A stretch of 55,312 nt of DNA from Chloroflexota bacterium (GTDB lineage: Bacteria > Chloroflexota > Dehalococcoidia > Lucifugimonadales > UBA3495). Both the position numbers and the translations under genes were made by a program. The stretch lies in assembly GCA_027623675.1 (NCBI GenBank), contig JAQBVF010000023.1, positions 1 to 55,312 on the forward strand, given 5' to 3'. The notes beneath the pieces are model-generated. The model had not been told where the DNA came from, ran no database searches, and worked only from the letters and a program-made list of their open reading frames with translations. Each line of letters opens with the position of its first letter. The first letter of the stretch is position 1. Below, piece after piece: positions 1-55,312 of this stretch.

Positions 1-147
1 GCTCAACTCGCCACCCAAACAGTTGATGCCTGGATGAATAGCCCAGGACATCGCCAAAACATCGTGAACGAGGAATTTGACCGCCAAGGAATCGGGACAG
101 CGGTTGGGGAGGACGAGTCGGTTTACATCACGCAGAATTTTTGCTAA
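1..147 (+). CDS. CAP/SCP-domain protein, C-terminal fragment (5' end outside the window)
   Basis: Frame 1 translates as AQLATQTVDAWMNSPGHRQNIVNEEFDRQGIGTAVGEDESVYITQNFC*. WMNSPGHRxNI and Y-x-TQ-x-F are CAP-domain signatures. Not in the ORF track. Confidence 0.85.
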   Translation, partial: AQLATQTVDAWMNSPGHRQNIVNEEFDRQGIGTAVGEDESVYITQNFC

Positions 148-308
148 CAATCAATTTCTCGGGGTTCTAAAATCCCGATTCCCGTAATCGTGCGAGCTAT
201 GGCGGATCATGCCTGGCTGTATCCAATCCGCTACAATTCTTGTATTGTCCTAACTCGACAACTCCACTCAGTAAACAAGTTTCGAAAATTGACACGGAGA
301 CCGAACCA

Positions 309-1409
309 ATGTCCGACGCTGACCTGGCGGCCGAAGTCCATCATTCCGGCGGTTCCTATCCGGTGGTCGCCGGTTGGGGGACCATCGACACACTGGGTGA
401 CCGGTTCACCGACCTGGGGCTGACGAACACGGCCTACATCATCACCGACTCCAATGTGATGAACCTTTATGGCCGCAACGTCCAGCGGGCGCTACAGAAG
501 CGGGGCATCCCCGCCCACTGCTTCATCTTCCCCGCCGGCGAGACCAGCAAGAGTTTCGAGCTGGCCCAGGGCCTCTACAACTGGCTGGCCGAACTGAAGG
601 CCGAGCGGGGGCACACCATAGTCAGCGTGGGCGGCGGTGTCGCCGGCGACCTGGGCGGGTTCGTCGCCGCGACCTACCTAAGGGGCATGCCGTTCGTGCA
701 AGTGCCCACCAGCATGGCCGCCATGGTGGACGCGTCCATCGGCGGCAAGGTCGCCGTCAACCTGCCTCAGGCCAAGAACCTGGTCGGGGCCTTCTACCAG
801 CCCAAGGGCGTGTTCGCCGACGTGCAGGCCCTTTCGACCCTGGGCAAGAGGGAACTTTCGGAGGGATGGGCCGAGGCCATCAAGCACGGCTTCATCCTGG
901 ACGCCAGCCTGGTGGACGTGTTTGAAGAACACGCCGAGGCCCTGATGGATGTACAGCCGGAGATATCGACCGAAGTCATCCGCCGCAGCATGGCCATCAA
1001 GGCCAACGTGGTGAGCCAGGACGAGCGCGAGACCCTGGGCATCCGCATCATGCTGAACTACGGCCACACCATCGGCCACGCGCTGGAGTCGTCCACCGAG
1101 TACGGCCGGTTCTTCCACGGCGAGGGCGTGTCCGTGGGCATGATGGGCGCGGCTGCCATGGCCCACGAGATGGGTTTGCACTCGCAAGACATAATCGACC
1201 GCCAACGCCACATCTTGGAACGGTTCAACCTGCCAACCTCGGCCAAGGGCTTGAACGTGGCCGATATACTGGAGGGCATGTCGCTGGACAAGAAGAGCCA
1301 GGGCGGCTCCAACCGCTGGGTTATGCTAGAAGAAGTTGGCCGGTCCGTGGTGCGCAACGACGTGCCCAAAGAGCTGGTCGAGAAGACGGTCCGGGAGTTG
1401 GTCAGCTAG
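309..1409 (+). CDS. aroB: 3-dehydroquinate synthase
   Basis: Motifs GGGVAGDLGGFVAATYLRG, VDASIGGKVAVN, KNLVGAFYQP and LNYGHTIGHALE. ATG at 309 follows GGAG. Confidence 0.96.
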   Translation: MSDADLAAEVHHSGGSYPVVAGWGTIDTLGDRFTDLGLTNTAYIITDSNVMNLYGRNVQRALQKRGIPAHCFIFPAGETSKSFELAQGLYNWLAELKAERGHTIVSVGGGVAGDLGGFVAATYLRGMPFVQVPTSMAAMVDASIGGKVAVNLPQAKNLVGAFYQPKGVFADVQALSTLGKRELSEGWAEAIKHGFILDASLVDVFEEHAEALMDVQPEISTEVIRRSMAIKANVVSQDERETLGIRIMLNYGHTIGHALESSTEYGRFFHGEGVSVGMMGAAAMAHEMGLHSQDIIDRQRHILERFNLPTSAKGLNVADILEGMSLDKKSQGGSNRWVMLEEVGRSVVRNDVPKELVEKTVRELVS

Positions 1410-1457
1410 CTTCTGATAAAACTGGCCGAGAAGACAGTCCGGGAACCGGCCGCCTAG
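1374..1457 (+). repeat. Imperfect 36-bp direct duplication of the aroB 3' end (period 48)
   Basis: CTGGTCGAGAAGACGGTCCGGGAGTTGGTCAGCTAG (1374-1409) vs CTGGCCGAGAAGACAGTCCGGGAACCGGCCGCCTAG (1422-1457). Confidence 0.85.
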
Positions 1458-1466
1458 CCGCTAGGA

Positions 1467-2558
1467 TCAGTTGTCGGACCCGGTGGGAGCCCCTGACCCG
1501 GCGGAAGCGGTTGAACGGCTCCCACGCTTGGCTCTCAGCATCAAGACGCCGATCCCAAGGCACATCATGCCGCCCGCTCCCAGCAGAACCACCGATGCAA
1601 AGGTGGAGATAATATCCACCTCGAGCGCCTGAGATATCTCCTCCATTCCCACCGACAGGCCGCCCACCAGAACGATTACCCCGTACAGGAACCGTATTCG
1701 GGCCGCCTGGACCACTCCGGTGGCGCTGGTTCCCAGTTGCGCGCCGATGGCCGCCGCCGCCAGCATCAAGACCGCCATCGTCGGGTCGACCCGGCCGGAG
1801 AAGGCGTACAGGAAGGTGCCCACCGAGCCGGTGATTATCACCTGGAACAACCCCGTCCCAATGGCCACAACCGTGGGTATGCCCACCAGATAGATCAGCA
1901 TCGGCGTCAGGATGAACGCTCCTCCCGCGCCCAGGATGCCGGCGAAGAAACCCACCGCCGCCCCCATGATCACCGGCACGAAGATCGAGATACGTTCCAC
2001 GCCGGACACCGGCAGCGCCACCACCGTTGGCACCTTGCCGAACCCGGGCAGCCAGATGTGGCGCGGCCCGATATTGATGCGTTGCATCCATCCGGCCAGC
2101 CCAGCCGTGGACACCTGGTCCGACGGGCTGGAAGACCTGGATTCACGGCGATGCACGCGCCAGTGGTCGTAGAGGATGAACGAGCCCAGCGCCACCAAGA
2201 AACCGACATAGAGCAAACGGATCACCGGCCCGGCCACGCCCGCTTCTTCCAATTGCCGGTTTACCTGCTGGGCGCCGTACATGGCCGGGACCGACCCCAC
2301 GGCCATCATCAAGCCCAATTTGAAATCCACGTTGCCCAGGCTGCGATGCTTCAGGGTGTTGATCAGCGACGTACCCATCACCAGGGTGAGGCCGGTGCCG
2401 ACGGCAAAGAGCGGAGGCACTCCGAACACCAGCAGTCCGCCCGTGATCAGGAACCCGCCCCCCACGCCGAAGAAACCGCCCAGCGTGCCCACGATGATTC
2501 CCAAAAGCACCAACAGCGCCGGATTAACGGCTACTTCGGCGTTAGGAAACCACATCAT
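1467..2558 (-). CDS. TSUP family (TauE/SafE) sulfur-compound transporter
   Basis: Two repeats of the motif GFFGVGGGFL / GILGAGGAFILTP, also AVGTGL and HRSLGNVDFKLG, with many TM helices. Confidence 0.9.
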   Translation of the reverse strand: MMWFPNAEVAVNPALLVLLGIIVGTLGGFFGVGGGFLITGGLLVFGVPPLFAVGTGLTLVMGTSLINTLKHRSLGNVDFKLGLMMAVGSVPAMYGAQQVNRQLEEAGVAGPVIRLLYVGFLVALGSFILYDHWRVHRRESRSSSPSDQVSTAGLAGWMQRINIGPRHIWLPGFGKVPTVVALPVSGVERISIFVPVIMGAAVGFFAGILGAGGAFILTPMLIYLVGIPTVVAIGTGLFQVIITGSVGTFLYAFSGRVDPTMAVLMLAAAAIGAQLGTSATGVVQAARIRFLYGVIVLVGGLSVGMEEISQALEVDIISTFASVVLLGAGGMMCLGIGVLMLRAKRGSRSTASAGSGAPTGSDN

Positions 2559-2733
2559 CGTTCACCGCGCGCGTTTTCCCGCCGCCAAATCTGGCCGCGA
2601 TCCCGGAACCCAACTTCAACATCAGACTCGATAGCACGCTCAGGAATATCGCGGAGACGGCGGTCACGCCCAACACGAAGAATGCCCACAGCCATGGGTT
2701 ATTCGCGCTGAGGCTGGTCAAAAAATTGTTCAT
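2542..2733 (-). CDS. Small single-TM membrane protein overlapping the TSUP gene start
   Basis: MNNFLTSLSANNPWLWAFFVLGVTAVSAIFLSVLSSLMLKLG has one hydrophobic helix. Its stop overlaps the TSUP start by 17 nt. Confidence 0.6.
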   Translation of the reverse strand: MNNFLTSLSANNPWLWAFFVLGVTAVSAIFLSVLSSLMLKLGSGIAARFGGGKTRAVNDDVVS

Positions 2734-2818
2734 CGGGTTTTGCTCATCGAGTTGCCGGCTGCTCCGGTGTTGCGCCGTTCCACGCCCAGGCGATACGATA
2801 GGCCCGCCCACACCCTAG

Positions 2819-4075
<1,257 letters not shown>

Positions 4076-4156
4076 GCCAAACGACCCGGTGGCAGAAGAT
4101 GTCAGGGATAGATCCGGGTGAGGTCTTGGAAGGTTTTCGGGCGGGTTAAGTGAGCG

Positions 4157-4435
4157 TTAGATGCCGCCGGCGACCGCCGGGACTATGCTGATCTCGTCGC
4201 CGGAATTGATGGCGGTGCCCAGTCCGTCCATGAACCGGACGTCTTCGCCGTTCAGGTAAATGTTCACGAAGTAGCGCAGTTCGCCATCTTCGTCAACCAA
4301 GCGGTCCTTGAATCCGGGGAATTCCCCGTTCAGCTTCTCCACCATCTCCCCGAGATTGGCGGAATCAACTTCCACTTTGTCCTTGCCGTTGGTCATACGC
4401 CGCAGCGGCGTCGGGATCCGGACCATAACGCTCAT
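4157..4435 (-). CDS. MoaD/ThiS/CysO-type ubiquitin-like sulfur carrier
   Basis: VRIPTPLR, FVNIYLNGEDVR, DEISIVPAVAGG, plus one extra Ile before TAA. Confidence 0.92.
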   Translation of the reverse strand: MSVMVRIPTPLRRMTNGKDKVEVDSANLGEMVEKLNGEFPGFKDRLVDEDGELRYFVNIYLNGEDVRFMDGLGTAINSGDEISIVPAVAGGI

Positions 4436-4509
4436 CTGGAAAAACCCTCCTAAAACCTTTCGACTGATCTGGGGCCGCCTGTTTAAGGGCGGCCGGGGCA
4501 GGACAAGTC

Positions 4510-4752
4510 CTACCCGTCAATGACATCCCCGCCCAGCGGGTCAACCCTCACTCCCGTGGAACTGACCCATTCCAGCCCACGCTCAATCTCTTGGTCCTCT
4601 CCGACCAGTTCAAGTAGTACCCAGCCAAATTCTTCGCGAATGTCGGCGCGGCGGATGTTGGTCACGATCTCAAACTTGCGGCCCAAGTCGTAAATCACCG
4701 GTTGCTTCACCAAGTCGTCCACGAACGTGAACCTGACTCTCTGCTTGCCCAT
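4510..4752 (-). CDS. NIL-domain (ACT-like) protein
   Basis: PVIYDLGRKFEIVTNIRRADI...GWVLLEL.G...IE.GL.W matches a stand-alone NIL domain. GGAGG RBS upstream. Confidence 0.85.
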   Translation of the reverse strand: MGKQRVRFTFVDDLVKQPVIYDLGRKFEIVTNIRRADIREEFGWVLLELVGEDQEIERGLEWVSSTGVRVDPLGGDVIDG

Positions 4753-4841
4753 TCCCGAACACCTCCCGGCTTTCTACCCCAATTCTATACCCCGGCTGGT
4801 CCGCGCCTTTGAACACCTCTCCAAACGCCGGGGGTAACCAG

Positions 4842-6119
4842 CTATTTCGCGCCTTCGAATACCTCTTCAAAGGAGCGAATGCTGGGCTTGATGGAAAGTG
4901 GGTTCACCACTTCCTCCACCGCTTCTTGGGTCTTGAGTCCATTGCCAGTGATGTAAACAACGGTCAGTTCATCGGGCTTGATTGCCCCCGACCTGGCCAG
5001 GTTCTTCAGCCCCGAAACCGTGACCCCCCCGGCAGTCTCGGTGAAGATGCCCTCGGTCTCGGCCAGCAGTTTTATGCCTGAAACTATCTCCGATTCCGGG
5101 ACCGCATAGGCGGAACCGCCGGAATTCTCGATCACCCTTATGGCATAGATCCCGTCCGCCGGATTGCCGATGGCCAGCGACTTGGCCAAGCTGTTGGGCC
5201 GCACCGCAACAACATGGGGCTGGTGATTGGCCCAGGCCGTGACGATGGGCGAGCAACCTTCCGCCTGCTGCATGTGCATCTTGGTGGTGACCGCCGGGTG
5301 GTGGACCGTGTTTTGGTCCACTCCGAAAGAGCCGGACTTCACTCCATCGAGCAGTCCCAAACAGGCCAGTTCGTTGAAGCCCTTCCAGATCTTGGTGAAC
5401 ATGGCTCCTGAGGCCGAGGGCACCACAACATGGTCGGGCAAACGCCAGCCCAGTTGCTCGGCAACCTCGTAGCCCAGGGTCTTGCTGCCCTCCGCGTAGT
5501 AGGGGCGCATGTTGATGTTCACGAATGCCCAGGGATAGTCGTCGGCCAGCTCGCTGCAGAGCCGGTTAACCTCGTCGTAGGTGCCGTCCACCGCCACCAG
5601 GACCGGATTGTAGACCGCGGCGCCGATGATCTTGCCGCGTTCCAGGTTGGCGGGGATGAACACCACAGCCCGAACGCCGGCCCGGGCGGCGTGGGCCGCC
5701 ACGCTGCAGGCCAGGTTGCCCGTGGATGCGCAAGCGATGGTATCGTACCCGAATTCGATGGCCTTGGTCGCCGCCACGGAGACCACGCGGTCTTTGAAGG
5801 AGAACGACGGGTTGACGCTATCGTTCTTGATGTACAGGTTGTTGAGACCCAGATGTTTGCCCAGCCCCTTGGCCTTGATCAACGGAGTGTACCCCGCCAT
5901 GATGTCGACCGGGTCGTCGGCTTCCGCGGGCAAAAGGTCCTTGTAGCGCCAGATACTGAGGGGACCCTTGGCGATGCTGTCCTGGCTGACAACTTCGGAA
6001 ATCGTGGCGTAGTCGTACACCACTTCCAGCGGTCCAAAGCAGAAATCGCACACGTTCAGCGGTTCTGCCGCATATTCCCTGCCGCACTCACGGCATTTGA
6101 GTCCGTTTACAAAAGCCAA
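4842..6119 (-). CDS. thrC: Threonine synthase family PLP enzyme (fold type II)
   Basis: N-terminal CRECG..CDFCFGPL zinc ribbon, NPSFSFKDR (PLP lysine), ASTGN, EGSKT, ITGNGLK. Confidence 0.85.
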   Translation of the reverse strand: MAFVNGLKCRECGREYAAEPLNVCDFCFGPLEVVYDYATISEVVSQDSIAKGPLSIWRYKDLLPAEADDPVDIMAGYTPLIKAKGLGKHLGLNNLYIKNDSVNPSFSFKDRVVSVAATKAIEFGYDTIACASTGNLACSVAAHAARAGVRAVVFIPANLERGKIIGAAVYNPVLVAVDGTYDEVNRLCSELADDYPWAFVNINMRPYYAEGSKTLGYEVAEQLGWRLPDHVVVPSASGAMFTKIWKGFNELACLGLLDGVKSGSFGVDQNTVHHPAVTTKMHMQQAEGCSPIVTAWANHQPHVVAVRPNSLAKSLAIGNPADGIYAIRVIENSGGSAYAVPESEIVSGIKLLAETEGIFTETAGGVTVSGLKNLARSGAIKPDELTVVYITGNGLKTQEAVEEVVNPLSIKPSIRSFEEVFEGAK

Positions 6120-6217
6120 CGCGGTAGGTCCCTCCTGTCAGATCAAAAGACGGCCATGAAAGGCCTTGGGCCGCAAGCCCAGATAGGCCTGGTACATATG
6201 TCTCCAGGCTGCTCGTG

Positions 6218-6246
6218 ATGGTAGCAAAGGCCCTATGGGTTGTCAA
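6218..6246 (-). promoter_or_regulatory. Sigma70-type promoter for thrC-NIL-moaD
   Basis: Minus strand TTGACA-17 nt-TACCAT, about 100 nt upstream of the thrC start. Confidence 0.7.
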
Positions 6247-6325
6247 CTTGAGCCACGCCTGGCAGACGCCTGACACCAGGCCGTGATCCGACTTGTTTTC
6301 CCTTGATTACGCGCCGGGTTTCCGG

Positions 6326-6334
6326 TGCTATAAT
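6326..6334 (+). promoter_or_regulatory. Extended -10 promoter for nhaA
   Basis: TGCTATAAT. Confidence 0.55.
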
Positions 6335-6416
6335 CCCAGAGTGCTTCCGCGGCAGCACGCCGACCGGTCCGGCGGCAAGCCGCAGCCATCACATATCGCA
6401 CCCATGGAGTAGCACT

Positions 6417-7703
6417 CTGATTAGGGCCCGCCACATAAGCATCCTCCAGCAGTTCTCCATACCGCTGATTATCGGCGTCATCGCCGGCCTGATCTTCGCC
6501 AACATCGACCTCCACGCCTACGAGACCATGGTCGATCACCGTATCTTCGGCGAAAACACCAATATCTTTGGCAACCCGGTCACCGTCCACTTCCTGGTCA
6601 ACGAGATATTCATGGTGTTCTTCTTTGGCATCGCCACCAAGGAGATCACCGAGTCGGTCCTGCCCGGCGGGGCGCTGAACCCCATTCCCAAGGCCATCAA
6701 CCCGCTGATGGGCACCCTTGGCGGAATCTTCGGTCCGGCAGGCCTGTTCTTTCTGCTGACATGGGTCTTCTACGGCGGCACTGGCGACCAGAGCATCGTG
6801 GCCAACGGCTGGGGCATACCCACCGCAACCGACATCGCCCTTGCCTGGCTGGTGGCCCGCATCGTGTTTGGGGCTGGGCATCCCGCCGTCAACTTCCTGC
6901 TGCTCCTGGCAGTGGCCGACGACGCCATCGGCCTGGGCATCATAGCCGTGTTCTATCCCGACCCGGCCCACCCCGTGGTCGCGTCGTGGCTGCTGCTGGT
7001 GGCCGCGGGCATGGCCACGGCCTACATCATGCGCCGCTTCGGAGTGCGTCACTGGCCTATCTATGTCCTCATTGCCGGAGGGCTCAGCTGGGTCGGACTG
7101 GTCAAGTCATCCATCGAACCGGCGCTGGCGCTGGTGGTCATAGTGCCCTTCCTGCCCGGACCTTCAACCGCCCACGGCCTGTTTGAAGATGAAGAGTTAG
7201 ACTCCAACCTCCCCCACCCGGAGGCGGCGCCGGCGGGATCAACACCATCACAGGCCGCCGATAACGTTGACGTGGCCAAATCAAAGAAAGTCGACGCCCC
7301 TCTTGACGCCTTCGAGCACCACCTGAAACTGCCGGTGGATTTTGGCCTGTTCTTCTTCGCCTTCATGAACGCGGGAGTCGCCTTCGGCAGCATCACGCAG
7401 GTCACCTTTATCGTCTTGATATCCCTGATAGTTGGGAAGACGGTGGGCATCACTGCCTTTTCTTGGGTGGCCGACAAACTGGGCTTCCCCCTGCCGGAGG
7501 GAATGGGCACCAAACACCTGTTGGTCGCCGCCATGGTCGCGGGCCTCGGACTCACAGTAGCCCTGTTCGTGGCCGGCAAAGCCTACGACGACCCCACTTT
7601 CCAAGACCCAGCCAAGATGGGCGCGGTGCTTAGCGCCGGGGCGGCCATCGTCGCCTTTGTGTTCGGCCGCCTGCTCCGGGTCAAAGACCGGCCGGACGAA
7701 TGA
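6417..7703 (+). CDS. nhaA: Na+/H+ antiporter NhaA (start uncertain)
   Basis: Motifs GWGIPTATDIA, LAVADD, IVGKTVGI, GLGLTVALF, AKMG. Start placed at CTG after GGAG; the track start at 6303 lies upstream of the -10 box. Confidence 0.9.
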   Translation: MIRARHISILQQFSIPLIIGVIAGLIFANIDLHAYETMVDHRIFGENTNIFGNPVTVHFLVNEIFMVFFFGIATKEITESVLPGGALNPIPKAINPLMGTLGGIFGPAGLFFLLTWVFYGGTGDQSIVANGWGIPTATDIALAWLVARIVFGAGHPAVNFLLLLAVADDAIGLGIIAVFYPDPAHPVVASWLLLVAAGMATAYIMRRFGVRHWPIYVLIAGGLSWVGLVKSSIEPALALVVIVPFLPGPSTAHGLFEDEELDSNLPHPEAAPAGSTPSQAADNVDVAKSKKVDAPLDAFEHHLKLPVDFGLFFFAFMNAGVAFGSITQVTFIVLISLIVGKTVGITAFSWVADKLGFPLPEGMGTKHLLVAAMVAGLGLTVALFVAGKAYDDPTFQDPAKMGAVLSAGAAIVAFVFGRLLRVKDRPDE

Positions 7704-7754
7704 TATACTCGCGCTTCCAAACTCGACTCTAGCGATATTTAGGAGCCCCAAGCA

Positions 7755-8042
7755 ATGATTGGCGTACTCACTCACCACTGGGCTAAACCCGACAAGGTCG
7801 AAGAGGCTAAGAAACTGCTGGATGGCAACGGCCTGGCCCAGAGCAAAGCCCCCGGCTACGGCGCCCGCCTGACCTTTATCTCCCAGGAAGACGAGACCAA
7901 GATCTCCACCCTGGTCACCTGGGATTCCAACGAGATCTACGACGCCTGGCGGGCCAGCCCGGAGCGGGCCGCCGCGATGCACGGCGCAGCCGAACTGTGG
8001 TCCAAGCCCGCCGAGTCCGAACGCTTCCAGATGGCCGACTAG
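7755..8042 (+). CDS. Antibiotic biosynthesis monooxygenase (ABM) family protein
   Basis: 95 aa with APGY, VTWDS and AWRASPE. AGGAG RBS. Confidence 0.75.
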   Translation: MIGVLTHHWAKPDKVEEAKKLLDGNGLAQSKAPGYGARLTFISQEDETKISTLVTWDSNEIYDAWRASPERAAAMHGAAELWSKPAESERFQMAD

Positions 8043-8076
8043 CCCTGGGTGGACACCCGGGTAGATAGGAGACTCA

Positions 8077-9687
8077 ATGGCCAAGCGAAGTTTCTGGGCC
8101 TGGGGCCACGAGGCCGACGAACCCACCGCCGAGCAGATGAAGGCCACTGCGGAAGCGCTGGCCAAACAGTACAACGTTGACCTGAAACCCGTTGCTCCGC
8201 CCAGGTCGGCCGACCTCTCCCTGCGCAAGCCCCGCATCACGCCGCCACCGGCCATGGCCGATATCTGCGCCAGCGACGACCATGACCGGGCGGTCCACAC
8301 CTACGGGCGCAGCTTCCGGGACCGCATCCGCGCCTTTAACCTGGACTTTCCCAACCCGCCCGACGTCGTCGCCCGTCCCCGCAACGAGCAGGAAGTGGCA
8401 GCGGTCCTCGATTGGTGCTCCTCTGCGGGACACGCTGCCATCCCCTTCGGCGGTGGCAGCTCCACCGTGGCCGGGTTTGAACCGCCCGAGGGCTACGACG
8501 GCATAGTGACGATCGACCTGGAGAACCTGAACCAAGTGCTGGAGATCGACGACATCTCCCGCGCGGCCCGCATCCAGGGCGGCACCTATGGCCCGGCGTT
8601 GGAAGACCAATTGCGCCCCCACGGCTTCACCCTGCGCCACTATCCCCAGAGCTTCGAACTTTCAACACTGGGAGGCTGGATCGCCACCCGCTCCGGAGGC
8701 CACTATGCCACCAACCAGACCCACATCGACGACATGGTTGAGTCGGTCCGCATGGTCACGCCGTCGGGACTGTGGGAGTCGCGGCGGTTGCCCGGCAGCG
8801 GCGCCGGCCCCAGCCCCGACCGGATGGCCATCGGCAGCGAGGGCATCTTGGGCATCATCACGGAAGCCTGGATGCGCATCCAGGCCAGGCCCGTGTTCCG
8901 GGCGTCGGCCGGGGTAACCTTCCCGACGTTTGCCGCCGGGGCCGAAGCCGCGCGCCGGGTGGTGCAGACCAAGCTCTGGCCGGCCAACTGCCGACTGCTC
9001 GACCCGGTTGAAGCCGCGGCGGCCGCCGGCTTGGACGGCGCCAAAGCCTTGCTGCTGCTGGGGTTCGAGTCATCAGACATCCCCCAGGGCGAGTCCATCC
9101 AGCACGCCGTCAAGATTGCCCGCGACGCCGGCGGGACCATCGCCGACTCGGCCATCAGGGTGTCGGACGGCACGGGCGGCCGCACGCAGTCAGATACCGG
9201 ACGTCAGGGCGCGGTCGGCGCGTGGCGGGACTCATTCCTGGGCGCGCCCTACATGAAGAACCACCACGCCGGCCTGGGCCTGGTGACCGAGACCATGGAG
9301 ACCTCCATCACCTGGGAGCGCTGGCCCGCGATGGACAGATCGGTCCGGGCCGCCCTGCATGACGCCCTCAACCGGACCTGCGGCGGCGGCAGCGTCTCTT
9401 GCCGGTTCACCCACGTGTATACCGATGGCCCGGCACCTTATTTCACCTTCGAGGGCATGGGACGGCTCGGCGCAGAGCTGGAGATGTACGCCGAGATCAA
9501 GCAGGCCGCCTCCGACGCCATCATGGCCGCCGGGGGCACCATTACCCACCACCACGCCGTGGGGCGGCTGCACCGGCCCTGGTACGACCAACAGCGCCCA
9601 GACCTGTTCGCCCGATCACTCAGGGCCGTGAAGAAGACCCTGGACCCCAACGGCGTTCTGAATCCAGGACTGCTCATCAACGTCTAA
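8077..9687 (+). CDS. FAD-binding oxidoreductase, alkyl-DHAP synthase-like (VAO/PCMH family)
   Basis: PFGGGSS, HYPQSFELSTLGGWIATRSGG, GSEGILGIIT, THHHAVG, DPNGVLNPG. Confidence 0.9.
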   Translation: MAKRSFWAWGHEADEPTAEQMKATAEALAKQYNVDLKPVAPPRSADLSLRKPRITPPPAMADICASDDHDRAVHTYGRSFRDRIRAFNLDFPNPPDVVARPRNEQEVAAVLDWCSSAGHAAIPFGGGSSTVAGFEPPEGYDGIVTIDLENLNQVLEIDDISRAARIQGGTYGPALEDQLRPHGFTLRHYPQSFELSTLGGWIATRSGGHYATNQTHIDDMVESVRMVTPSGLWESRRLPGSGAGPSPDRMAIGSEGILGIITEAWMRIQARPVFRASAGVTFPTFAAGAEAARRVVQTKLWPANCRLLDPVEAAAAAGLDGAKALLLLGFESSDIPQGESIQHAVKIARDAGGTIADSAIRVSDGTGGRTQSDTGRQGAVGAWRDSFLGAPYMKNHHAGLGLVTETMETSITWERWPAMDRSVRAALHDALNRTCGGGSVSCRFTHVYTDGPAPYFTFEGMGRLGAELEMYAEIKQAASDAIMAAGGTITHHHAVGRLHRPWYDQQRPDLFARSLRAVKKTLDPNGVLNPGLLINV

Positions 9688-9885
9688 CGGAGTCCCAGAC
9701 ATACTGGATGCCCGCTACGGTTTTCACCTAACTTGGATCGATCTTGAAGAAAACCGTCGCCGTGTCGGGCTCCGGCGCCATGGCATTCATCATTTGGCGG
9801 CGGCGGCGCGCACATCACCGCGCACATCACATTGATTGGCCCTCGGCGGGCATGTACAATGGGGCACCTGATTGGGAGGGCGGCC

Positions 9886-11262
9886 ATGCTTCGGTTCGGA
9901 TTGACCCCAGCCGGTTTCGCGCTTGGCAGGCGGAACGTCCACTACTCATGGGTGATCGTCGGCGTCGCCTCGATGATGTGGATGACCAGCTCCGGCATGC
10001 GTTTCGCCGCCAGCTTATTGGTGGACGAGTTCAACAAGCCCGAATACTTCGGCTGGAGCATCGGCGCCATCACCCTGGGCTTCACCATTCAGTGGCTCGT
10101 TTCGGGCGCGTTGGCCCCGGTATCGGGCTGGCTGGGCGACCGTTACGGCGTGCGCCGGGTCATGTGGGCCGGCGGCATCCTCTTCATCGCCGGAATGGTC
10201 CTGACCGGGGCCATGACCCATCTGTGGGAGTTCTACCTCTACTTCGGCCTGATATTGGCCGCCGGCATGGCCGCTTTTCAGGTAACCCTGGTCTCCGGCG
10301 TGACCCTCTGGTTCCGCAAGCAATTGGGCCTGGCCATGGGGATACTCCAGGCGCTCCAGGGAATGGGCACCGCCGGCGCCATCCTCATGGTCTTCATCCT
10401 CTTTGAGGCGTTCGGACTCCGCTGGACGTTCTGGATCCCCGGGGTTCTGGGCGGCGCGCTCCTCATGTTCCTGGTGCGCTTTTTCCACAACGAGCCTGCG
10501 GCCATCGGCCTGCGGCAATGGGGCGCGCCGGACGACGAACCCATCCGCAAGATGCAGAACAACGAAGTTGCCAAGGTCCGCACCAAGGTATTCCTGAAAC
10601 AGGCCCAGAAGACCAGCGCCTTCTGGAACCTGGTGGGCATCCATTTCTGGGGCTGCGCCGCCCACAATATCATCTTGATCCTGCTGGTGGCCATGGTCAC
10701 ATTTGCCGGCCACTCCAAGGGCACGGCGGTGGCGGTGTACCTGACCCTAACCGTCGTCAGCACCATCACCCGGTTCGCCGTGCCGGTCCTGGCCGACCGC
10801 TTCGGCGCCAGGACCATCATGAAGCTCTGCTTCTCCGCGCAGACCTTCCCATTGCTGCTCCTGCTGGTAAATCAGGACGTATCGACCTTCTTCATATTCG
10901 CGGCGCTATTCGGCTTCGGCATGGGCGGCGAGATGACCGCCTTCCCCATCATCAACCGCCAGTATTACGGCGATGCCCCAACCGGCACCACCTACGGCTG
11001 GCAGATGGCCGGGGCGGGCGTCGGCATGGCCATCGGGCCGATCCTGGGCGGGTTCCTGAAAGACTGGACGGACACCTACACCTGGTCTGTCCTGCTGTCG
11101 TTCGGCCTCAGCTTCACCGCGGTGGTGTCCATCTTCTTCCTGCCGGCCACGGACCACCATCAACTGCCAGACTGGGAGGACGCGCTGCCCGAGGAAGCCA
11201 GGGGAACGGCTGGGGCAAGCGGCATCGCCGCCGCGCCTGCCGCCGAGGGGTCGGACGATTAA
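9886..11262 (+). CDS. MFS transporter
   Basis: About 12 TM helices with motif A GWLGDRYGVR and LADRFGAR. GGGAGGG RBS before ATG 9886. Confidence 0.9.
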   Translation: MLRFGLTPAGFALGRRNVHYSWVIVGVASMMWMTSSGMRFAASLLVDEFNKPEYFGWSIGAITLGFTIQWLVSGALAPVSGWLGDRYGVRRVMWAGGILFIAGMVLTGAMTHLWEFYLYFGLILAAGMAAFQVTLVSGVTLWFRKQLGLAMGILQALQGMGTAGAILMVFILFEAFGLRWTFWIPGVLGGALLMFLVRFFHNEPAAIGLRQWGAPDDEPIRKMQNNEVAKVRTKVFLKQAQKTSAFWNLVGIHFWGCAAHNIILILLVAMVTFAGHSKGTAVAVYLTLTVVSTITRFAVPVLADRFGARTIMKLCFSAQTFPLLLLLVNQDVSTFFIFAALFGFGMGGEMTAFPIINRQYYGDAPTGTTYGWQMAGAGVGMAIGPILGGFLKDWTDTYTWSVLLSFGLSFTAVVSIFFLPATDHHQLPDWEDALPEEARGTAGASGIAAAPAAEGSDD

Positions 11263-11284
11263 CGCGGCGGTCCGGTTCTAACCC

Positions 11285-12034
11285 ATGGCGCAAGAAACAC
11301 TTTGGGATGACGAAGAATCCCAGCGAAGCCCGACCATCTCCGCCACGGAGTTGGGCGCTTACGCGCGGCCCCGGTTCTGCTCCCGCTGCGCCTGGGTTAG
11401 GCTGCACGTGAAAAACCTGCCCTACCAGAGCTTTCCGGGCATCTTCAGCAGCATCGACCGCTACAACAAGTTGGTCGTGCACAACCATTTCGACCGCGAG
11501 CATGCCGCGCCGTCCTGGCTGGCGGAACTGGGCGAAAGCGGCGAATACGTCAACCCGCCCCACTGGTCCAAGTTCAAGATTCTGGACGGCGAAACAGGGA
11601 TAACGCTGCGCGGCGAGGCCGACGGCATCTTCAAACTCGCCGACGGTTCCTACGCGATCGTCGATTACAAAACGTCCCGCTACGATCCCGACCGTCCCGG
11701 AATGTTCCCCAACTACGAGGTCCAGTTGAACGCCTACGCCGTCATCGCCGAGCGGTTGGGGCTGTCGCCGGTATCCAAGCTGGCCCTGGTTTACATGGAG
11801 CCGGTCACCGACAAAGACTCCGCCCAAGAACCGGGCCTGGTCGACCAACAGGGGTTCGTGATGGGCTTCCGCGCCAGGGTGGTCCCGGTGGATCTCAGAC
11901 CGGCCCAGTTGCTGCCCCCGCTCCTCCGCAAAGCGAGAAGCCTCTGGGATATGGCCGACCCTCCGGCCCAGGCCAAGGACTGCAAGGACTGCGCGGCGGT
12001 CACCGGACTGATCGGACGCCTGGGCGGCGCTTAG
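11285..12034 (+). CDS. PD-(D/E)XK nuclease family protein (RecB/Cas4-like fold)
   Basis: LRGEADG, IVDYKT and QLNAYA motifs, with CSRC near the N-terminus and CKDC near the C-terminus. Confidence 0.85.
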   Translation: MAQETLWDDEESQRSPTISATELGAYARPRFCSRCAWVRLHVKNLPYQSFPGIFSSIDRYNKLVVHNHFDREHAAPSWLAELGESGEYVNPPHWSKFKILDGETGITLRGEADGIFKLADGSYAIVDYKTSRYDPDRPGMFPNYEVQLNAYAVIAERLGLSPVSKLALVYMEPVTDKDSAQEPGLVDQQGFVMGFRARVVPVDLRPAQLLPPLLRKARSLWDMADPPAQAKDCKDCAAVTGLIGRLGGA

Positions 12035-12753
12035 ACCGGAACGCCCAGTTGCCGAGCCAAGCCGGGGAACCCGTCAGCCACGATGTCGTGCGCCGGGTTG
12101 GGTTCGGGGTCGGGAGGCCCGGCGGCGCCCCACTCGTCGGGCCGCCTGATGAACGCGGTCTTGAACCCGGCCTGCTTCGCCCCATCCAGGTCGAAGTTGT
12201 GGCAGGCGACCATCAAACATTCCTCGGGCTTCAGCTGCAGCCAGCTTGCGCCCGTCAGATAGGCTTCGGGCAGGGTCTTGTACTTCCCGATGCCCTCGCA
12301 GGAGATGACGGCGTCCCAACTCAGACCGTTCCGCTTGGCGGTGTCGATCACGATGCGAAAGCTTAAGATGGTCAGCGAGGCGCAGATGAACCTTTCCCGC
12401 AGTTTGGGCAAGACCGCCGGAAAATCGGGCCAGGCAACCAAATTGTGGGCCGCCGTCCACCAGATGCCGTAACGCTCTTCCTCGGTGATGGCGTCCAGCC
12501 CATTTTCCGCGATCAATTCGTCCAACACAGTCCGGTGGGAATCGTCGAAGTTGTACTCCGGTGGAGTGTGTTCGCCCAGGTTCACCATCCGGCGCAAAGA
12601 CCGGCGGCGCAATTCGTTGGCGATGGACGGCCAGTCCCGCACCAGGCCGTGCTTGGCCCCGGCTGCGGCCAGTGCGCCGCTGAATCCAGTGTGCCAGTCC
12701 AGTATCGTCCCGCCGGTGTCAAATGCCAGGGCTTTTATGTCTTCGAGACCCAT
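12031..12753 (-). CDS. Haloacid dehalogenase type II-like HAD hydrolase
   Basis: ALAFDTGGTILDW, YK, MVACHNFDL and GFKTAFIRRPDEWG motifs. Confidence 0.88.
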   Translation of the reverse strand: MGLEDIKALAFDTGGTILDWHTGFSGALAAAGAKHGLVRDWPSIANELRRRSLRRMVNLGEHTPPEYNFDDSHRTVLDELIAENGLDAITEEERYGIWWTAAHNLVAWPDFPAVLPKLRERFICASLTILSFRIVIDTAKRNGLSWDAVISCEGIGKYKTLPEAYLTGASWLQLKPEECLMVACHNFDLDGAKQAGFKTAFIRRPDEWGAAGPPDPEPNPAHDIVADGFPGLARQLGVPV

Positions 12754-12862
12754 GGTCAGCCGTCTCCTGCCCGCATGTTGCCCAAATCAAATTTGCCCGG
12801 ATATCGCCTAGCTGGGGCGTGACCCGCGCCGTCACCGAAGCAGTCTCACGGCCCTAGTAGAC

Positions 12863-13759
12863 CTACAGGTCCGACAGTCCGACAGCCCCAACCAGGCGGT
12901 GAAACTCCGCTTTGGTCTCATCGGTGACGCCCGGCCCCGGAGCGCGCACCTTGGGGTTCTCGATGAACCCTCGGCTGTGCAGCGCGTACTTGCGGATGGC
13001 CACACCGATCCCCTCTTGGAACTCGAATAGCATCAGCGGCAGGCAGCGGTTGAACAATTCTTCGGCTTTCGTTCGGTCGCCCTCGGCCATCTGGCGGCAG
13101 ATATCCACCAGCACCTCGGGGTAGGCGAATCCGGTCATTGCGCCGGCGGACCCTCGGGCCAGCTCCTCCAGCAGAAACACCCCTCCCAGTCCGCCGAAGA
13201 TGGGCATGTCGTCGCCGACCAGCTTGCGGATGGCGGAGATCTTAGGCGGTGTCGGCGGGTCTTCCAGCTTCAGATACTGGGCCGCGGGGATGCCATTTGA
13301 GAGCCGGGCAACGAATTCGGGAGACATGTGGACGCCCGAGGTGCTGGGGTAGTCTTGGACCACAATGGGCACGTCGATGGCGTCGGCCAGCCGGGCGTAG
13401 TGCGCGAAAACGGCATCGGGATTGGGCTTGCCCATGGGCGGAGGCGAAACCATGACCGCCGCCGCACCCAACTCCTGCGCGTCCTTGCTGTACTGGATGG
13501 CCGCCGCGGTACTGGCGGCGGTGGCGCCCACGGTTACTGGGTAGCCTTCGGCACGAGTGATAACCACCTCGGCCACCTCATGACGCTCGCGGTCGGTTAG
13601 GCGGGCAACCTCGCCAGTCACACCCAAACAAACCATGCCTTGGCAGCCCGAGGAAACCGCCTTGTCCACCAGATTGGCCATGGACGCCTTGTCCATGCCC
13701 TCATCCTCGTGGAATGGGGTAGCCAGCATCCAGTGGACCCCAGAAAATCTCTCAACCAT
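12863..13759 (-). CDS. Dihydrodipicolinate synthase (DapA-like) family aldolase
   Basis: TPF, LGVTGE, VVQDYP and LKLEDPP (Schiff-base lysine). GGAGG RBS before ATG 13759. Confidence 0.88.
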   Translation of the reverse strand: MVERFSGVHWMLATPFHEDEGMDKASMANLVDKAVSSGCQGMVCLGVTGEVARLTDRERHEVAEVVITRAEGYPVTVGATAASTAAAIQYSKDAQELGAAAVMVSPPPMGKPNPDAVFAHYARLADAIDVPIVVQDYPSTSGVHMSPEFVARLSNGIPAAQYLKLEDPPTPPKISAIRKLVGDDMPIFGGLGGVFLLEELARGSAGAMTGFAYPEVLVDICRQMAEGDRTKAEELFNRCLPLMLFEFQEGIGVAIRKYALHSRGFIENPKVRAPGPGVTDETKAEFHRLVGAVGLSDL

Positions 13760-13924
13760 GGAAAACCTCCGAATCAGTGTCAGCAGGGAATATTCTACCG
13801 CCAATGGCGGGTTTCGCGCTTCGCTATGGCGCCAACACTCTGTCCGTCCGCTCGCGCCGACCCGGTCGAACGACCTTGCCAGAGGGATAAGACCCCCTTA
13901 GCACCGTTACAAAAGGTGAAACCT

Positions 13925-13955
13925 CGCCTTAGCCAGGCTGAGCCTGGCTAAGGCG
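13925..13955. repeat. Perfect 14-bp inverted repeat overlapping the qor stop
   Basis: CGCCTTAGCCAGGC-TGA-GCCTGGCTAAGGCG. Confidence 0.85.
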
Positions 13956-14937
13956 TAAGCAGTATCTTTCCCGTGGTCTCCCGGCCTTCCAGTTGGCGGT
14001 GGGCTTCCTTGGCCTCGGCCAGGGGCAGGGTCAGGCCGATATGCAATTTGAGGTCTCCCGATTGCACCCAGCCTAGCACCTCCTCGGCACGTTGGAGCAG
14101 TTCGTCCCTCGTGGCGGTGTAATCGCCCAGGCTGGGGCGGGTCAGGAACAGCGAGCCGTTCTGTAGAGCGCGGGTGTTGGTGTCGGTCACCGCACCGCCG
14201 GCCTGGCCGTACAAGACCATGTAACCGCGACGGCCCAGGCACTTGAACCCCTTCTCGAAGGTGGTCTGGCCGACGGCATCCAGCACCATGCGCACGCCCT
14301 GGCCGCCGGTGGCCTTGCGTATCTCCGCTTCGAAGTCCTGCTGGGTGTAGAGGATGGTCTGGTCGGCACCGGCCTTTTTGGCCGATTCGGCCTTGGCCTC
14401 CGTGGAAACGGTGGTAAAGACGTGGACCCCCAGGCGCTTCAGCAATTGGATCAAGAGCAGGCCCATCCCGCCGGCCCCGGCGTGGACCAGGACCTGGTCG
14501 CCGGGATTCAGCCTAGCGATGCCAAAGACCAGGAAGTGGGCGGTCATGCCTTGGAGCAGCGACGCCGAGCCGGTGACGTAGTCCATGGAATCGGGGATGC
14601 GCACCAGCAGCCAGGAGGGCACCGCCTGACGCTCGGCGTAGGAGCCGGTGTGCATGGCATAGGCCACCCGGTCGCCGACAACCACCTCGTCAACGCCGTC
14701 GCCGATGGCGGTGACCACCCCACAGGCCTCCCGTCCCGGCGTCCACGGGAATGCTGCCGGCGGGTTGGTGCCCTTGCGGCTGGAGACATCGGTGTAATTG
14801 ACTCCGATGGACTTGATATCAACGACAGCCTGCCCTGGGCCGGGGACCGGCTCGGGAACATCTTCCAGTTTCAGTACCTCTGGGCCGCCGATCTCGTACG
14901 CGCGTATCGCTTTCATGCCTGCCTCGCTGGTCGTCAA
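13948..14937 (-). CDS. qor: NADPH:quinone oxidoreductase (zeta-crystallin/MDR family)
   Basis: GGPEVL, HAGAGGMG, YGQAGG, SLFLTRPSL, RETTGKILL. Confidence 0.9.
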   Translation of the reverse strand: MTTSEAGMKAIRAYEIGGPEVLKLEDVPEPVPGPGQAVVDIKSIGVNYTDVSSRKGTNPPAAFPWTPGREACGVVTAIGDGVDEVVVGDRVAYAMHTGSYAERQAVPSWLLVRIPDSMDYVTGSASLLQGMTAHFLVFGIARLNPGDQVLVHAGAGGMGLLLIQLLKRLGVHVFTTVSTEAKAESAKKAGADQTILYTQQDFEAEIRKATGGQGVRMVLDAVGQTTFEKGFKCLGRRGYMVLYGQAGGAVTDTNTRALQNGSLFLTRPSLGDYTATRDELLQRAEEVLGWVQSGDLKLHIGLTLPLAEAKEAHRQLEGRETTGKILLTP

Positions 14938-15148
14938 GTATGCTGGGTCGATCTGGGAGCTAGGTTACAACACCGGCGGTGACGAGGGAAGATAGACCAC
15001 TCAGGCTTGGTGGTACGGCGGGAAGTTTACTTTGCGGCCTTGGTATGGTTTATTAATGTCTGCGACGTGGTCCGCCGGAGATTGGTAAGGTCAGCTTCGG
15101 AACCGCGACATGAGAACCCTTCGGGGAAAAATGGGAGTGGCTGAAGCT

Positions 15149-15922
15149 ATGAGTTTTGAGATGATAAAGACCGACCAGGTGGACCGGGTGGCGATCGTCA
15201 CTCTGAACCGGCCCGAGGTCTTGAACGCGCTGAGCCTCCAATTGGTGCGCGAACTGGACGAATTCGTTACCCAGGCAGAAGAGGACGACAGCATCGGCGC
15301 GATAGTGATCACCGGCGCCGGCGAGCGGGCGTTCTCCGCCGGGGCCGACATTCACGAGAACCGTGAGAACTCGGATGAACAGCGCGCCGCTGGCGCCGCC
15401 AAACGCGCCGAATACACCTGGCACCTGGCGGTGTCGTCCAAGCCGGTCATCGGGGCCGTCAACGGGCTGTGCTACGGCGGCGGCACCGTCATGGCCACCA
15501 GCCTGGACTTCCTCATGGGCTGCGAGAAGACCAGCTTCCGTTTCCTAGCGGTGAACTATGGCCAGCTGAACGCCACCTGGAGCCTGCCCACCATGGTTGG
15601 GTGGCCCAAGGCCAAGGAGCTGCTCTACAGTGGACGCGAAGTATTCGCCGACGAGGCCTACCACATCGGCCTGATCAACCACCTGGTGCCGTCCGGCGAG
15701 TTGATGGACCGGACCATCGAGGCCGCCGCCGGCATCGCCAAGAACCGGGCCGAGGGCGTGGCCAACATCAAATCCCTGCTGATCGAACACACCGGCAACT
15801 CCCTGCAAACCCAGTTCCAGACCGAGATCGAAGGCCGAAAGGGCCGGTTCAAGGGTCTGACCGTGGAAGACGGCTTCAAGGATTTCCTGGAACGCAAGGG
15901 ACGGAAACCCCGCGTCTCTTAA
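15149..15922 (+). CDS. Enoyl-CoA hydratase/isomerase family protein
   Basis: TLNRPEVLNAL, FSAGADI, KPVIGAVNG. Confidence 0.9.
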   Translation: MSFEMIKTDQVDRVAIVTLNRPEVLNALSLQLVRELDEFVTQAEEDDSIGAIVITGAGERAFSAGADIHENRENSDEQRAAGAAKRAEYTWHLAVSSKPVIGAVNGLCYGGGTVMATSLDFLMGCEKTSFRFLAVNYGQLNATWSLPTMVGWPKAKELLYSGREVFADEAYHIGLINHLVPSGELMDRTIEAAAGIAKNRAEGVANIKSLLIEHTGNSLQTQFQTEIEGRKGRFKGLTVEDGFKDFLERKGRKPRVS

Positions 15923-15947
15923 ACCCATCCCCGGTCGAGAATCTACT

Positions 15948-15979
15948 AAAGGCCTCTGGACGATGTTCGGGGGCCTTTT
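15948..15979 (+). terminator. Rho-independent terminator
   Basis: AAAGGCCTCTGGA/TTCGGGGGCCTTTT hairpin after the ECH gene. Confidence 0.7.
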
Positions 15980-16080
15980 GCTTGGGAGGTACTCTCTTGT
16001 GCCGGTATTCACCACTGGGGTAGAGTAAGTGCCGCTGAAATATCGCCGGGACTTCACCGGCGCCGTATCGAATCGCCAAG

Positions 16081-17514
16081 ATGATCGATCTCCTAACCAT
16101 CAATAACATGCGCCCCAGCGCCATCGCCTTCCGCATCGGCTTGCCGCTGGGCGTTTTCTTGTTGGTCCTCCTGGCGCCCGACCCTGATGGACTCACCGAG
16201 CAGGGGCAGCGGGCGTTGGCCGTGATGGCCCTGGCGGTTGTCCTCTGGGCCACCGAAACCCTGCACATCGCCGTTACCGGCTTGGTGGGTATCGTCATGC
16301 TGGTGCTGGTTGATGCCGTAGACGATGTGGACGGGGCGCTATACGGCTTCTCCCAGCCGGTCACCTATTTCCTGGTCGGCATCCTCACCCTGGGGTTGGG
16401 GGTCCACCGGTCTGGGCTGGCCGACCGGCTGGCCGTCTACCTGATCCGGTTCGCCGGCGGAAGCCCCAAGATGTTGTACGTTCAGATGTTGGCCGCCTTC
16501 GCCGGATTGACCTTCGCTCTGCCATCCGCCAGCACCCGCGGGGCCATCATGGTGCATGTGTACGAGCAGGTGATGGAGCACTGGGGGGTGGCGAAAACCG
16601 CGCCGCTGAACAAAGCAGTCATGATTGCCATGGGCGGACTGAACCGGCTCGGGTCCACCGCCCTGTTGGCCGGAGGAATAACACCGGTGGTGGCCTCGGC
16701 CCTGATCGCCGAATTCGGTGGCGTCGACTCCTTCTCATGGACCAGTTGGTTCATCCTGATGGCAGTGCCCTTTTATCTCATCTTGATATTCGGCGGACTG
16801 GCCGTTTTCCTGATGTACCGGTCGGGTTTCACCCTGCCCGAGGGCGCCACCATGGTCGAATTGACGGCCGGCCCGATCCAACCCAAAGAGATCAAAGCCG
16901 GGCTGATCGCCCTGGGAACCGCCCTGCTCTGGTTCACCGACTTTGCCCACGGATTGCCCCCGGCCGTGCCAGCCCTCATCGCCATGACCGTGATCCTGCT
17001 GCCGGGCATCGGTCTGCTGACGTGGCGAGAGATGGAAACCAACATGGGCTGGACCAACCTCTTTGTCATCGCGGCGTCTCTATCCATGGCTAACGCCCTG
17101 ATCGTAAGCGGCGCGGCGCAGTGGTTCGCCGAAACATTGGTGGGCAGCGTGGATGGCTTCCGCGACTACCCCACCCTGGTCCTCCTGGCGATGTCGGGAG
17201 CGGCGGCGGTTGTGCGGGTGGTGATGCCCAACATATCGGGATACCTGGCGTTCATCATCCCAGTGGCCATGTCCACCGGCGCGGCATTGGGGCTGAATCC
17301 CGTGGTCTGCGGTCTGGCGGTGGTCGTGGTGGGCGACTCGGTGGTGTTCTACCCCGCCAGCGCTACCGGAAGCGTTTTCATCTACCAGCGGGCAGAGATC
17401 AAGGCATCGGATGTGGTCCGCATGGGAATCATCATGACCTTCATCGCCATCGCGGTCCTCTTCACCATCGTCCTGCCATACTGGAGTTTGGTCGGCGAAA
17501 ACCTAACCGCCTAG
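16081..17514 (+). CDS. SLC13/DASS family (di/tricarboxylate or sulfate) permease
   Basis: LWATE, SGLADRLA, LPSASTRG and TWR.....GW patterns with many TM helices. Confidence 0.85.
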   Translation: MIDLLTINNMRPSAIAFRIGLPLGVFLLVLLAPDPDGLTEQGQRALAVMALAVVLWATETLHIAVTGLVGIVMLVLVDAVDDVDGALYGFSQPVTYFLVGILTLGLGVHRSGLADRLAVYLIRFAGGSPKMLYVQMLAAFAGLTFALPSASTRGAIMVHVYEQVMEHWGVAKTAPLNKAVMIAMGGLNRLGSTALLAGGITPVVASALIAEFGGVDSFSWTSWFILMAVPFYLILIFGGLAVFLMYRSGFTLPEGATMVELTAGPIQPKEIKAGLIALGTALLWFTDFAHGLPPAVPALIAMTVILLPGIGLLTWREMETNMGWTNLFVIAASLSMANALIVSGAAQWFAETLVGSVDGFRDYPTLVLLAMSGAAAVVRVVMPNISGYLAFIIPVAMSTGAALGLNPVVCGLAVVVVGDSVVFYPASATGSVFIYQRAEIKASDVVRMGIIMTFIAIAVLFTIVLPYWSLVGENLTA

Positions 17515-17641
17515 CCGTTCCAGGTTGCCGGCCAACCGTATTCATTCGAGCCGCGGCCGTATTCCTGACCCTATTTCCGCATTGAACTTCTAGCGAACTA
17601 CGAGCGACCCTTTAGCCCAACCCGCCACACGGAGGGCCGAC

Positions 17642-18082
17642 ATGACCGCCCCCAACAGCAGCCCCATTCCGCCCCTGGGACGCCGCAGCCCTACCCCCAA
17701 CGCCATCGCCCCCGACGGCTCGGAGATTCGCCTGCTGGTGGACACCGGCCAAGGCGCAACCAAGAGCAGCCTGGTTGAGGTCACCTTGCCCGCCGGACAG
17801 ACCACCCGCCCCATCTGGCACCGCACCGTGGAAGAGGTCTGGTACGTGCTGGAGGGAACCGGCAAAGTATGGCGCTGCCCGCCAGACACGCCGACCGCCT
17901 CCGCACCGCCGGTAAACGTCATCCCCGGCGACTCCCTAACGGTCCCCACCAACTGGCGCTTCCAATTCGCCGCCAACCCCAACGCGCCGCTGCGTTTCCT
18001 CTGCCACACCACCCCACCCTGGCCCGGCGAATACGAAGCTGTTCCGGCGGAGCAGGGAGGCTTGGGGGAGGCGACGGTTTAG
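17642..18082 (+). CDS. Cupin domain protein
   Basis: APDGSEIRLL, HRTVEEVWYVLEGTG, FQF, TPPWPG. Confidence 0.85.
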   Translation: MTAPNSSPIPPLGRRSPTPNAIAPDGSEIRLLVDTGQGATKSSLVEVTLPAGQTTRPIWHRTVEEVWYVLEGTGKVWRCPPDTPTASAPPVNVIPGDSLTVPTNWRFQFAANPNAPLRFLCHTTPPWPGEYEAVPAEQGGLGEATV

Positions 18083-18403
18083 TTTTTCTGGTCGTATCGA
18101 ATAGCTAGGTCTGAGAAAACTAAGACTTCTGCGCAATCTGCCTTGGTCGACTTGCGAATATCGCATGTGCGCTACGTGGCTTGGGTCAGAATAGCCTACG
18201 CTTGACCTACTTCATCGTTTGAATTTAAGACCTCGGTCGTATCCCTAAAACACGCCGGCATAGAGTAAAAGTACAGTCACTCACTGACCTTTTTCCAGAC
18301 CTGCCTACCTACCAAAGGCTGATGCCACCGACCTTCCGGCTGCCCTAAGCTGAAAGACGAAAGCGATTACCATCCACAATTCCAACCGAATAGGCGAGGC
18401 CTT

Positions 18404-18799
18404 ATGGCTCTATATTTTCTACTTGGGACCCTGACTCCGGAAGGGCAGCGAATGTTGCATAACAATCCTGACCTGATGGCGCAAGCGAGCCGGGCTTGCA
18501 GCAGCAACGACGCGACCATCCTAGGCCAATACGCCGTTATCGGAAAACCCGATTTTCTAACCATGGTCGAGGCTGACGACAATGAGGCCATCGCAAGGCT
18601 TTCTCTGGAGATTGGCGTCCAGGCCGGTTTGCATATTGAAACTTTGCCCGCAATCGCGATTGGTTTCCTGGCTGAACCCGGACCTCCTGACCGAGAGGGT
18701 GAAGCTGAAGAGGCTAACGTCCCGGTCAACGAAAGGATATTGCTTACCCACGATTCCCTACCCCCGGTTGCCGATGTCTACGGCCGCAGAAGGGAATAG
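18404..18799 (+). CDS. GYD-domain protein
   Basis: YFLLGTLTPEG, QYAVIGKPDFLTMVEADD and ETLPAI match the GYD family pattern. Confidence 0.75.
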   Translation: MALYFLLGTLTPEGQRMLHNNPDLMAQASRACSSNDATILGQYAVIGKPDFLTMVEADDNEAIARLSLEIGVQAGLHIETLPAIAIGFLAEPGPPDREGEAEEANVPVNERILLTHDSLPPVADVYGRRRE

Positions 18800-18874
18800 G
18801 GACTAAGAGAGAAGCTTCAACATCCGCGATCGGGAAACACCCGACAACGGGCTATATGAAATGGACGCAGCCGG

Positions 18875-19369
18875 TTAGAGGTGCTCTTTCAAGTCCTCGG
18901 CTCGCAACGATTGGACGCTTTCCTGGGTGGCGCGGAGCCGGTCGGCGACCAAGTTGACCAGATTGGTCGTCAACCGAAAGCCCAGGCTGTGGTCCTGTTC
19001 CATCAGTTCACGTAGCTTTGGAGCTTCAATCTCTATGAGCTGACATCGCCCCACAGTCTCAGCAGCAAAGGTAGCCAGATTGGGTTCGACGAGGGCGGGC
19101 CAACCGAAGGTTCCGCCCTTTTCGATAGAACTGACTATGGACGTGAGAACCGCTCCCCGCTCCCAGATCTGCACGCCCATGGTTAGGTGCACCAGCCCTT
19201 GGTCCACCACGTAGAGGGTGTCCAGCTTCTGGTTCTGCCGGAACAACGTCACGCCACCCTGGTAACTCTTCGATGTAGCCAGGGGCAGGATAGCCGCTAG
19301 GTCATCCTGCGTAAGGCTGCCGAATAAGTCCGAGTCACTCAATGTGCGGCCGATCCCATCAGTGGTCAT
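18875..19369 (-). CDS. Stand-alone cyclic-nucleotide-binding domain protein
   Basis: LF..L...DL, LFRQ, LYVVDQGLV, GGTFGWPALV and a C-terminal RLR helix. No Crp HTH. Confidence 0.8.
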   Translation of the reverse strand: MTTDGIGRTLSDSDLFGSLTQDDLAAILPLATSKSYQGGVTLFRQNQKLDTLYVVDQGLVHLTMGVQIWERGAVLTSIVSSIEKGGTFGWPALVEPNLATFAAETVGRCQLIEIEAPKLRELMEQDHSLGFRLTTNLVNLVADRLRATQESVQSLRAEDLKEHL

Positions 19370-19526
19370 GTCTGTCGTCCATCCTGTTTGAAAATATGGC
19401 TTTTAAGATCTTTGGTTCGTCAAACCGGGACTTTCGCCAGGTCCAGGAAGCGCACAGCCCCGTTCAACTGCCGCCGCCGCCAAAACCCAATCTTGCCAAG
19501 CGTGGCTCGAACGGCTGGTATCGGTG

Positions 19527-19751
19527 CTACACTTTGTTCCCCCACGGAAAGGGGCGTCCGCAATTGAAGCAGTGGGCCGGGACAGTGCCCGTGGCGCCGC
19601 CTTCCTGTTCCCTCCACTCCCCAAGTCTCTGGGTGCAATTCCCACACTTACGGATCACCGTGCTTCCGTCGCGAGGGCAAAACCGCTCCTGCGAACCACA
19701 TAGATGGCCGTTTGCCTCACAGACGGAAAGGGGGTAGAAATCTTGCGGCAT
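19527..19751 (-). CDS. Small multi-zinc-ribbon protein (DUF2321-like)
   Basis: CEANGH...FCPRDG....KCGNC...PAHCFNCGRPFPW. Confidence 0.7.
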   Translation of the reverse strand: MPQDFYPLSVCEANGHLCGSQERFCPRDGSTVIRKCGNCTQRLGEWREQEGGATGTVPAHCFNCGRPFPWGNKV

Positions 19752-20058
19752 TTTTCCTGCGACCTCTGATTGTCTGATTGCCCACCGGTCTGGGCATGAT
19801 TTACCGCTCTTCAGGGCATCCACAACCAAAGAGCAAGTTTCGAACGCTTGCGGCCGTGTGCCTATATAAGATTAACAAAATCCGATTCAAATGGAATCTC
19901 AAAGCACCCACCACAAAAGCGGTTGATTAAGATCGTTCAGGGTTGGAAGCCGAGATCGTCAAAAGCGGTTATTCCAAAATATAAGGACGAACCAGAACCA
20001 GCAAACCTATTGATTCGTGATTCATTCAGGTGTAACTTGCCCGTCCAGCCACGGAAAC

Positions 20059-20088
20059 TTGACAACTAATTTTACCCAATCCTATACT
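20059..20088 (+). promoter_or_regulatory. Sigma70-type promoter of the trp operon
   Basis: TTGACA-18 nt-TATACT immediately before the T-box leader. Confidence 0.8.
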
Positions 20089-20116
20089 CACGACTACGAC
20101 AAACGAATATTGCTAA

Positions 20117-20417
20117 AGGCTATGAAGGGGAGTAGTAGTCTTCCAGCGGAGCAAAGCGAGCCGGGTTTGGTGTGAGCCGGCGCTCAGAGCGGAAGAACGA
20201 ATGGACCCCGGAGCTGCAGGCCAATCTCAGGTGTTGGACCGGGGCTAGGCTGCGACGGTTGGGCGCCGTTACCGGTCCACGGCACGAGGGCAACAGTAGA
20301 CCAGGGCCCTCCCGCCGATCGAGAAGCCGGAAGAACCCCGTCTACAAATTGGGGTGGCAACGGCGAAATAGGGTGGCAACACGATTTGACTCGTCCCTTG
20401 TAGGGCGGGTCTTTTTT
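20117..20417 (+). promoter_or_regulatory. Trp-specific T-box riboswitch with intrinsic terminator
   Basis: Stem I start GGCTATGAAGGGG with AGTA bulge, AG box, GGTG distal loop and GAA-TGG-A specifier (TGG at 20202-20204). T-box AAATAGGGTGGCAACACG at 20366-20383. Terminator GACTCGTCCCT/AGGGCGGGTC followed by T6. Confidence 0.92.
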
Positions 20418-20558
20418 ATTGGAAATTTTCCTGCGATGCTTAAACGGATTGATCAAACGGGAGATACAGATGGGCGATTGGCGAAGCTGCAACTAGGCAA
20501 GCCTCACTAAGTCCGAATCGGTTCGGAAATCCGAGGTGTCCCCAAGAGGGATCTTAAA

Positions 20559-22040
20559 ATGACCAGGAGCAGCAAGATGTATCAATCCACTTACCAACCC
20601 ACCCTGGAACAGGTGAAAGGCATGACCGGCCGGGGCAACCTGGCGCCGGTCTACCGCTCGATCAACGCCGACCTGGAAACCCCGGTCTCCGCCTACCTGA
20701 AGGTCGCCCAGGGCCCATATTCATTCCTGCTGGAGAGCGTCGAAGGCGGCGAGCGAATCGGCCGTTACAGCTTCATCGGCACCGACCCCTACAAGGTGGT
20801 CAAGACCGGCGCCAAAGAGGACCTGGGCGAGATCGACCCCCTCCTGCCCGTCCAAGAAGAGATGGACAAGTACCAGTTAGTCCCGGTGGAAGGCCTGCCC
20901 GGCTTTCACGGCGGCGCGGTGGGCTACCTGGCCTACGACACCATCCGCTACTTCGAGCCGCGGGTGCCCGAGATGCCCGCCGACCCCGTTGGCGTGCCCG
21001 AGTCGGTCTTCATGTTCTGCGACACTTTGTTGTTATTCGACCATGTCCGCCACGACATCAAGGTGGTCAGCCACGTGCATCTGGACGGCGACATCGACGC
21101 CGCCTACGCGGAAGCCACGGCCAAGATCGACGAGATGGTCCACCGCTTGTCCCAGCCCCTGGATCTGCCGCCTGAGTTGCAGTCCAACGGCAGCGGCAAG
21201 CTGGTCTCGGGCAGCATCGAGTCCAATTTCACCCAGGACGAGTACGCCAAGATCATCAACAGATGCATCGAATACGTCTTCTCCGGCGACGTGATTCAGG
21301 TGGTCAACTCCCAGCGGTTCTCCCGGCGCACCGGCGCTCACCCATTCCAGATCTACCGGTCGCTGCGCAGCATCAACCCCTCGCCATACATGTACTACCT
21401 GGACCTGGATGGGTTCCAGATAGTGGGCGCGGCCATCGAGACGGTGGTGACGGTGCACGGCCGACGGGCCGCCACCCACCCCATCGCCGGCACCAGGCCA
21501 CGGGGCGCAACGTCCGGCGAGGACGACGCCAACGAGGCTGAACTCAAGGGCAGCGAGAAGCAGCGGGCCGAACACATCATGCTGGTCGACCTGGGACGGA
21601 ACGACATCGGCCGGGTCAGCCTGCCGGGCACGGTGACCGTCACCCAGCTGATGGAGGTGGAGAAGTTCTCCCACGTGATGCATCTGGTGTCCCACGTTGA
21701 GGGCGACCTCCGGCCTGATCTCACCGCCTACGACGCGCTGCGGTCGTGCTTCCCGGCCGGCACGGTGTCGGGCGCGCCCAAGATCAGGGCCATGGAGATC
21801 ATCGCCGAGGTCGAGGGCGAGAAGCGCGGCCCCTACGGCGGCGCAGTGGGTTACTTCAGCTACTCCGGCGACATGGACACCGCCCTGGTCCTCCGCACCG
21901 GCGTCTACAAGGACGGAGTCATGTACGTCCAAGCCGGCGGCGGGATAGTTGCCGACAGCGTGGGCGAGGATGAGTTCCAGGAGACCCGCCACAAAGCCGG
22001 CGCCCTCATGCGGGCCATAGACCTGGCCGAAGGCCAATAG
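20559..22040 (+). CDS. trpE: Anthranilate synthase component I
   Basis: FLLESVEGG, NPSPYM, PIAGTRPRG, EHIMLVDLGRND, PAGTVSGAPKIRAM. Start may be 20577. Confidence 0.96.
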   Translation: MTRSSKMYQSTYQPTLEQVKGMTGRGNLAPVYRSINADLETPVSAYLKVAQGPYSFLLESVEGGERIGRYSFIGTDPYKVVKTGAKEDLGEIDPLLPVQEEMDKYQLVPVEGLPGFHGGAVGYLAYDTIRYFEPRVPEMPADPVGVPESVFMFCDTLLLFDHVRHDIKVVSHVHLDGDIDAAYAEATAKIDEMVHRLSQPLDLPPELQSNGSGKLVSGSIESNFTQDEYAKIINRCIEYVFSGDVIQVVNSQRFSRRTGAHPFQIYRSLRSINPSPYMYYLDLDGFQIVGAAIETVVTVHGRRAATHPIAGTRPRGATSGEDDANEAELKGSEKQRAEHIMLVDLGRNDIGRVSLPGTVTVTQLMEVEKFSHVMHLVSHVEGDLRPDLTAYDALRSCFPAGTVSGAPKIRAMEIIAEVEGEKRGPYGGAVGYFSYSGDMDTALVLRTGVYKDGVMYVQAGGGIVADSVGEDEFQETRHKAGALMRAIDLAEGQ

Positions 22041-22137
22041 ATCCGGACTGGCCGAAGGCCAATAGATCCGGACTGGCCGAGGGCCAATAGATCCGGACTG
22101 GCCGAGGGCCAATAGATCCGGACTGGCCGAGGGCCAA
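22023..22137 (+). repeat. 25-bp tandem repeat, about 4.6 copies, starting inside the trpE 3' end
   Basis: Unit CTGGCCGA(A/G)GGCCAATAGATCCGGA at 22023, 22048, 22073 and 22098, partial at 22123. Confidence 0.97.
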
Positions 22138-22169
22138 CAGTAATCCCACAACTAACAGGAGATGACAAG

Positions 22170-22610
22170 ATGTTGAAATCGTTCTTTCACACAGGGTTCG
22201 TAGTCAAGGATATCGAGGCGTCCATCAAGTTCTATGCCGATGTGCTGGGCATGCGCATCGCCGGCCGCACCGAGCGAGAGGGCGAGTTTGTCGAGCAGGT
22301 GCTGGCCTTCCCCGGCGCGCACATCAAGGGCGGGTTCGTCGACATGGGCGAGGGCCATCAGCTTGAGCTGATTCAATACCTATCCCCCGCCAGCGGCGAG
22401 AACCACCTGCACCGGAACGACCTGGGTGCGTCTCACCTGGCATTTTTCGTCGACGACCTGGACAGGTTCTACGAGGAGACGTCACAGAAAGGCATCAGGT
22501 ACAACAATCCCCCTGCGTCCATGTTCGATGACGCCGGCAAGCTGTCGCGCAAGGCGGCCTACGCCCAGGACCCGGACGGCAATTGGCTGGAGTTCGTGGA
22601 GACCTTCTAA
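22170..22610 (+). CDS. VOC (glyoxalase/methylmalonyl-CoA epimerase-like) family protein
   Basis: HTGFVVKD...FY..VLG, LELIQY, HLAF.VDD, QDPDGNWLEFVE. Confidence 0.9.
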   Translation: MLKSFFHTGFVVKDIEASIKFYADVLGMRIAGRTEREGEFVEQVLAFPGAHIKGGFVDMGEGHQLELIQYLSPASGENHLHRNDLGASHLAFFVDDLDRFYEETSQKGIRYNNPPASMFDDAGKLSRKAAYAQDPDGNWLEFVETF

Positions 22611-22651
22611 CAGCAACCCAACGCTGCGAGAGTAACTACGAGGGAACCACC

Positions 22652-23236
22652 ATGCTTTTGATGATCGACAATTACGACAGCTTCACCTACAACCTGTACC
22701 AATACCTGTCCGAGCTGGGCGCGGAGGTTGAGGTGGCCCGGAACGATAAGATCTCCCTGGAGGAGATCAAGGACATGGCGCCGGAAGGCATCGTAATCTC
22801 ACCGGGGGCGTCCACCCCGCTGGAAGCCGGGATATCCAACGACGTTATCCGACACTTCGGCCCCAACACCCCGACCTTGGGCGTGTGCCTGGGCCATCAG
22901 TGCATCGGCTACGTCTACGGCGCCAAGGTGGACCGGGCCGGCGAGATACGCCACGGCAAGACCTCCATGGTCAAACACAACAACGCCGGGGTGCTGGCCG
23001 GCCTGCCGAACCCGTTCCAAGCCATCCGCTATCACTCGCTGGTGGTCTACCCGGAGACCGTCCCCGACACCTTGGAGATCACCGCCACCACCGGCGACGG
23101 CCTGATCATGGGACTCCGCCACAAGGAACACCCGGTGGAGGGCGTGCAGTTCCACCCCGAATCGATCCTAACCCCCGACGGCAAGCACCTGCTGCAAAAC
23201 TTCCTAAACCGAGTGGGCGCGGCGGCGGCGCTCTAG
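22652..23236 (+). CDS. trpG: Anthranilate synthase component II (glutamine amidotransferase)
   Basis: MIDNYDSFTYNL, GVCLGHQ, RYHSL, QFHPES. Confidence 0.95.
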   Translation: MLLMIDNYDSFTYNLYQYLSELGAEVEVARNDKISLEEIKDMAPEGIVISPGASTPLEAGISNDVIRHFGPNTPTLGVCLGHQCIGYVYGAKVDRAGEIRHGKTSMVKHNNAGVLAGLPNPFQAIRYHSLVVYPETVPDTLEITATTGDGLIMGLRHKEHPVEGVQFHPESILTPDGKHLLQNFLNRVGAAAAL

Positions 23237-23359
23237 ACCAGATGCTGGAGTTGGACTCCAACGGCGATCAGCAGGCGTTGTTTAACTCGCCGGCCGGGCA
23301 CATACTGGGCAACGATCAGTAAACCGGGCCAAACACACACGGATTCGGAGTTAGACCAC

Positions 23360-24376
23360 TTGGATATCAGGGAAGCGATCGACATAATCGTCTCGGGCAA
23401 TCATCTGCCCATGGACGACGCAGCAGCAGTGATGCGCCAGATAATGTCCGGCGAGGCCACCCAGGCGCAGCTCGGTTCGTTCCTGACCGCGCTTCGGCTC
23501 AAGGGTGAGACCACCGAGGAGATCGCCGGCATGGCTACCGTCATGCGCGAGTTCTCCCTGCGGGTCAACGTGGACGGCATGCTGGTCGACTCCGTGGGCA
23601 CCGGCGGCGACGGCCTGAACACCTTCAACATCTCCACCGCCGCGGCCTTCGTGGCGGCCGGCGCCGGCCTAAAGGTCGCCAAGCACGGCAACCGAGCCGC
23701 ATCCGGTACCTGCGGCAGCGCCGACGTGCTGGAAGAGTTGGGAGTGCAGATCGAACTCCCCCCAGAGGGCGTGGAGCGATGCATCCGGGAGAGCGGCATC
23801 GGCTTCATGTTCGCCCAGGCCTTCCACCCCTCCATGCGCCACGCCGGTCCGGTCCGGCGGGAGATCGGCATCCGCACCGTATTCAACATCCTGGGGCCGC
23901 TCACCAACCCGGCGGGCGCCCAGTCCATGCTGGTGGGTGTGGCCTTCCCTGAGCTTGGCGCCAAGATGGCCGAGGTGCTGCGTCTGCTGGACACCCACCA
24001 TTCAATCATCGTTCATGGTGACGGCGGTTTGGACGAGATGACCCTGTCGGGCGACACAGCGGTCTGGGAAGTTAACCAAGGCCAGATGAGCAGTTGGAGT
24101 CTGTCGGTGGCCGACACCGGACTCCCCGTGACGCCCATCGAAGCGGTCAGGGGCGGCAACAGAGCGGCCAATGCCTTGACCATGCGGGCGCTGCTGGACG
24201 GTGAGGGCGGCCCGGTCCGCGACTACGTGCTGCTCAACAGCGCTGGAGTGCTGCTGGTGGGCGGCCTGGTCTCCAACATCCGCGACGGCGTGCAACTCGC
24301 CGCCCAGACCATCGACAGCGGCGCGGCCAAAGCCTGCATGGAGTCCATGATCGAGGTCAGCCATGAGGGCGGCTGA
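23360..24376 (+). CDS. trpD: Anthranilate phosphoribosyltransferase
   Basis: GTGGDG.NTFNIST, AKHGNRAAS, GSADVLE, RTVFNILGPLTNP, GLDE. Confidence 0.97.
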   Translation: MDIREAIDIIVSGNHLPMDDAAAVMRQIMSGEATQAQLGSFLTALRLKGETTEEIAGMATVMREFSLRVNVDGMLVDSVGTGGDGLNTFNISTAAAFVAAGAGLKVAKHGNRAASGTCGSADVLEELGVQIELPPEGVERCIRESGIGFMFAQAFHPSMRHAGPVRREIGIRTVFNILGPLTNPAGAQSMLVGVAFPELGAKMAEVLRLLDTHHSIIVHGDGGLDEMTLSGDTAVWEVNQGQMSSWSLSVADTGLPVTPIEAVRGGNRAANALTMRALLDGEGGPVRDYVLLNSAGVLLVGGLVSNIRDGVQLAAQTIDSGAAKACMESMIEVSHEGG

Positions 24377-24418
24377 AGCCACCAAACACCAATGATCTAT
24401 AATGCTGACCTGAGTTTC

Positions 24419-24625
24419 ATGAAGATTAAATACAGCCGGAAAGTCGACATCTTGACGATTCAAGTCTCAGAAAATCCAGCGGACCATGCCGAAGAATCGG
24501 ACGGCGTCATAACCCATCTCAGCGTCACCGGGCAGCCGGTAATGCTAGAGATGCAGGGTAGGCGAGATTTTCTTCTAGGCTCAATCACCAGCATGGTCAA
24601 AGAAGAAGAAGTTAGGTTGCCTTAG
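24419..24625 (+). CDS. DUF2283-like small protein
   Basis: MKIKYSRKVDILTI...HAEES.GVI.H....G.PV.LE pattern. Confidence 0.7.
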   Translation: MKIKYSRKVDILTIQVSENPADHAEESDGVITHLSVTGQPVMLEMQGRRDFLLGSITSMVKEEEVRLP

Positions 24626-24628
24626 AGA

Positions 24629-25429
24629 ATGCCAAGCATCCTAGATGAGATAGTTGCCGCCAAGCGTATTGAGCTGGCGGAGAGCAAGACCCAGGTGTCT
24701 TTGGCCGACCTGGAGTCCGCGGCGGCCAGCCAGCCCCGGCCCCTCAACCTGTCGGGCGCTTTGCTGGGCGGTGGCGTGCGGCTGATCGCCGAAGTGAAAA
24801 AGGCCTCGCCTTCACGCGGTCTGCTCTTGCCCAACTTCGACCATTTGAAGCTGGCCGAGACCTACGCTGGCAACGGGGCGGCCGCCATATCGTGCCTGAC
24901 CGACTCCCACTTCCAGGGTGAGTTGGCCTTCCTGAAACAGATCAAGGAGTCCGGGGCCTCCCGGCGGGCGCCGGTGATGCGCAAGGACTTCATCTTCGAC
25001 CCCTACCAGGTGATCGAGACCAGGGCCGCCGGGGCCGACGCCATGCTGCTGATCGTGGCCATCCTGGAGGCAACCCAATTGAAGGAACTGCTAGACGCCG
25101 CGCAAGCACACTGGATGCAGTGCCTGGTGGAGGTCCACGACGAGTCCGAGCTTGAAACCGCGGTGGACGCCGGCGCGGAGATCATCGGCATCAACAACCG
25201 CGACCTGCACACGTTTACAACCGACCTGGCGGTGACTGAGCGGCTGGCCCCCCTGGTTCCTAGAGGCAAGCAGATCGTCAGCGAGAGCGGCATCTTCACC
25301 CGTGATCACCTGCGCCAGATGAACAAAGCTCGGGTCAACGCCGTGCTGGTGGGCGAGGCTTTGGTCACGGCACCAGACATCGGCGAAAAGGTCAGGGAGT
25401 TAACCGGCCAGAAAGCGCCGGCGGCATGA
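24629..25429 (+). CDS. trpC: Indole-3-glycerol phosphate synthase
   Basis: IAEVKKASPSRG, RKDFI, LVEVH, GINNRDL, SESGI, LVGEAL. Confidence 0.97.
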   Translation: MPSILDEIVAAKRIELAESKTQVSLADLESAAASQPRPLNLSGALLGGGVRLIAEVKKASPSRGLLLPNFDHLKLAETYAGNGAAAISCLTDSHFQGELAFLKQIKESGASRRAPVMRKDFIFDPYQVIETRAAGADAMLLIVAILEATQLKELLDAAQAHWMQCLVEVHDESELETAVDAGAEIIGINNRDLHTFTTDLAVTERLAPLVPRGKQIVSESGIFTRDHLRQMNKARVNAVLVGEALVTAPDIGEKVRELTGQKAPAA

Positions 25430-26115
25430 GCATGGCCTCCCAGGACTCGGGCATCAAGGTCAAGATCTGCGGCATCCGCACGCTGGAAGACGCCATGGTT
25501 GCCGTCGAAGCCGGGGCCGATCTCTTCGGCATCGTCTTTGTGCCGGGACGCCACCGGCGCATCACCGCCGACGCCGCCAAGGAGATCGTCGATGAGGTTA
25601 GGCAGGTTGATGGGCGTCTGCCGAAAATAGTCGGCCTTTTCGCCGACCAGTTGTTGGACGAGGTCAATGCCATCGTCGAGTACGTGGGACTGGACGTGGC
25701 CCAACTCTGCGGGAAAGAGGACGTTGAATACGCCGGACAGGTAAGCTGCGACGTGATCAAAGTCGTGCACGTTGCCGAGTCGGCCACCGCCGCGGATGAC
25801 GCAGGCACCGGCGACCGGGTACGGGATTTCAGCGGGGTCGGCCACCTGGTGACGCTGGACCGCTACGTGGCAGGCATCCAAGGCGGCACCGGAAAGGGTT
25901 TTGATTGGGGCGTGGCGGCATCGCTGTCCCAAGCCGGGCTGCCGTTCCTGCTGGCCGGCGGACTCACCCCAGAGAACGTGGCCGAAGCCATCGCCGCCGT
26001 TAAGCCGTGGGGCGTGGATGTGTCCAGCGGAGTGGAGACCGACGGCGTCAAAGACCACCAGAAGATACGCGAATTCGTGTACAACGCCCGAGCGGCGGCA
26101 GCTAAGACGGTTTAG
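25426..26115 (+). CDS. trpF: Phosphoribosylanthranilate isomerase
   Basis: [35 protein letters not shown]. Confidence 0.96.
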
Positions 26116-26135
26116 CAAAGCGAGAGGAACACCGA

Positions 26136-27347
26136 ATGGCAGATGTAAACGCGGCTAGCCGCTTCCCAGACGACCGGGGCAGGTTTGGCGACTTTGGCGG
26201 CAAGTTCATCCCGGAGACGCTGATGGCGGCCGTGGACGAGCTGGAGCAGGCCTACCTGAGCGCCAAAGAAGACGACGGCTTCCAGACTCGTCTGGCCCAT
26301 CTGCTGCATACCTATGCCGGCCGGCCCACCGCCCTCTATTTCGCCGAGAATCTGACCCGTCATTGCGGCGGCGCCAAGATCTACCTGAAACGCGAGGACC
26401 TGGCCCACACCGGCGCCCACAAGATCAACAACGCCCTGGGGCAGGCGCTTCTGGCGCAACGCATGGGCAAGAAACGGATCATCGCCGAGACCGGCGCGGG
26501 GCAGCACGGCGTCGCATCCGCCACCGCCTGCGCCATGTTGGGCCTGGAATGCATCGTCTACATGGGCAGCGAGGACATCAAACGCCAATCGCTCAACGTC
26601 TTTCGCATGAGGCTTCTGGAGGCCGAGGTCGTGCCCGTCGAGTCGGGAACCCGCACCCTGAAAGACGCCATCAACGAGGCCATCCGCGACTGGGTGACCA
26701 ACGTGGAGACCACCCACTACCTGATCGGCAGCGTCGTCGGCCCGCACCCCTACCCCGTCATGGTGCGCGACTTCCAGACGGTTATCGGCCGGGAGGCCCG
26801 GGCCCAACTACTGGAAGCAGAGGGCCGCCTGCCCGACTACGTGCTGGCCTGCGTCGGCGGCGGCAGCAACTCCATCGGCATGTTCCACCCCTTCGTGCCC
26901 GACGAGGACGTGCAACTGTTGGGCCTTGAGGCAGGCGGTGAGGGCGTCGCCACTGGCCGGCATTCGGCAACCCTCAGCGCCGGACGCCCCGGCGTGCTCC
27001 ACGGCGCCATGACCTATCTGCTCCAGGACGAACACGGGCAGGTGCAGGAGACCCACAGCATCTCGGCGGGGCTGGACTACCCCGGCGTCGGCCCCGAGCA
27101 CAGCCACCTGAAGGACTCCGGTCGGGCCGAGTACCGGGAAGTTAACGACAAGCAGGCCCTGGAGGCCTTCCACCTTTTGTGCCGCACCGAAGGCATCATC
27201 CCGGCCCTTGAATCCTCCCACGCCGTTTCCGCTGCTGTCGAACTGGCCTCGAAACTGCCGCCAGACCGGATAGTGCTGGTTTGCCTCAGCGGCCGGGGCG
27301 ACAAGGACATCGGTATCGTCGCCGAGGCATCGGGGTTGGAGATCTAG
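26136..27347 (+). CDS. trpB: Tryptophan synthase beta chain (TrpB1)
   Basis: [56 protein letters not shown]. Confidence 0.98.
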
Positions 27348-27407
27348 CCCCGCGTGACAGATGGCACGCCACACTCATCCGCTGCCTCAACTAGACATGA
27401 TGCGGCG

Positions 27408-27416
27408 TGCTATAAT
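27408..27416 (+). promoter_or_regulatory. Extended -10 promoter upstream of the SDR gene
   Basis: TGCTATAAT. Confidence 0.5.
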
Positions 27417-27502
27417 GTGCCCCGATTCGCCGGAGCGACGCCGTGCCTGCCTCTGGCTCACTTTCAGTTCGATTTCGCGTCTAGAGATTAGGAGAAACTA
27501 CT

Positions 27503-28300
27503 ATGGATATGGGCCTAGAAGGCAAGGTAGCAATCATCACCGGCGGCAGTGACGGCATCGGAAAAGCAGCCGCCCTGAGCATGGCCAAAGAAGGGGCAAA
27601 CGTAATCATTGTGGCCCGACGGCCCGACGTGCTCGACCAAGCGGCCCAAGAGATCAAGACCGCCACGGAAGGCTCGGTCGTCCCTCTGGCTTTGGACATC
27701 ACTACGGACGGAGCGGCCCAGACCATGGTGAAGACCGCCCTAGACAATTTTGGCCGCTTGGACATCATCGTCAACAACGCCGGTTCGTCCATGGCCAAGC
27801 CCTTCGAGAACGTCAGCCATGAGGACTGGCAGTCGGATTTCGAACTGAAGGTCTGGGCCGCCGTCCGGCTGATGCAGGAGTCCATCGGCGAGATGCGCAA
27901 GGTCGGCGGCGGGCGGATCATCAACATCACCAACCTGGGCGGCCGCACCCCCGGTCCGTCGTCCATGCCCACCTCCATCTCCCGCGCGGCCGGCATCGCC
28001 ATCACCAAGGGCCTGTCCAAAGACTTGGCCAAAGAAAATATCCTGGTGACCACCGTCTGCATCGGGTTGGTCAAGAGCGGCCAGCACCAGCGCCGCTATG
28101 ACGCCCGCATCGAGAAGGAACCCAACCTGACCCTGGACGCCTTCTACTCCGAACTGGCCCAGGGCCGTTCGGTGCCCATCGGTCGGGTCGCCGAGCCGGA
28201 AGAAGCCGGCGACGTAATCACCTTCCTGGCGTCCGCGCGGGCCAGCTACCTGACCGGCATCGCGGTGAACCTGGACGGCGGCGCTTCGGCGGTCGTTTAA
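27503..28300 (+). CDS. Short-chain dehydrogenase/reductase (SDR)
   Basis: TGGSDGIG, VNNAG, VNLDGG. The YxxxK position reads TSISR, which is atypical. Confidence 0.92.
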   Translation: MDMGLEGKVAIITGGSDGIGKAAALSMAKEGANVIIVARRPDVLDQAAQEIKTATEGSVVPLALDITTDGAAQTMVKTALDNFGRLDIIVNNAGSSMAKPFENVSHEDWQSDFELKVWAAVRLMQESIGEMRKVGGGRIINITNLGGRTPGPSSMPTSISRAAGIAITKGLSKDLAKENILVTTVCIGLVKSGQHQRRYDARIEKEPNLTLDAFYSELAQGRSVPIGRVAEPEEAGDVITFLASARASYLTGIAVNLDGGASAVV

Positions 28301-28404
28301 CCCCTGCCCTAACCGGGAAGCCGGCTGTCCGTGATACACTCGCGCCTTGCGCCGACCCAGCCCGGTATACCAACGACAAAGTCCGAAAGGACCGGAGGCC
28401 AGAT

Positions 28405-29598
28405 TTGACTAGCTCCTACATGAATGAGATGCAGACGCCCCAAAAGGTGCTGCTGGGACCCGGCCCAAGTTCCGTCCACCCCAGGGTGCTGCAGGCGATG
28501 TCCATGCCCGTGATGGGCCACCTAGACCCGGCGTTCTTCCAGGTTATGGACGACGTTTGCGAGATGCTGCGTCTGGTCTTTCACACCAGCAACAAGATGA
28601 CCGTGCCCATCTCATCCACCGGCACCGGCGCCATGGAAACGGCCTGCACCAACATCATTGAGCCGGGCGACACCGTCCTCATCTGCCGCAACGGCTACTT
28701 CGGCATCCGCCTGGGCGACATCGCCGAGCGCTGCGGGGCCACCGTGCACCTGATGGACACTCCCTGGGGCCACCCCGTCGACCCTCAGATGCTGCGGGAC
28801 GAGATCAAGAAGCTGCCGGCCCTCAAGGCGGTGGGCGTGGTCCATGCTGAAACATCCACCGGGGTGCTCAGCTCCGTGAAGGAACTGGTTGAAGTGATCC
28901 ATGAGGCTGGCGCGCTGGCCATCGTCGACGCCGTGACCTCCCTGGGCGGCCATGAGGTTAGGATGGACGACTGGGGGTTGGACGTCTGCTACAGCGCCAC
29001 CCAGAAATGCCTGGGCGCCCCTCCCGGTCTGGCCCCCATCAGCCTCAGCGACGCAGCCATGGACGTGGTAGCCAAGCGAAAGAGCAAGGTCCAGAGTTTC
29101 TACTTCAACCTGAAAGACCTGGAGTCCTACTGGAACCAGACCAGGGCCTACCACCACACCTCGCCCATCAACATGACCTACGCCCTGCGTGAGGCGCTGC
29201 GCATGATGATGGAGGAGGGCATCGACAAGCGGATCGAGCGGCACGCCAGGGTTGCCGCCGGCCTTCGCGCCGGCGTGGAAGCGCTGGGCATGGACCTGTT
29301 GGCCGAGGAAGGCGCCCGCCTGAACCCGCTGACCACGGTGTCCATACCCGAGGGCATCGAAGACGGCAAGGTGCGCCGCGCTCTGCTCAACGACTACGAC
29401 ATCGAGATCGGCGGCGGCCTGGGCGAGTTCGCCGGGAAGGCCTGGCGCATCGGCCTGATGGGCGAGTCGGCCCGCGAGCGGAACGTCTTCGCCCTGCTCT
29501 CAGCCCTGGAGACCCTCCTCAACAAAGAAGGCTACGAGGTGGCCTACGGCGCCAGCCTATCCGCCGCCCAAAAAGCCATAGCCACCTACGGCGAGTAG
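28405..29598 (+). CDS. Alanine/serine-glyoxylate aminotransferase (class V PLP)
   Basis: LLGPGPS, HAETSTG, VDAVTSLGG, SATQKCLGAPPG, YHHT, WRIGLMG. Confidence 0.93.
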   Translation: MTSSYMNEMQTPQKVLLGPGPSSVHPRVLQAMSMPVMGHLDPAFFQVMDDVCEMLRLVFHTSNKMTVPISSTGTGAMETACTNIIEPGDTVLICRNGYFGIRLGDIAERCGATVHLMDTPWGHPVDPQMLRDEIKKLPALKAVGVVHAETSTGVLSSVKELVEVIHEAGALAIVDAVTSLGGHEVRMDDWGLDVCYSATQKCLGAPPGLAPISLSDAAMDVVAKRKSKVQSFYFNLKDLESYWNQTRAYHHTSPINMTYALREALRMMMEEGIDKRIERHARVAAGLRAGVEALGMDLLAEEGARLNPLTTVSIPEGIEDGKVRRALLNDYDIEIGGGLGEFAGKAWRIGLMGESARERNVFALLSALETLLNKEGYEVAYGASLSAAQKAIATYGE

Positions 29599-29623
29599 GC
29601 CCAAACATACATCAGAAGGGATG

Positions 29624-29657
29624 AAAAAGAGAGGCGGGGAAATCCGCCTCTCTTTTT
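29624..29657. terminator. Bidirectional intrinsic terminator between convergent AGT and glcF
   Basis: AAAAAGAGAGGCGG-GGAAAT-CCGCCTCTCTTTTT. Confidence 0.88.
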
Positions 29658-29691
29658 GTCGTTCTCAAAGTGACCTGCTACCTGGTCGGAA

Positions 29692-30993
29692 TCACCGTTC
29701 CAACGAATACGCCTCGTCCAAAATGTCCACCACGTGCCTGACCGTGCCCGGCTGGCCCTGCGCTTTCAACCCCTGCTCTATCTGCAGCATGCAGCCGGGG
29801 TTGGCGGTGATCACTTCCGGGGCGCCGGTGGCTTGGATGTTGGCCATCTTACGCTTGAGCAGCCGCCGGGATAGGGCAGGTTGGACCGATGAGTAGATCC
29901 CGGCCCCGCCGCAGCAGAGTCCTGAATCCTCCATCTCCACCAGCTCCAGACCCGGTATGGCGTTCAAGATGGTTCTGGGCGCGGCGGTGATGCGCTGGGC
30001 ATGGGCCAGGTGGCAAGGGTCCTGGTAGGTGACCGTGCGGTTCACGGTCGAAGAAGGCGCCTGGAAGGGCAGGCCCACCAGGAACTCGGTCACGTCCTGG
30101 GTCATCTCGCCGAACCTGACCGCCTTGGCGCTGTACTCGGGATCGTCCTTCAGCAGGTAGGAGTACTCCTTCATGGTTGACCCGCAGCCGGCCGACGACG
30201 TGACCACCCGCTCGACCCCGGCGGCCAGTAGCGTGTCGATGTTTATCCGGGCCATGGCGCGGCTGGTTTCCAGGTCTCCCGCATGGGCGTTCAAGGCCCC
30301 GCAGCATCCTTGGCCCACCGGCACAACAACGTCGCAGCCGTTCCGGGTCAGCACCCGCACCGTGGCCTCCATGGTCGGACCCTGCATCAGGGGCATGACG
30401 CATCCCGATAGCAGGGCCACGGTCGTCTTTCTCTCGCCCTGGGCTTGATACACCGTTTCCGAAGGGCCGAAGAACCGCTTGCTCATGGGGGGCAGGTTGG
30501 ACTCAAATCTGGCGATCCCGCCCGGCAGCAGGTAGAGCAGATGGGACAGCCGGAGCAGCTTCTGTATCCCCAGCCGCTGGTAGAGCCGGACCAGATGCGC
30601 TCCGAACCGCAACCGTCTCGGCCTGGGCAGCGCGGAGTTCAGGAAGAACCGGCTGAACCGGCGCAACTCCTTGCCCTGAAGGCCGGCGGCCTTCACCTGG
30701 GCGCGGGTGTTCTCCATGATGCGGCCATACGGCACCCCCGAAGGGCAGACCGCCTCGCAGGCACGGCATTGCAGGCACGCTTCCCAGTGGGACACGATCC
30801 TGGGCGTGATCTCCACGCGGCCCTCGTTCACCGCCTTCATCAACGCAAGGCGGCCCCTGGGCGACTCCATCTCCATGGCTGTCTCAACGTAGGTTGGGCA
30901 GGAGCTGAGACACAGTCCACAATGGACGCAGCGGTAGAGATCGGCCTCCGCCGGAACATCGACGCCCCTGAACCCGGTTGCCGGTCGGGCCAT
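29692..30993 (-). CDS. glcF: Glycolate oxidase iron-sulfur subunit
   Basis: CVHCGLCLSSCPTY, CLQCRACEAVCPSGV, CCG domains (CCGAL, CCGGAG), ANPGC. Confidence 0.92.
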   Translation of the reverse strand: MARPATGFRGVDVPAEADLYRCVHCGLCLSSCPTYVETAMEMESPRGRLALMKAVNEGRVEITPRIVSHWEACLQCRACEAVCPSGVPYGRIMENTRAQVKAAGLQGKELRRFSRFFLNSALPRPRRLRFGAHLVRLYQRLGIQKLLRLSHLLYLLPGGIARFESNLPPMSKRFFGPSETVYQAQGERKTTVALLSGCVMPLMQGPTMEATVRVLTRNGCDVVVPVGQGCCGALNAHAGDLETSRAMARINIDTLLAAGVERVVTSSAGCGSTMKEYSYLLKDDPEYSAKAVRFGEMTQDVTEFLVGLPFQAPSSTVNRTVTYQDPCHLAHAQRITAAPRTILNAIPGLELVEMEDSGLCCGGAGIYSSVQPALSRRLLKRKMANIQATGAPEVITANPGCMLQIEQGLKAQGQPGTVRHVVDILDEAYSLER

Positions 30994-31067
30994 CTAGATA
31001 CCTCTCCCCGAAAGATTCCCTGAGATTCTCGCCGAAAACGTCCCGGATAAGATTCCCGAAAATACCA

Positions 31068-32468
31068 TCAGATACCGCCCAGGAACCGGCCCGGATTGAG
31101 CATTCCACCGGGGTCGAACTTGTCTTTGAGACGCCGCATGACGGCCATGCTATCGGGAGCGTCCCCCCAAACATCGATCTGCCCTTTCACATGCAATGGG
31201 CAATGCTCGACAACCGCAGACCCGCCATACTTCTTAGCCACCTGTTGGGTCCGGTTTATGGCGTCTAAGATGGGCTGTTGTTGGGCCAAACCGGCCGCCC
31301 TCACGCCAGGCACGAACCCTCCCGCACTCGGTACATCGGTGGGCGTTGGCCAGAAAAGGCGGATGGCGCCGAAGCCGGGGTCCGCGATCTGGTCCGGTTT
31401 CCCGCCGGAGAGGGTCACCTCGCCGCACTCAACCGATGCCCTGGCCGCCGACTGTGGTTGCACCGACAGCCTCATAACCAGGACCGACCTTGGACTGATC
31501 TCGGATGGAACGTCGCCGATCCAGCGCAGCAGTCCCTGGGCGGCCGGTCCCTCCACCCGCTGCACCGCAGTGGCCCCTTCCGACAATAGCAGCGCCGCTG
31601 CTTCTCCCATTCTCCGGCCTGTCGCCTTGGCCCGGCCCGAGTAGAAGGCCAGGGACAGCGCGGCATCCGTATCGCCCAATCCCAAACCCTGGGACGCGGC
31701 TTGGATCGAGTCCTGCAGCCGCCTGAAAACGCCGAACGTCATGCCGTGGTAGCCCAGGGGTCCAGCGGGTGAGCGAACCAACTTCCGCCCGGCCAACACC
31801 GAATCTAATAGAGACGGGAAGGATACCAGCAACGCACCGGATTCGGGGTCAATGGGCAACAGTTTGAACGACGCCTCCACAATGACCCCCAGAGTGCCCA
31901 AAGAACCAGTGTACAGCTTATTCAGGTCATAGCCGGTCACGTTCTTGACCACCTTGCCCCCGGCTTTGGTGGCCACGCCCAATGGACTGAGCACGCTGAT
32001 GCCGATCAGCCATTCGCGGGGCAGTCCGTAGGCTTGGGCCAGGGGGCCGCCGGCCCCCACGGACAGTGTGCCGCCCACCGTAGAGCGGCCCGGAAGCGCC
32101 GATTCCAGCGGAACGAACTCGCCGCCGGGGGCCAATCGCTCTTGCAGCGACGCCAGGGTAACACCGGCCTCAACCGTAGCCGTCATATCCGCGGGCTGGT
32201 AGTCCACAACACGGTCCAGACGGCTCAGGTCCAGAACGACATCCGCCGACCGCGGCACGTTGCCCAGGCCCATGCGGGTGCCCCCGCCCCGGGGCAGGAC
32301 GCTCACTTTTTCACTAGAAGCCCAACTCAGGAATTCTGATATCTGGACCCGGTCCCTGGGCCGCACTACAACCTGGGGCGTCCGACCGTCGACATTGCCG
32401 TCTACAACAGGCAATACCGAATTCGCGCCCAAAAGCCTGACCAGGCTATCGCCAAGGGAAGACTCCAA
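31068..32468 (-). CDS. glcE: Glycolate oxidase FAD-binding subunit GlcE-like
   Basis: GGKVVKNVTGYDL.KL..GSLGTLG, FDP..MLNPGRF; lies between glcD and glcF. Confidence 0.88.
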   Translation of the reverse strand: MESSLGDSLVRLLGANSVLPVVDGNVDGRTPQVVVRPRDRVQISEFLSWASSEKVSVLPRGGGTRMGLGNVPRSADVVLDLSRLDRVVDYQPADMTATVEAGVTLASLQERLAPGGEFVPLESALPGRSTVGGTLSVGAGGPLAQAYGLPREWLIGISVLSPLGVATKAGGKVVKNVTGYDLNKLYTGSLGTLGVIVEASFKLLPIDPESGALLVSFPSLLDSVLAGRKLVRSPAGPLGYHGMTFGVFRRLQDSIQAASQGLGLGDTDAALSLAFYSGRAKATGRRMGEAAALLLSEGATAVQRVEGPAAQGLLRWIGDVPSEISPRSVLVMRLSVQPQSAARASVECGEVTLSGGKPDQIADPGFGAIRLFWPTPTDVPSAGGFVPGVRAAGLAQQQPILDAINRTQQVAKKYGGSAVVEHCPLHVKGQIDVWGDAPDSMAVMRRLKDKFDPGGMLNPGRFLGGI

Positions 32469-32498
32469 TCGATGCTCCTAACGAGATCAGCCTAAGGA

Positions 32499-33926
32499 TC
32501 AAACAGTCATGCCGGGGGCGAATGGGTGGGCCCTGGGTGTGTGGGACTTGCCGTCGGGGAATATCTTCCCCGGGTTCAAGCTATTGTCGGGCGCAAAGGC
32601 CTGGCGGACCAACAGCATGGCGGCCATATCGTCATCGGAAAAAACCAGGGGCATCTGCTCTTTCTTTTCCAATCCAACGCCGTGTTCGCCGGTCAGCGTC
32701 CCGCCCGCGTCGACGCACACCTGCAGCACCTCGGTCCCAGCTTCCACGATCTTCTGGATGGCGCCCGGCTGCCGCTCGTCGAACAAGAGGCAGGGATGCA
32801 GGTTGCCGTCTCCGGCGTGGAACACGTTGGCGATGGGGATGTTGTACTTACGGCTGACCTCAGCCACCTGCCCAAGCACCTGGGCCAGTTTGGTCCTGGG
32901 CACCACGCCGTCGACCAGGAAATAGTTGGGGGCGATGCTGCCCAATGCTCCCAGCGCGCCTTTGCGGCCGACCCAGAGCTGCTCCCGCTCATCGGCGGCC
33001 TCCGCCGTCCGCACCTGGGTGGCCCCGGTCTCCCAAAGCGCGGCTTCAACCTCGCCGCCAATCTCGTCAACCTCATCCTGCAGCCCCTCAAGCTCGATGA
33101 GCAGCACAGCCCCGGCGTCGTCCGGATAGCCAGCGTCGCTGACATTCTGGACCGCTTGGATGGTCAGGGCGTCGATCATCTCCAACGCGGCGGGGACGAT
33201 GCCGTGCTCAATCACCGCTGACACCGCGGTGCAGGCGGATTCCACATCGGGGAAGATTCCCAAGAACGTGCGCACCGATTCGGGCACCGGCAGAAGCCGC
33301 ACCGCGATCCGGGTGGCGATGCCGAAGGTACCTTCGGAGCCGGTGAAGACGCCGCGCAGGTCGTAGCCCACCGTCTCTCTAGCCAGGCTCCCCAGGTTGA
33401 TCACCGAGCCGTCTTCCAGCACCACCTCCATGCCCAGCACGTGGTTGGTGGTGGTGCCGTAGGCCAGGCAGTGGGGCCCGCCGGCATTCTCGGCGATGTT
33501 TCCGCCCAGGCTGCAGGCGCGCTGGCTGGATGGGTCGGGAGCGTAGCGCAATCCCATTTTGCGGACGTGGGTGTCCAGGTCCAGGTTGATAACGCCAGGC
33601 TCCACGAAGGCGATGCGGTTCTCGGTGTCCACTTCCAATATGTGGTTCATGCGGGGGAAGGCGACCTGGATGCCGCCGGGAGGCGTGATCGCGCCGCCGC
33701 TCAGACCGGTGCCGGTGCCCCGTCCCACCACCGGTACGCCCGCTCTGTGTGCCAGGGCGATCACCCGGCTCACCTCATCGGTGCTGGCCGGGAATACCAC
33801 CGCTTGGGGCAAACCGCGGTCCACCGAGCCGTCGTATTCAAAGACCAAGAGATCATCCGGATGAAATACCACGTTCTCTTCGCCGACGATGCGTTGCAGG
33901 CCAGTCAGGAATTGCTTGGTTGTCAT
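32499..33926 (-). CDS. glcD: Glycolate oxidase subunit GlcD
   Basis: RGTGTGLSGG, PDPSSQ..CSLGGN.AENAGGPHCL.YG, HAGDGNLHP, GEHGVG. Confidence 0.92.
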   Translation of the reverse strand: MTTKQFLTGLQRIVGEENVVFHPDDLLVFEYDGSVDRGLPQAVVFPASTDEVSRVIALAHRAGVPVVGRGTGTGLSGGAITPPGGIQVAFPRMNHILEVDTENRIAFVEPGVINLDLDTHVRKMGLRYAPDPSSQRACSLGGNIAENAGGPHCLAYGTTTNHVLGMEVVLEDGSVINLGSLARETVGYDLRGVFTGSEGTFGIATRIAVRLLPVPESVRTFLGIFPDVESACTAVSAVIEHGIVPAALEMIDALTIQAVQNVSDAGYPDDAGAVLLIELEGLQDEVDEIGGEVEAALWETGATQVRTAEAADEREQLWVGRKGALGALGSIAPNYFLVDGVVPRTKLAQVLGQVAEVSRKYNIPIANVFHAGDGNLHPCLLFDERQPGAIQKIVEAGTEVLQVCVDAGGTLTGEHGVGLEKKEQMPLVFSDDDMAAMLLVRQAFAPDNSLNPGKIFPDGKSHTPRAHPFAPGMTV

Positions 33927-34136
33927 GCCTGATCTTCTCGAATAACTTCTCACCAATGAATGGTCACCAGAGGCTAGCAAGGGGATAATAGAACAAAACA
34001 GTGGGCATTGCCAGACGGGACACGTTTCGTTTGATGGGCCAGTTCACATTGGGTATACTGTGGCGGGATTCGCGCCAGGCGATTCCGCTTGACTGTTTAC
34101 TCGCAAAAACCTGAGCACCTAACCAGGAGGGACCAC

Positions 34137-35237
34137 GTGGAGTTCAACATCGCCGTATTGGGTGGTGACGGGATCGGCCCAGAAGTAACCGACCAGGGCG
34201 TAAGGGTCTTGGAGGCCGTTGGCCGGGCCTTTGGCCACAACTTCAATCTTAGCTACGGCGACATCGGTGGCATATCCATCGACAAACATGGGATTCCACT
34301 GATCGACCACACCATCGAACTCCTGGACACCAACGACGCCGTGCTCTTCGGCGCGGTGGGCGGACCCAAGTGGGACGCACCCGATGCCAAGGTCCGGCCC
34401 GAACAGGGACTGCTGGCGATGCGGGCCCACATGGGTGTGTTCGCCAATATCAGGCCGGTTAAGGTCTACCCCCAGTTGGCCGAGTCCAGCGTGCTCAAGC
34501 CCGAGGTCATCGACGGCGTGGACATGGTGGTGGTCCGCGAGCTTACCGGCGGCCTTTATTACGCCGAGCCCAGGGGCCGGCGGGAGACCCCCAATGGCAT
34601 AATCGCCGAAGACACCATGCGCTACACCGAGGGAGAGATAGAACGGGTGCTCCGGGTGGGCTTCGAGTTGGCCCGGGGACGCCGCAAGAAACTGACATCG
34701 GTGGATAAGGCCAACGTGTTGGAATGCTCCCGGCTCTGGCGCACCGTGGCAGCCAGGCTGGGCGAAGAATACTCCGATATCGAATTGGAGCACGTGCTGG
34801 TGGACGCCTGCGCCATGCAGCTAATCCAACGCCCCGCCAGCTTCGATGTCATCGTTTCAGAGAACACCTTCGGCGACATACTCAGCGACGAGGCTTCCGT
34901 TTTGGCGGCTTCCATGGGCCTGCTGCCCTCGGCCAGCCTAACCGGCGTTCCCGTGGCCGGCCAACGCTCCGGCGGCCTCTACGAACCGATCCACGGGACC
35001 GCCCCGGACATCGCCGGTAGAGGGATCGCCAACCCCACCGGCTCCATCCTGAGCGTGGCAATGATGGTCCGTTATTCCCTGGGACTGACGGAGGAAGGCG
35101 CAGCCATCGAGTTGGCCGTTGACCGCGTGCTGGGCCAGAACGCCCGTACCGCCGACATCGCCCTCCCAGGCGCCGGACACGTTTCCACCAAAGAGATGGG
35201 CGACCTGATCGTCGCCGCGATCGAAAAAGCGGGCTAG
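34137..35237 (+). CDS. leuB: 3-isopropylmalate dehydrogenase
   Basis: [59 protein letters not shown] before GTG 34137. Confidence 0.96.
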
Positions 35238-35306
35238 GCGACCGAAAGGCAGACCCTGGCAAGCAGGGCAACACGAAACGAACGAAAAGGATACAGGGAC
35301 ATACAG

Positions 35307-36365
35307 ATGGTCGGAGAACTGACGATTGCGATAGCGGTCTTTTTGGCCAGCTCTGGAGTCGTGGTGTTCTGCGGCGCTAAGTTGGCGGTCTACGGTGATG
35401 CTTTGGCTTCGCTAACCGGCTGGGGCCGGTTGTTCGTGGGAGGCCTGTTGCTGGCTCTGGCCACGTCGTTGCCCGAACTTTCCACCAATATTTCGGCCGT
35501 GCGCTTGGACCCGCCCAACCCCGAACTGGCGGTGGGCACGGTACTGGGCGCCAATATGAAGAATATGGTGACTCTGGCCGCCGTGGCGTTGGCGTTTGGG
35601 GGCAAGCGCTTCCTGCAGCGCGTGGCGCCAGAGCAAGGCTACTTGATCATGGTGGCCGTTGGTTTGACCGGAATAGCCGTCCTATTCGGCGCCCTGAAGA
35701 TGGGGGTAGAAGTCTGGGAGATTGGCCTTTCGTCAATCATCCTGATCGTCCTATTTGTGCTCGGCATGTGGTGGGTCTATAAGACCCGGCCCAAGGAAGA
35801 CGACGCCAATGAAAAGGACACCGGGATGACTCTGAGCAGGGCTTGGGTCATGTTTGGCTTGGTCTCTGCGGGGGTGGTGGTCTCAGGGTTCTTCCTGGCC
35901 TGGAGCACCGACGAGATAGCAGAAATCACCGGCATCGCCTCCAGCACTCTGGGCATCTTGTTGGTGGCTTTTGTTACGACCATACCCGAGATATCGGCCA
36001 CCGTGATGGCCGCCCGTTTAGGGGCCGTGGACCTGGCTGTTGCCGGGGTTTACGGAAGTTCCGTTTTTAACGTCTCAATCCTGTTCTACTCCGACATTGT
36101 TTACCGGGATGGCATACTGGTCAACCATACCGAACCGGCGCATTTCGTGGCTGGTGGCGTGGGAGTGGGACTGATGTTGGCAGGGCTGGTGTTGGTGCTG
36201 GCGCGGAACCGGATCCAGTCGGCGGTGGCGGCGGTGGCGTTGGCTTTGATTGCCGCCGCCTATATCGCTGGGGCGGTGGTGGTGGCCGCCGTGGGCGGCA
36301 TCGAAGATGAAGAAAGCTCAGAATCCAAACCGTCGATCACGACAATCCGAACGCCCGGCGAATGA
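35307..36365 (+). CDS. Ca2+/cation (CaCA, YrbG-like) antiporter
   Basis: Two alpha repeats, ATSLPE...GAN and VTTIPE...GSS.FN. Confidence 0.85.
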   Translation: MVGELTIAIAVFLASSGVVVFCGAKLAVYGDALASLTGWGRLFVGGLLLALATSLPELSTNISAVRLDPPNPELAVGTVLGANMKNMVTLAAVALAFGGKRFLQRVAPEQGYLIMVAVGLTGIAVLFGALKMGVEVWEIGLSSIILIVLFVLGMWWVYKTRPKEDDANEKDTGMTLSRAWVMFGLVSAGVVVSGFFLAWSTDEIAEITGIASSTLGILLVAFVTTIPEISATVMAARLGAVDLAVAGVYGSSVFNVSILFYSDIVYRDGILVNHTEPAHFVAGGVGVGLMLAGLVLVLARNRIQSAVAAVALALIAAAYIAGAVVVAAVGGIEDEESSESKPSITTIRTPGE

Positions 36366-38589
36366 TCCCGGTTACAGCGGTCCGCGATTCGCCACCGCTG
36401 AGAAATGCCGCCGCGAATTCCAGGGTTTCACGGTAGCGTTCCAGGAAATCGGGGCTTACTTCGCCGGATTCGACCCTTTGCCGGTATAGCTCCACCGATT
36501 CGCCCAGCCTGGCTTCCAGCCAGTCCGCCCCCTCAACTCGGAACAGAGCGCTCAAGAGACGACCGTCTTCCTCCAGAGAGATGGGCAAGATGGACGACCT
36601 TGCCAACCGGTCTTTGTCGTAGGCGAAGTAGGCCAGACTCTCCGCAACCAAAGCCCCTTCGCCGCGCCGTTGAAACTCGGCCAACAACCTGGCGGCCAGA
36701 CCCGGATCGGCGTTGATCAGCCGGTACATGACGCGCCAGGGGGGAGACAGCAGTGGATCGCTGTCCCGCACCAGCGTCAGGGCCGTATCCATGTCGCTGT
36801 TCAAGATCAAAGCCCCAGCCGCCGGCTGGGCCAGTAACATACCCTCCAACGGAACCGGCGAATCCAGCAGCAACTGGGCCGTCTCACGGGGTGCGATCCC
36901 AGCCCGGGCCGCGGCCACTTGGAATAACGCCTCCAGGAAGGGCTCATCAACCCTAAAGTTGCCCGAAGCCTCCTCAACCAATAGCGTGATGCCTGCTTTT
37001 AGATCGGCAAGATCGTCGGTCGATAGAGTCACGCCCAGTTTCGTTAGCAGGTCTTCGGGGCTCAAGATGGTACGCAGTTGAAAGGGGACCAGGGTCATCA
37101 GCCTGCGGACGGTGTCGTCGGCGAGGGCAAAGGTGACCGCGTCCGCCGTGTCCGGGTCCCTGTCCCTGAAGAGGTCGAAGAACAGCCTCACGTCTTCTTT
37201 CTGATCGAAGCCGGTCTCGGTTAAGAAGCGCTCCAATTCCGCCGCGCCGCGTCCGGCGTCGTCCCGGCCCGCCTGAAGCACCGACTCGACCTTGGCCCCG
37301 AAGACCCGCAGGCGTTCCACGAAGCTGGCCGTGGCTTGCAGGGTCCGGCCCTCGGGCAGTGCCGCGCCGCTGAAGAACAACTCCACCAACACCCGGTTAT
37401 CCACCGCAGGCAGGAAGTTGACCAGGAACGGTTCCTCGGCCAGCCTTGCCGCCAGCCGGTCTGCCTGTTCCGCCACCGTGCCAACCGGTTGCGCCGCCAA
37501 GAACCCCAGCGCCGATGCCAGCCGGCCGGTGTCGGGGCGCCCCAGGGACGACAGATATGCGGGGTAGCTCCGTTGCAGCCTCACCTTGTCCTGAAGATAA
37601 CCGCGCCAGGACTGGAAATTCTCCTCGTTCCGTGGGTCGCCGATGAGCAGATCGAATTGGTCGGCCAAGTCAAACAAGCGCTGCTTCTCCTCGGTCTCCA
37701 GCACCCTGTTCGCCGCCGGCAGTAACCCGTCGGGTGGGTATGACGGGGCCAGGGACGGGTAAAGCCTCAGGTCGAAATGCTCGAAACCCAGCCACCGGCC
37801 CGTGTCCGACCTTTCATCTTGGGTCAGCGATTGGAACCAGCCTGCCGCGCCGTACCAGTCGCCCCACCGCCCCGGCGACAGGAAATCGACCCAGTATTTC
37901 CGAAGGATGGGCGGGACCAGGTCCAGGCTCCCGCCGGTGGTGTACACCAGGTCCGCCTCAAGATGGTGGAACACCGGCTCGGTATTCTTGCTGGACACAT
38001 CAGGGAGGTTACGCAGCCGTTGGCGAAGCAGCTCGAAGCCGTCAGGAGGCTGGGACATGAAGGTCAGGATGTCCCGGTGGTAGCTCTCCATGGCCGAAGA
38101 CAAACCAGCCGTGGGTGGCTTCTTCCAATCCAGGTCTGGCCGTCCCTCGACGGGAAATCCGCCCCAGTAGCTGTGACCAAGCTCGTGAATCACGCCGATG
38201 GGCTTGGCTTCGCCCACCCCGGCCCAATCGTCGAACCCGTAACTGCCAAAGAAGCCAGGCTCCCCTTTCATCTGGCGCAGGTCCAGACTCCGCAGCAGAG
38301 CCTCACCGTCGTCAGTGGGCTGGTAGAGGGCCACCACCGCGTCCACCCGCGCCTTGACCCAATCGGTGGCGCCGGGATGGGGAGTAGGTTGCGCCGGCAA
38401 ACCCTCCGGAAGGGCGGTGGCCTGAACGGGAACGGTAAAGGGAACTGAGACCGTGGCGGTGGGGACCGGGGTGTCTGGACTTGAGGCGATCGACTCTGGA
38501 GGCGAGGACGGCGTGGGGGGAGTGGAGGCCGCGCCGTTACAAGCTACGATCAGCAGACATAGGACAGCGGCCGGAAACCAGCGAGTCAT
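36337..38589 (-). CDS. Large hypothetical lipoprotein with HExxH motif
   Basis: Signal peptide and lipobox LIVAC, Pro/Ser/Thr-rich linker, VIHELGHSYW, helical C-terminus. Confidence 0.75.
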   Translation of the reverse strand: MTRWFPAAVLCLLIVACNGAASTPPTPSSPPESIASSPDTPVPTATVSVPFTVPVQATALPEGLPAQPTPHPGATDWVKARVDAVVALYQPTDDGEALLRSLDLRQMKGEPGFFGSYGFDDWAGVGEAKPIGVIHELGHSYWGGFPVEGRPDLDWKKPPTAGLSSAMESYHRDILTFMSQPPDGFELLRQRLRNLPDVSSKNTEPVFHHLEADLVYTTGGSLDLVPPILRKYWVDFLSPGRWGDWYGAAGWFQSLTQDERSDTGRWLGFEHFDLRLYPSLAPSYPPDGLLPAANRVLETEEKQRLFDLADQFDLLIGDPRNEENFQSWRGYLQDKVRLQRSYPAYLSSLGRPDTGRLASALGFLAAQPVGTVAEQADRLAARLAEEPFLVNFLPAVDNRVLVELFFSGAALPEGRTLQATASFVERLRVFGAKVESVLQAGRDDAGRGAAELERFLTETGFDQKEDVRLFFDLFRDRDPDTADAVTFALADDTVRRLMTLVPFQLRTILSPEDLLTKLGVTLSTDDLADLKAGITLLVEEASGNFRVDEPFLEALFQVAAARAGIAPRETAQLLLDSPVPLEGMLLAQPAAGALILNSDMDTALTLVRDSDPLLSPPWRVMYRLINADPGLAARLLAEFQRRGEGALVAESLAYFAYDKDRLARSSILPISLEEDGRLLSALFRVEGADWLEARLGESVELYRQRVESGEVSPDFLERYRETLEFAAAFLSGGESRTAVTGIIRRAFGLS

Positions 38590-38623
38590 GAGGGCTGCCC
38601 GGTCTGACCGCTCTGCAAGCGGA

Positions 38624-39037
38624 TCAGACCACCTCTAGCGGTTCCTCGATGACCGCGCCGTCGGCGATCTGGAATATGCGGACCACTGGGTTGTCCATGT
38701 CCATCAGCGACACCAGAACATAGCGGACGTCCGGCCAGAGTGCCGCGGTCCCGCCGGCGATCCGCACGTCGGTGTCGGACGGATAGGCCTCGCTGCCGGT
38801 GTGGGAATGGTAGATGACTTGCAGGTCCCAGCCATTGTCACCGGCTTCGGCGTCCACCCGGCCCAGTTCCACCGGGTCCATGGAGAACCGGAATGGGCTG
38901 GCCTCCACGTTAGACATCCGGTAGACCTTCCCAACTTGACCGCTCGGTCCGGCGAGTATTCCGCAGCACTCGTTGGGCAGATCGGCCTTGGCGTGGGCCA
39001 CCATATCGTCGACGAATTCCTGCTTGATCTGGACCAA
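38624..39037 (-). CDS. M67/JAMM (Mec+/CysO-cysteine peptidase-like) metallopeptidase
   Basis: PNECCGIL...IYHSHTGSEAYPSDTD (E...HSH-x7-S-x2-D). Confidence 0.92.
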   Translation of the reverse strand: MVQIKQEFVDDMVAHAKADLPNECCGILAGPSGQVGKVYRMSNVEASPFRFSMDPVELGRVDAEAGDNGWDLQVIYHSHTGSEAYPSDTDVRIAGGTAALWPDVRYVLVSLMDMDNPVVRIFQIADGAVIEEPLEVV

Positions 39038-39224
39038 TGAGTCAACTCCCCATGGTTAGCTGGAACAAATTCTGGTCCTCTTGCGTCAAGAGGAATATGA
39101 CGCCGTTGGTTCACTGAATCTGAGTCTCGTCTGAATATAGCAGAGGAACCCTGGAGAGAAAAGCGGCATCCAACTTAGCACGAGGGAGTTGGGTAAGACC
39201 CCTCCCGTAAAGAGGAACCAAAAG

Positions 39225-39434
39225 ATGATGTATTTCAAAGCCTGCCAAAAATGCGCCGGAGACCTAACCCTGGAGAAGGATTCCTACGGCTCCTACCTGA
39301 AGTGCCTGCAGTGCGGTAAATACACCGAGTTGAACGAGGTAGGTGACACCCGGTCCATGCTCCATGGGTCGGTTTCGGACCAAGGCGTCTTGAAGCTGGC
39401 CGTGGCCGGGTCCATGAAGGCGGCCGCCGCCTAG
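39225..39434 (+). CDS. Small zinc-ribbon protein
   Basis: KACQKCAGDL...D.YG.Y.KCLQCG. GAGG RBS upstream. Confidence 0.7.
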   Translation: MMYFKACQKCAGDLTLEKDSYGSYLKCLQCGKYTELNEVGDTRSMLHGSVSDQGVLKLAVAGSMKAAAA

Positions 39435-39441
39435 ACCCAGG

Positions 39442-39900
39442 TCACCCCTGGGCGTTATTGGACCACTCTTCGTATTCGTACACCGCGGCTACCTGCTCCG
39501 GAGTCTGTATCGAACCAGGACGGAGCCGCCGCACCTCTTTGATGGCATTCTCCGCCGAATGCCCCCGGTGCACCAGGTAACAGGCCAAGACCGTGCCGGT
39601 GCGGCCGATACCCGCGTAACAACTGACCGCCACCGGCCTCTTGTCCGCGATCTGCCGGTCGATGAATTCGACCATCCGCCGGTTCTGGTCCAGGGTCGGC
39701 GGCGTGAAGTCTTCGACCGGTTCGAACATGTCGACCAGGTCAACCAGATTGCCCGAGTCGGCGGCGATGGTGCGTTCTTCCATCCGGATCACGGCCCGGA
39801 CCCCCACGGCGTGGAGATAAGCCAAGTCATCGATGCTGGCCGGCCCCTGTGACCCCGCCAGCTCATCCTGCAAGACCCAACCAAAATTCATGTTCTGCAA
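39442..39900 (-). CDS. Dual-specificity protein phosphatase family
   Basis: PVEDFTPP general-acid loop, SCYAGIGRTG (CX5R), RPGSIQT..Q. Confidence 0.9.
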   Translation of the reverse strand: MQNMNFGWVLQDELAGSQGPASIDDLAYLHAVGVRAVIRMEERTIAADSGNLVDLVDMFEPVEDFTPPTLDQNRRMVEFIDRQIADKRPVAVSCYAGIGRTGTVLACYLVHRGHSAENAIKEVRRLRPGSIQTPEQVAAVYEYEEWSNNAQG

Positions 39901-39924
39901 TCTACTCTCTCCCTGGATTGGGTA

Positions 39925-40233
39925 TCAGCCTTTGACCGCTGCCTCGATCCGGCGCCGCGCTTCCTGACCGGTGAGCGTATCCACCGAAACGACTTTGTCC
40001 CGCGAGCTGTGCCCCCGGATTATCCGGACCTTGGACTTACTGCCCCCCAAGGTCTTGGCCAGCAATGCGATCACCCCGGCATTGGCCTGGCCCCCCGTAG
40101 GCGGGGCCGTCACCCGAAGCCGCAGCACCGCATCGCCGGCGCCGCCCGGCTCGTAACCGTCTACCTGGTTGCGGGAGGACTTCGGATGGACCCGCACCGT
40201 GATCACGCAGCTTTCATTTGCTTCTGTGGCCAT
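39925..40233 (-). CDS. DUF167/YggU family protein
   Basis: VRVHPKSSR, VTAPP..GQAN, G.SSRDK. Confidence 0.88.
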   Translation of the reverse strand: MATEANESCVITVRVHPKSSRNQVDGYEPGGAGDAVLRLRVTAPPTGGQANAGVIALLAKTLGGSKSKVRIIRGHSSRDKVVSVDTLTGQEARRRIEAAVKG

Positions 40234-40315
40234 GCTTCAGGCACCCGCCAGGCGTGCTCCACATGCCGTCTGGTATATTAAGTTTGACGTTCCCTCACAC
40301 TGCAGGAGGTTTCCG

Positions 40316-41095
40316 GTGGAGTATAACAACATCAAACTGGACAAAGAAAACCGTGTCGCGACCATCCGCCTCAACCGCCCGGACGCCTTGAACGCCCTGA
40401 GCCCAGAGGTGTTGGCCGAACTCTCATTCGGACTGGCTGAAGTAGGCAATGACGAGTCGATCAAGGCGTTGGTGATCAGAGGCGAGGGACGGGCTTTCTG
40501 CGCCGGGGCCGACCTCGCATACTTCCAGTCCACCTTCGACGAACCGGGCCTGCTGCCAGAATACGTGGCCCAGATCAATGACGTTCTCTGCCAGATCGAG
40601 GGCCTGCCGGTCCCCGCCATCGCGGTGGTCCACGGTTTCGCGCTGGCCGGTGGCTTGGAACTGATGATGGCCTGCGACATGGCGCTGGTGGCCGAAGACG
40701 CCCGAGTCGGCGACCAGCATGTGAACTTTGGCCTGATGCCCGGTGGCGGCTCCACCCAGCGGCTGCCCCGGCGCGTGGGGCTGCAGCGGGCCATGGAACT
40801 GCTCACCACCGGACGGTGGATCACCGGCGCCGAGGCGGTGGCTTGGGGCCTAGCCCTGCGCTCCGTGCCTCTGGAGGGCTTGGACGATGAACTGGAAACC
40901 CTGCTTGGGCCGCTCCGCACCAAGAGCCGCGCCGGCCTGGCGTTGATCAAATCGGTAACGCTCCGGGGCATGGGGCTGTCCGTGAATGACGGGATAGCCT
41001 TGGAGAGCCTGGCCTTCGTGCGATACATGACCACCTCGCCCCATCCCGCGGAGGGCATCCAGGCCTTCACGGAGAAGCGTCAACCCGAGTTTTAG
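40316..41095 (+). CDS. Enoyl-CoA hydratase/isomerase family protein
   Basis: LNRPDALNAL, FCAGADL, GFALAGGLEL, PGGGSTQRLPR. AGGAGG RBS before GTG 40316. Confidence 0.92.
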   Translation: MEYNNIKLDKENRVATIRLNRPDALNALSPEVLAELSFGLAEVGNDESIKALVIRGEGRAFCAGADLAYFQSTFDEPGLLPEYVAQINDVLCQIEGLPVPAIAVVHGFALAGGLELMMACDMALVAEDARVGDQHVNFGLMPGGGSTQRLPRRVGLQRAMELLTTGRWITGAEAVAWGLALRSVPLEGLDDELETLLGPLRTKSRAGLALIKSVTLRGMGLSVNDGIALESLAFVRYMTTSPHPAEGIQAFTEKRQPEF

Positions 41096-41245
41096 GCATG
41101 GTTCCCAAGGCCAGTCGAGCCTGCCTGGTTCGACACCGCACGGGGCCGATGCTATGATTCAGTCTCCCGGTGCCAGCATCCGTACGCAGCAAAACACACG
41201 TTCCGCCCGTTCGATCGATCAGCCGGCGGTCATTGGATATCACCC

Positions 41246-42127
41246 ATGAAGATAAAAGAAATCCTGGCCAAAACACGCCCCGTCTCCTTTGAATTTTTCC
41301 CTCCCAGAAGCGCTGATGGCATCCCAGATGTGCTTGAGGCCATCAGCGAGTTGGCCATCTACAGCCCGGACTTCGTGTCGGTGACCTACGGGGCCGGCGG
41401 GTCGACCCAGGCGTTCACCGAAGAGATCACCCTCCAAGCCAAGAACGACCTGGGAGTGGAGGTGATGGCCCATCTGACCTGCGTTGGTCAGAACCAAGAG
41501 GAACTGGACCGCGTATTGGCGCGGCTGGAGGCTGCGGGCGTCGAAAACATCATCGCCCTGCGTGGCGACCCGCCCCGTGGCTCCACCGAGTTTGTGGCGG
41601 TGGAGGGAGGGTTTCGCCACGCCTCGGACCTGCTGAAACACGTGAAGTCCAACTACGAATTCGGAGTGGCCGCCGCCTGCTACCCGGAGGGACATACCGA
41701 GTCTGTGGACCTGACGGCCGACCTGGAATACGTCAAGAAGAAAGTCGACCTGGGGGCCGATTTCCTGGTCACCCAGCTTTTCTACGACAATCAGTATTAC
41801 TTCGACTTCGTGGACCGCGCCAGGGCCGCCGGCATCCAGGTGCCCATCGTGCCTGGAGTGCTCCCGGTCTTGAACTCGGCGCAGGTCCGCCGCTTCACCT
41901 CCCTGAGCGGGTCGAACATCCCTCCGCAACTGGATGTCCTGCTCGACAAGTACGCCGACAATGAGAATAGCGCCCGCGACATGGGCGTGGAGTACGCCAC
42001 CGAGCAGGTGCGCGGTCTCTGGGATGCCGGCGTGCCCGGCGTTCATTTCTACGTGTTGAACCGCAGCTATTCGGTTTCCCGCATCCTGGATAATCTTCAG
42101 ATTCCCGGGCACACGCGGCCTAATTAA
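41246..42127 (+). CDS. metF: 5,10-methylenetetrahydrofolate reductase
   Basis: SFEFFPP, SVTYGAGG, AHLTC, ALRGDPP, YPEGH, TQLFYD, HFYVLN. Confidence 0.96.
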   Translation: MKIKEILAKTRPVSFEFFPPRSADGIPDVLEAISELAIYSPDFVSVTYGAGGSTQAFTEEITLQAKNDLGVEVMAHLTCVGQNQEELDRVLARLEAAGVENIIALRGDPPRGSTEFVAVEGGFRHASDLLKHVKSNYEFGVAAACYPEGHTESVDLTADLEYVKKKVDLGADFLVTQLFYDNQYYFDFVDRARAAGIQVPIVPGVLPVLNSAQVRRFTSLSGSNIPPQLDVLLDKYADNENSARDMGVEYATEQVRGLWDAGVPGVHFYVLNRSYSVSRILDNLQIPGHTRPN

Positions 42128-42162
42128 CCTATCAGCCAAACAACACTCCCGGTGATCTAACG

Positions 42163-42549
42163 ATGCTTACAACGGGCGTCGACATAATCGAGATTCCCCG
42201 GATAAAACAGGTGTTGGACCGGTACGGCCAACGGTTCTTGAACCGGGTCTTCACCTCTGATGAGATCGAATACTGCCGTGGCCGCGCGCCCAACCTGGCC
42301 GGCCGGTTCGCCGCCAAAGAGGCCGCCATGAAGGCGCTGGGGACCGGCGTCCGAGGCGTCGGCTGGAAGGATATCGAGGTCGTGCGGGCCGACAGCGGCG
42401 CACCCAGCCTGAAACTCCACGGGCGGGCCGGGCAAAGGGCCAAACGATTGCAGATCAGCGAGCTATCCCTCAGTATGTCCCACTCCCGCGAGTACGCCGT
42501 GGCCTTCGTCGTTGCCCAGCGGCCAGGGCCGGACGAGCAACGGGCGTGA
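42163..42549 (+). CDS. acpS: Holo-ACP synthase
   Basis: GVDIIE, AGRFAAKEA.MKALGTG, SMSH. Confidence 0.96.
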   Translation: MLTTGVDIIEIPRIKQVLDRYGQRFLNRVFTSDEIEYCRGRAPNLAGRFAAKEAAMKALGTGVRGVGWKDIEVVRADSGAPSLKLHGRAGQRAKRLQISELSLSMSHSREYAVAFVVAQRPGPDEQRA

Positions 42550-44099
42550 AGATCGTCACCGCCGCCCAGATGACCGCCATCGAACAGGCTTCGGAGAAGG
42601 CCGGAGTCAGCACCGGCGTATTGATGGAGAACGCCGGTCTGGCCGTGGCCGTGGCGGCCCGGGACCTGCTTGGCGGAGCGGCCGGCCGGCGCATCTTGAC
42701 ACTGGTTGGGCCCGGCAACAACGGGGCCGACGGCTTGGTAGCCGCGCGGCACCTGCGGCGCTGGGGCGCCGAGGTAACCTGCTTCGTGGTCTCGGGCCGC
42801 CCTGATCCCGACCCCAAGATGGACCTGGCCCTTGAGTACGGAGTCCGCGTCATCGGAGCCGCTGAGGCCGGAGAGTTGGGCCGCCTGTTGGCCCGGTCGG
42901 CCCTGGTGATAGACGCGGTTCTCGGCACCGGCCGGGCCCGGCCGCTGGAAGGCCCGGTGAAAGAGACCATGCTCAGCCTGGCCAGAGCCCGGTCGGCGGC
43001 ATCCCCGCCCAATCTGCTGGCCCTGGACCTGCCCACCGGACTGAACGCCGACACCGGCGAGGTTGACCCCTCCGGGGTGCCCTGCGACATCACGCTGGCC
43101 CTGGGCTACCCAAAGGCCGGTCTGCTCAACTTCCCCGGTACCGAACACGCCGGTGAGCTGCGGGTGCTGGACATTGGCGTGCCGCCCAACCTGCCCGAAG
43201 AAACTGAGATCGATCTGGAATTATTGGACCGACGCTGGGTTGCAGACCGCCTGCCCCAGCGGCCACTTAACTCCCATAAGGGCACATTCGGACACGTGCT
43301 GGTCATCGCCGGCTCTCGGAATTATGTGGGCGCGGCCTATCTGGCCTCCCAGGCGGCGGTGCGGTCCGGCGCGGGGTTGACCACCCTGGCAAGCCCGGAG
43401 AGCGTCTACCCCATCGCCGCCGCCAAGTCCACCGAGCCCATCCACCTGCCCCTGCCCGAAGACAGTGAAGGCCGGGTCAACCTACAGGCGGCCGAAGTGA
43501 TCTTCAACGGCTCCCGGCGGTACAGCAACATCCTGGTTGGATGCGGACTGGGTCTCTCTGACGGCGTCACGAAGTTTGTTGAAGCCCTACTGTTCAACAA
43601 TGCCAATCGCGGCGTTCCCGTGCTGGTGGACGCCGACGGCCTGAATAACCTGGCCCGGATCTACGGCTGGCCAGAGCGTGTTCAAGGCCCCATCACCCTC
43701 ACGCCGCATCCGGGAGAGATGGCGACCTTAACCGGGCTGTCCAACGCGGAGGTCCAGCAGAACCGGGTGGCCGTCGCCCGCGAGTATGCGGCCAAGTGGA
43801 ACGTTTGCCTGACGCTGAAGGGCGCGAACACGGTGATCGCCCAGCCCGACGGGATGGTCCGGGTGGCTCCATTCGCCAATCCGGGGATGGCCACCGGGGG
43901 CACCGGCGATGTTCTCAGCGGGATTATAGCGGGACTGGCCGCCCAGGGCCTGTCACCGTCGGAGGCCGCCTGCTGCGGCGTTTATATCCACGGTGAGGCC
44001 GGCCGTCAGATGGTCTCCCGGCTGGGCAGCGCTGGGACCGCGGCATCCGACCTGCTGCTGGAGATTCCGGTGGCGATTCGGCGGACCAAAGTTGGCTGA
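42546..44099 (+). CDS. nnr: Bifunctional NAD(P)H-hydrate epimerase/dehydratase (YjeF)
   Basis: LMENAG, GPGNNGADG, DLPTG, SHKGTFG, DADGLN, TPHPGEM, GGTGDVLSG. Confidence 0.95.
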   Translation: MKIVTAAQMTAIEQASEKAGVSTGVLMENAGLAVAVAARDLLGGAAGRRILTLVGPGNNGADGLVAARHLRRWGAEVTCFVVSGRPDPDPKMDLALEYGVRVIGAAEAGELGRLLARSALVIDAVLGTGRARPLEGPVKETMLSLARARSAASPPNLLALDLPTGLNADTGEVDPSGVPCDITLALGYPKAGLLNFPGTEHAGELRVLDIGVPPNLPEETEIDLELLDRRWVADRLPQRPLNSHKGTFGHVLVIAGSRNYVGAAYLASQAAVRSGAGLTTLASPESVYPIAAAKSTEPIHLPLPEDSEGRVNLQAAEVIFNGSRRYSNILVGCGLGLSDGVTKFVEALLFNNANRGVPVLVDADGLNNLARIYGWPERVQGPITLTPHPGEMATLTGLSNAEVQQNRVAVAREYAAKWNVCLTLKGANTVIAQPDGMVRVAPFANPGMATGGTGDVLSGIIAGLAAQGLSPSEAACCGVYIHGEAGRQMVSRLGSAGTAASDLLLEIPVAIRRTKVG

Positions 44100-44212
44100 A
44101 CCAGCTCTTGTTTTTGTCCCGTTTCGCTATGCTATACTGGATAAAACGTGCCTGAGTGAAGCATTTTTAAACCAGAAAGGCCACCGGACCCGACGGCCGA
44201 AACTGAGGACAT

Positions 44213-45136
44213 ATGTCATTTGAATTCTTCCTCGAAAACGCTTTAGACCCAACGGGCCACATATCCGCCGTGGATTTCCACGAGATCTCTGACCTCTCCC
44301 CGGAGGAACTCGGCGCCTTCGCCTCGGCTTGGTTCCACATCCCCGTCGACCGCCAGCGGTCCATCGCGTCCGCAATGGTCGAACACGCCGAAGACAACCC
44401 CGACCTGGACTTTTCCGCCATCTTCAAACTGTGCCTCAGGGGCGACGATGAACCCCTTCTGGAGATCGCCATCGACGGCCTCTGGGAGCATGACGACCGC
44501 TCGGTCATCCCGGGCCTGGTTGATGTCCTACGCTCGCAGAAAGGGTACGAGGTACGCTCCGCCGCGGCCAGCGCTCTGGGCCGATTCACCCAGTTGGCCC
44601 AGGAAGGCAAGCTGCTGGCCAGAGACCAAGAGACGATCCACGACAACCTGATGCAGGTGCTGGAAGACGAAGAAGAACCACTGCCTGTCCGAAGGCGTTG
44701 CCTGGAGGCCCTGGCGCCATTCAACACCATGGAGATCAACCAGCACATCACGCTGGCATATGAGAGCCTGGACCCCGACCTCCGCGCCAGTTCCATCTTC
44801 GCCATGGGCCGCAGCGGTGAGGCCAAATGGCTTCCCATCCTGCTGCAAGAGCTGGAGAATAAAGACCCGGTCATCCGCTACGAAACGGCCCACGCCTGCG
44901 GCGAACTGGGCGAAGAAGAGGCCGTTCCCCACCTGATCCTGCTTTTGGAAGATGACGACTCCGAGGTCCAGTTGGCCGGGATCGGCGCCCTGGGCCAGAT
45001 CGGCGGCCCGCTGGCCAGGAAGGTACTCATGGCCTGCGCAAAGGACGGCGACGCAACCGTTGAGGATGCCGCCCGAATCGAGTTGGAGACCCTAGACGCC
45101 TACGAAGACCCACTCGGATTCGGCGTGGACTCCTAG
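44213..45136 (+). CDS. HEAT-repeat protein
   Basis: Repeated VR..AA.ALG-type helical pairs. Preceded by an extended -10 TGCTATACT near 44130. Confidence 0.85.
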   Translation: MSFEFFLENALDPTGHISAVDFHEISDLSPEELGAFASAWFHIPVDRQRSIASAMVEHAEDNPDLDFSAIFKLCLRGDDEPLLEIAIDGLWEHDDRSVIPGLVDVLRSQKGYEVRSAAASALGRFTQLAQEGKLLARDQETIHDNLMQVLEDEEEPLPVRRRCLEALAPFNTMEINQHITLAYESLDPDLRASSIFAMGRSGEAKWLPILLQELENKDPVIRYETAHACGELGEEEAVPHLILLLEDDDSEVQLAGIGALGQIGGPLARKVLMACAKDGDATVEDAARIELETLDAYEDPLGFGVDS

Positions 45137-45150
45137 CCCTCTAGACTCCC

Positions 45151-45612
45151 ATGCCCGATCTGTCTTCGCACAAGCTCTCCCCGGCCCAGGACCGTTTCCT
45201 GCGTTCGGCGCGCGTCGCCCATTTGGCCACCGCCAACGTCGACGCCCACGGCAATAGCCAACCCTACGTCGTTCCCGTTTGCTACGTCTTCGACGGCGAG
45301 TCCATATTTTCAGTGTTGGACGCCAAGCCCAAGTCCACTCCCCTCCGGCAGCTTCGCCGGGTGCGCAACATCCTGGCCAACCCCAGGGTGTCGTTGACAG
45401 TGGACCACTACGAAGAAGATTGGGCCTGCCTCCGTTACGTGATGGTTTTGGGCGACGCCGAGCTGATTCAAGAGGGGCCGGACTGGACGCGGTCCATCAA
45501 GATGCTCCGCGAGAAATACCCCCAATACCGGGAGATGGACCTGGCCGAAAGCCCGGTGATCAAGATCGCGCCGGCCCGCTTCATCCCCTGGAGCTTCGAG
45601 CCAGAGTTCTAG
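45151..45612 (+). CDS. PPOX-class probable F420-dependent oxidoreductase (Rv0121-like)
   Basis: RVAHLAT, P.VVPVC, DAKPKS..L.R.RNI.ANPRVSL.VDHYEEDW..L, LREKYPQY. Confidence 0.85.
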   Translation: MPDLSSHKLSPAQDRFLRSARVAHLATANVDAHGNSQPYVVPVCYVFDGESIFSVLDAKPKSTPLRQLRRVRNILANPRVSLTVDHYEEDWACLRYVMVLGDAELIQEGPDWTRSIKMLREKYPQYREMDLAESPVIKIAPARFIPWSFEPEF

Positions 45613-45644
45613 CATCCCGCTCCCAGCCTCAATCTCCCCTTCGA

Positions 45645-45673
45645 TTGACACCCGTAGGCGTGCAATCTACACT
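45645..45673 (+). promoter_or_regulatory. Sigma70-type promoter
   Basis: TTGACA-17 nt-TACACT upstream of the TPP enzyme gene. Confidence 0.7.
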
Positions 45674-45746
45674 GGCCTAAAATCGCAGCCCCACTTGGGC
45701 CGCGCTTGGTTCGTCTCGTAATCAGAATTTCGGGCAGGAGTAGATC

Positions 45747-47384
45747 ATGGACGGAGTCACGGCCATCGCCAACATACTGCGGATGGAAGGCGTGGAATTT
45801 ATCGGCTGCGTGCCCTATCAGCCCCTATTGGAAGCAGCGGCCATCGCCGGCATCCGCCCCATCATCTTCCGGCAGGAAGGCACCGGCATCCACATGGTCG
45901 ACGGCTATTCCAGGGTCACCAACGGCAAGCGCACGGGCGTGTTCATGATGCAGAACGGCCCCGGCGCCGAGAACGGCTTCGGCGGCGTGGCTCAGGCATA
46001 TTCTGAGTCGGTGCCCATCCTGCTGCTGCCCGCCGGGATGGCCCGGGAGAAACGGGGCGTCCACCCCAATTTCTACCCCACGCGCAGCTACGAGACCATC
46101 ACCAAATGGTCCGACGAGATGAACATGGTCGAGCGCATCCCCGATCTGATGCGCCGTGCCTTCACCAAGCTCCGCAGCGGAAGACCCGGCCCGGTCCTGC
46201 TGGAGATTCCCGCGGACGTCGCCGCTGCCGAACTACCCGAGGAGCTATTCAACTACGAACCGCCCCGCGTTGTGCGGCAGCAGGCCGACCCCGCCGACGT
46301 AAGCCGCGCCGCCAAGGCCCTGTTGGCTGCCGGCGATCCCATCATCCACGCTGGACAGGGCGTGCTATACGCCGAAGCCACGCCCGAGTTGATCGAGATC
46401 GCCGAGTTCCTCCAGGCCCCGGTGATGACCTCTCTTTCGGGCAAGAGCGCCTTCCCCGAGACCCACCCGCTTGCGCTCGGCGCCGGCGGTCCCAGCACCA
46501 CCGGCATGGTCAATAAATACCTGAAGGGCGCCGACCTGGTGTTCGGCGTGGGTTGCAGCTTCACCAAGACCAACTTTGCCCAGCCCATGCCCCAGGGCAA
46601 AACCATGATTCATATGACCAACGACGAAGACGCCATCGGCCGCGAGGGCAAGTGCGAATACCCCCTGCTGGGCGACGCCAAGCTGGTGCTGCGGCAGGTA
46701 CTGGATGAACTCAAGAGCCAAGCCGGCGCGGCCCGGCCCAACAACCAGGCCCTGCAAGACGACATCGCCGCGGTCAAGAAAGATTGGCTGGCCCAGTGGA
46801 TGCCCAAGTTGACCTCCGACGAGGTTCCCCTGAACCCCTACCGGGTGGTCTGGGACCTAATGCACACCGTTGACCTGGACAACACCATCATCACCCACGA
46901 GTCGGGCAGCGCCAGAGAGTACCTGACTCCCTTCTGGGAGGCCCGCGCGCCCCGCAGCTTCATCGGCTGGGGCAAGTCCACCCAATTGGGCTACAGCCTG
47001 GGCCTGGCCATGGGCGCCAAGCTGGCCGAACCCGAAAAGCTGTGCATCAACGTCATGGGCGACCTGGCCTTCAGCACGGTTGGGCTGGACGTCGAGACGG
47101 CGGTCCGATGCAAGATTCCCACCATGACCATCATCATCAACAACGCCTACATGTCCATCTACGACAACAGCCGGTTCCCGGTGGCGCTGGAGAAGTACAA
47201 CGTAAAGACGCTGTCGGGCGAGTTCTCCGAGGTCGCCAAGGCCATGGGCGCCTACACCGAGAAGATCACCAACCCAACGGACATCATCCCCGCCATCAAG
47301 AGGGGCATCGCCGAAACCGAGGCCGGCAACGCCGTGGTGCTGGAGTTCATCACCAAGGACGAAGGCCAGTACTCCAAGTTCTAG
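45747..47384 (+). CDS. Thiamine pyrophosphate-requiring enzyme (acetolactate synthase-like)
   Basis: RQE...HM.DGYSR, GPGAEN, GRPGPV.LEIP, GWGKSTQLG, GD...INN. Confidence 0.9.
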   Translation: MDGVTAIANILRMEGVEFIGCVPYQPLLEAAAIAGIRPIIFRQEGTGIHMVDGYSRVTNGKRTGVFMMQNGPGAENGFGGVAQAYSESVPILLLPAGMAREKRGVHPNFYPTRSYETITKWSDEMNMVERIPDLMRRAFTKLRSGRPGPVLLEIPADVAAAELPEELFNYEPPRVVRQQADPADVSRAAKALLAAGDPIIHAGQGVLYAEATPELIEIAEFLQAPVMTSLSGKSAFPETHPLALGAGGPSTTGMVNKYLKGADLVFGVGCSFTKTNFAQPMPQGKTMIHMTNDEDAIGREGKCEYPLLGDAKLVLRQVLDELKSQAGAARPNNQALQDDIAAVKKDWLAQWMPKLTSDEVPLNPYRVVWDLMHTVDLDNTIITHESGSAREYLTPFWEARAPRSFIGWGKSTQLGYSLGLAMGAKLAEPEKLCINVMGDLAFSTVGLDVETAVRCKIPTMTIIINNAYMSIYDNSRFPVALEKYNVKTLSGEFSEVAKAMGAYTEKITNPTDIIPAIKRGIAETEAGNAVVLEFITKDEGQYSKF

Positions 47385-47452
47385 CCCCGTAACCGCCGGT
47401 TGATTGGCCGGCAGTGGCGTGGTCTAAACAGATAATCTGGTTGAGGTGCCGG

Positions 47453-49063
47453 TTGCCCGATTTCGTTCTAGTTCTCGGGGTGATTGCCATCGTCCTTACG
47501 GTAACCGCCCTGGCGTCCGGCTTGGTTGAGCGGTCGCCGCTGTCGTTCCCGTTGATGTTCCTGGGCCTGGGGTTCCTGCTGGGAAGCCGGGGGTTCGCCG
47601 CGCTGGAAGTCGGCCCCCATTCCCCCGTACTGGAAGTGGTGGCGACGCTAACCTTGGCCCTGGTCCTCTTCCTAGACGCGGTCAAACTCCAGGTGGACGA
47701 GCTGGGGAAGCGGTGGGTGGTCCCGGCGCTGATCCTTGGCCCGGGCACCGCCTTGATCATAGCCGTCGGCGCTCTTCCCTTCGGCCTATTCCTCAACTTT
47801 GGCTGGATACTGGCGTTCATCGGCGGCGCGGTCCTGGCATCCACCGACCCCGTAGTTCTTCGCGAGATCCTGCGCGACGAGCGCATCCCCCGCCCAATCA
47901 GACAGGTGCTCAAGATCGAAGCTGGCATGAACGACCTGGTCGTGCTCCCGGTGGTCTTGGTGCTGATCGCAGTGGCCACCGACCAGGGAGGCAGCGCCGG
48001 CGGTTGGAGCGTGTTCCTGATCAAGCTGCTGGTCTTGGGACCTGTGATCGGGTTCGCCGTGGGTGGACTTGGTTCGTGGCTGATGAACTGGATCGACCTC
48101 AAGATGACCATCCGGCCGGAGCATCAGTCTCTCTACGGTGTGGGGCTGGTGCTGGCGGCCTACTCGGCAGCCACGGCTGCGGGCGGAGACGGGTTCCTGG
48201 GCGCGTTCGCGGCCGGACTGGCCGTGGTATTGCTGAACCAGTCCCTCTGTGATTGCTTCTTGGAATACGGCGAAGTCACCTCCGAGATGGCCATGCTTTT
48301 GGCCTTTGTGCTGTTCGGTGTGGTGCTCTCCGACATGGTTGGCACGGTGGACGTCGTCCCCACGTTGGTCCTGGCGGGCTTGGTGATCTTTGTCATACGC
48401 CCGGCGGTGTTGGGCGTCGTCTTGGCCAAAGCCCGGATGAGTTGGCAGGCCCACGCCTTCATCTGTTGGTTCGGGCCGAGAGGACTCAACTCCCTGCTGC
48501 TGGCCCTGTTGGTAGTCCAGGCGGGCATTCCTGGCTCCGAATTGCTGTTGGCCACGGTCGGCGTGGTAGTCATGGCTTCGGTGGCCATCCACGGCGGAAC
48601 GGCGACCCCGGTGGGCGTATGGTACGGCCGGACCGCCGCGGAGGAGACTCTGGAAGAGGAGCGTGAGAGCACCGTAACCGGCCTCTTCGGCGACCACGAG
48701 GACCACGTTCCCCTGATAACACCCCAAGAATTATTCTCCCGGCTCTCCCAACCCAACCTACCGCTGGTGATCGACGTGCGGACCCGGTCCAGCTACAACC
48801 AACAGGGCACGAGGATCCCTGGCTCCGTGCGGGTGCTTCCGGACCAAGCCGTTGAGTGGGCCACTGACCCAGACCCTAACTTTCCGCTGGGGCAGGAGTT
48901 GGTCGCCTACTGCAATTGACCCGACGATGCAACTAGCGTCCGTGTGGCGCAGCAGCTTAGGGACCAGGGACTGGAAGTATCGGCGTTGGCCGGGGGCATC
49001 GACGCCTGGAGAGCCTTGTACCCCGTGGAAGCGGTCGAGACCGCCGCTCAACCCCAGCGATGA
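47453..49063 (+). CDS. CPA1 (NhaP-like) cation:proton antiporter fused to a C-terminal rhodanese domain, probable selenocysteine at TGA 48917-48919
   Basis: LASTDP, EAGMND and WFGPRG (CPA1). Then VIDVR...Y...RIPGS...VAYCN-TGA-PDDATSVRVAQQLRDQGLEVSALAGGIDAW, with the rhodanese fold continuing in frame for 47 codons past the TGA. GAGG RBS before TTG 47453. Confidence 0.85.
48929..48956 (+). promoter_or_regulatory. Candidate bacterial SECIS hairpin
   Basis: Upper stem GCG-(U bulge)-CC / GG-CGC closing loop GUGU. The loop starts with G, 22 nt after the UGA. Folded by eye. Confidence 0.5.
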
Positions 49064-49212
49064 CATTAGGTTCTTGAAATAAACCGGCGTCTCGGCTGAA
49101 ATGTACTGGTCTACTCCTTGAGGCCGGGGCTATATCCTGTAGACGTCATGGTTCCGGCTGATCTATTCCCCCACGCCAGCAACCCGACACCTGGTTCGAG
49201 GAAATTGACGCC

Positions 49213-50013
49213 ATGACGCTTCCCTCCGCACCCAGCCATACGACCCCGGCCCATCAGCCCGGCAAAACCGGCACTGAAACTTTCGCCAAAGATTCAACCG
49301 CCCGCAAGGGAAATGCCGGGCCACGCCAGCCCACGGTCCACGAGATGCCCACCGGCGAAAGACCCCGGGAAAGACTGATTGAATACGGCTCCAGGAACCT
49401 GAGCAACACAGAGCTCATCGCCATCTTGCTGCGCACAGGGTACTCCGGCGAGAACGTGATCTCACTATCGTCCCGGCTCCTGACCCGCTTCGGCGGTCTG
49501 GCCGGGCTGGGCAAAGCCGCCTTTGCCGAACTCTGCGGCGAGAAGGGCCTGAGCGAAGCCAAAGTCTGTCAGTTGCTGGCCGCGTTGGAGTTGGGCCGCC
49601 GCTTCATCTCACTGGCCCCGGAAGAGCGCATCATAATCAGCACGCCGCAGGACGCCGCCAACCTGGTCACCGGCGAGATGGGCCTGTTGGACCAGGAGCA
49701 CCTGCGGGTTATACTGCTGAACACGCGTAATGAAGTGCTCAACACCCATGAGATCTACGTGGGAAACGTCAACAGTTCAGTGGTGCGCCCGTCCGAGATA
49801 TTCCGGCCGGCGGTACGGAACAACGCTCCGTCACTGATCGTGGTCCACAACCACCCCTCGGGCAACCCAGCGCCCAGCGACGACGATATCGCCATTACGG
49901 AAGACCTAGTCGCGGCGGGCAAACTGCTGGGGATCGAGGTGCTGGACCATCTCATCGTGGGCAGCGGGCTCCGTTACGTGAGCATGAACGAAAGCGGCCA
50001 GGGGTTCAGCTAG
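49213..50013 (+). CDS. radC: RadC/YicR (UPF0758) JAB-domain protein
   Basis: ERPRERL, ELIAILLRTG, HNHPSGNPAPSDDD, LDHLIVG. Confidence 0.93.
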   Translation: MTLPSAPSHTTPAHQPGKTGTETFAKDSTARKGNAGPRQPTVHEMPTGERPRERLIEYGSRNLSNTELIAILLRTGYSGENVISLSSRLLTRFGGLAGLGKAAFAELCGEKGLSEAKVCQLLAALELGRRFISLAPEERIIISTPQDAANLVTGEMGLLDQEHLRVILLNTRNEVLNTHEIYVGNVNSSVVRPSEIFRPAVRNNAPSLIVVHNHPSGNPAPSDDDIAITEDLVAAGKLLGIEVLDHLIVGSGLRYVSMNESGQGFS

Positions 50014-50129
50014 TCGGAGGCCTTGCCTGCCGGGTGATTCTGGGTAAACAATAGGCATGCGCCTGCGTGGACCAGGCGCATGCCGCCAAGTCAGTCGGAG
50101 ATTAGCCGGCGACAGATTGAGGGTAAACG

Positions 50130-50459
50130 ATGTCTTACTTCATTGACGCTTCGAGCCGGAATCCCATGGCGTTGGTGCCTGGCGCCCGTACCCGCACATT
50201 CTGGGGGGAGAACATGCTCCTGTCCCTGGTCGAAGTGGATGCTGGTTCCGTGGTGCCGTTGCACACCCACCACCACGAGCAGGGAGGCGTCATCCTAGAG
50301 GGGGAACTGGAGATGGGAATCGGCGGCGAGGTAAAACTCTTGAAACCGGGCGATATGTATATCATCCCCGGAGACGTGGAACACTACGCCAAGGCCCATG
50401 CGGTGAAGGCGGTCGCATTGGACATCTTCAGTCCCGTTCGGGAAGAGTTCCAATACTGA
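50130..50459 (+). CDS. Cupin domain protein
   Basis: VPLHTHHHEQGG, IPGDVEH, DIFSPVREEF. Confidence 0.88.
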   Translation: MSYFIDASSRNPMALVPGARTRTFWGENMLLSLVEVDAGSVVPLHTHHHEQGGVILEGELEMGIGGEVKLLKPGDMYIIPGDVEHYAKAHAVKAVALDIFSPVREEFQY

Positions 50460-50480
50460 CGAGGCCGCGCTCCGGGCCAA

Positions 50481-50510
50481 AGCGCCCCGGACATTAAAAC
50501 CCGGGGCGTT
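50481..50510. terminator. Hairpin between convergent cupin and msrA genes
   Basis: AGCGCCCCGG-10 nt-CCGGGGCGTT, weak U tract. Confidence 0.45.
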
Positions 50511-50554
50511 CCGTGGCCGCGGACTAGCTATTTACGCCGTTCGGTTATTAGCGG

Positions 50555-51091
50555 TCAGCGCAGGCTCTTGGCAAACTTCTGGCGCACCTTGGCCACCTTG
50601 GGACTGATGACCACCTGACAGTACATGCTGCCGGGGTTATTCGCGTAGAACTGCTTGTGCTCCGCTTCGGCCGGGAAGAACTTCTCGAACGGGGCGATCT
50701 GGGTCACCACCGGCGCCGGAAAGTCGCCGGATGCGTCCAGTTCTTTGATGTAGGCCGCCGTCTGGTCCTTCTGCGCCTCGCTGGTGTAGAGCACCACCGA
50801 CCGGTAACGGGTGCCCTTGTCGGCGCCCTGGTAATTAAGGGTCGTGGGGTCATGGGTGGCGAAGAAAACTTCCAGCATCTCCGGGAACGTGATCTCTTCG
50901 GGATCGAACTCCAGTTGCACCACCTCGGCGTGCCCCGTCGTCTCCTCGCACACCTGGTAGTAATTGGGATTCTCCACGTGGCCGCCGGAGTAGCCGGAAA
51001 CCACCGACGTCACACCTTTTATCTGGGTAAAAACGGCCTCGGTGCACCAGAAGCACCCACCGCCGAATACCGCAATCTCGTTCTCTGCCAT
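50555..51091 (-). CDS. msrA: Peptide-methionine (S)-S-oxide reductase
   Basis: FGGGCFWC.E, SGYSGG, TGHAEV, HDPT, YRS, AE.EH. Confidence 0.96.
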   Translation of the reverse strand: MAENEIAVFGGGCFWCTEAVFTQIKGVTSVVSGYSGGHVENPNYYQVCEETTGHAEVVQLEFDPEEITFPEMLEVFFATHDPTTLNYQGADKGTRYRSVVLYTSEAQKDQTAAYIKELDASGDFPAPVVTQIAPFEKFFPAEAEHKQFYANNPGSMYCQVVISPKVAKVRQKFAKSLR

Positions 51092-51172
51092 GTAATCTCT
51101 CACCATCCGTAGACGTTTTAGTGCCTTTATATTAGCAAAGCCGCCATTCAGGGGCAGCGAACGGCGGTGGCC

Positions 51173-52042
51173 CTACCCGACAATGTCGGCCAGGCGGTCC
51201 AGTTGGTCCATATCGCCGGCGCTGGGCAGGAAAACCAGTTCATCCATTCCGATACCCTCCAGGTCATGTATCAGGCCGGTGACCGCCTCGGTGGACGCCA
51301 CAGCGTTTGCGGCCATCAGCTGGGCCACCGGACCCAGGAACGAGTAATAGTGGCGGATGTAGCCGCCCACCACGTCAGCCGCGTTCGGGCCCAGGGCGTA
51401 GGAACAGACGGCGGCCAAGCGGGGCTTGCCCGGTTTCCCCTCTGATTCCCAGGCGGCCAGCGCGATCTGGTAGGCCGCTGCAACAGCTTCCGGGTTGGTG
51501 CCGGCTGCCAGGAAGCCATCGGCCAGTCTACCGGCGCGGGCAATAGCCTGCGGCGTGCCTCCGCCGATCAGTATCTCCGGACCTCCCTGCTGCACCGGCG
51601 GCGGCCCGATGGGCCCAACACCGTTGGCGGCATCCACATCGTCGCCGTTCCAGATCCGCCGCATGGTGACGATCTGCTCTTCCAAGCGCCGGCCCCGGTT
51701 ATTGTACTGGGCGGGCGCCGCCTTGTAGTCGTCGGGACGGCGGCCCACGCCAAAACCCAGTGTAAGACGTCCGTTGGACATGGCGTCCAGGCTGGCGGCC
51801 TGCTTGGCTAGCACGCCCACGTTGCGGAGGGGCGCCAGCATCACGCCGGTCATCAGCCGGACCCGGGTGGTGACCGCCGCTGCCGAGGCCAGCATGATCA
51901 ATGGCTCGTAGTTCTGGTAGACCAGCCGGTCGATGGTGCCCAGGGTGGAGAACGGCCCGGCGTCGGCGCGCTGGGCCCATTCCAAGATAAAGTCGCCCTT
52001 GACGCCCGGAACGTTCCCCGGCAGCCCGATACCGATCTTCAT
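51173..52042 (-). CDS. LLM-class (luciferase-like, possibly F420-dependent) oxidoreductase
   Basis: TIDRLVY, AAVTTRVRL, AKQAASLD.MSNGRL.LG.GVG, P.QQGGPEILIGG. Confidence 0.9.
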   Translation of the reverse strand: MKIGIGLPGNVPGVKGDFILEWAQRADAGPFSTLGTIDRLVYQNYEPLIMLASAAAVTTRVRLMTGVMLAPLRNVGVLAKQAASLDAMSNGRLTLGFGVGRRPDDYKAAPAQYNNRGRRLEEQIVTMRRIWNGDDVDAANGVGPIGPPPVQQGGPEILIGGGTPQAIARAGRLADGFLAAGTNPEAVAAAYQIALAAWESEGKPGKPRLAAVCSYALGPNAADVVGGYIRHYYSFLGPVAQLMAANAVASTEAVTGLIHDLEGIGMDELVFLPSAGDMDQLDRLADIVG

Positions 52043-52063
52043 GTTAGTCCCCGCCCGCCAGGT

Positions 52064-53203
52064 TTAGACGAATGCCAGTTGCTCGTAGCTGCCGCCGATG
52101 ACCGGCTTGGCGTCCAGCCCCAGCCATTTCTCGACGATGGTGGAGTAGACGCTGCGGAAGTCCACATTGAAGTGCAGGTCGCCGTCCAGTTGGTCTTCCC
52201 CTCTAAGCGACGGGTACTCGCCGTACATGCCTCCGGCGACGGGGTCGCCAATAATGTAGCAGCCGCCGCCGGAACCGTGGTCGGACCCGGAACCGTTGTC
52301 CTTGACCCGGCGTCCAAACTCGGTGAAGACCATCATCATTACGTTGCCGGCAGCGTCGTGCTCTTTCAGGTCAGCAAAGAAGTCGCCAATACCGTCCGAA
52401 AGTTCACCGAGCAGCGGGTTCTGCACCGGCGCCTGGTTGGCGTGGGTGTCGTAGCCGCCCTGGGAGGTGTAAAACACCCGCGTGCCCAGGTCTTTCAGCA
52501 GCACCTGGGCGATCCCCTTCAGACTCTGGGAGATCGACGTGGCGGCGTATTCCACGGTTGAGGAGTAGGTCTCGGTTGCGGTGCGAAGGATGTCAGCCCC
52601 TTTCAGGGCGTCCAGCCCGGTGCGGCCCAGGTAGTCCATCGCCGCGCCGGTCCCGATGGCGGGGGAGTACATCCTGGCGAAGACGTCCAACGCCCTGGCG
52701 CGTTGCTCCCGGTCGGGGATGCCGGTCAAGACACCGTAGTTCTCCAGCGCGGCCACCGACGCCACGGGGACCCCGGTTAAGGCCAAGGCCCTGGGCAGGC
52801 CGCGGCCAAAGTTCACGCCGGTCAGCACGTTCTCGCCGTGGGGGTCGATGTCCCGGATCACCCGGCCCAGCCAGCCTTCCGTGGCGATCTTCTCGGGCTC
52901 GCAGGTGTGCCAGATGTCCATGGCCCGGAAGTGGGAACGGTTGGGGTTGGGGTAGCCCACGCCATTCACGATCGCCACCTGTCCCTGATCGTACAGGTCT
53001 TTGACCGCGCCCAAGACAGGGTTGAACCCGAACCGGCCGTCGATGGGAAGAACGTCATCGGCGGGGATGCCGACCACCGGACGGTTGTCGTAATACAGGG
53101 GGTCGCCATGGGGGACAACCATGTTCAGGTAGTCGCTGCCGCCGGTCAGTTGCACCACCACCAGAATGGGGTCTTTCACTCGCTCATTCTTGGTGGATGT
53201 CAT
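52064..53203 (-). CDS. DUF1501 domain protein
   Basis: VVQL.GG.D.LN, GYPNPNRSHF..MDIW, GWLGR, GGYDTH, TEFGRR..DNGSGSDHG, VDFRSVY. Confidence 0.9.
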   Translation of the reverse strand: MTSTKNERVKDPILVVVQLTGGSDYLNMVVPHGDPLYYDNRPVVGIPADDVLPIDGRFGFNPVLGAVKDLYDQGQVAIVNGVGYPNPNRSHFRAMDIWHTCEPEKIATEGWLGRVIRDIDPHGENVLTGVNFGRGLPRALALTGVPVASVAALENYGVLTGIPDREQRARALDVFARMYSPAIGTGAAMDYLGRTGLDALKGADILRTATETYSSTVEYAATSISQSLKGIAQVLLKDLGTRVFYTSQGGYDTHANQAPVQNPLLGELSDGIGDFFADLKEHDAAGNVMMMVFTEFGRRVKDNGSGSDHGSGGGCYIIGDPVAGGMYGEYPSLRGEDQLDGDLHFNVDFRSVYSTIVEKWLGLDAKPVIGGSYEQLAFV

Positions 53204-53384
53204 GGGCCAACCCCCTTGGGCGGATGGAGTTTCATCTAAGGTAAAATATCCGCACGCCGAGTAAGGGTTCACTCTAGCAGCGCCGTAAATGAGCGTCAAC
53301 GGGCCTGGATACGGCGCTGCTTTGGCGGGGCCAGGCGCCACCTCCAAACGAGGACCACGGGGAGCCTGGCGGGCGACGCTCGAC

Positions 53385-53414
53385 TTGACAGTGGTTCGGC
53401 GGGGGCCTTACGAT
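53385..53414 (+). promoter_or_regulatory. Sigma70-type promoter of the tRNA cluster
   Basis: TTGACA-18 nt-TACGAT. Confidence 0.6.
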
Positions 53415-53491
53415 TCTGAGTGGACACCCACACTCGTGTGGGAACGGATGCACCCTGGAGAGTGCCCAAACGGGCGGCCTCTTGGGCTAAA

Positions 53492-53567
53492 GGGGATATA
53501 GCTCAGTTGGGAGAGCGCGGCGTTCGCAATGCCGAGGCCGAGGGTTCGAGTCCCTCTATCTCCACCA
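53492..53567 (+). tRNA. tRNA-Ala(CGC)
   Basis: Cloverleaf GGGGATA...TATCTCC-ACCA with G3:U70, anticodon loop TT-CGC-AA and GTTCGA T-loop. Confidence 0.96.
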
Positions 53568-53571
53568 AAAT

Positions 53572-53647
53572 GCCCCTGTAGCTCAGAGGATAGAGCGGCG
53601 GCGTCCTAAGTCGCGCGTCGGGGGTTCGAATCCCTCCAGGGGCACCA
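53572..53647 (+). tRNA. tRNA-Arg(CCT)
   Basis: Acceptor GCCCCTG/CAGGGGC-ACCA, A20 in the D-loop (GGATA), anticodon loop GT-CCT-AA. Confidence 0.94.
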
Positions 53648-53772
53648 TAACAATCACGGTCGGCGCCCGATAGCGAAGGCGCTGCCCACCAAGGGTCCGC
53701 CGCCGATCAATGTCGGCGTCACCCATCAAAAGGCCCGGCGTCACCCGCCACCGGCGGGACGCCACACATCGC

Positions 53773-53850
53773 AGGAGCGTAGCTCAGTCTGGCCAGAGCG
53801 CTGGTCTCCAAAACCAGTGGCCGGGGGTTCGAATCCTCCCGCTCCTGCCA
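53773..53850 (+). tRNA. tRNA-Trp(CCA)
   Basis: Acceptor AGGAGCG/CGCTCCT-GCCA, anticodon arm CTGGT-CT-CCA-AA-ACCAG. Confidence 0.96.
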
Positions 53851-53866
53851 ATTTTAGGCACGAAAT

Positions 53867-53901
53867 GACCCCGGTAGATGTTCTACCGGGGTCTCTTTTT
53901 T
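53867..53901 (+). terminator. Intrinsic terminator after tRNA-Trp
   Basis: Perfect 12-bp stem GACCCCGGTAGA/TCTACCGGGGTC followed by TCTTTTTT. Confidence 0.88.
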
Positions 53902-53921
53902 GGGTTTTGGTCACGGAATGG

Positions 53922-55096
53922 TCACGGAGCTATTTCGACCTCTTCTTGCACAGGCGTGAACAGCCCCAATTCAAACTTGATAGCCGCCTCCCTCTGTGTC
54001 TCGGTGAACAGGTGCCCATAAATATCCATCGTGGTGCTGATGGTCGAGTGGCCTACCCTGTCGGCTATGGCTTTGGGGTAAACCCCCTGGCGAATCAGTT
54101 GAGAGATATGGGTGTGCCTCAAGCCGTGCAAGCGGACATTGAGGCCAGCCTTCCTGGCTATCCTCGCGAAGGCATGGGTCAGGGTGTTGGGGAGCATAGG
54201 ATGGCCGGTGGCGGGGTCGGAGAACACCAGGGCGTCATCCATCAAGGGCGACTCCAGCATGGCCCGGGTTGCCTCTGCCTTCTCCCGGTGGGCTTTCAAG
54301 GACAGGACTGCCGCCGGTCCCAGAGTTACGGTGCGGTGGGAGCGGTCTTTGGCTTCTGGAATATCACGCTTCCGCCGTGCAAGACATGGAGAACCTGGTT
54401 AACGGCCAGGGCACTGCCGTCCAGGTCCAGGTCGCGCCACCGCAATCCCAAGATTTCAGACCTTCTCATGCCTGTAAATACCGCAAGGTGAATAGCCGGG
54501 TAGTACACGGTGCCCTGGGCTGCTTCCAGTAGGCGGGTGATCCCGGCTCCGTCCAGCACCTGCATCTCCTTGCCCTCGGTCCGGGGCGGGTCAACGGCTA
54601 GAGCTACATTCCGGCCTGCCAGCCCCCAGCGGACGGCATGGCCCAGAGCTTCCGAAAGTACCCGGTGATGATGCTTCACGGTACGGGCTGAAAGGCCGCC
54701 TTTACCATCGGAGCGGCCTTCATTAAGGGCCTTTGAGTAGTAGGCTTGAAGGTGAGCGGGCTGTAGCTGGCTGAGGGGTATATTGCCCAGGTTTGGGATA
54801 AGGTGCTTCTCAATGATGATCTGGTAGCCTTCCTTCGTGGTGGCCCGGACTCCAGTCTCAACATAGTCTTTTAGCCACTGGCGCAGGAAGTCCCCAACAG
54901 TTAGTTTGGCGGGGTTGACGAATGAGCCGGTATCCACCTCGTGCAATATTTGGGACAACCGCTTCTCCGCTTCCCTCTTGGCGCCTTTGAATGTAGTGCG
55001 CTTCTGTCGGCGCTTACCAGTCTGAGGGTCAGGGAGTAGTTCTACCCTGATGCTCCACGTCCCCGGGGACCTCTGCTCTACACTTCCTCTAGCCAT
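53922..55096 (-). pseudogene. Tyrosine recombinase/integrase, frameshifted near 54345
   Basis: N-terminal arm-binding region, TGMRRSEILGLRW and PKT in frame A. RSHRTVTL, LHGLRH, VGHS and TMDIYGH in frame B. Confidence 0.88.
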
Positions 55097-55310
55097 TGTC
55101 TGCCTCCTTCCTCGCTGGTTCTATCTCCCTATCCACGGAATCCACGGAATCATCGCTGCTGGTGTCAGCCCAGAACTTCAAGACAAGGTTAAGCATCGCA
55201 CCTTTTAGCTCGTCGTCCTCACCATACGGGACTTTGCTTAAGCCCGGCCTGGTTGTAAGCTGGCCGTCTTCCCCCTTAACGAATTGGAACTCCGGCGGTG
55301 CAAGCCTCCT
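55089..55310 (-). CDS. Hypothetical protein, C-terminal fragment, overlapping the integrase start
   Basis: Open frame ...RRLAPPEFQFVKGEDGQLTTRPG...DSVDSVDREIEPARKEADNG*. Its TAG lies within the first integrase codons (AATGGCTAG). Confidence 0.6.
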   Translation of the reverse strand, partial: RRLAPPEFQFVKGEDGQLTTRPGLSKVPYGEDDELKGAMLNLVLKFWADTSSDDSVDSVDREIEPARKEADNG

Positions 55311-55312
55311 CT

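Follow-up and report, generated by a model that had tools for sequence, protein, structure and literature searches.

Does the TGA that closes an annotated cation/proton antiporter gene in a Chloroflexota bacterium terminate translation, or does it encode selenocysteine (Sec) in a longer protein? The gene lies near the end of the window, by which we mean the whole stretch of 55,312 nucleotides that was analysed. Under translation table 11 the open reading frame terminates at 48919, and the original prediction was that this TGA falls in the active-site loop of a rhodanese domain and that the same frame runs on for 47 codons that complete the domain. Both points were borne out. The frame starts at a TTG codon (47453), with homologs beginning at the equivalent MPDF... 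position, reads ...ELVAYCN up to the TGA at 48917-48919, continues as PDDATSVRVAQQLRDQGLEVSALAGGIDAWRALYPVEAVETAAQPQR and ends at a second TGA (49061-49063). With read-through of the first TGA, which leads into 47 further codons, the product has 536 residues and matches both PF00999 and PF00581, in agreement with the antiporter-rhodanese protein of about that length that had been envisaged. The AF2 model of the whole protein has a mean pLDDT of 87.0 and a pTM of 0.85. The features discussed below are collected in Table 1.

Table 1. Features of the antiporter-rhodanese locus, in window coordinates.
Feature	Position	Strand	Evidence
Shine-Dalgarno-like hexamer GAGGTG	47443..47448	+	4 nt upstream of the TTG start; read from sequence
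Predicted antiporter-rhodanese selenoprotein, whole gene (536 codons and TGA stop)	47453..49063	+	Translation with TGA=U
Na+/H+ exchanger (CPA1/NhaP) membrane domain, residues 18-389, 13 predicted TM helices	47504..48619	+	PF00999, 130.9 bits (cut-off 26.2)
N160-D161 'ND' motif, in EAGMND	47930..47935	+	Aligned to 'nd' of PaNhaP 'tesifnd'; invariant in 47/47 rows of A4
L-C-D-C-F motif (C266, C268), TM9-TM10 turn	48245..48259	+	C266 invariant, C268 in at least 90% of rows, in A4
Rhodanese domain, residues 423-521, cytoplasmic	48719..49015	+	PF00581, 40.6 bits (cut-off 22.2)
Cys487 codon TGC, canonical catalytic-Cys position	48911..48913	+	Invariant in A4 and A5; DSSP of models
Predicted Sec489 codon TGA (C-N-U)	48917..48919	+	64 TGA and 15 Cys in 80 loci; Sec machinery in genome
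SECIS-like hairpin GCGUC-CGUGU-GGCGC	48936..48950	+	Stem 48936-48940 with 48946-48950, loop 48941-48945; comparative evidence
Predicted true stop TGA	49061..49063	+	Relatives terminate a few codons from here, with TAG or TGA

The whole PF00581 profile (positions 1-101 of 102) is matched by the read-through protein only. The model of the rhodanese domain has a pLDDT of 85.5 and gave 103 PDB matches at E<=0.001; among the matches listed, all are rhodanese-type folds, with 3tp9, 3ilm and 2hhg at the top. By DSSP of the models, Cys487 is the first loop residue after the strand formed by residues 483-486, and helix 493-504 comes next. The in-frame TGA sits two codons past this invariant rhodanese Cys.

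The same column can be followed across relatives. Among 80 related genome loci it holds TGA in 64 and a Cys codon in 15 (12 TGC, 3 TGT), with the domain absent in the remaining one, so the TGA does align with the Cys of related rhodaneses, as had been proposed. The loop of the 64 TGA loci reads Y-C-[TSAN and others]-U, and the Cys homologs P0017 and P0019 read C-x-C. In all 63 usable TGA loci the frame stays open for 39-63 codons more, and the rhodanese signature that follows (GG, W and L) is invariant or nearly so; pN/pS is 0.47 at codons +11 to +38 past the TGA. Since TGA recurs at one column with an open and conserved frame behind it in 64 of 80 loci, its in-frame position is not due to chance. 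Two outcomes had been named in advance as damaging to a selenoprotein: close relatives all carrying TGC or TGT, and homologs carrying TAA or TAG ahead of an unconserved frame. Neither was encountered. A search of 61 genomes (the source genome and 60 relatives) gave 14 loci with a readable column, our own included, of which 12 keep TGA, one has TGT and one TGG; among the loci examined there was no TAA or TAG, and the downstream frame is conserved.

These counts also bear on the quality of the sequence itself. A pseudogene, or a sequencing or assembly error for TGC or TGT, could be suspected where TGA is one base from either codon and the source is an incomplete assembly, an uncultured metagenome-assembled genome that is 91.4% complete in 48 contigs. 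The identical TGA is nonetheless found in 64 independent assemblies spanning several classes of Chloroflexota, and we rejected this explanation, whose probability we regard as negligible, on its recurrence in 64 of the 80 loci.

If instead the TGA were a true stop, the product would be a 488-residue antiporter ending in half a rhodanese domain, and the 47 downstream codons would be an untranslated relic. This is how the family is annotated: the TGA is where translation under table 11 stops and where every public gene call ends, 46 of 55 database matches stop at the column, and the database sequences of P0005, P0014 and P0072 finish just ahead of the UGA. The membrane domain matched at least 2,446 database clusters at E<=1e-20, and 101 of the best 120 of these N-terminal matches are 484-491 residues long; truncated database forms of the fusion measure about 484-488 residues. 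A relic would decay, however, yet the frame downstream is open in every usable TGA locus and the GG..W signature survives in it under the pN/pS given above. The Cys homologs run full length, and termination here would, in the models, sever the central strand of one fold from the helix that follows it. We therefore consider a true stop very improbable and read the 46 truncated matches as the work of gene callers, which had been expected to shorten the protein.

The means to decode UGA as Sec are at hand. All four components that the original prediction called for (selA, selB, selC and selD) are present in the same genome, which removes the objection that the machinery might be missing. The tRNA-Sec scored 70.4 bits (cut-off 47) and is reported by ARAGORN as tRNA-SeC(tca), while selA (554.8 bits), selB (347.7 bits) and selD (380.3 bits) all exceed their curated cut-offs, selD having an in-frame TGA of its own. 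More widely, selA is above its cut-off in 56 of the 61 genomes sampled from the order.

Bacterial SECIS elements are stem-loops that follow closely on the UGA and have G within a small apical loop, according to the available text of PMC1088965. The hairpin at 48936-48950 has this form: it begins 16 nt past the UGA and consists of a 5-bp stem and a 5-nt apical loop, CGUGY, containing G and U. Its stem is paired in 99.1% of 320 cells among the Sec forms, with compensatory changes in 3 cells, in 2 of the 5 pairs, and RNAalifold recovers the same helix. When the same pairing scheme was applied to the 15 Cys forms, 80% of cells were satisfied against a shuffle mean of 70.4%, so pairing alone cannot part the Sec class from the Cys class. 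As this control was not a clean negative, a test on synonymous sites was used in its place. Third-position entropy at codons +6 to +10 is 0.27, 0, 0.32, 0 and 0.34 bits in the 64 Sec forms, against 0.97, 1.92, 1.93, 1.83 and 1.23 bits in the 15 Cys forms; pS in the hairpin codons is 0.069 in Sec forms versus 0.77 in Cys forms, and the Sec-form codons flanking the hairpin have a pS of 0.68-0.71. Only in the Sec forms do the hairpin codons keep their synonymous sites fixed. Thermodynamic folding of single sequences gives no such signal: the hairpin is no stabler than shuffles in the 86-nt and 44-nt stretches past the UGA (z of +0.61, +0.59 and -0.18), and the minimum-energy fold of the window's own 44 nt past the UGA is a competing hairpin. 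The case for a SECIS element consequently rests on the comparative evidence. No Rfam family matched at E<=10 in 48700-49200, and a promoter and terminator scan gave nothing useful.

The UGA might also be read through without Sec, either through a reassignment in the lineage (Trp or Gly) or through suppression by a near-cognate tRNA. A hint of this is the Trp codon (TGG) at the column in one relative (locus L033 of genome G054) and also in protein P0061; the G054 copy was matched as two separate pieces overlapping by a few bases and is thus probably damaged. Reassignment sits poorly with the rest of the genome, where TGA terminates 12 other long frames within the window, the window's tRNA-Trp has the anticodon CCA, and the frames of selA and selB are uninterrupted by stops. 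Moreover, the residue that homologs carry in its stead is Cys, in 15 loci, and a hairpin stands at the expected place and is constrained only in the TGA forms. Read-through of this kind is, in our judgement, even less probable than a true stop. Taking these lines together, we hold with very high confidence that the gene encodes a selenoprotein and that this selenoprotein is an antiporter joined to a rhodanese domain.

How much of this is new? That Sec-containing rhodanese-like proteins exist had been stated at the outset, and they are indeed on record. In the text available to us, the C-x-U rhodanese selenoprotein has been catalogued as a predicted family under 'Rhodanese-like form 3' or NF041203 (PMC13188914), and rhodanese-like form 3 is placed among the predicted prokaryotic selenoprotein families (PMC13188914, PMC9312934). 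NF041203 (rhodanese_LYCAU) is also the best rhodanese-type NCBIfam match here, over profile positions 16-124 of 126, and has in common with our protein the rhodanese fold and a Sec two residues past the conserved Cys (Y-C-x-U; here Y-C-N-U). It differs in being free-standing, with a profile of 126 positions, whereas here the domain is a C-terminal tail behind a 400-residue PF00999 antiporter. The equivalog cut-off of 115 bits was missed (71.3 bits for the protein, 67.8 bits on the genome), and this genome holds no stand-alone member over that cut-off. The antiporter fusion is apparently the only new part, the C-x-U rhodanese being catalogued already. No antiporter-rhodanese selenoprotein fusion was found in the literature that could be searched.

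Fusions with the same architecture and loop, but with Cys in place of Sec, are represented by P0017, P0019 and P0161. These proteins lack the UGA of the Sec forms, and over the stretch that holds the hairpin in the latter their synonymous sites vary freely. A quick, midpoint-rooted tree places at least four switches between Sec and Cys within this one architecture, and being of that kind it does not fix the direction of the changes.

The membrane half resembles archaeal Na+/H+ exchangers. By sequence, PaNhaP (4cz8/4cza) is closest, at E 5e-6, and the Foldseek neighbours of the membrane domain are PaNhaP, MjNhaP1, SOS1, SLC9C1 and KefC, with E of about 1e-11 to 1e-10 for PaNhaP and MjNhaP1. With PaNhaP (4cz8, 4cz9, 4cza) and MjNhaP1 (4czb) the protein shares a 13-helix fold (TM-scores of 0.71-0.75, normalised to the target) and the aligned motifs T-D, E...N-D and G-P-R-G; identity to these archaeal proteins is 18-20%, and they have neither the rhodanese tail, nor Sec, nor the L-C-D-C-F motif. 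We take the T-D of the unwound helix, the E and N-D of the next helix and a conserved Arg to be the ion-binding residues that define CPA1, with N160-D161 presumably its ion-binding 'ND' motif. T131-D132, E156, N160-D161 and R343 align to these residues of PaNhaP, and in the family alignment of 47 rows (A4) D132, E156, N160, D161, R316 and R343 are invariant and T131 is present in at least 90% of rows. Neither the K+/H+ antiporter family NF003716 (146.4 versus 355 bits) nor a_cpa1, TIGR00831 (40 versus 279.6 bits), reached its cut-off, and the transported cation is therefore not set by family. The membrane domain is joined to the rhodanese domain by a long helix on the cytoplasmic side, which includes a conserved EERE linker.

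The L-C-D-C-F motif is missing from the aligned PaNhaP segment and is retained in P0161, a fusion of 46% identity. A second homolog search returned matches from the same family throughout, and the comparison outside the family is that with PaNhaP; on these alignments the motif appears specific to the fusion family. Helix counting in the AF2 model and the positive-inside rule suggest that this turn faces the cytoplasm.

We propose a model in which the UGA at 48917-48919 is decoded as Sec, the hairpin within the coding sequence recruiting SelB with Sec-tRNA(Sec), so that translation would proceed for 47 codons to give a membrane protein of 536 residues. Its N-terminal part would be a 13-TM, NhaP-type (CPA1) cation/proton antiporter with intact ion-binding residues, and the C487-N-U489 loop would lie at the N-terminus of the rhodanese helix. 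There the Cys/Sec pair may act as a highly reactive sensor of redox state or sulfane sulfur, possibly of soft metals, for example by way of a selenenylsulfide that forms reversibly, or of a persulfide or perselenide adduct. Relayed to the exchanger, the state of the sensor would tune Na+(K+)/H+ exchange to redox or chalcogen status. As a whole, a Sec-decoded UGA in an NhaP-type antiporter with the rhodanese tail as regulatory sensor is very likely the best explanation of the locus.

The sensing and regulatory role, taken by itself, is a tentative element of this model, for which we would put the chances at somewhat below even. It draws on the precedent of other exchangers with regulatory cytoplasmic domains: KefC with GSH (8by2), SOS1 (8iwo, 8jd9) and SLC9C1 (8pd3 and others) likewise carry, behind a CPA membrane domain, a domain in the cytoplasm that we take to sense a ligand or signal and to regulate the exchanger. 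Those domains are of other kinds, KTN/RCK in KefC, an autoinhibitory helical and CNBD-like part in SOS1 and a VSD with CNBD in SLC9C1, and none has a rhodanese or Sec; the likeness that we infer is one of function only.

Alternatively, Sec insertion may hold and the rhodanese may be a working handler of chalcogens or metals, not a regulator. Cys487/Sec489 would then act as a carrier or donor of sulfane sulfur or selenium, or as a site for a soft metal or metalloid (Hg, As, Cu, Cd), perhaps joined by the cytoplasmic C266-D-C268, with a chemistry either coupled to ion exchange or merely co-localised with it. Rhodanese domains are sulfurtransferases, and the structural neighbours of this one include fusions with persulfide dioxygenase and with CoA-persulfide reductase. 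The YC-x-C-P-x-E subtype is also found fused to DedA-type membrane proteins (P0054, under the source name Cupriavidus necator rhodanese-related sulfurtransferase and with Y-C-x-C-P, and P0079) and standing alone (P0129, P0164). Judging by their names, none of P0017, P0019, P0161, P0054, P0129 and P0164 has been characterised. The alignment A5 included two DedA-rhodanese proteins, which blurred a profile search of representatives, and that search informs on architectures and truncated forms only. A weak match to the chromate-resistance rhodanese ChrE (33.6 bits versus a cut-off of 120) and the apparent restriction of L-C-D-C-F to the fusion family point the same way. Against a handler, CPA1 exchangers transport Na+, K+ and H+ and not chalcogen anions, and the active-site loop, C-N-U-P-D-D, is without the basic residues typical of classical sulfurtransferase loops. 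Nor do the neighbouring genes speak for one: in 79 loci no sulfur, selenium or metal-resistance gene is conserved adjoining the gene, and beyond synteny within a genus no family is found repeatedly; the best neighbour cluster occurs at 10 of the 79, which gives no operon-based hint of function. On balance we think this role rather unlikely, and less so than any misreading of the UGA considered above.

Returning to regulation by the rhodanese tail, it is conceivable that Cys487/Sec489 and C266-D-C268 together make up a site of four chalcogens, working as a redox relay or binding a soft metal, that switches Na+(K+)/H+ exchange on or off, which would make this the first selenium-dependent secondary-active ion exchanger. 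Of our proposals on how the tail works this is the most speculative, and we think it unlikely.

The available text of a 2026 review (PMC13188914) names the mercuric transport protein, P-type ATPase, YeeE/YedE, Sao proteins and SO_0444, and the word 'antiporter' is absent from it. If our reading is true, an ion/proton antiporter joins this short list of predicted transporter selenoproteins, and a large and widespread family is mis-annotated, such that inference from domains overlooks its rhodanese tail. The family would further provide a natural series of Sec and Cys forms in one architecture, with which to study the benefit of selenium to a domain that senses or transfers, and any redox gating of ion homeostasis in these bacteria. 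Should the four-chalcogen switch prove true as well, Chloroflexota, the abundant SAR202 group of the ocean included, would have their cytoplasmic pH and ion homeostasis tied directly to their status as regards redox, sulfide, selenium or metals.

The antiporter-rhodanese gene is a real feature, and it is a genuine selenoprotein gene that has been mis-annotated. Its CPA1-type antiporter frame reaches ...ELVAYCN and then an in-frame TGA, past which it continues unbroken for 47 codons to a second TGA (PDDATSVRVAQQLRDQGLEVSALAGGIDAWRALYPVEAVETAAQPQR); the original prediction had described both this ending and the continuation correctly in every particular. A GAGGTG hexamer lies 4 nt 5' of the TTG, a start that is supported because homologs begin MPDF... 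at the equivalent position. Translation with table 11 ends the ORF at 48919, and the read-through product has 536 residues and matches two Pfam families. Homology and modelling show the architecture, an antiporter with a rhodanese tail.

Features of the window, with nucleotide positions on the contig and residue positions in the read-through product
Feature	Position (nt)	Strand	Residues	Remarks
Three-domain thiamine-pyrophosphate (TPP) enzyme	45747-47384			upstream of the gene
Antiporter-rhodanese frame	TTG 47453 to second TGA 49061-49063	+		536 residues when read through
PF00999 (Na_H_Exchanger)			18-389	130.9 bits
L-C-D-C-F motif	48245-48259
PF00581 (Rhodanese)			423-521	profile positions 1-101 of 102; 40.6 bits
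First TGA, proposed Sec489	48917-48919	+	489
GCGUC-CGUGU-GGCGC hairpin	48936-48950	+		16 nt 3' of UGA
RadC/JAB protein	49213-50013			downstream of the gene
Small cupin	50130-50459			after RadC/JAB protein
tRNA-Ala(cgc), tRNA-Arg(cct), tRNA-Trp(cca)	53492-53850			tRNA cluster

On the evidence of related loci, the UGA is shown to be recoded. An order-level search covered the window's own genome plus 60 relatives, 61 in all, and gave 14 loci with a readable column (own included), carrying TGA at 12, TGT at one and TGG at one. The comparison of Cys and TGA at this column suggested with the original prediction was extended to a species-representative collection, which probably overlaps the first in genomes and likewise consists of non-independent relatives; from 486 confirmed relatives 80 loci were kept, 64 with TGA, 15 with Cys (12 TGC, 3 TGT) and one with no domain. 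The last, L093, was a spurious TGT in the raw count, having no alignable rhodanese domain. TGA forms range over Dehalococcoidia/SAR202, Thermomicrobiales, Roseiflexaceae, Herpetosiphonaceae and Caldilineaceae. Past the TGA, the frame stays open for 39-63 further codons in all 63 usable TGA loci, two of which reach a contig end. L+23, G+25 and G+26 never vary, position +30 (W) has Trp in 63 of 64 Sec forms, and codons +11 to +38 have a mean pN/pS of 0.47.

Other residues also occur at the column. Locus L033, in the relative G054, and database protein P0061 have TGG (Trp; Y-C-T-W-L-D-E) and retain the hairpin sequence; the G054 copy is probably damaged, since it was matched as two separate pieces overlapping by a few bases. 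Two full-length database clusters, P0003 and P0004 (528 aa each), have Ser (Y-C-S-S-L/P...), which is known from protein only and may be a true TCA or a calling artefact. Seven loci (L051, L052, L054, L059, L061, L064, L083) have extra frame interruptions or truncations in the antiporter part, 5' of the UGA, which may stem from indels in the assembly, from partial contigs or from decay of the copies.

The genome (48 contigs, 91.4% complete) contains tRNA-Sec (selC), selA, selB and selD, the genes for which a search had been proposed. The tRNA-Sec reaches 70.4 bits, above its gathering score of 47, and is called tRNA-SeC, anticodon tca, by ARAGORN; selA, selB and selD score 554.8, 347.7 and 380.3 bits. 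Across the order, 56 of 61 sampled genomes have a selA that exceeds its cut-off. The genome's own selD (locus L018, contig C3, minus strand) is itself a selenoprotein gene, whose one in-frame TGA falls within HCAGUAAKL and is followed, about 20 nt on, by its own GU-loop hairpin of 7 bp with loop GUC. A reassigned code, an alternative explanation of an in-frame TGA, is rejected: TGA terminates 12 other long frames within the window, the selA and selB frames of this genome have no internal stops, and the tRNA-Trp of the window has anticodon CCA. A second, sub-threshold 'tRNA-Sec' match (46.2 bits) is this tRNA-Trp.

The strongest evidence for a recoding signal comes from synonymous sites. At codons +6 to +10, third-position entropies are 0.27, 0, 0.32, 0 and 0.34 bits in the 64 Sec forms, whereas the 15 Cys forms give 0.97, 1.92, 1.93, 1.83 and 1.23 bits; synonymous divergence (pS) is 0.069 and 0.77, respectively. 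Neighbouring codons of the Sec forms have entropies of 0.8-1.9 bits and pS of 0.68-0.71. These frozen sites show an RNA-level constraint precisely at the expected SECIS place, only where the codon is UGA. In the ungapped alignment of the 64 TGA forms, the five pairs of the hairpin make up 320 cells, 99.1% of which have standard pairing; compensatory changes (C-G to U-A, G-C to A-U) occur in three cells at two of the pairs, and RNAalifold independently predicts the identical helix. Bacterial SECIS elements are described in PMC1088965 as having a small apical loop with a G in it. The loop G and U here lie at +26/+27. In E. coli fdhF they are at +23/+24, and published search rules reportedly allow 16-37 nt from UGA to loop.

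Several observations weigh against the SECIS reading. This short hairpin does not exceed shuffled sequence in stability (z = +0.61, +0.59, -0.18), and its region has no Rfam match. The minimum-energy fold of the window's own sequence is a competing hairpin; the conserved hairpin lies within the minimum-energy fold in three of three relatives tested. Shuffles satisfy the pairing scheme at 70.4% on average, and the Cys forms still do so at 80%.

A quick maximum-likelihood tree was built on 70 rows, 55 of them Sec and 15 Cys, and omits 9 of 78 loci (7 interrupted 5' of the UGA, 2 reaching a contig end). It requires at least four changes of the Sec/Cys label and, midpoint-rooted, nests Cys forms among Sec forms. 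Two loci on MAG contigs that are labelled as other phyla, L070 (Candidatus Hebobacterum abditum, Armatimonadota) and L092 (Bacteroidetes bacterium), nest tightly within Chloroflexota clades, which suggests mis-binning or recent transfer.

An AlphaFold2 model from an alignment of 47 sequences (mean pLDDT 87.0, pTM 0.85) has 13 membrane helices, two of them unwound at ASTDP (129-133) and WFGPRG (339-344), and a long last helix (362-397) leading into the cytoplasm and a compact alpha/beta domain. In a structure search, the membrane domain resembles PaNhaP, MjNhaP1, SOS1, SLC9C1 and KefC; by sequence, PaNhaP is the nearest solved structure (E 5e-6). T131-D132, E156, N160-D161 and R343, which we take from the NhaP literature to be ion-binding residues, align with PaNhaP motifs. 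In the family alignment, D132, E156, N160, D161, R316 and R343 never vary and T131 is present in at least 90% of rows, so the exchanger looks functional. None of the NCBIfam equivalogs reaches its cut-off against the antiporter.

The L-C-D-C-F motif is specific to the family and belongs to its best-conserved stretches, with C266 invariant and C268 kept in at least 90% of rows, and it served as a search pattern for related loci. A Cys-type fusion of 46% identity (P0161) retains it, whereas the aligned segment of PaNhaP lacks it. It sits at the TM9-TM10 turn, which, judged by helix counting and the positive-inside rule, would face the cytoplasm, the tail's side. Two Dehalococcoidia Cys forms, L078 and L100, sit amid Sec forms on the tree with hairpin-like sequence persisting, and both have lost C268 (LCDSF, LCDYF). 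Though anecdotal, these two cases hint at a link between the tail Sec and the membrane-domain Cys.

Modelled alone (pLDDT 85.5), the tail adopts the rhodanese fold; 3tp9, Alr3790 (3ilm) and 2hhg lead its 103 PDB matches at E<=0.001. Cys487, invariant, directly follows the central strand (483-486) in the canonical catalytic position, and Sec489 is two residues on, where the following helix begins. Its nearest relatives are the C-x-U rhodanese selenoproteins of NF041203, which are free-standing, whereas the tail is fused to an antiporter. At 71.3 and 67.8 bits against an equivalog cut-off of 115, and because it is fused, the tail is not filed as a member. Cys versions of the fusion exist (P0017, P0019, P0161), and rhodanese domains of the Y-C-x-C-P subtype are also found on their own or attached to DedA proteins.

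What appears to be new is the antiporter fusion architecture; Sec-rhodanese was already known. Full-text searches of openly accessible papers found none on a Sec-containing cation/proton antiporter, and 'antiporter' does not occur in the text of a 2026 review (PMC13188914). Public databases truncate the family: 46 of 55 matches to the C-terminal region end at the UGA column, and 101 of the best 120 membrane-domain matches (out of 2,446 at E<=1e-20) are 484-491 aa long.

For the function of this selenoprotein, we infer a role for the tail. The best neighbour family recurs in 10 of 79 loci and synteny with the TPP enzyme and RadC is confined to the genus, so gene context gives no clue. We tentatively prefer a regulatory sensor. 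As such a sensor, the tail would place a low-pKa selenol beside a thiol, a pair that could close reversibly into a selenenylsulfide or accept sulfane sulfur. Several exchangers that are structurally close to the membrane domain carry cytoplasmic domains (KefC with GSH, SOS1, SLC9C1), which regulate them. The main rival, in which the rhodanese domain would itself act on sulfur, selenium or a soft metal, we consider somewhat less likely.
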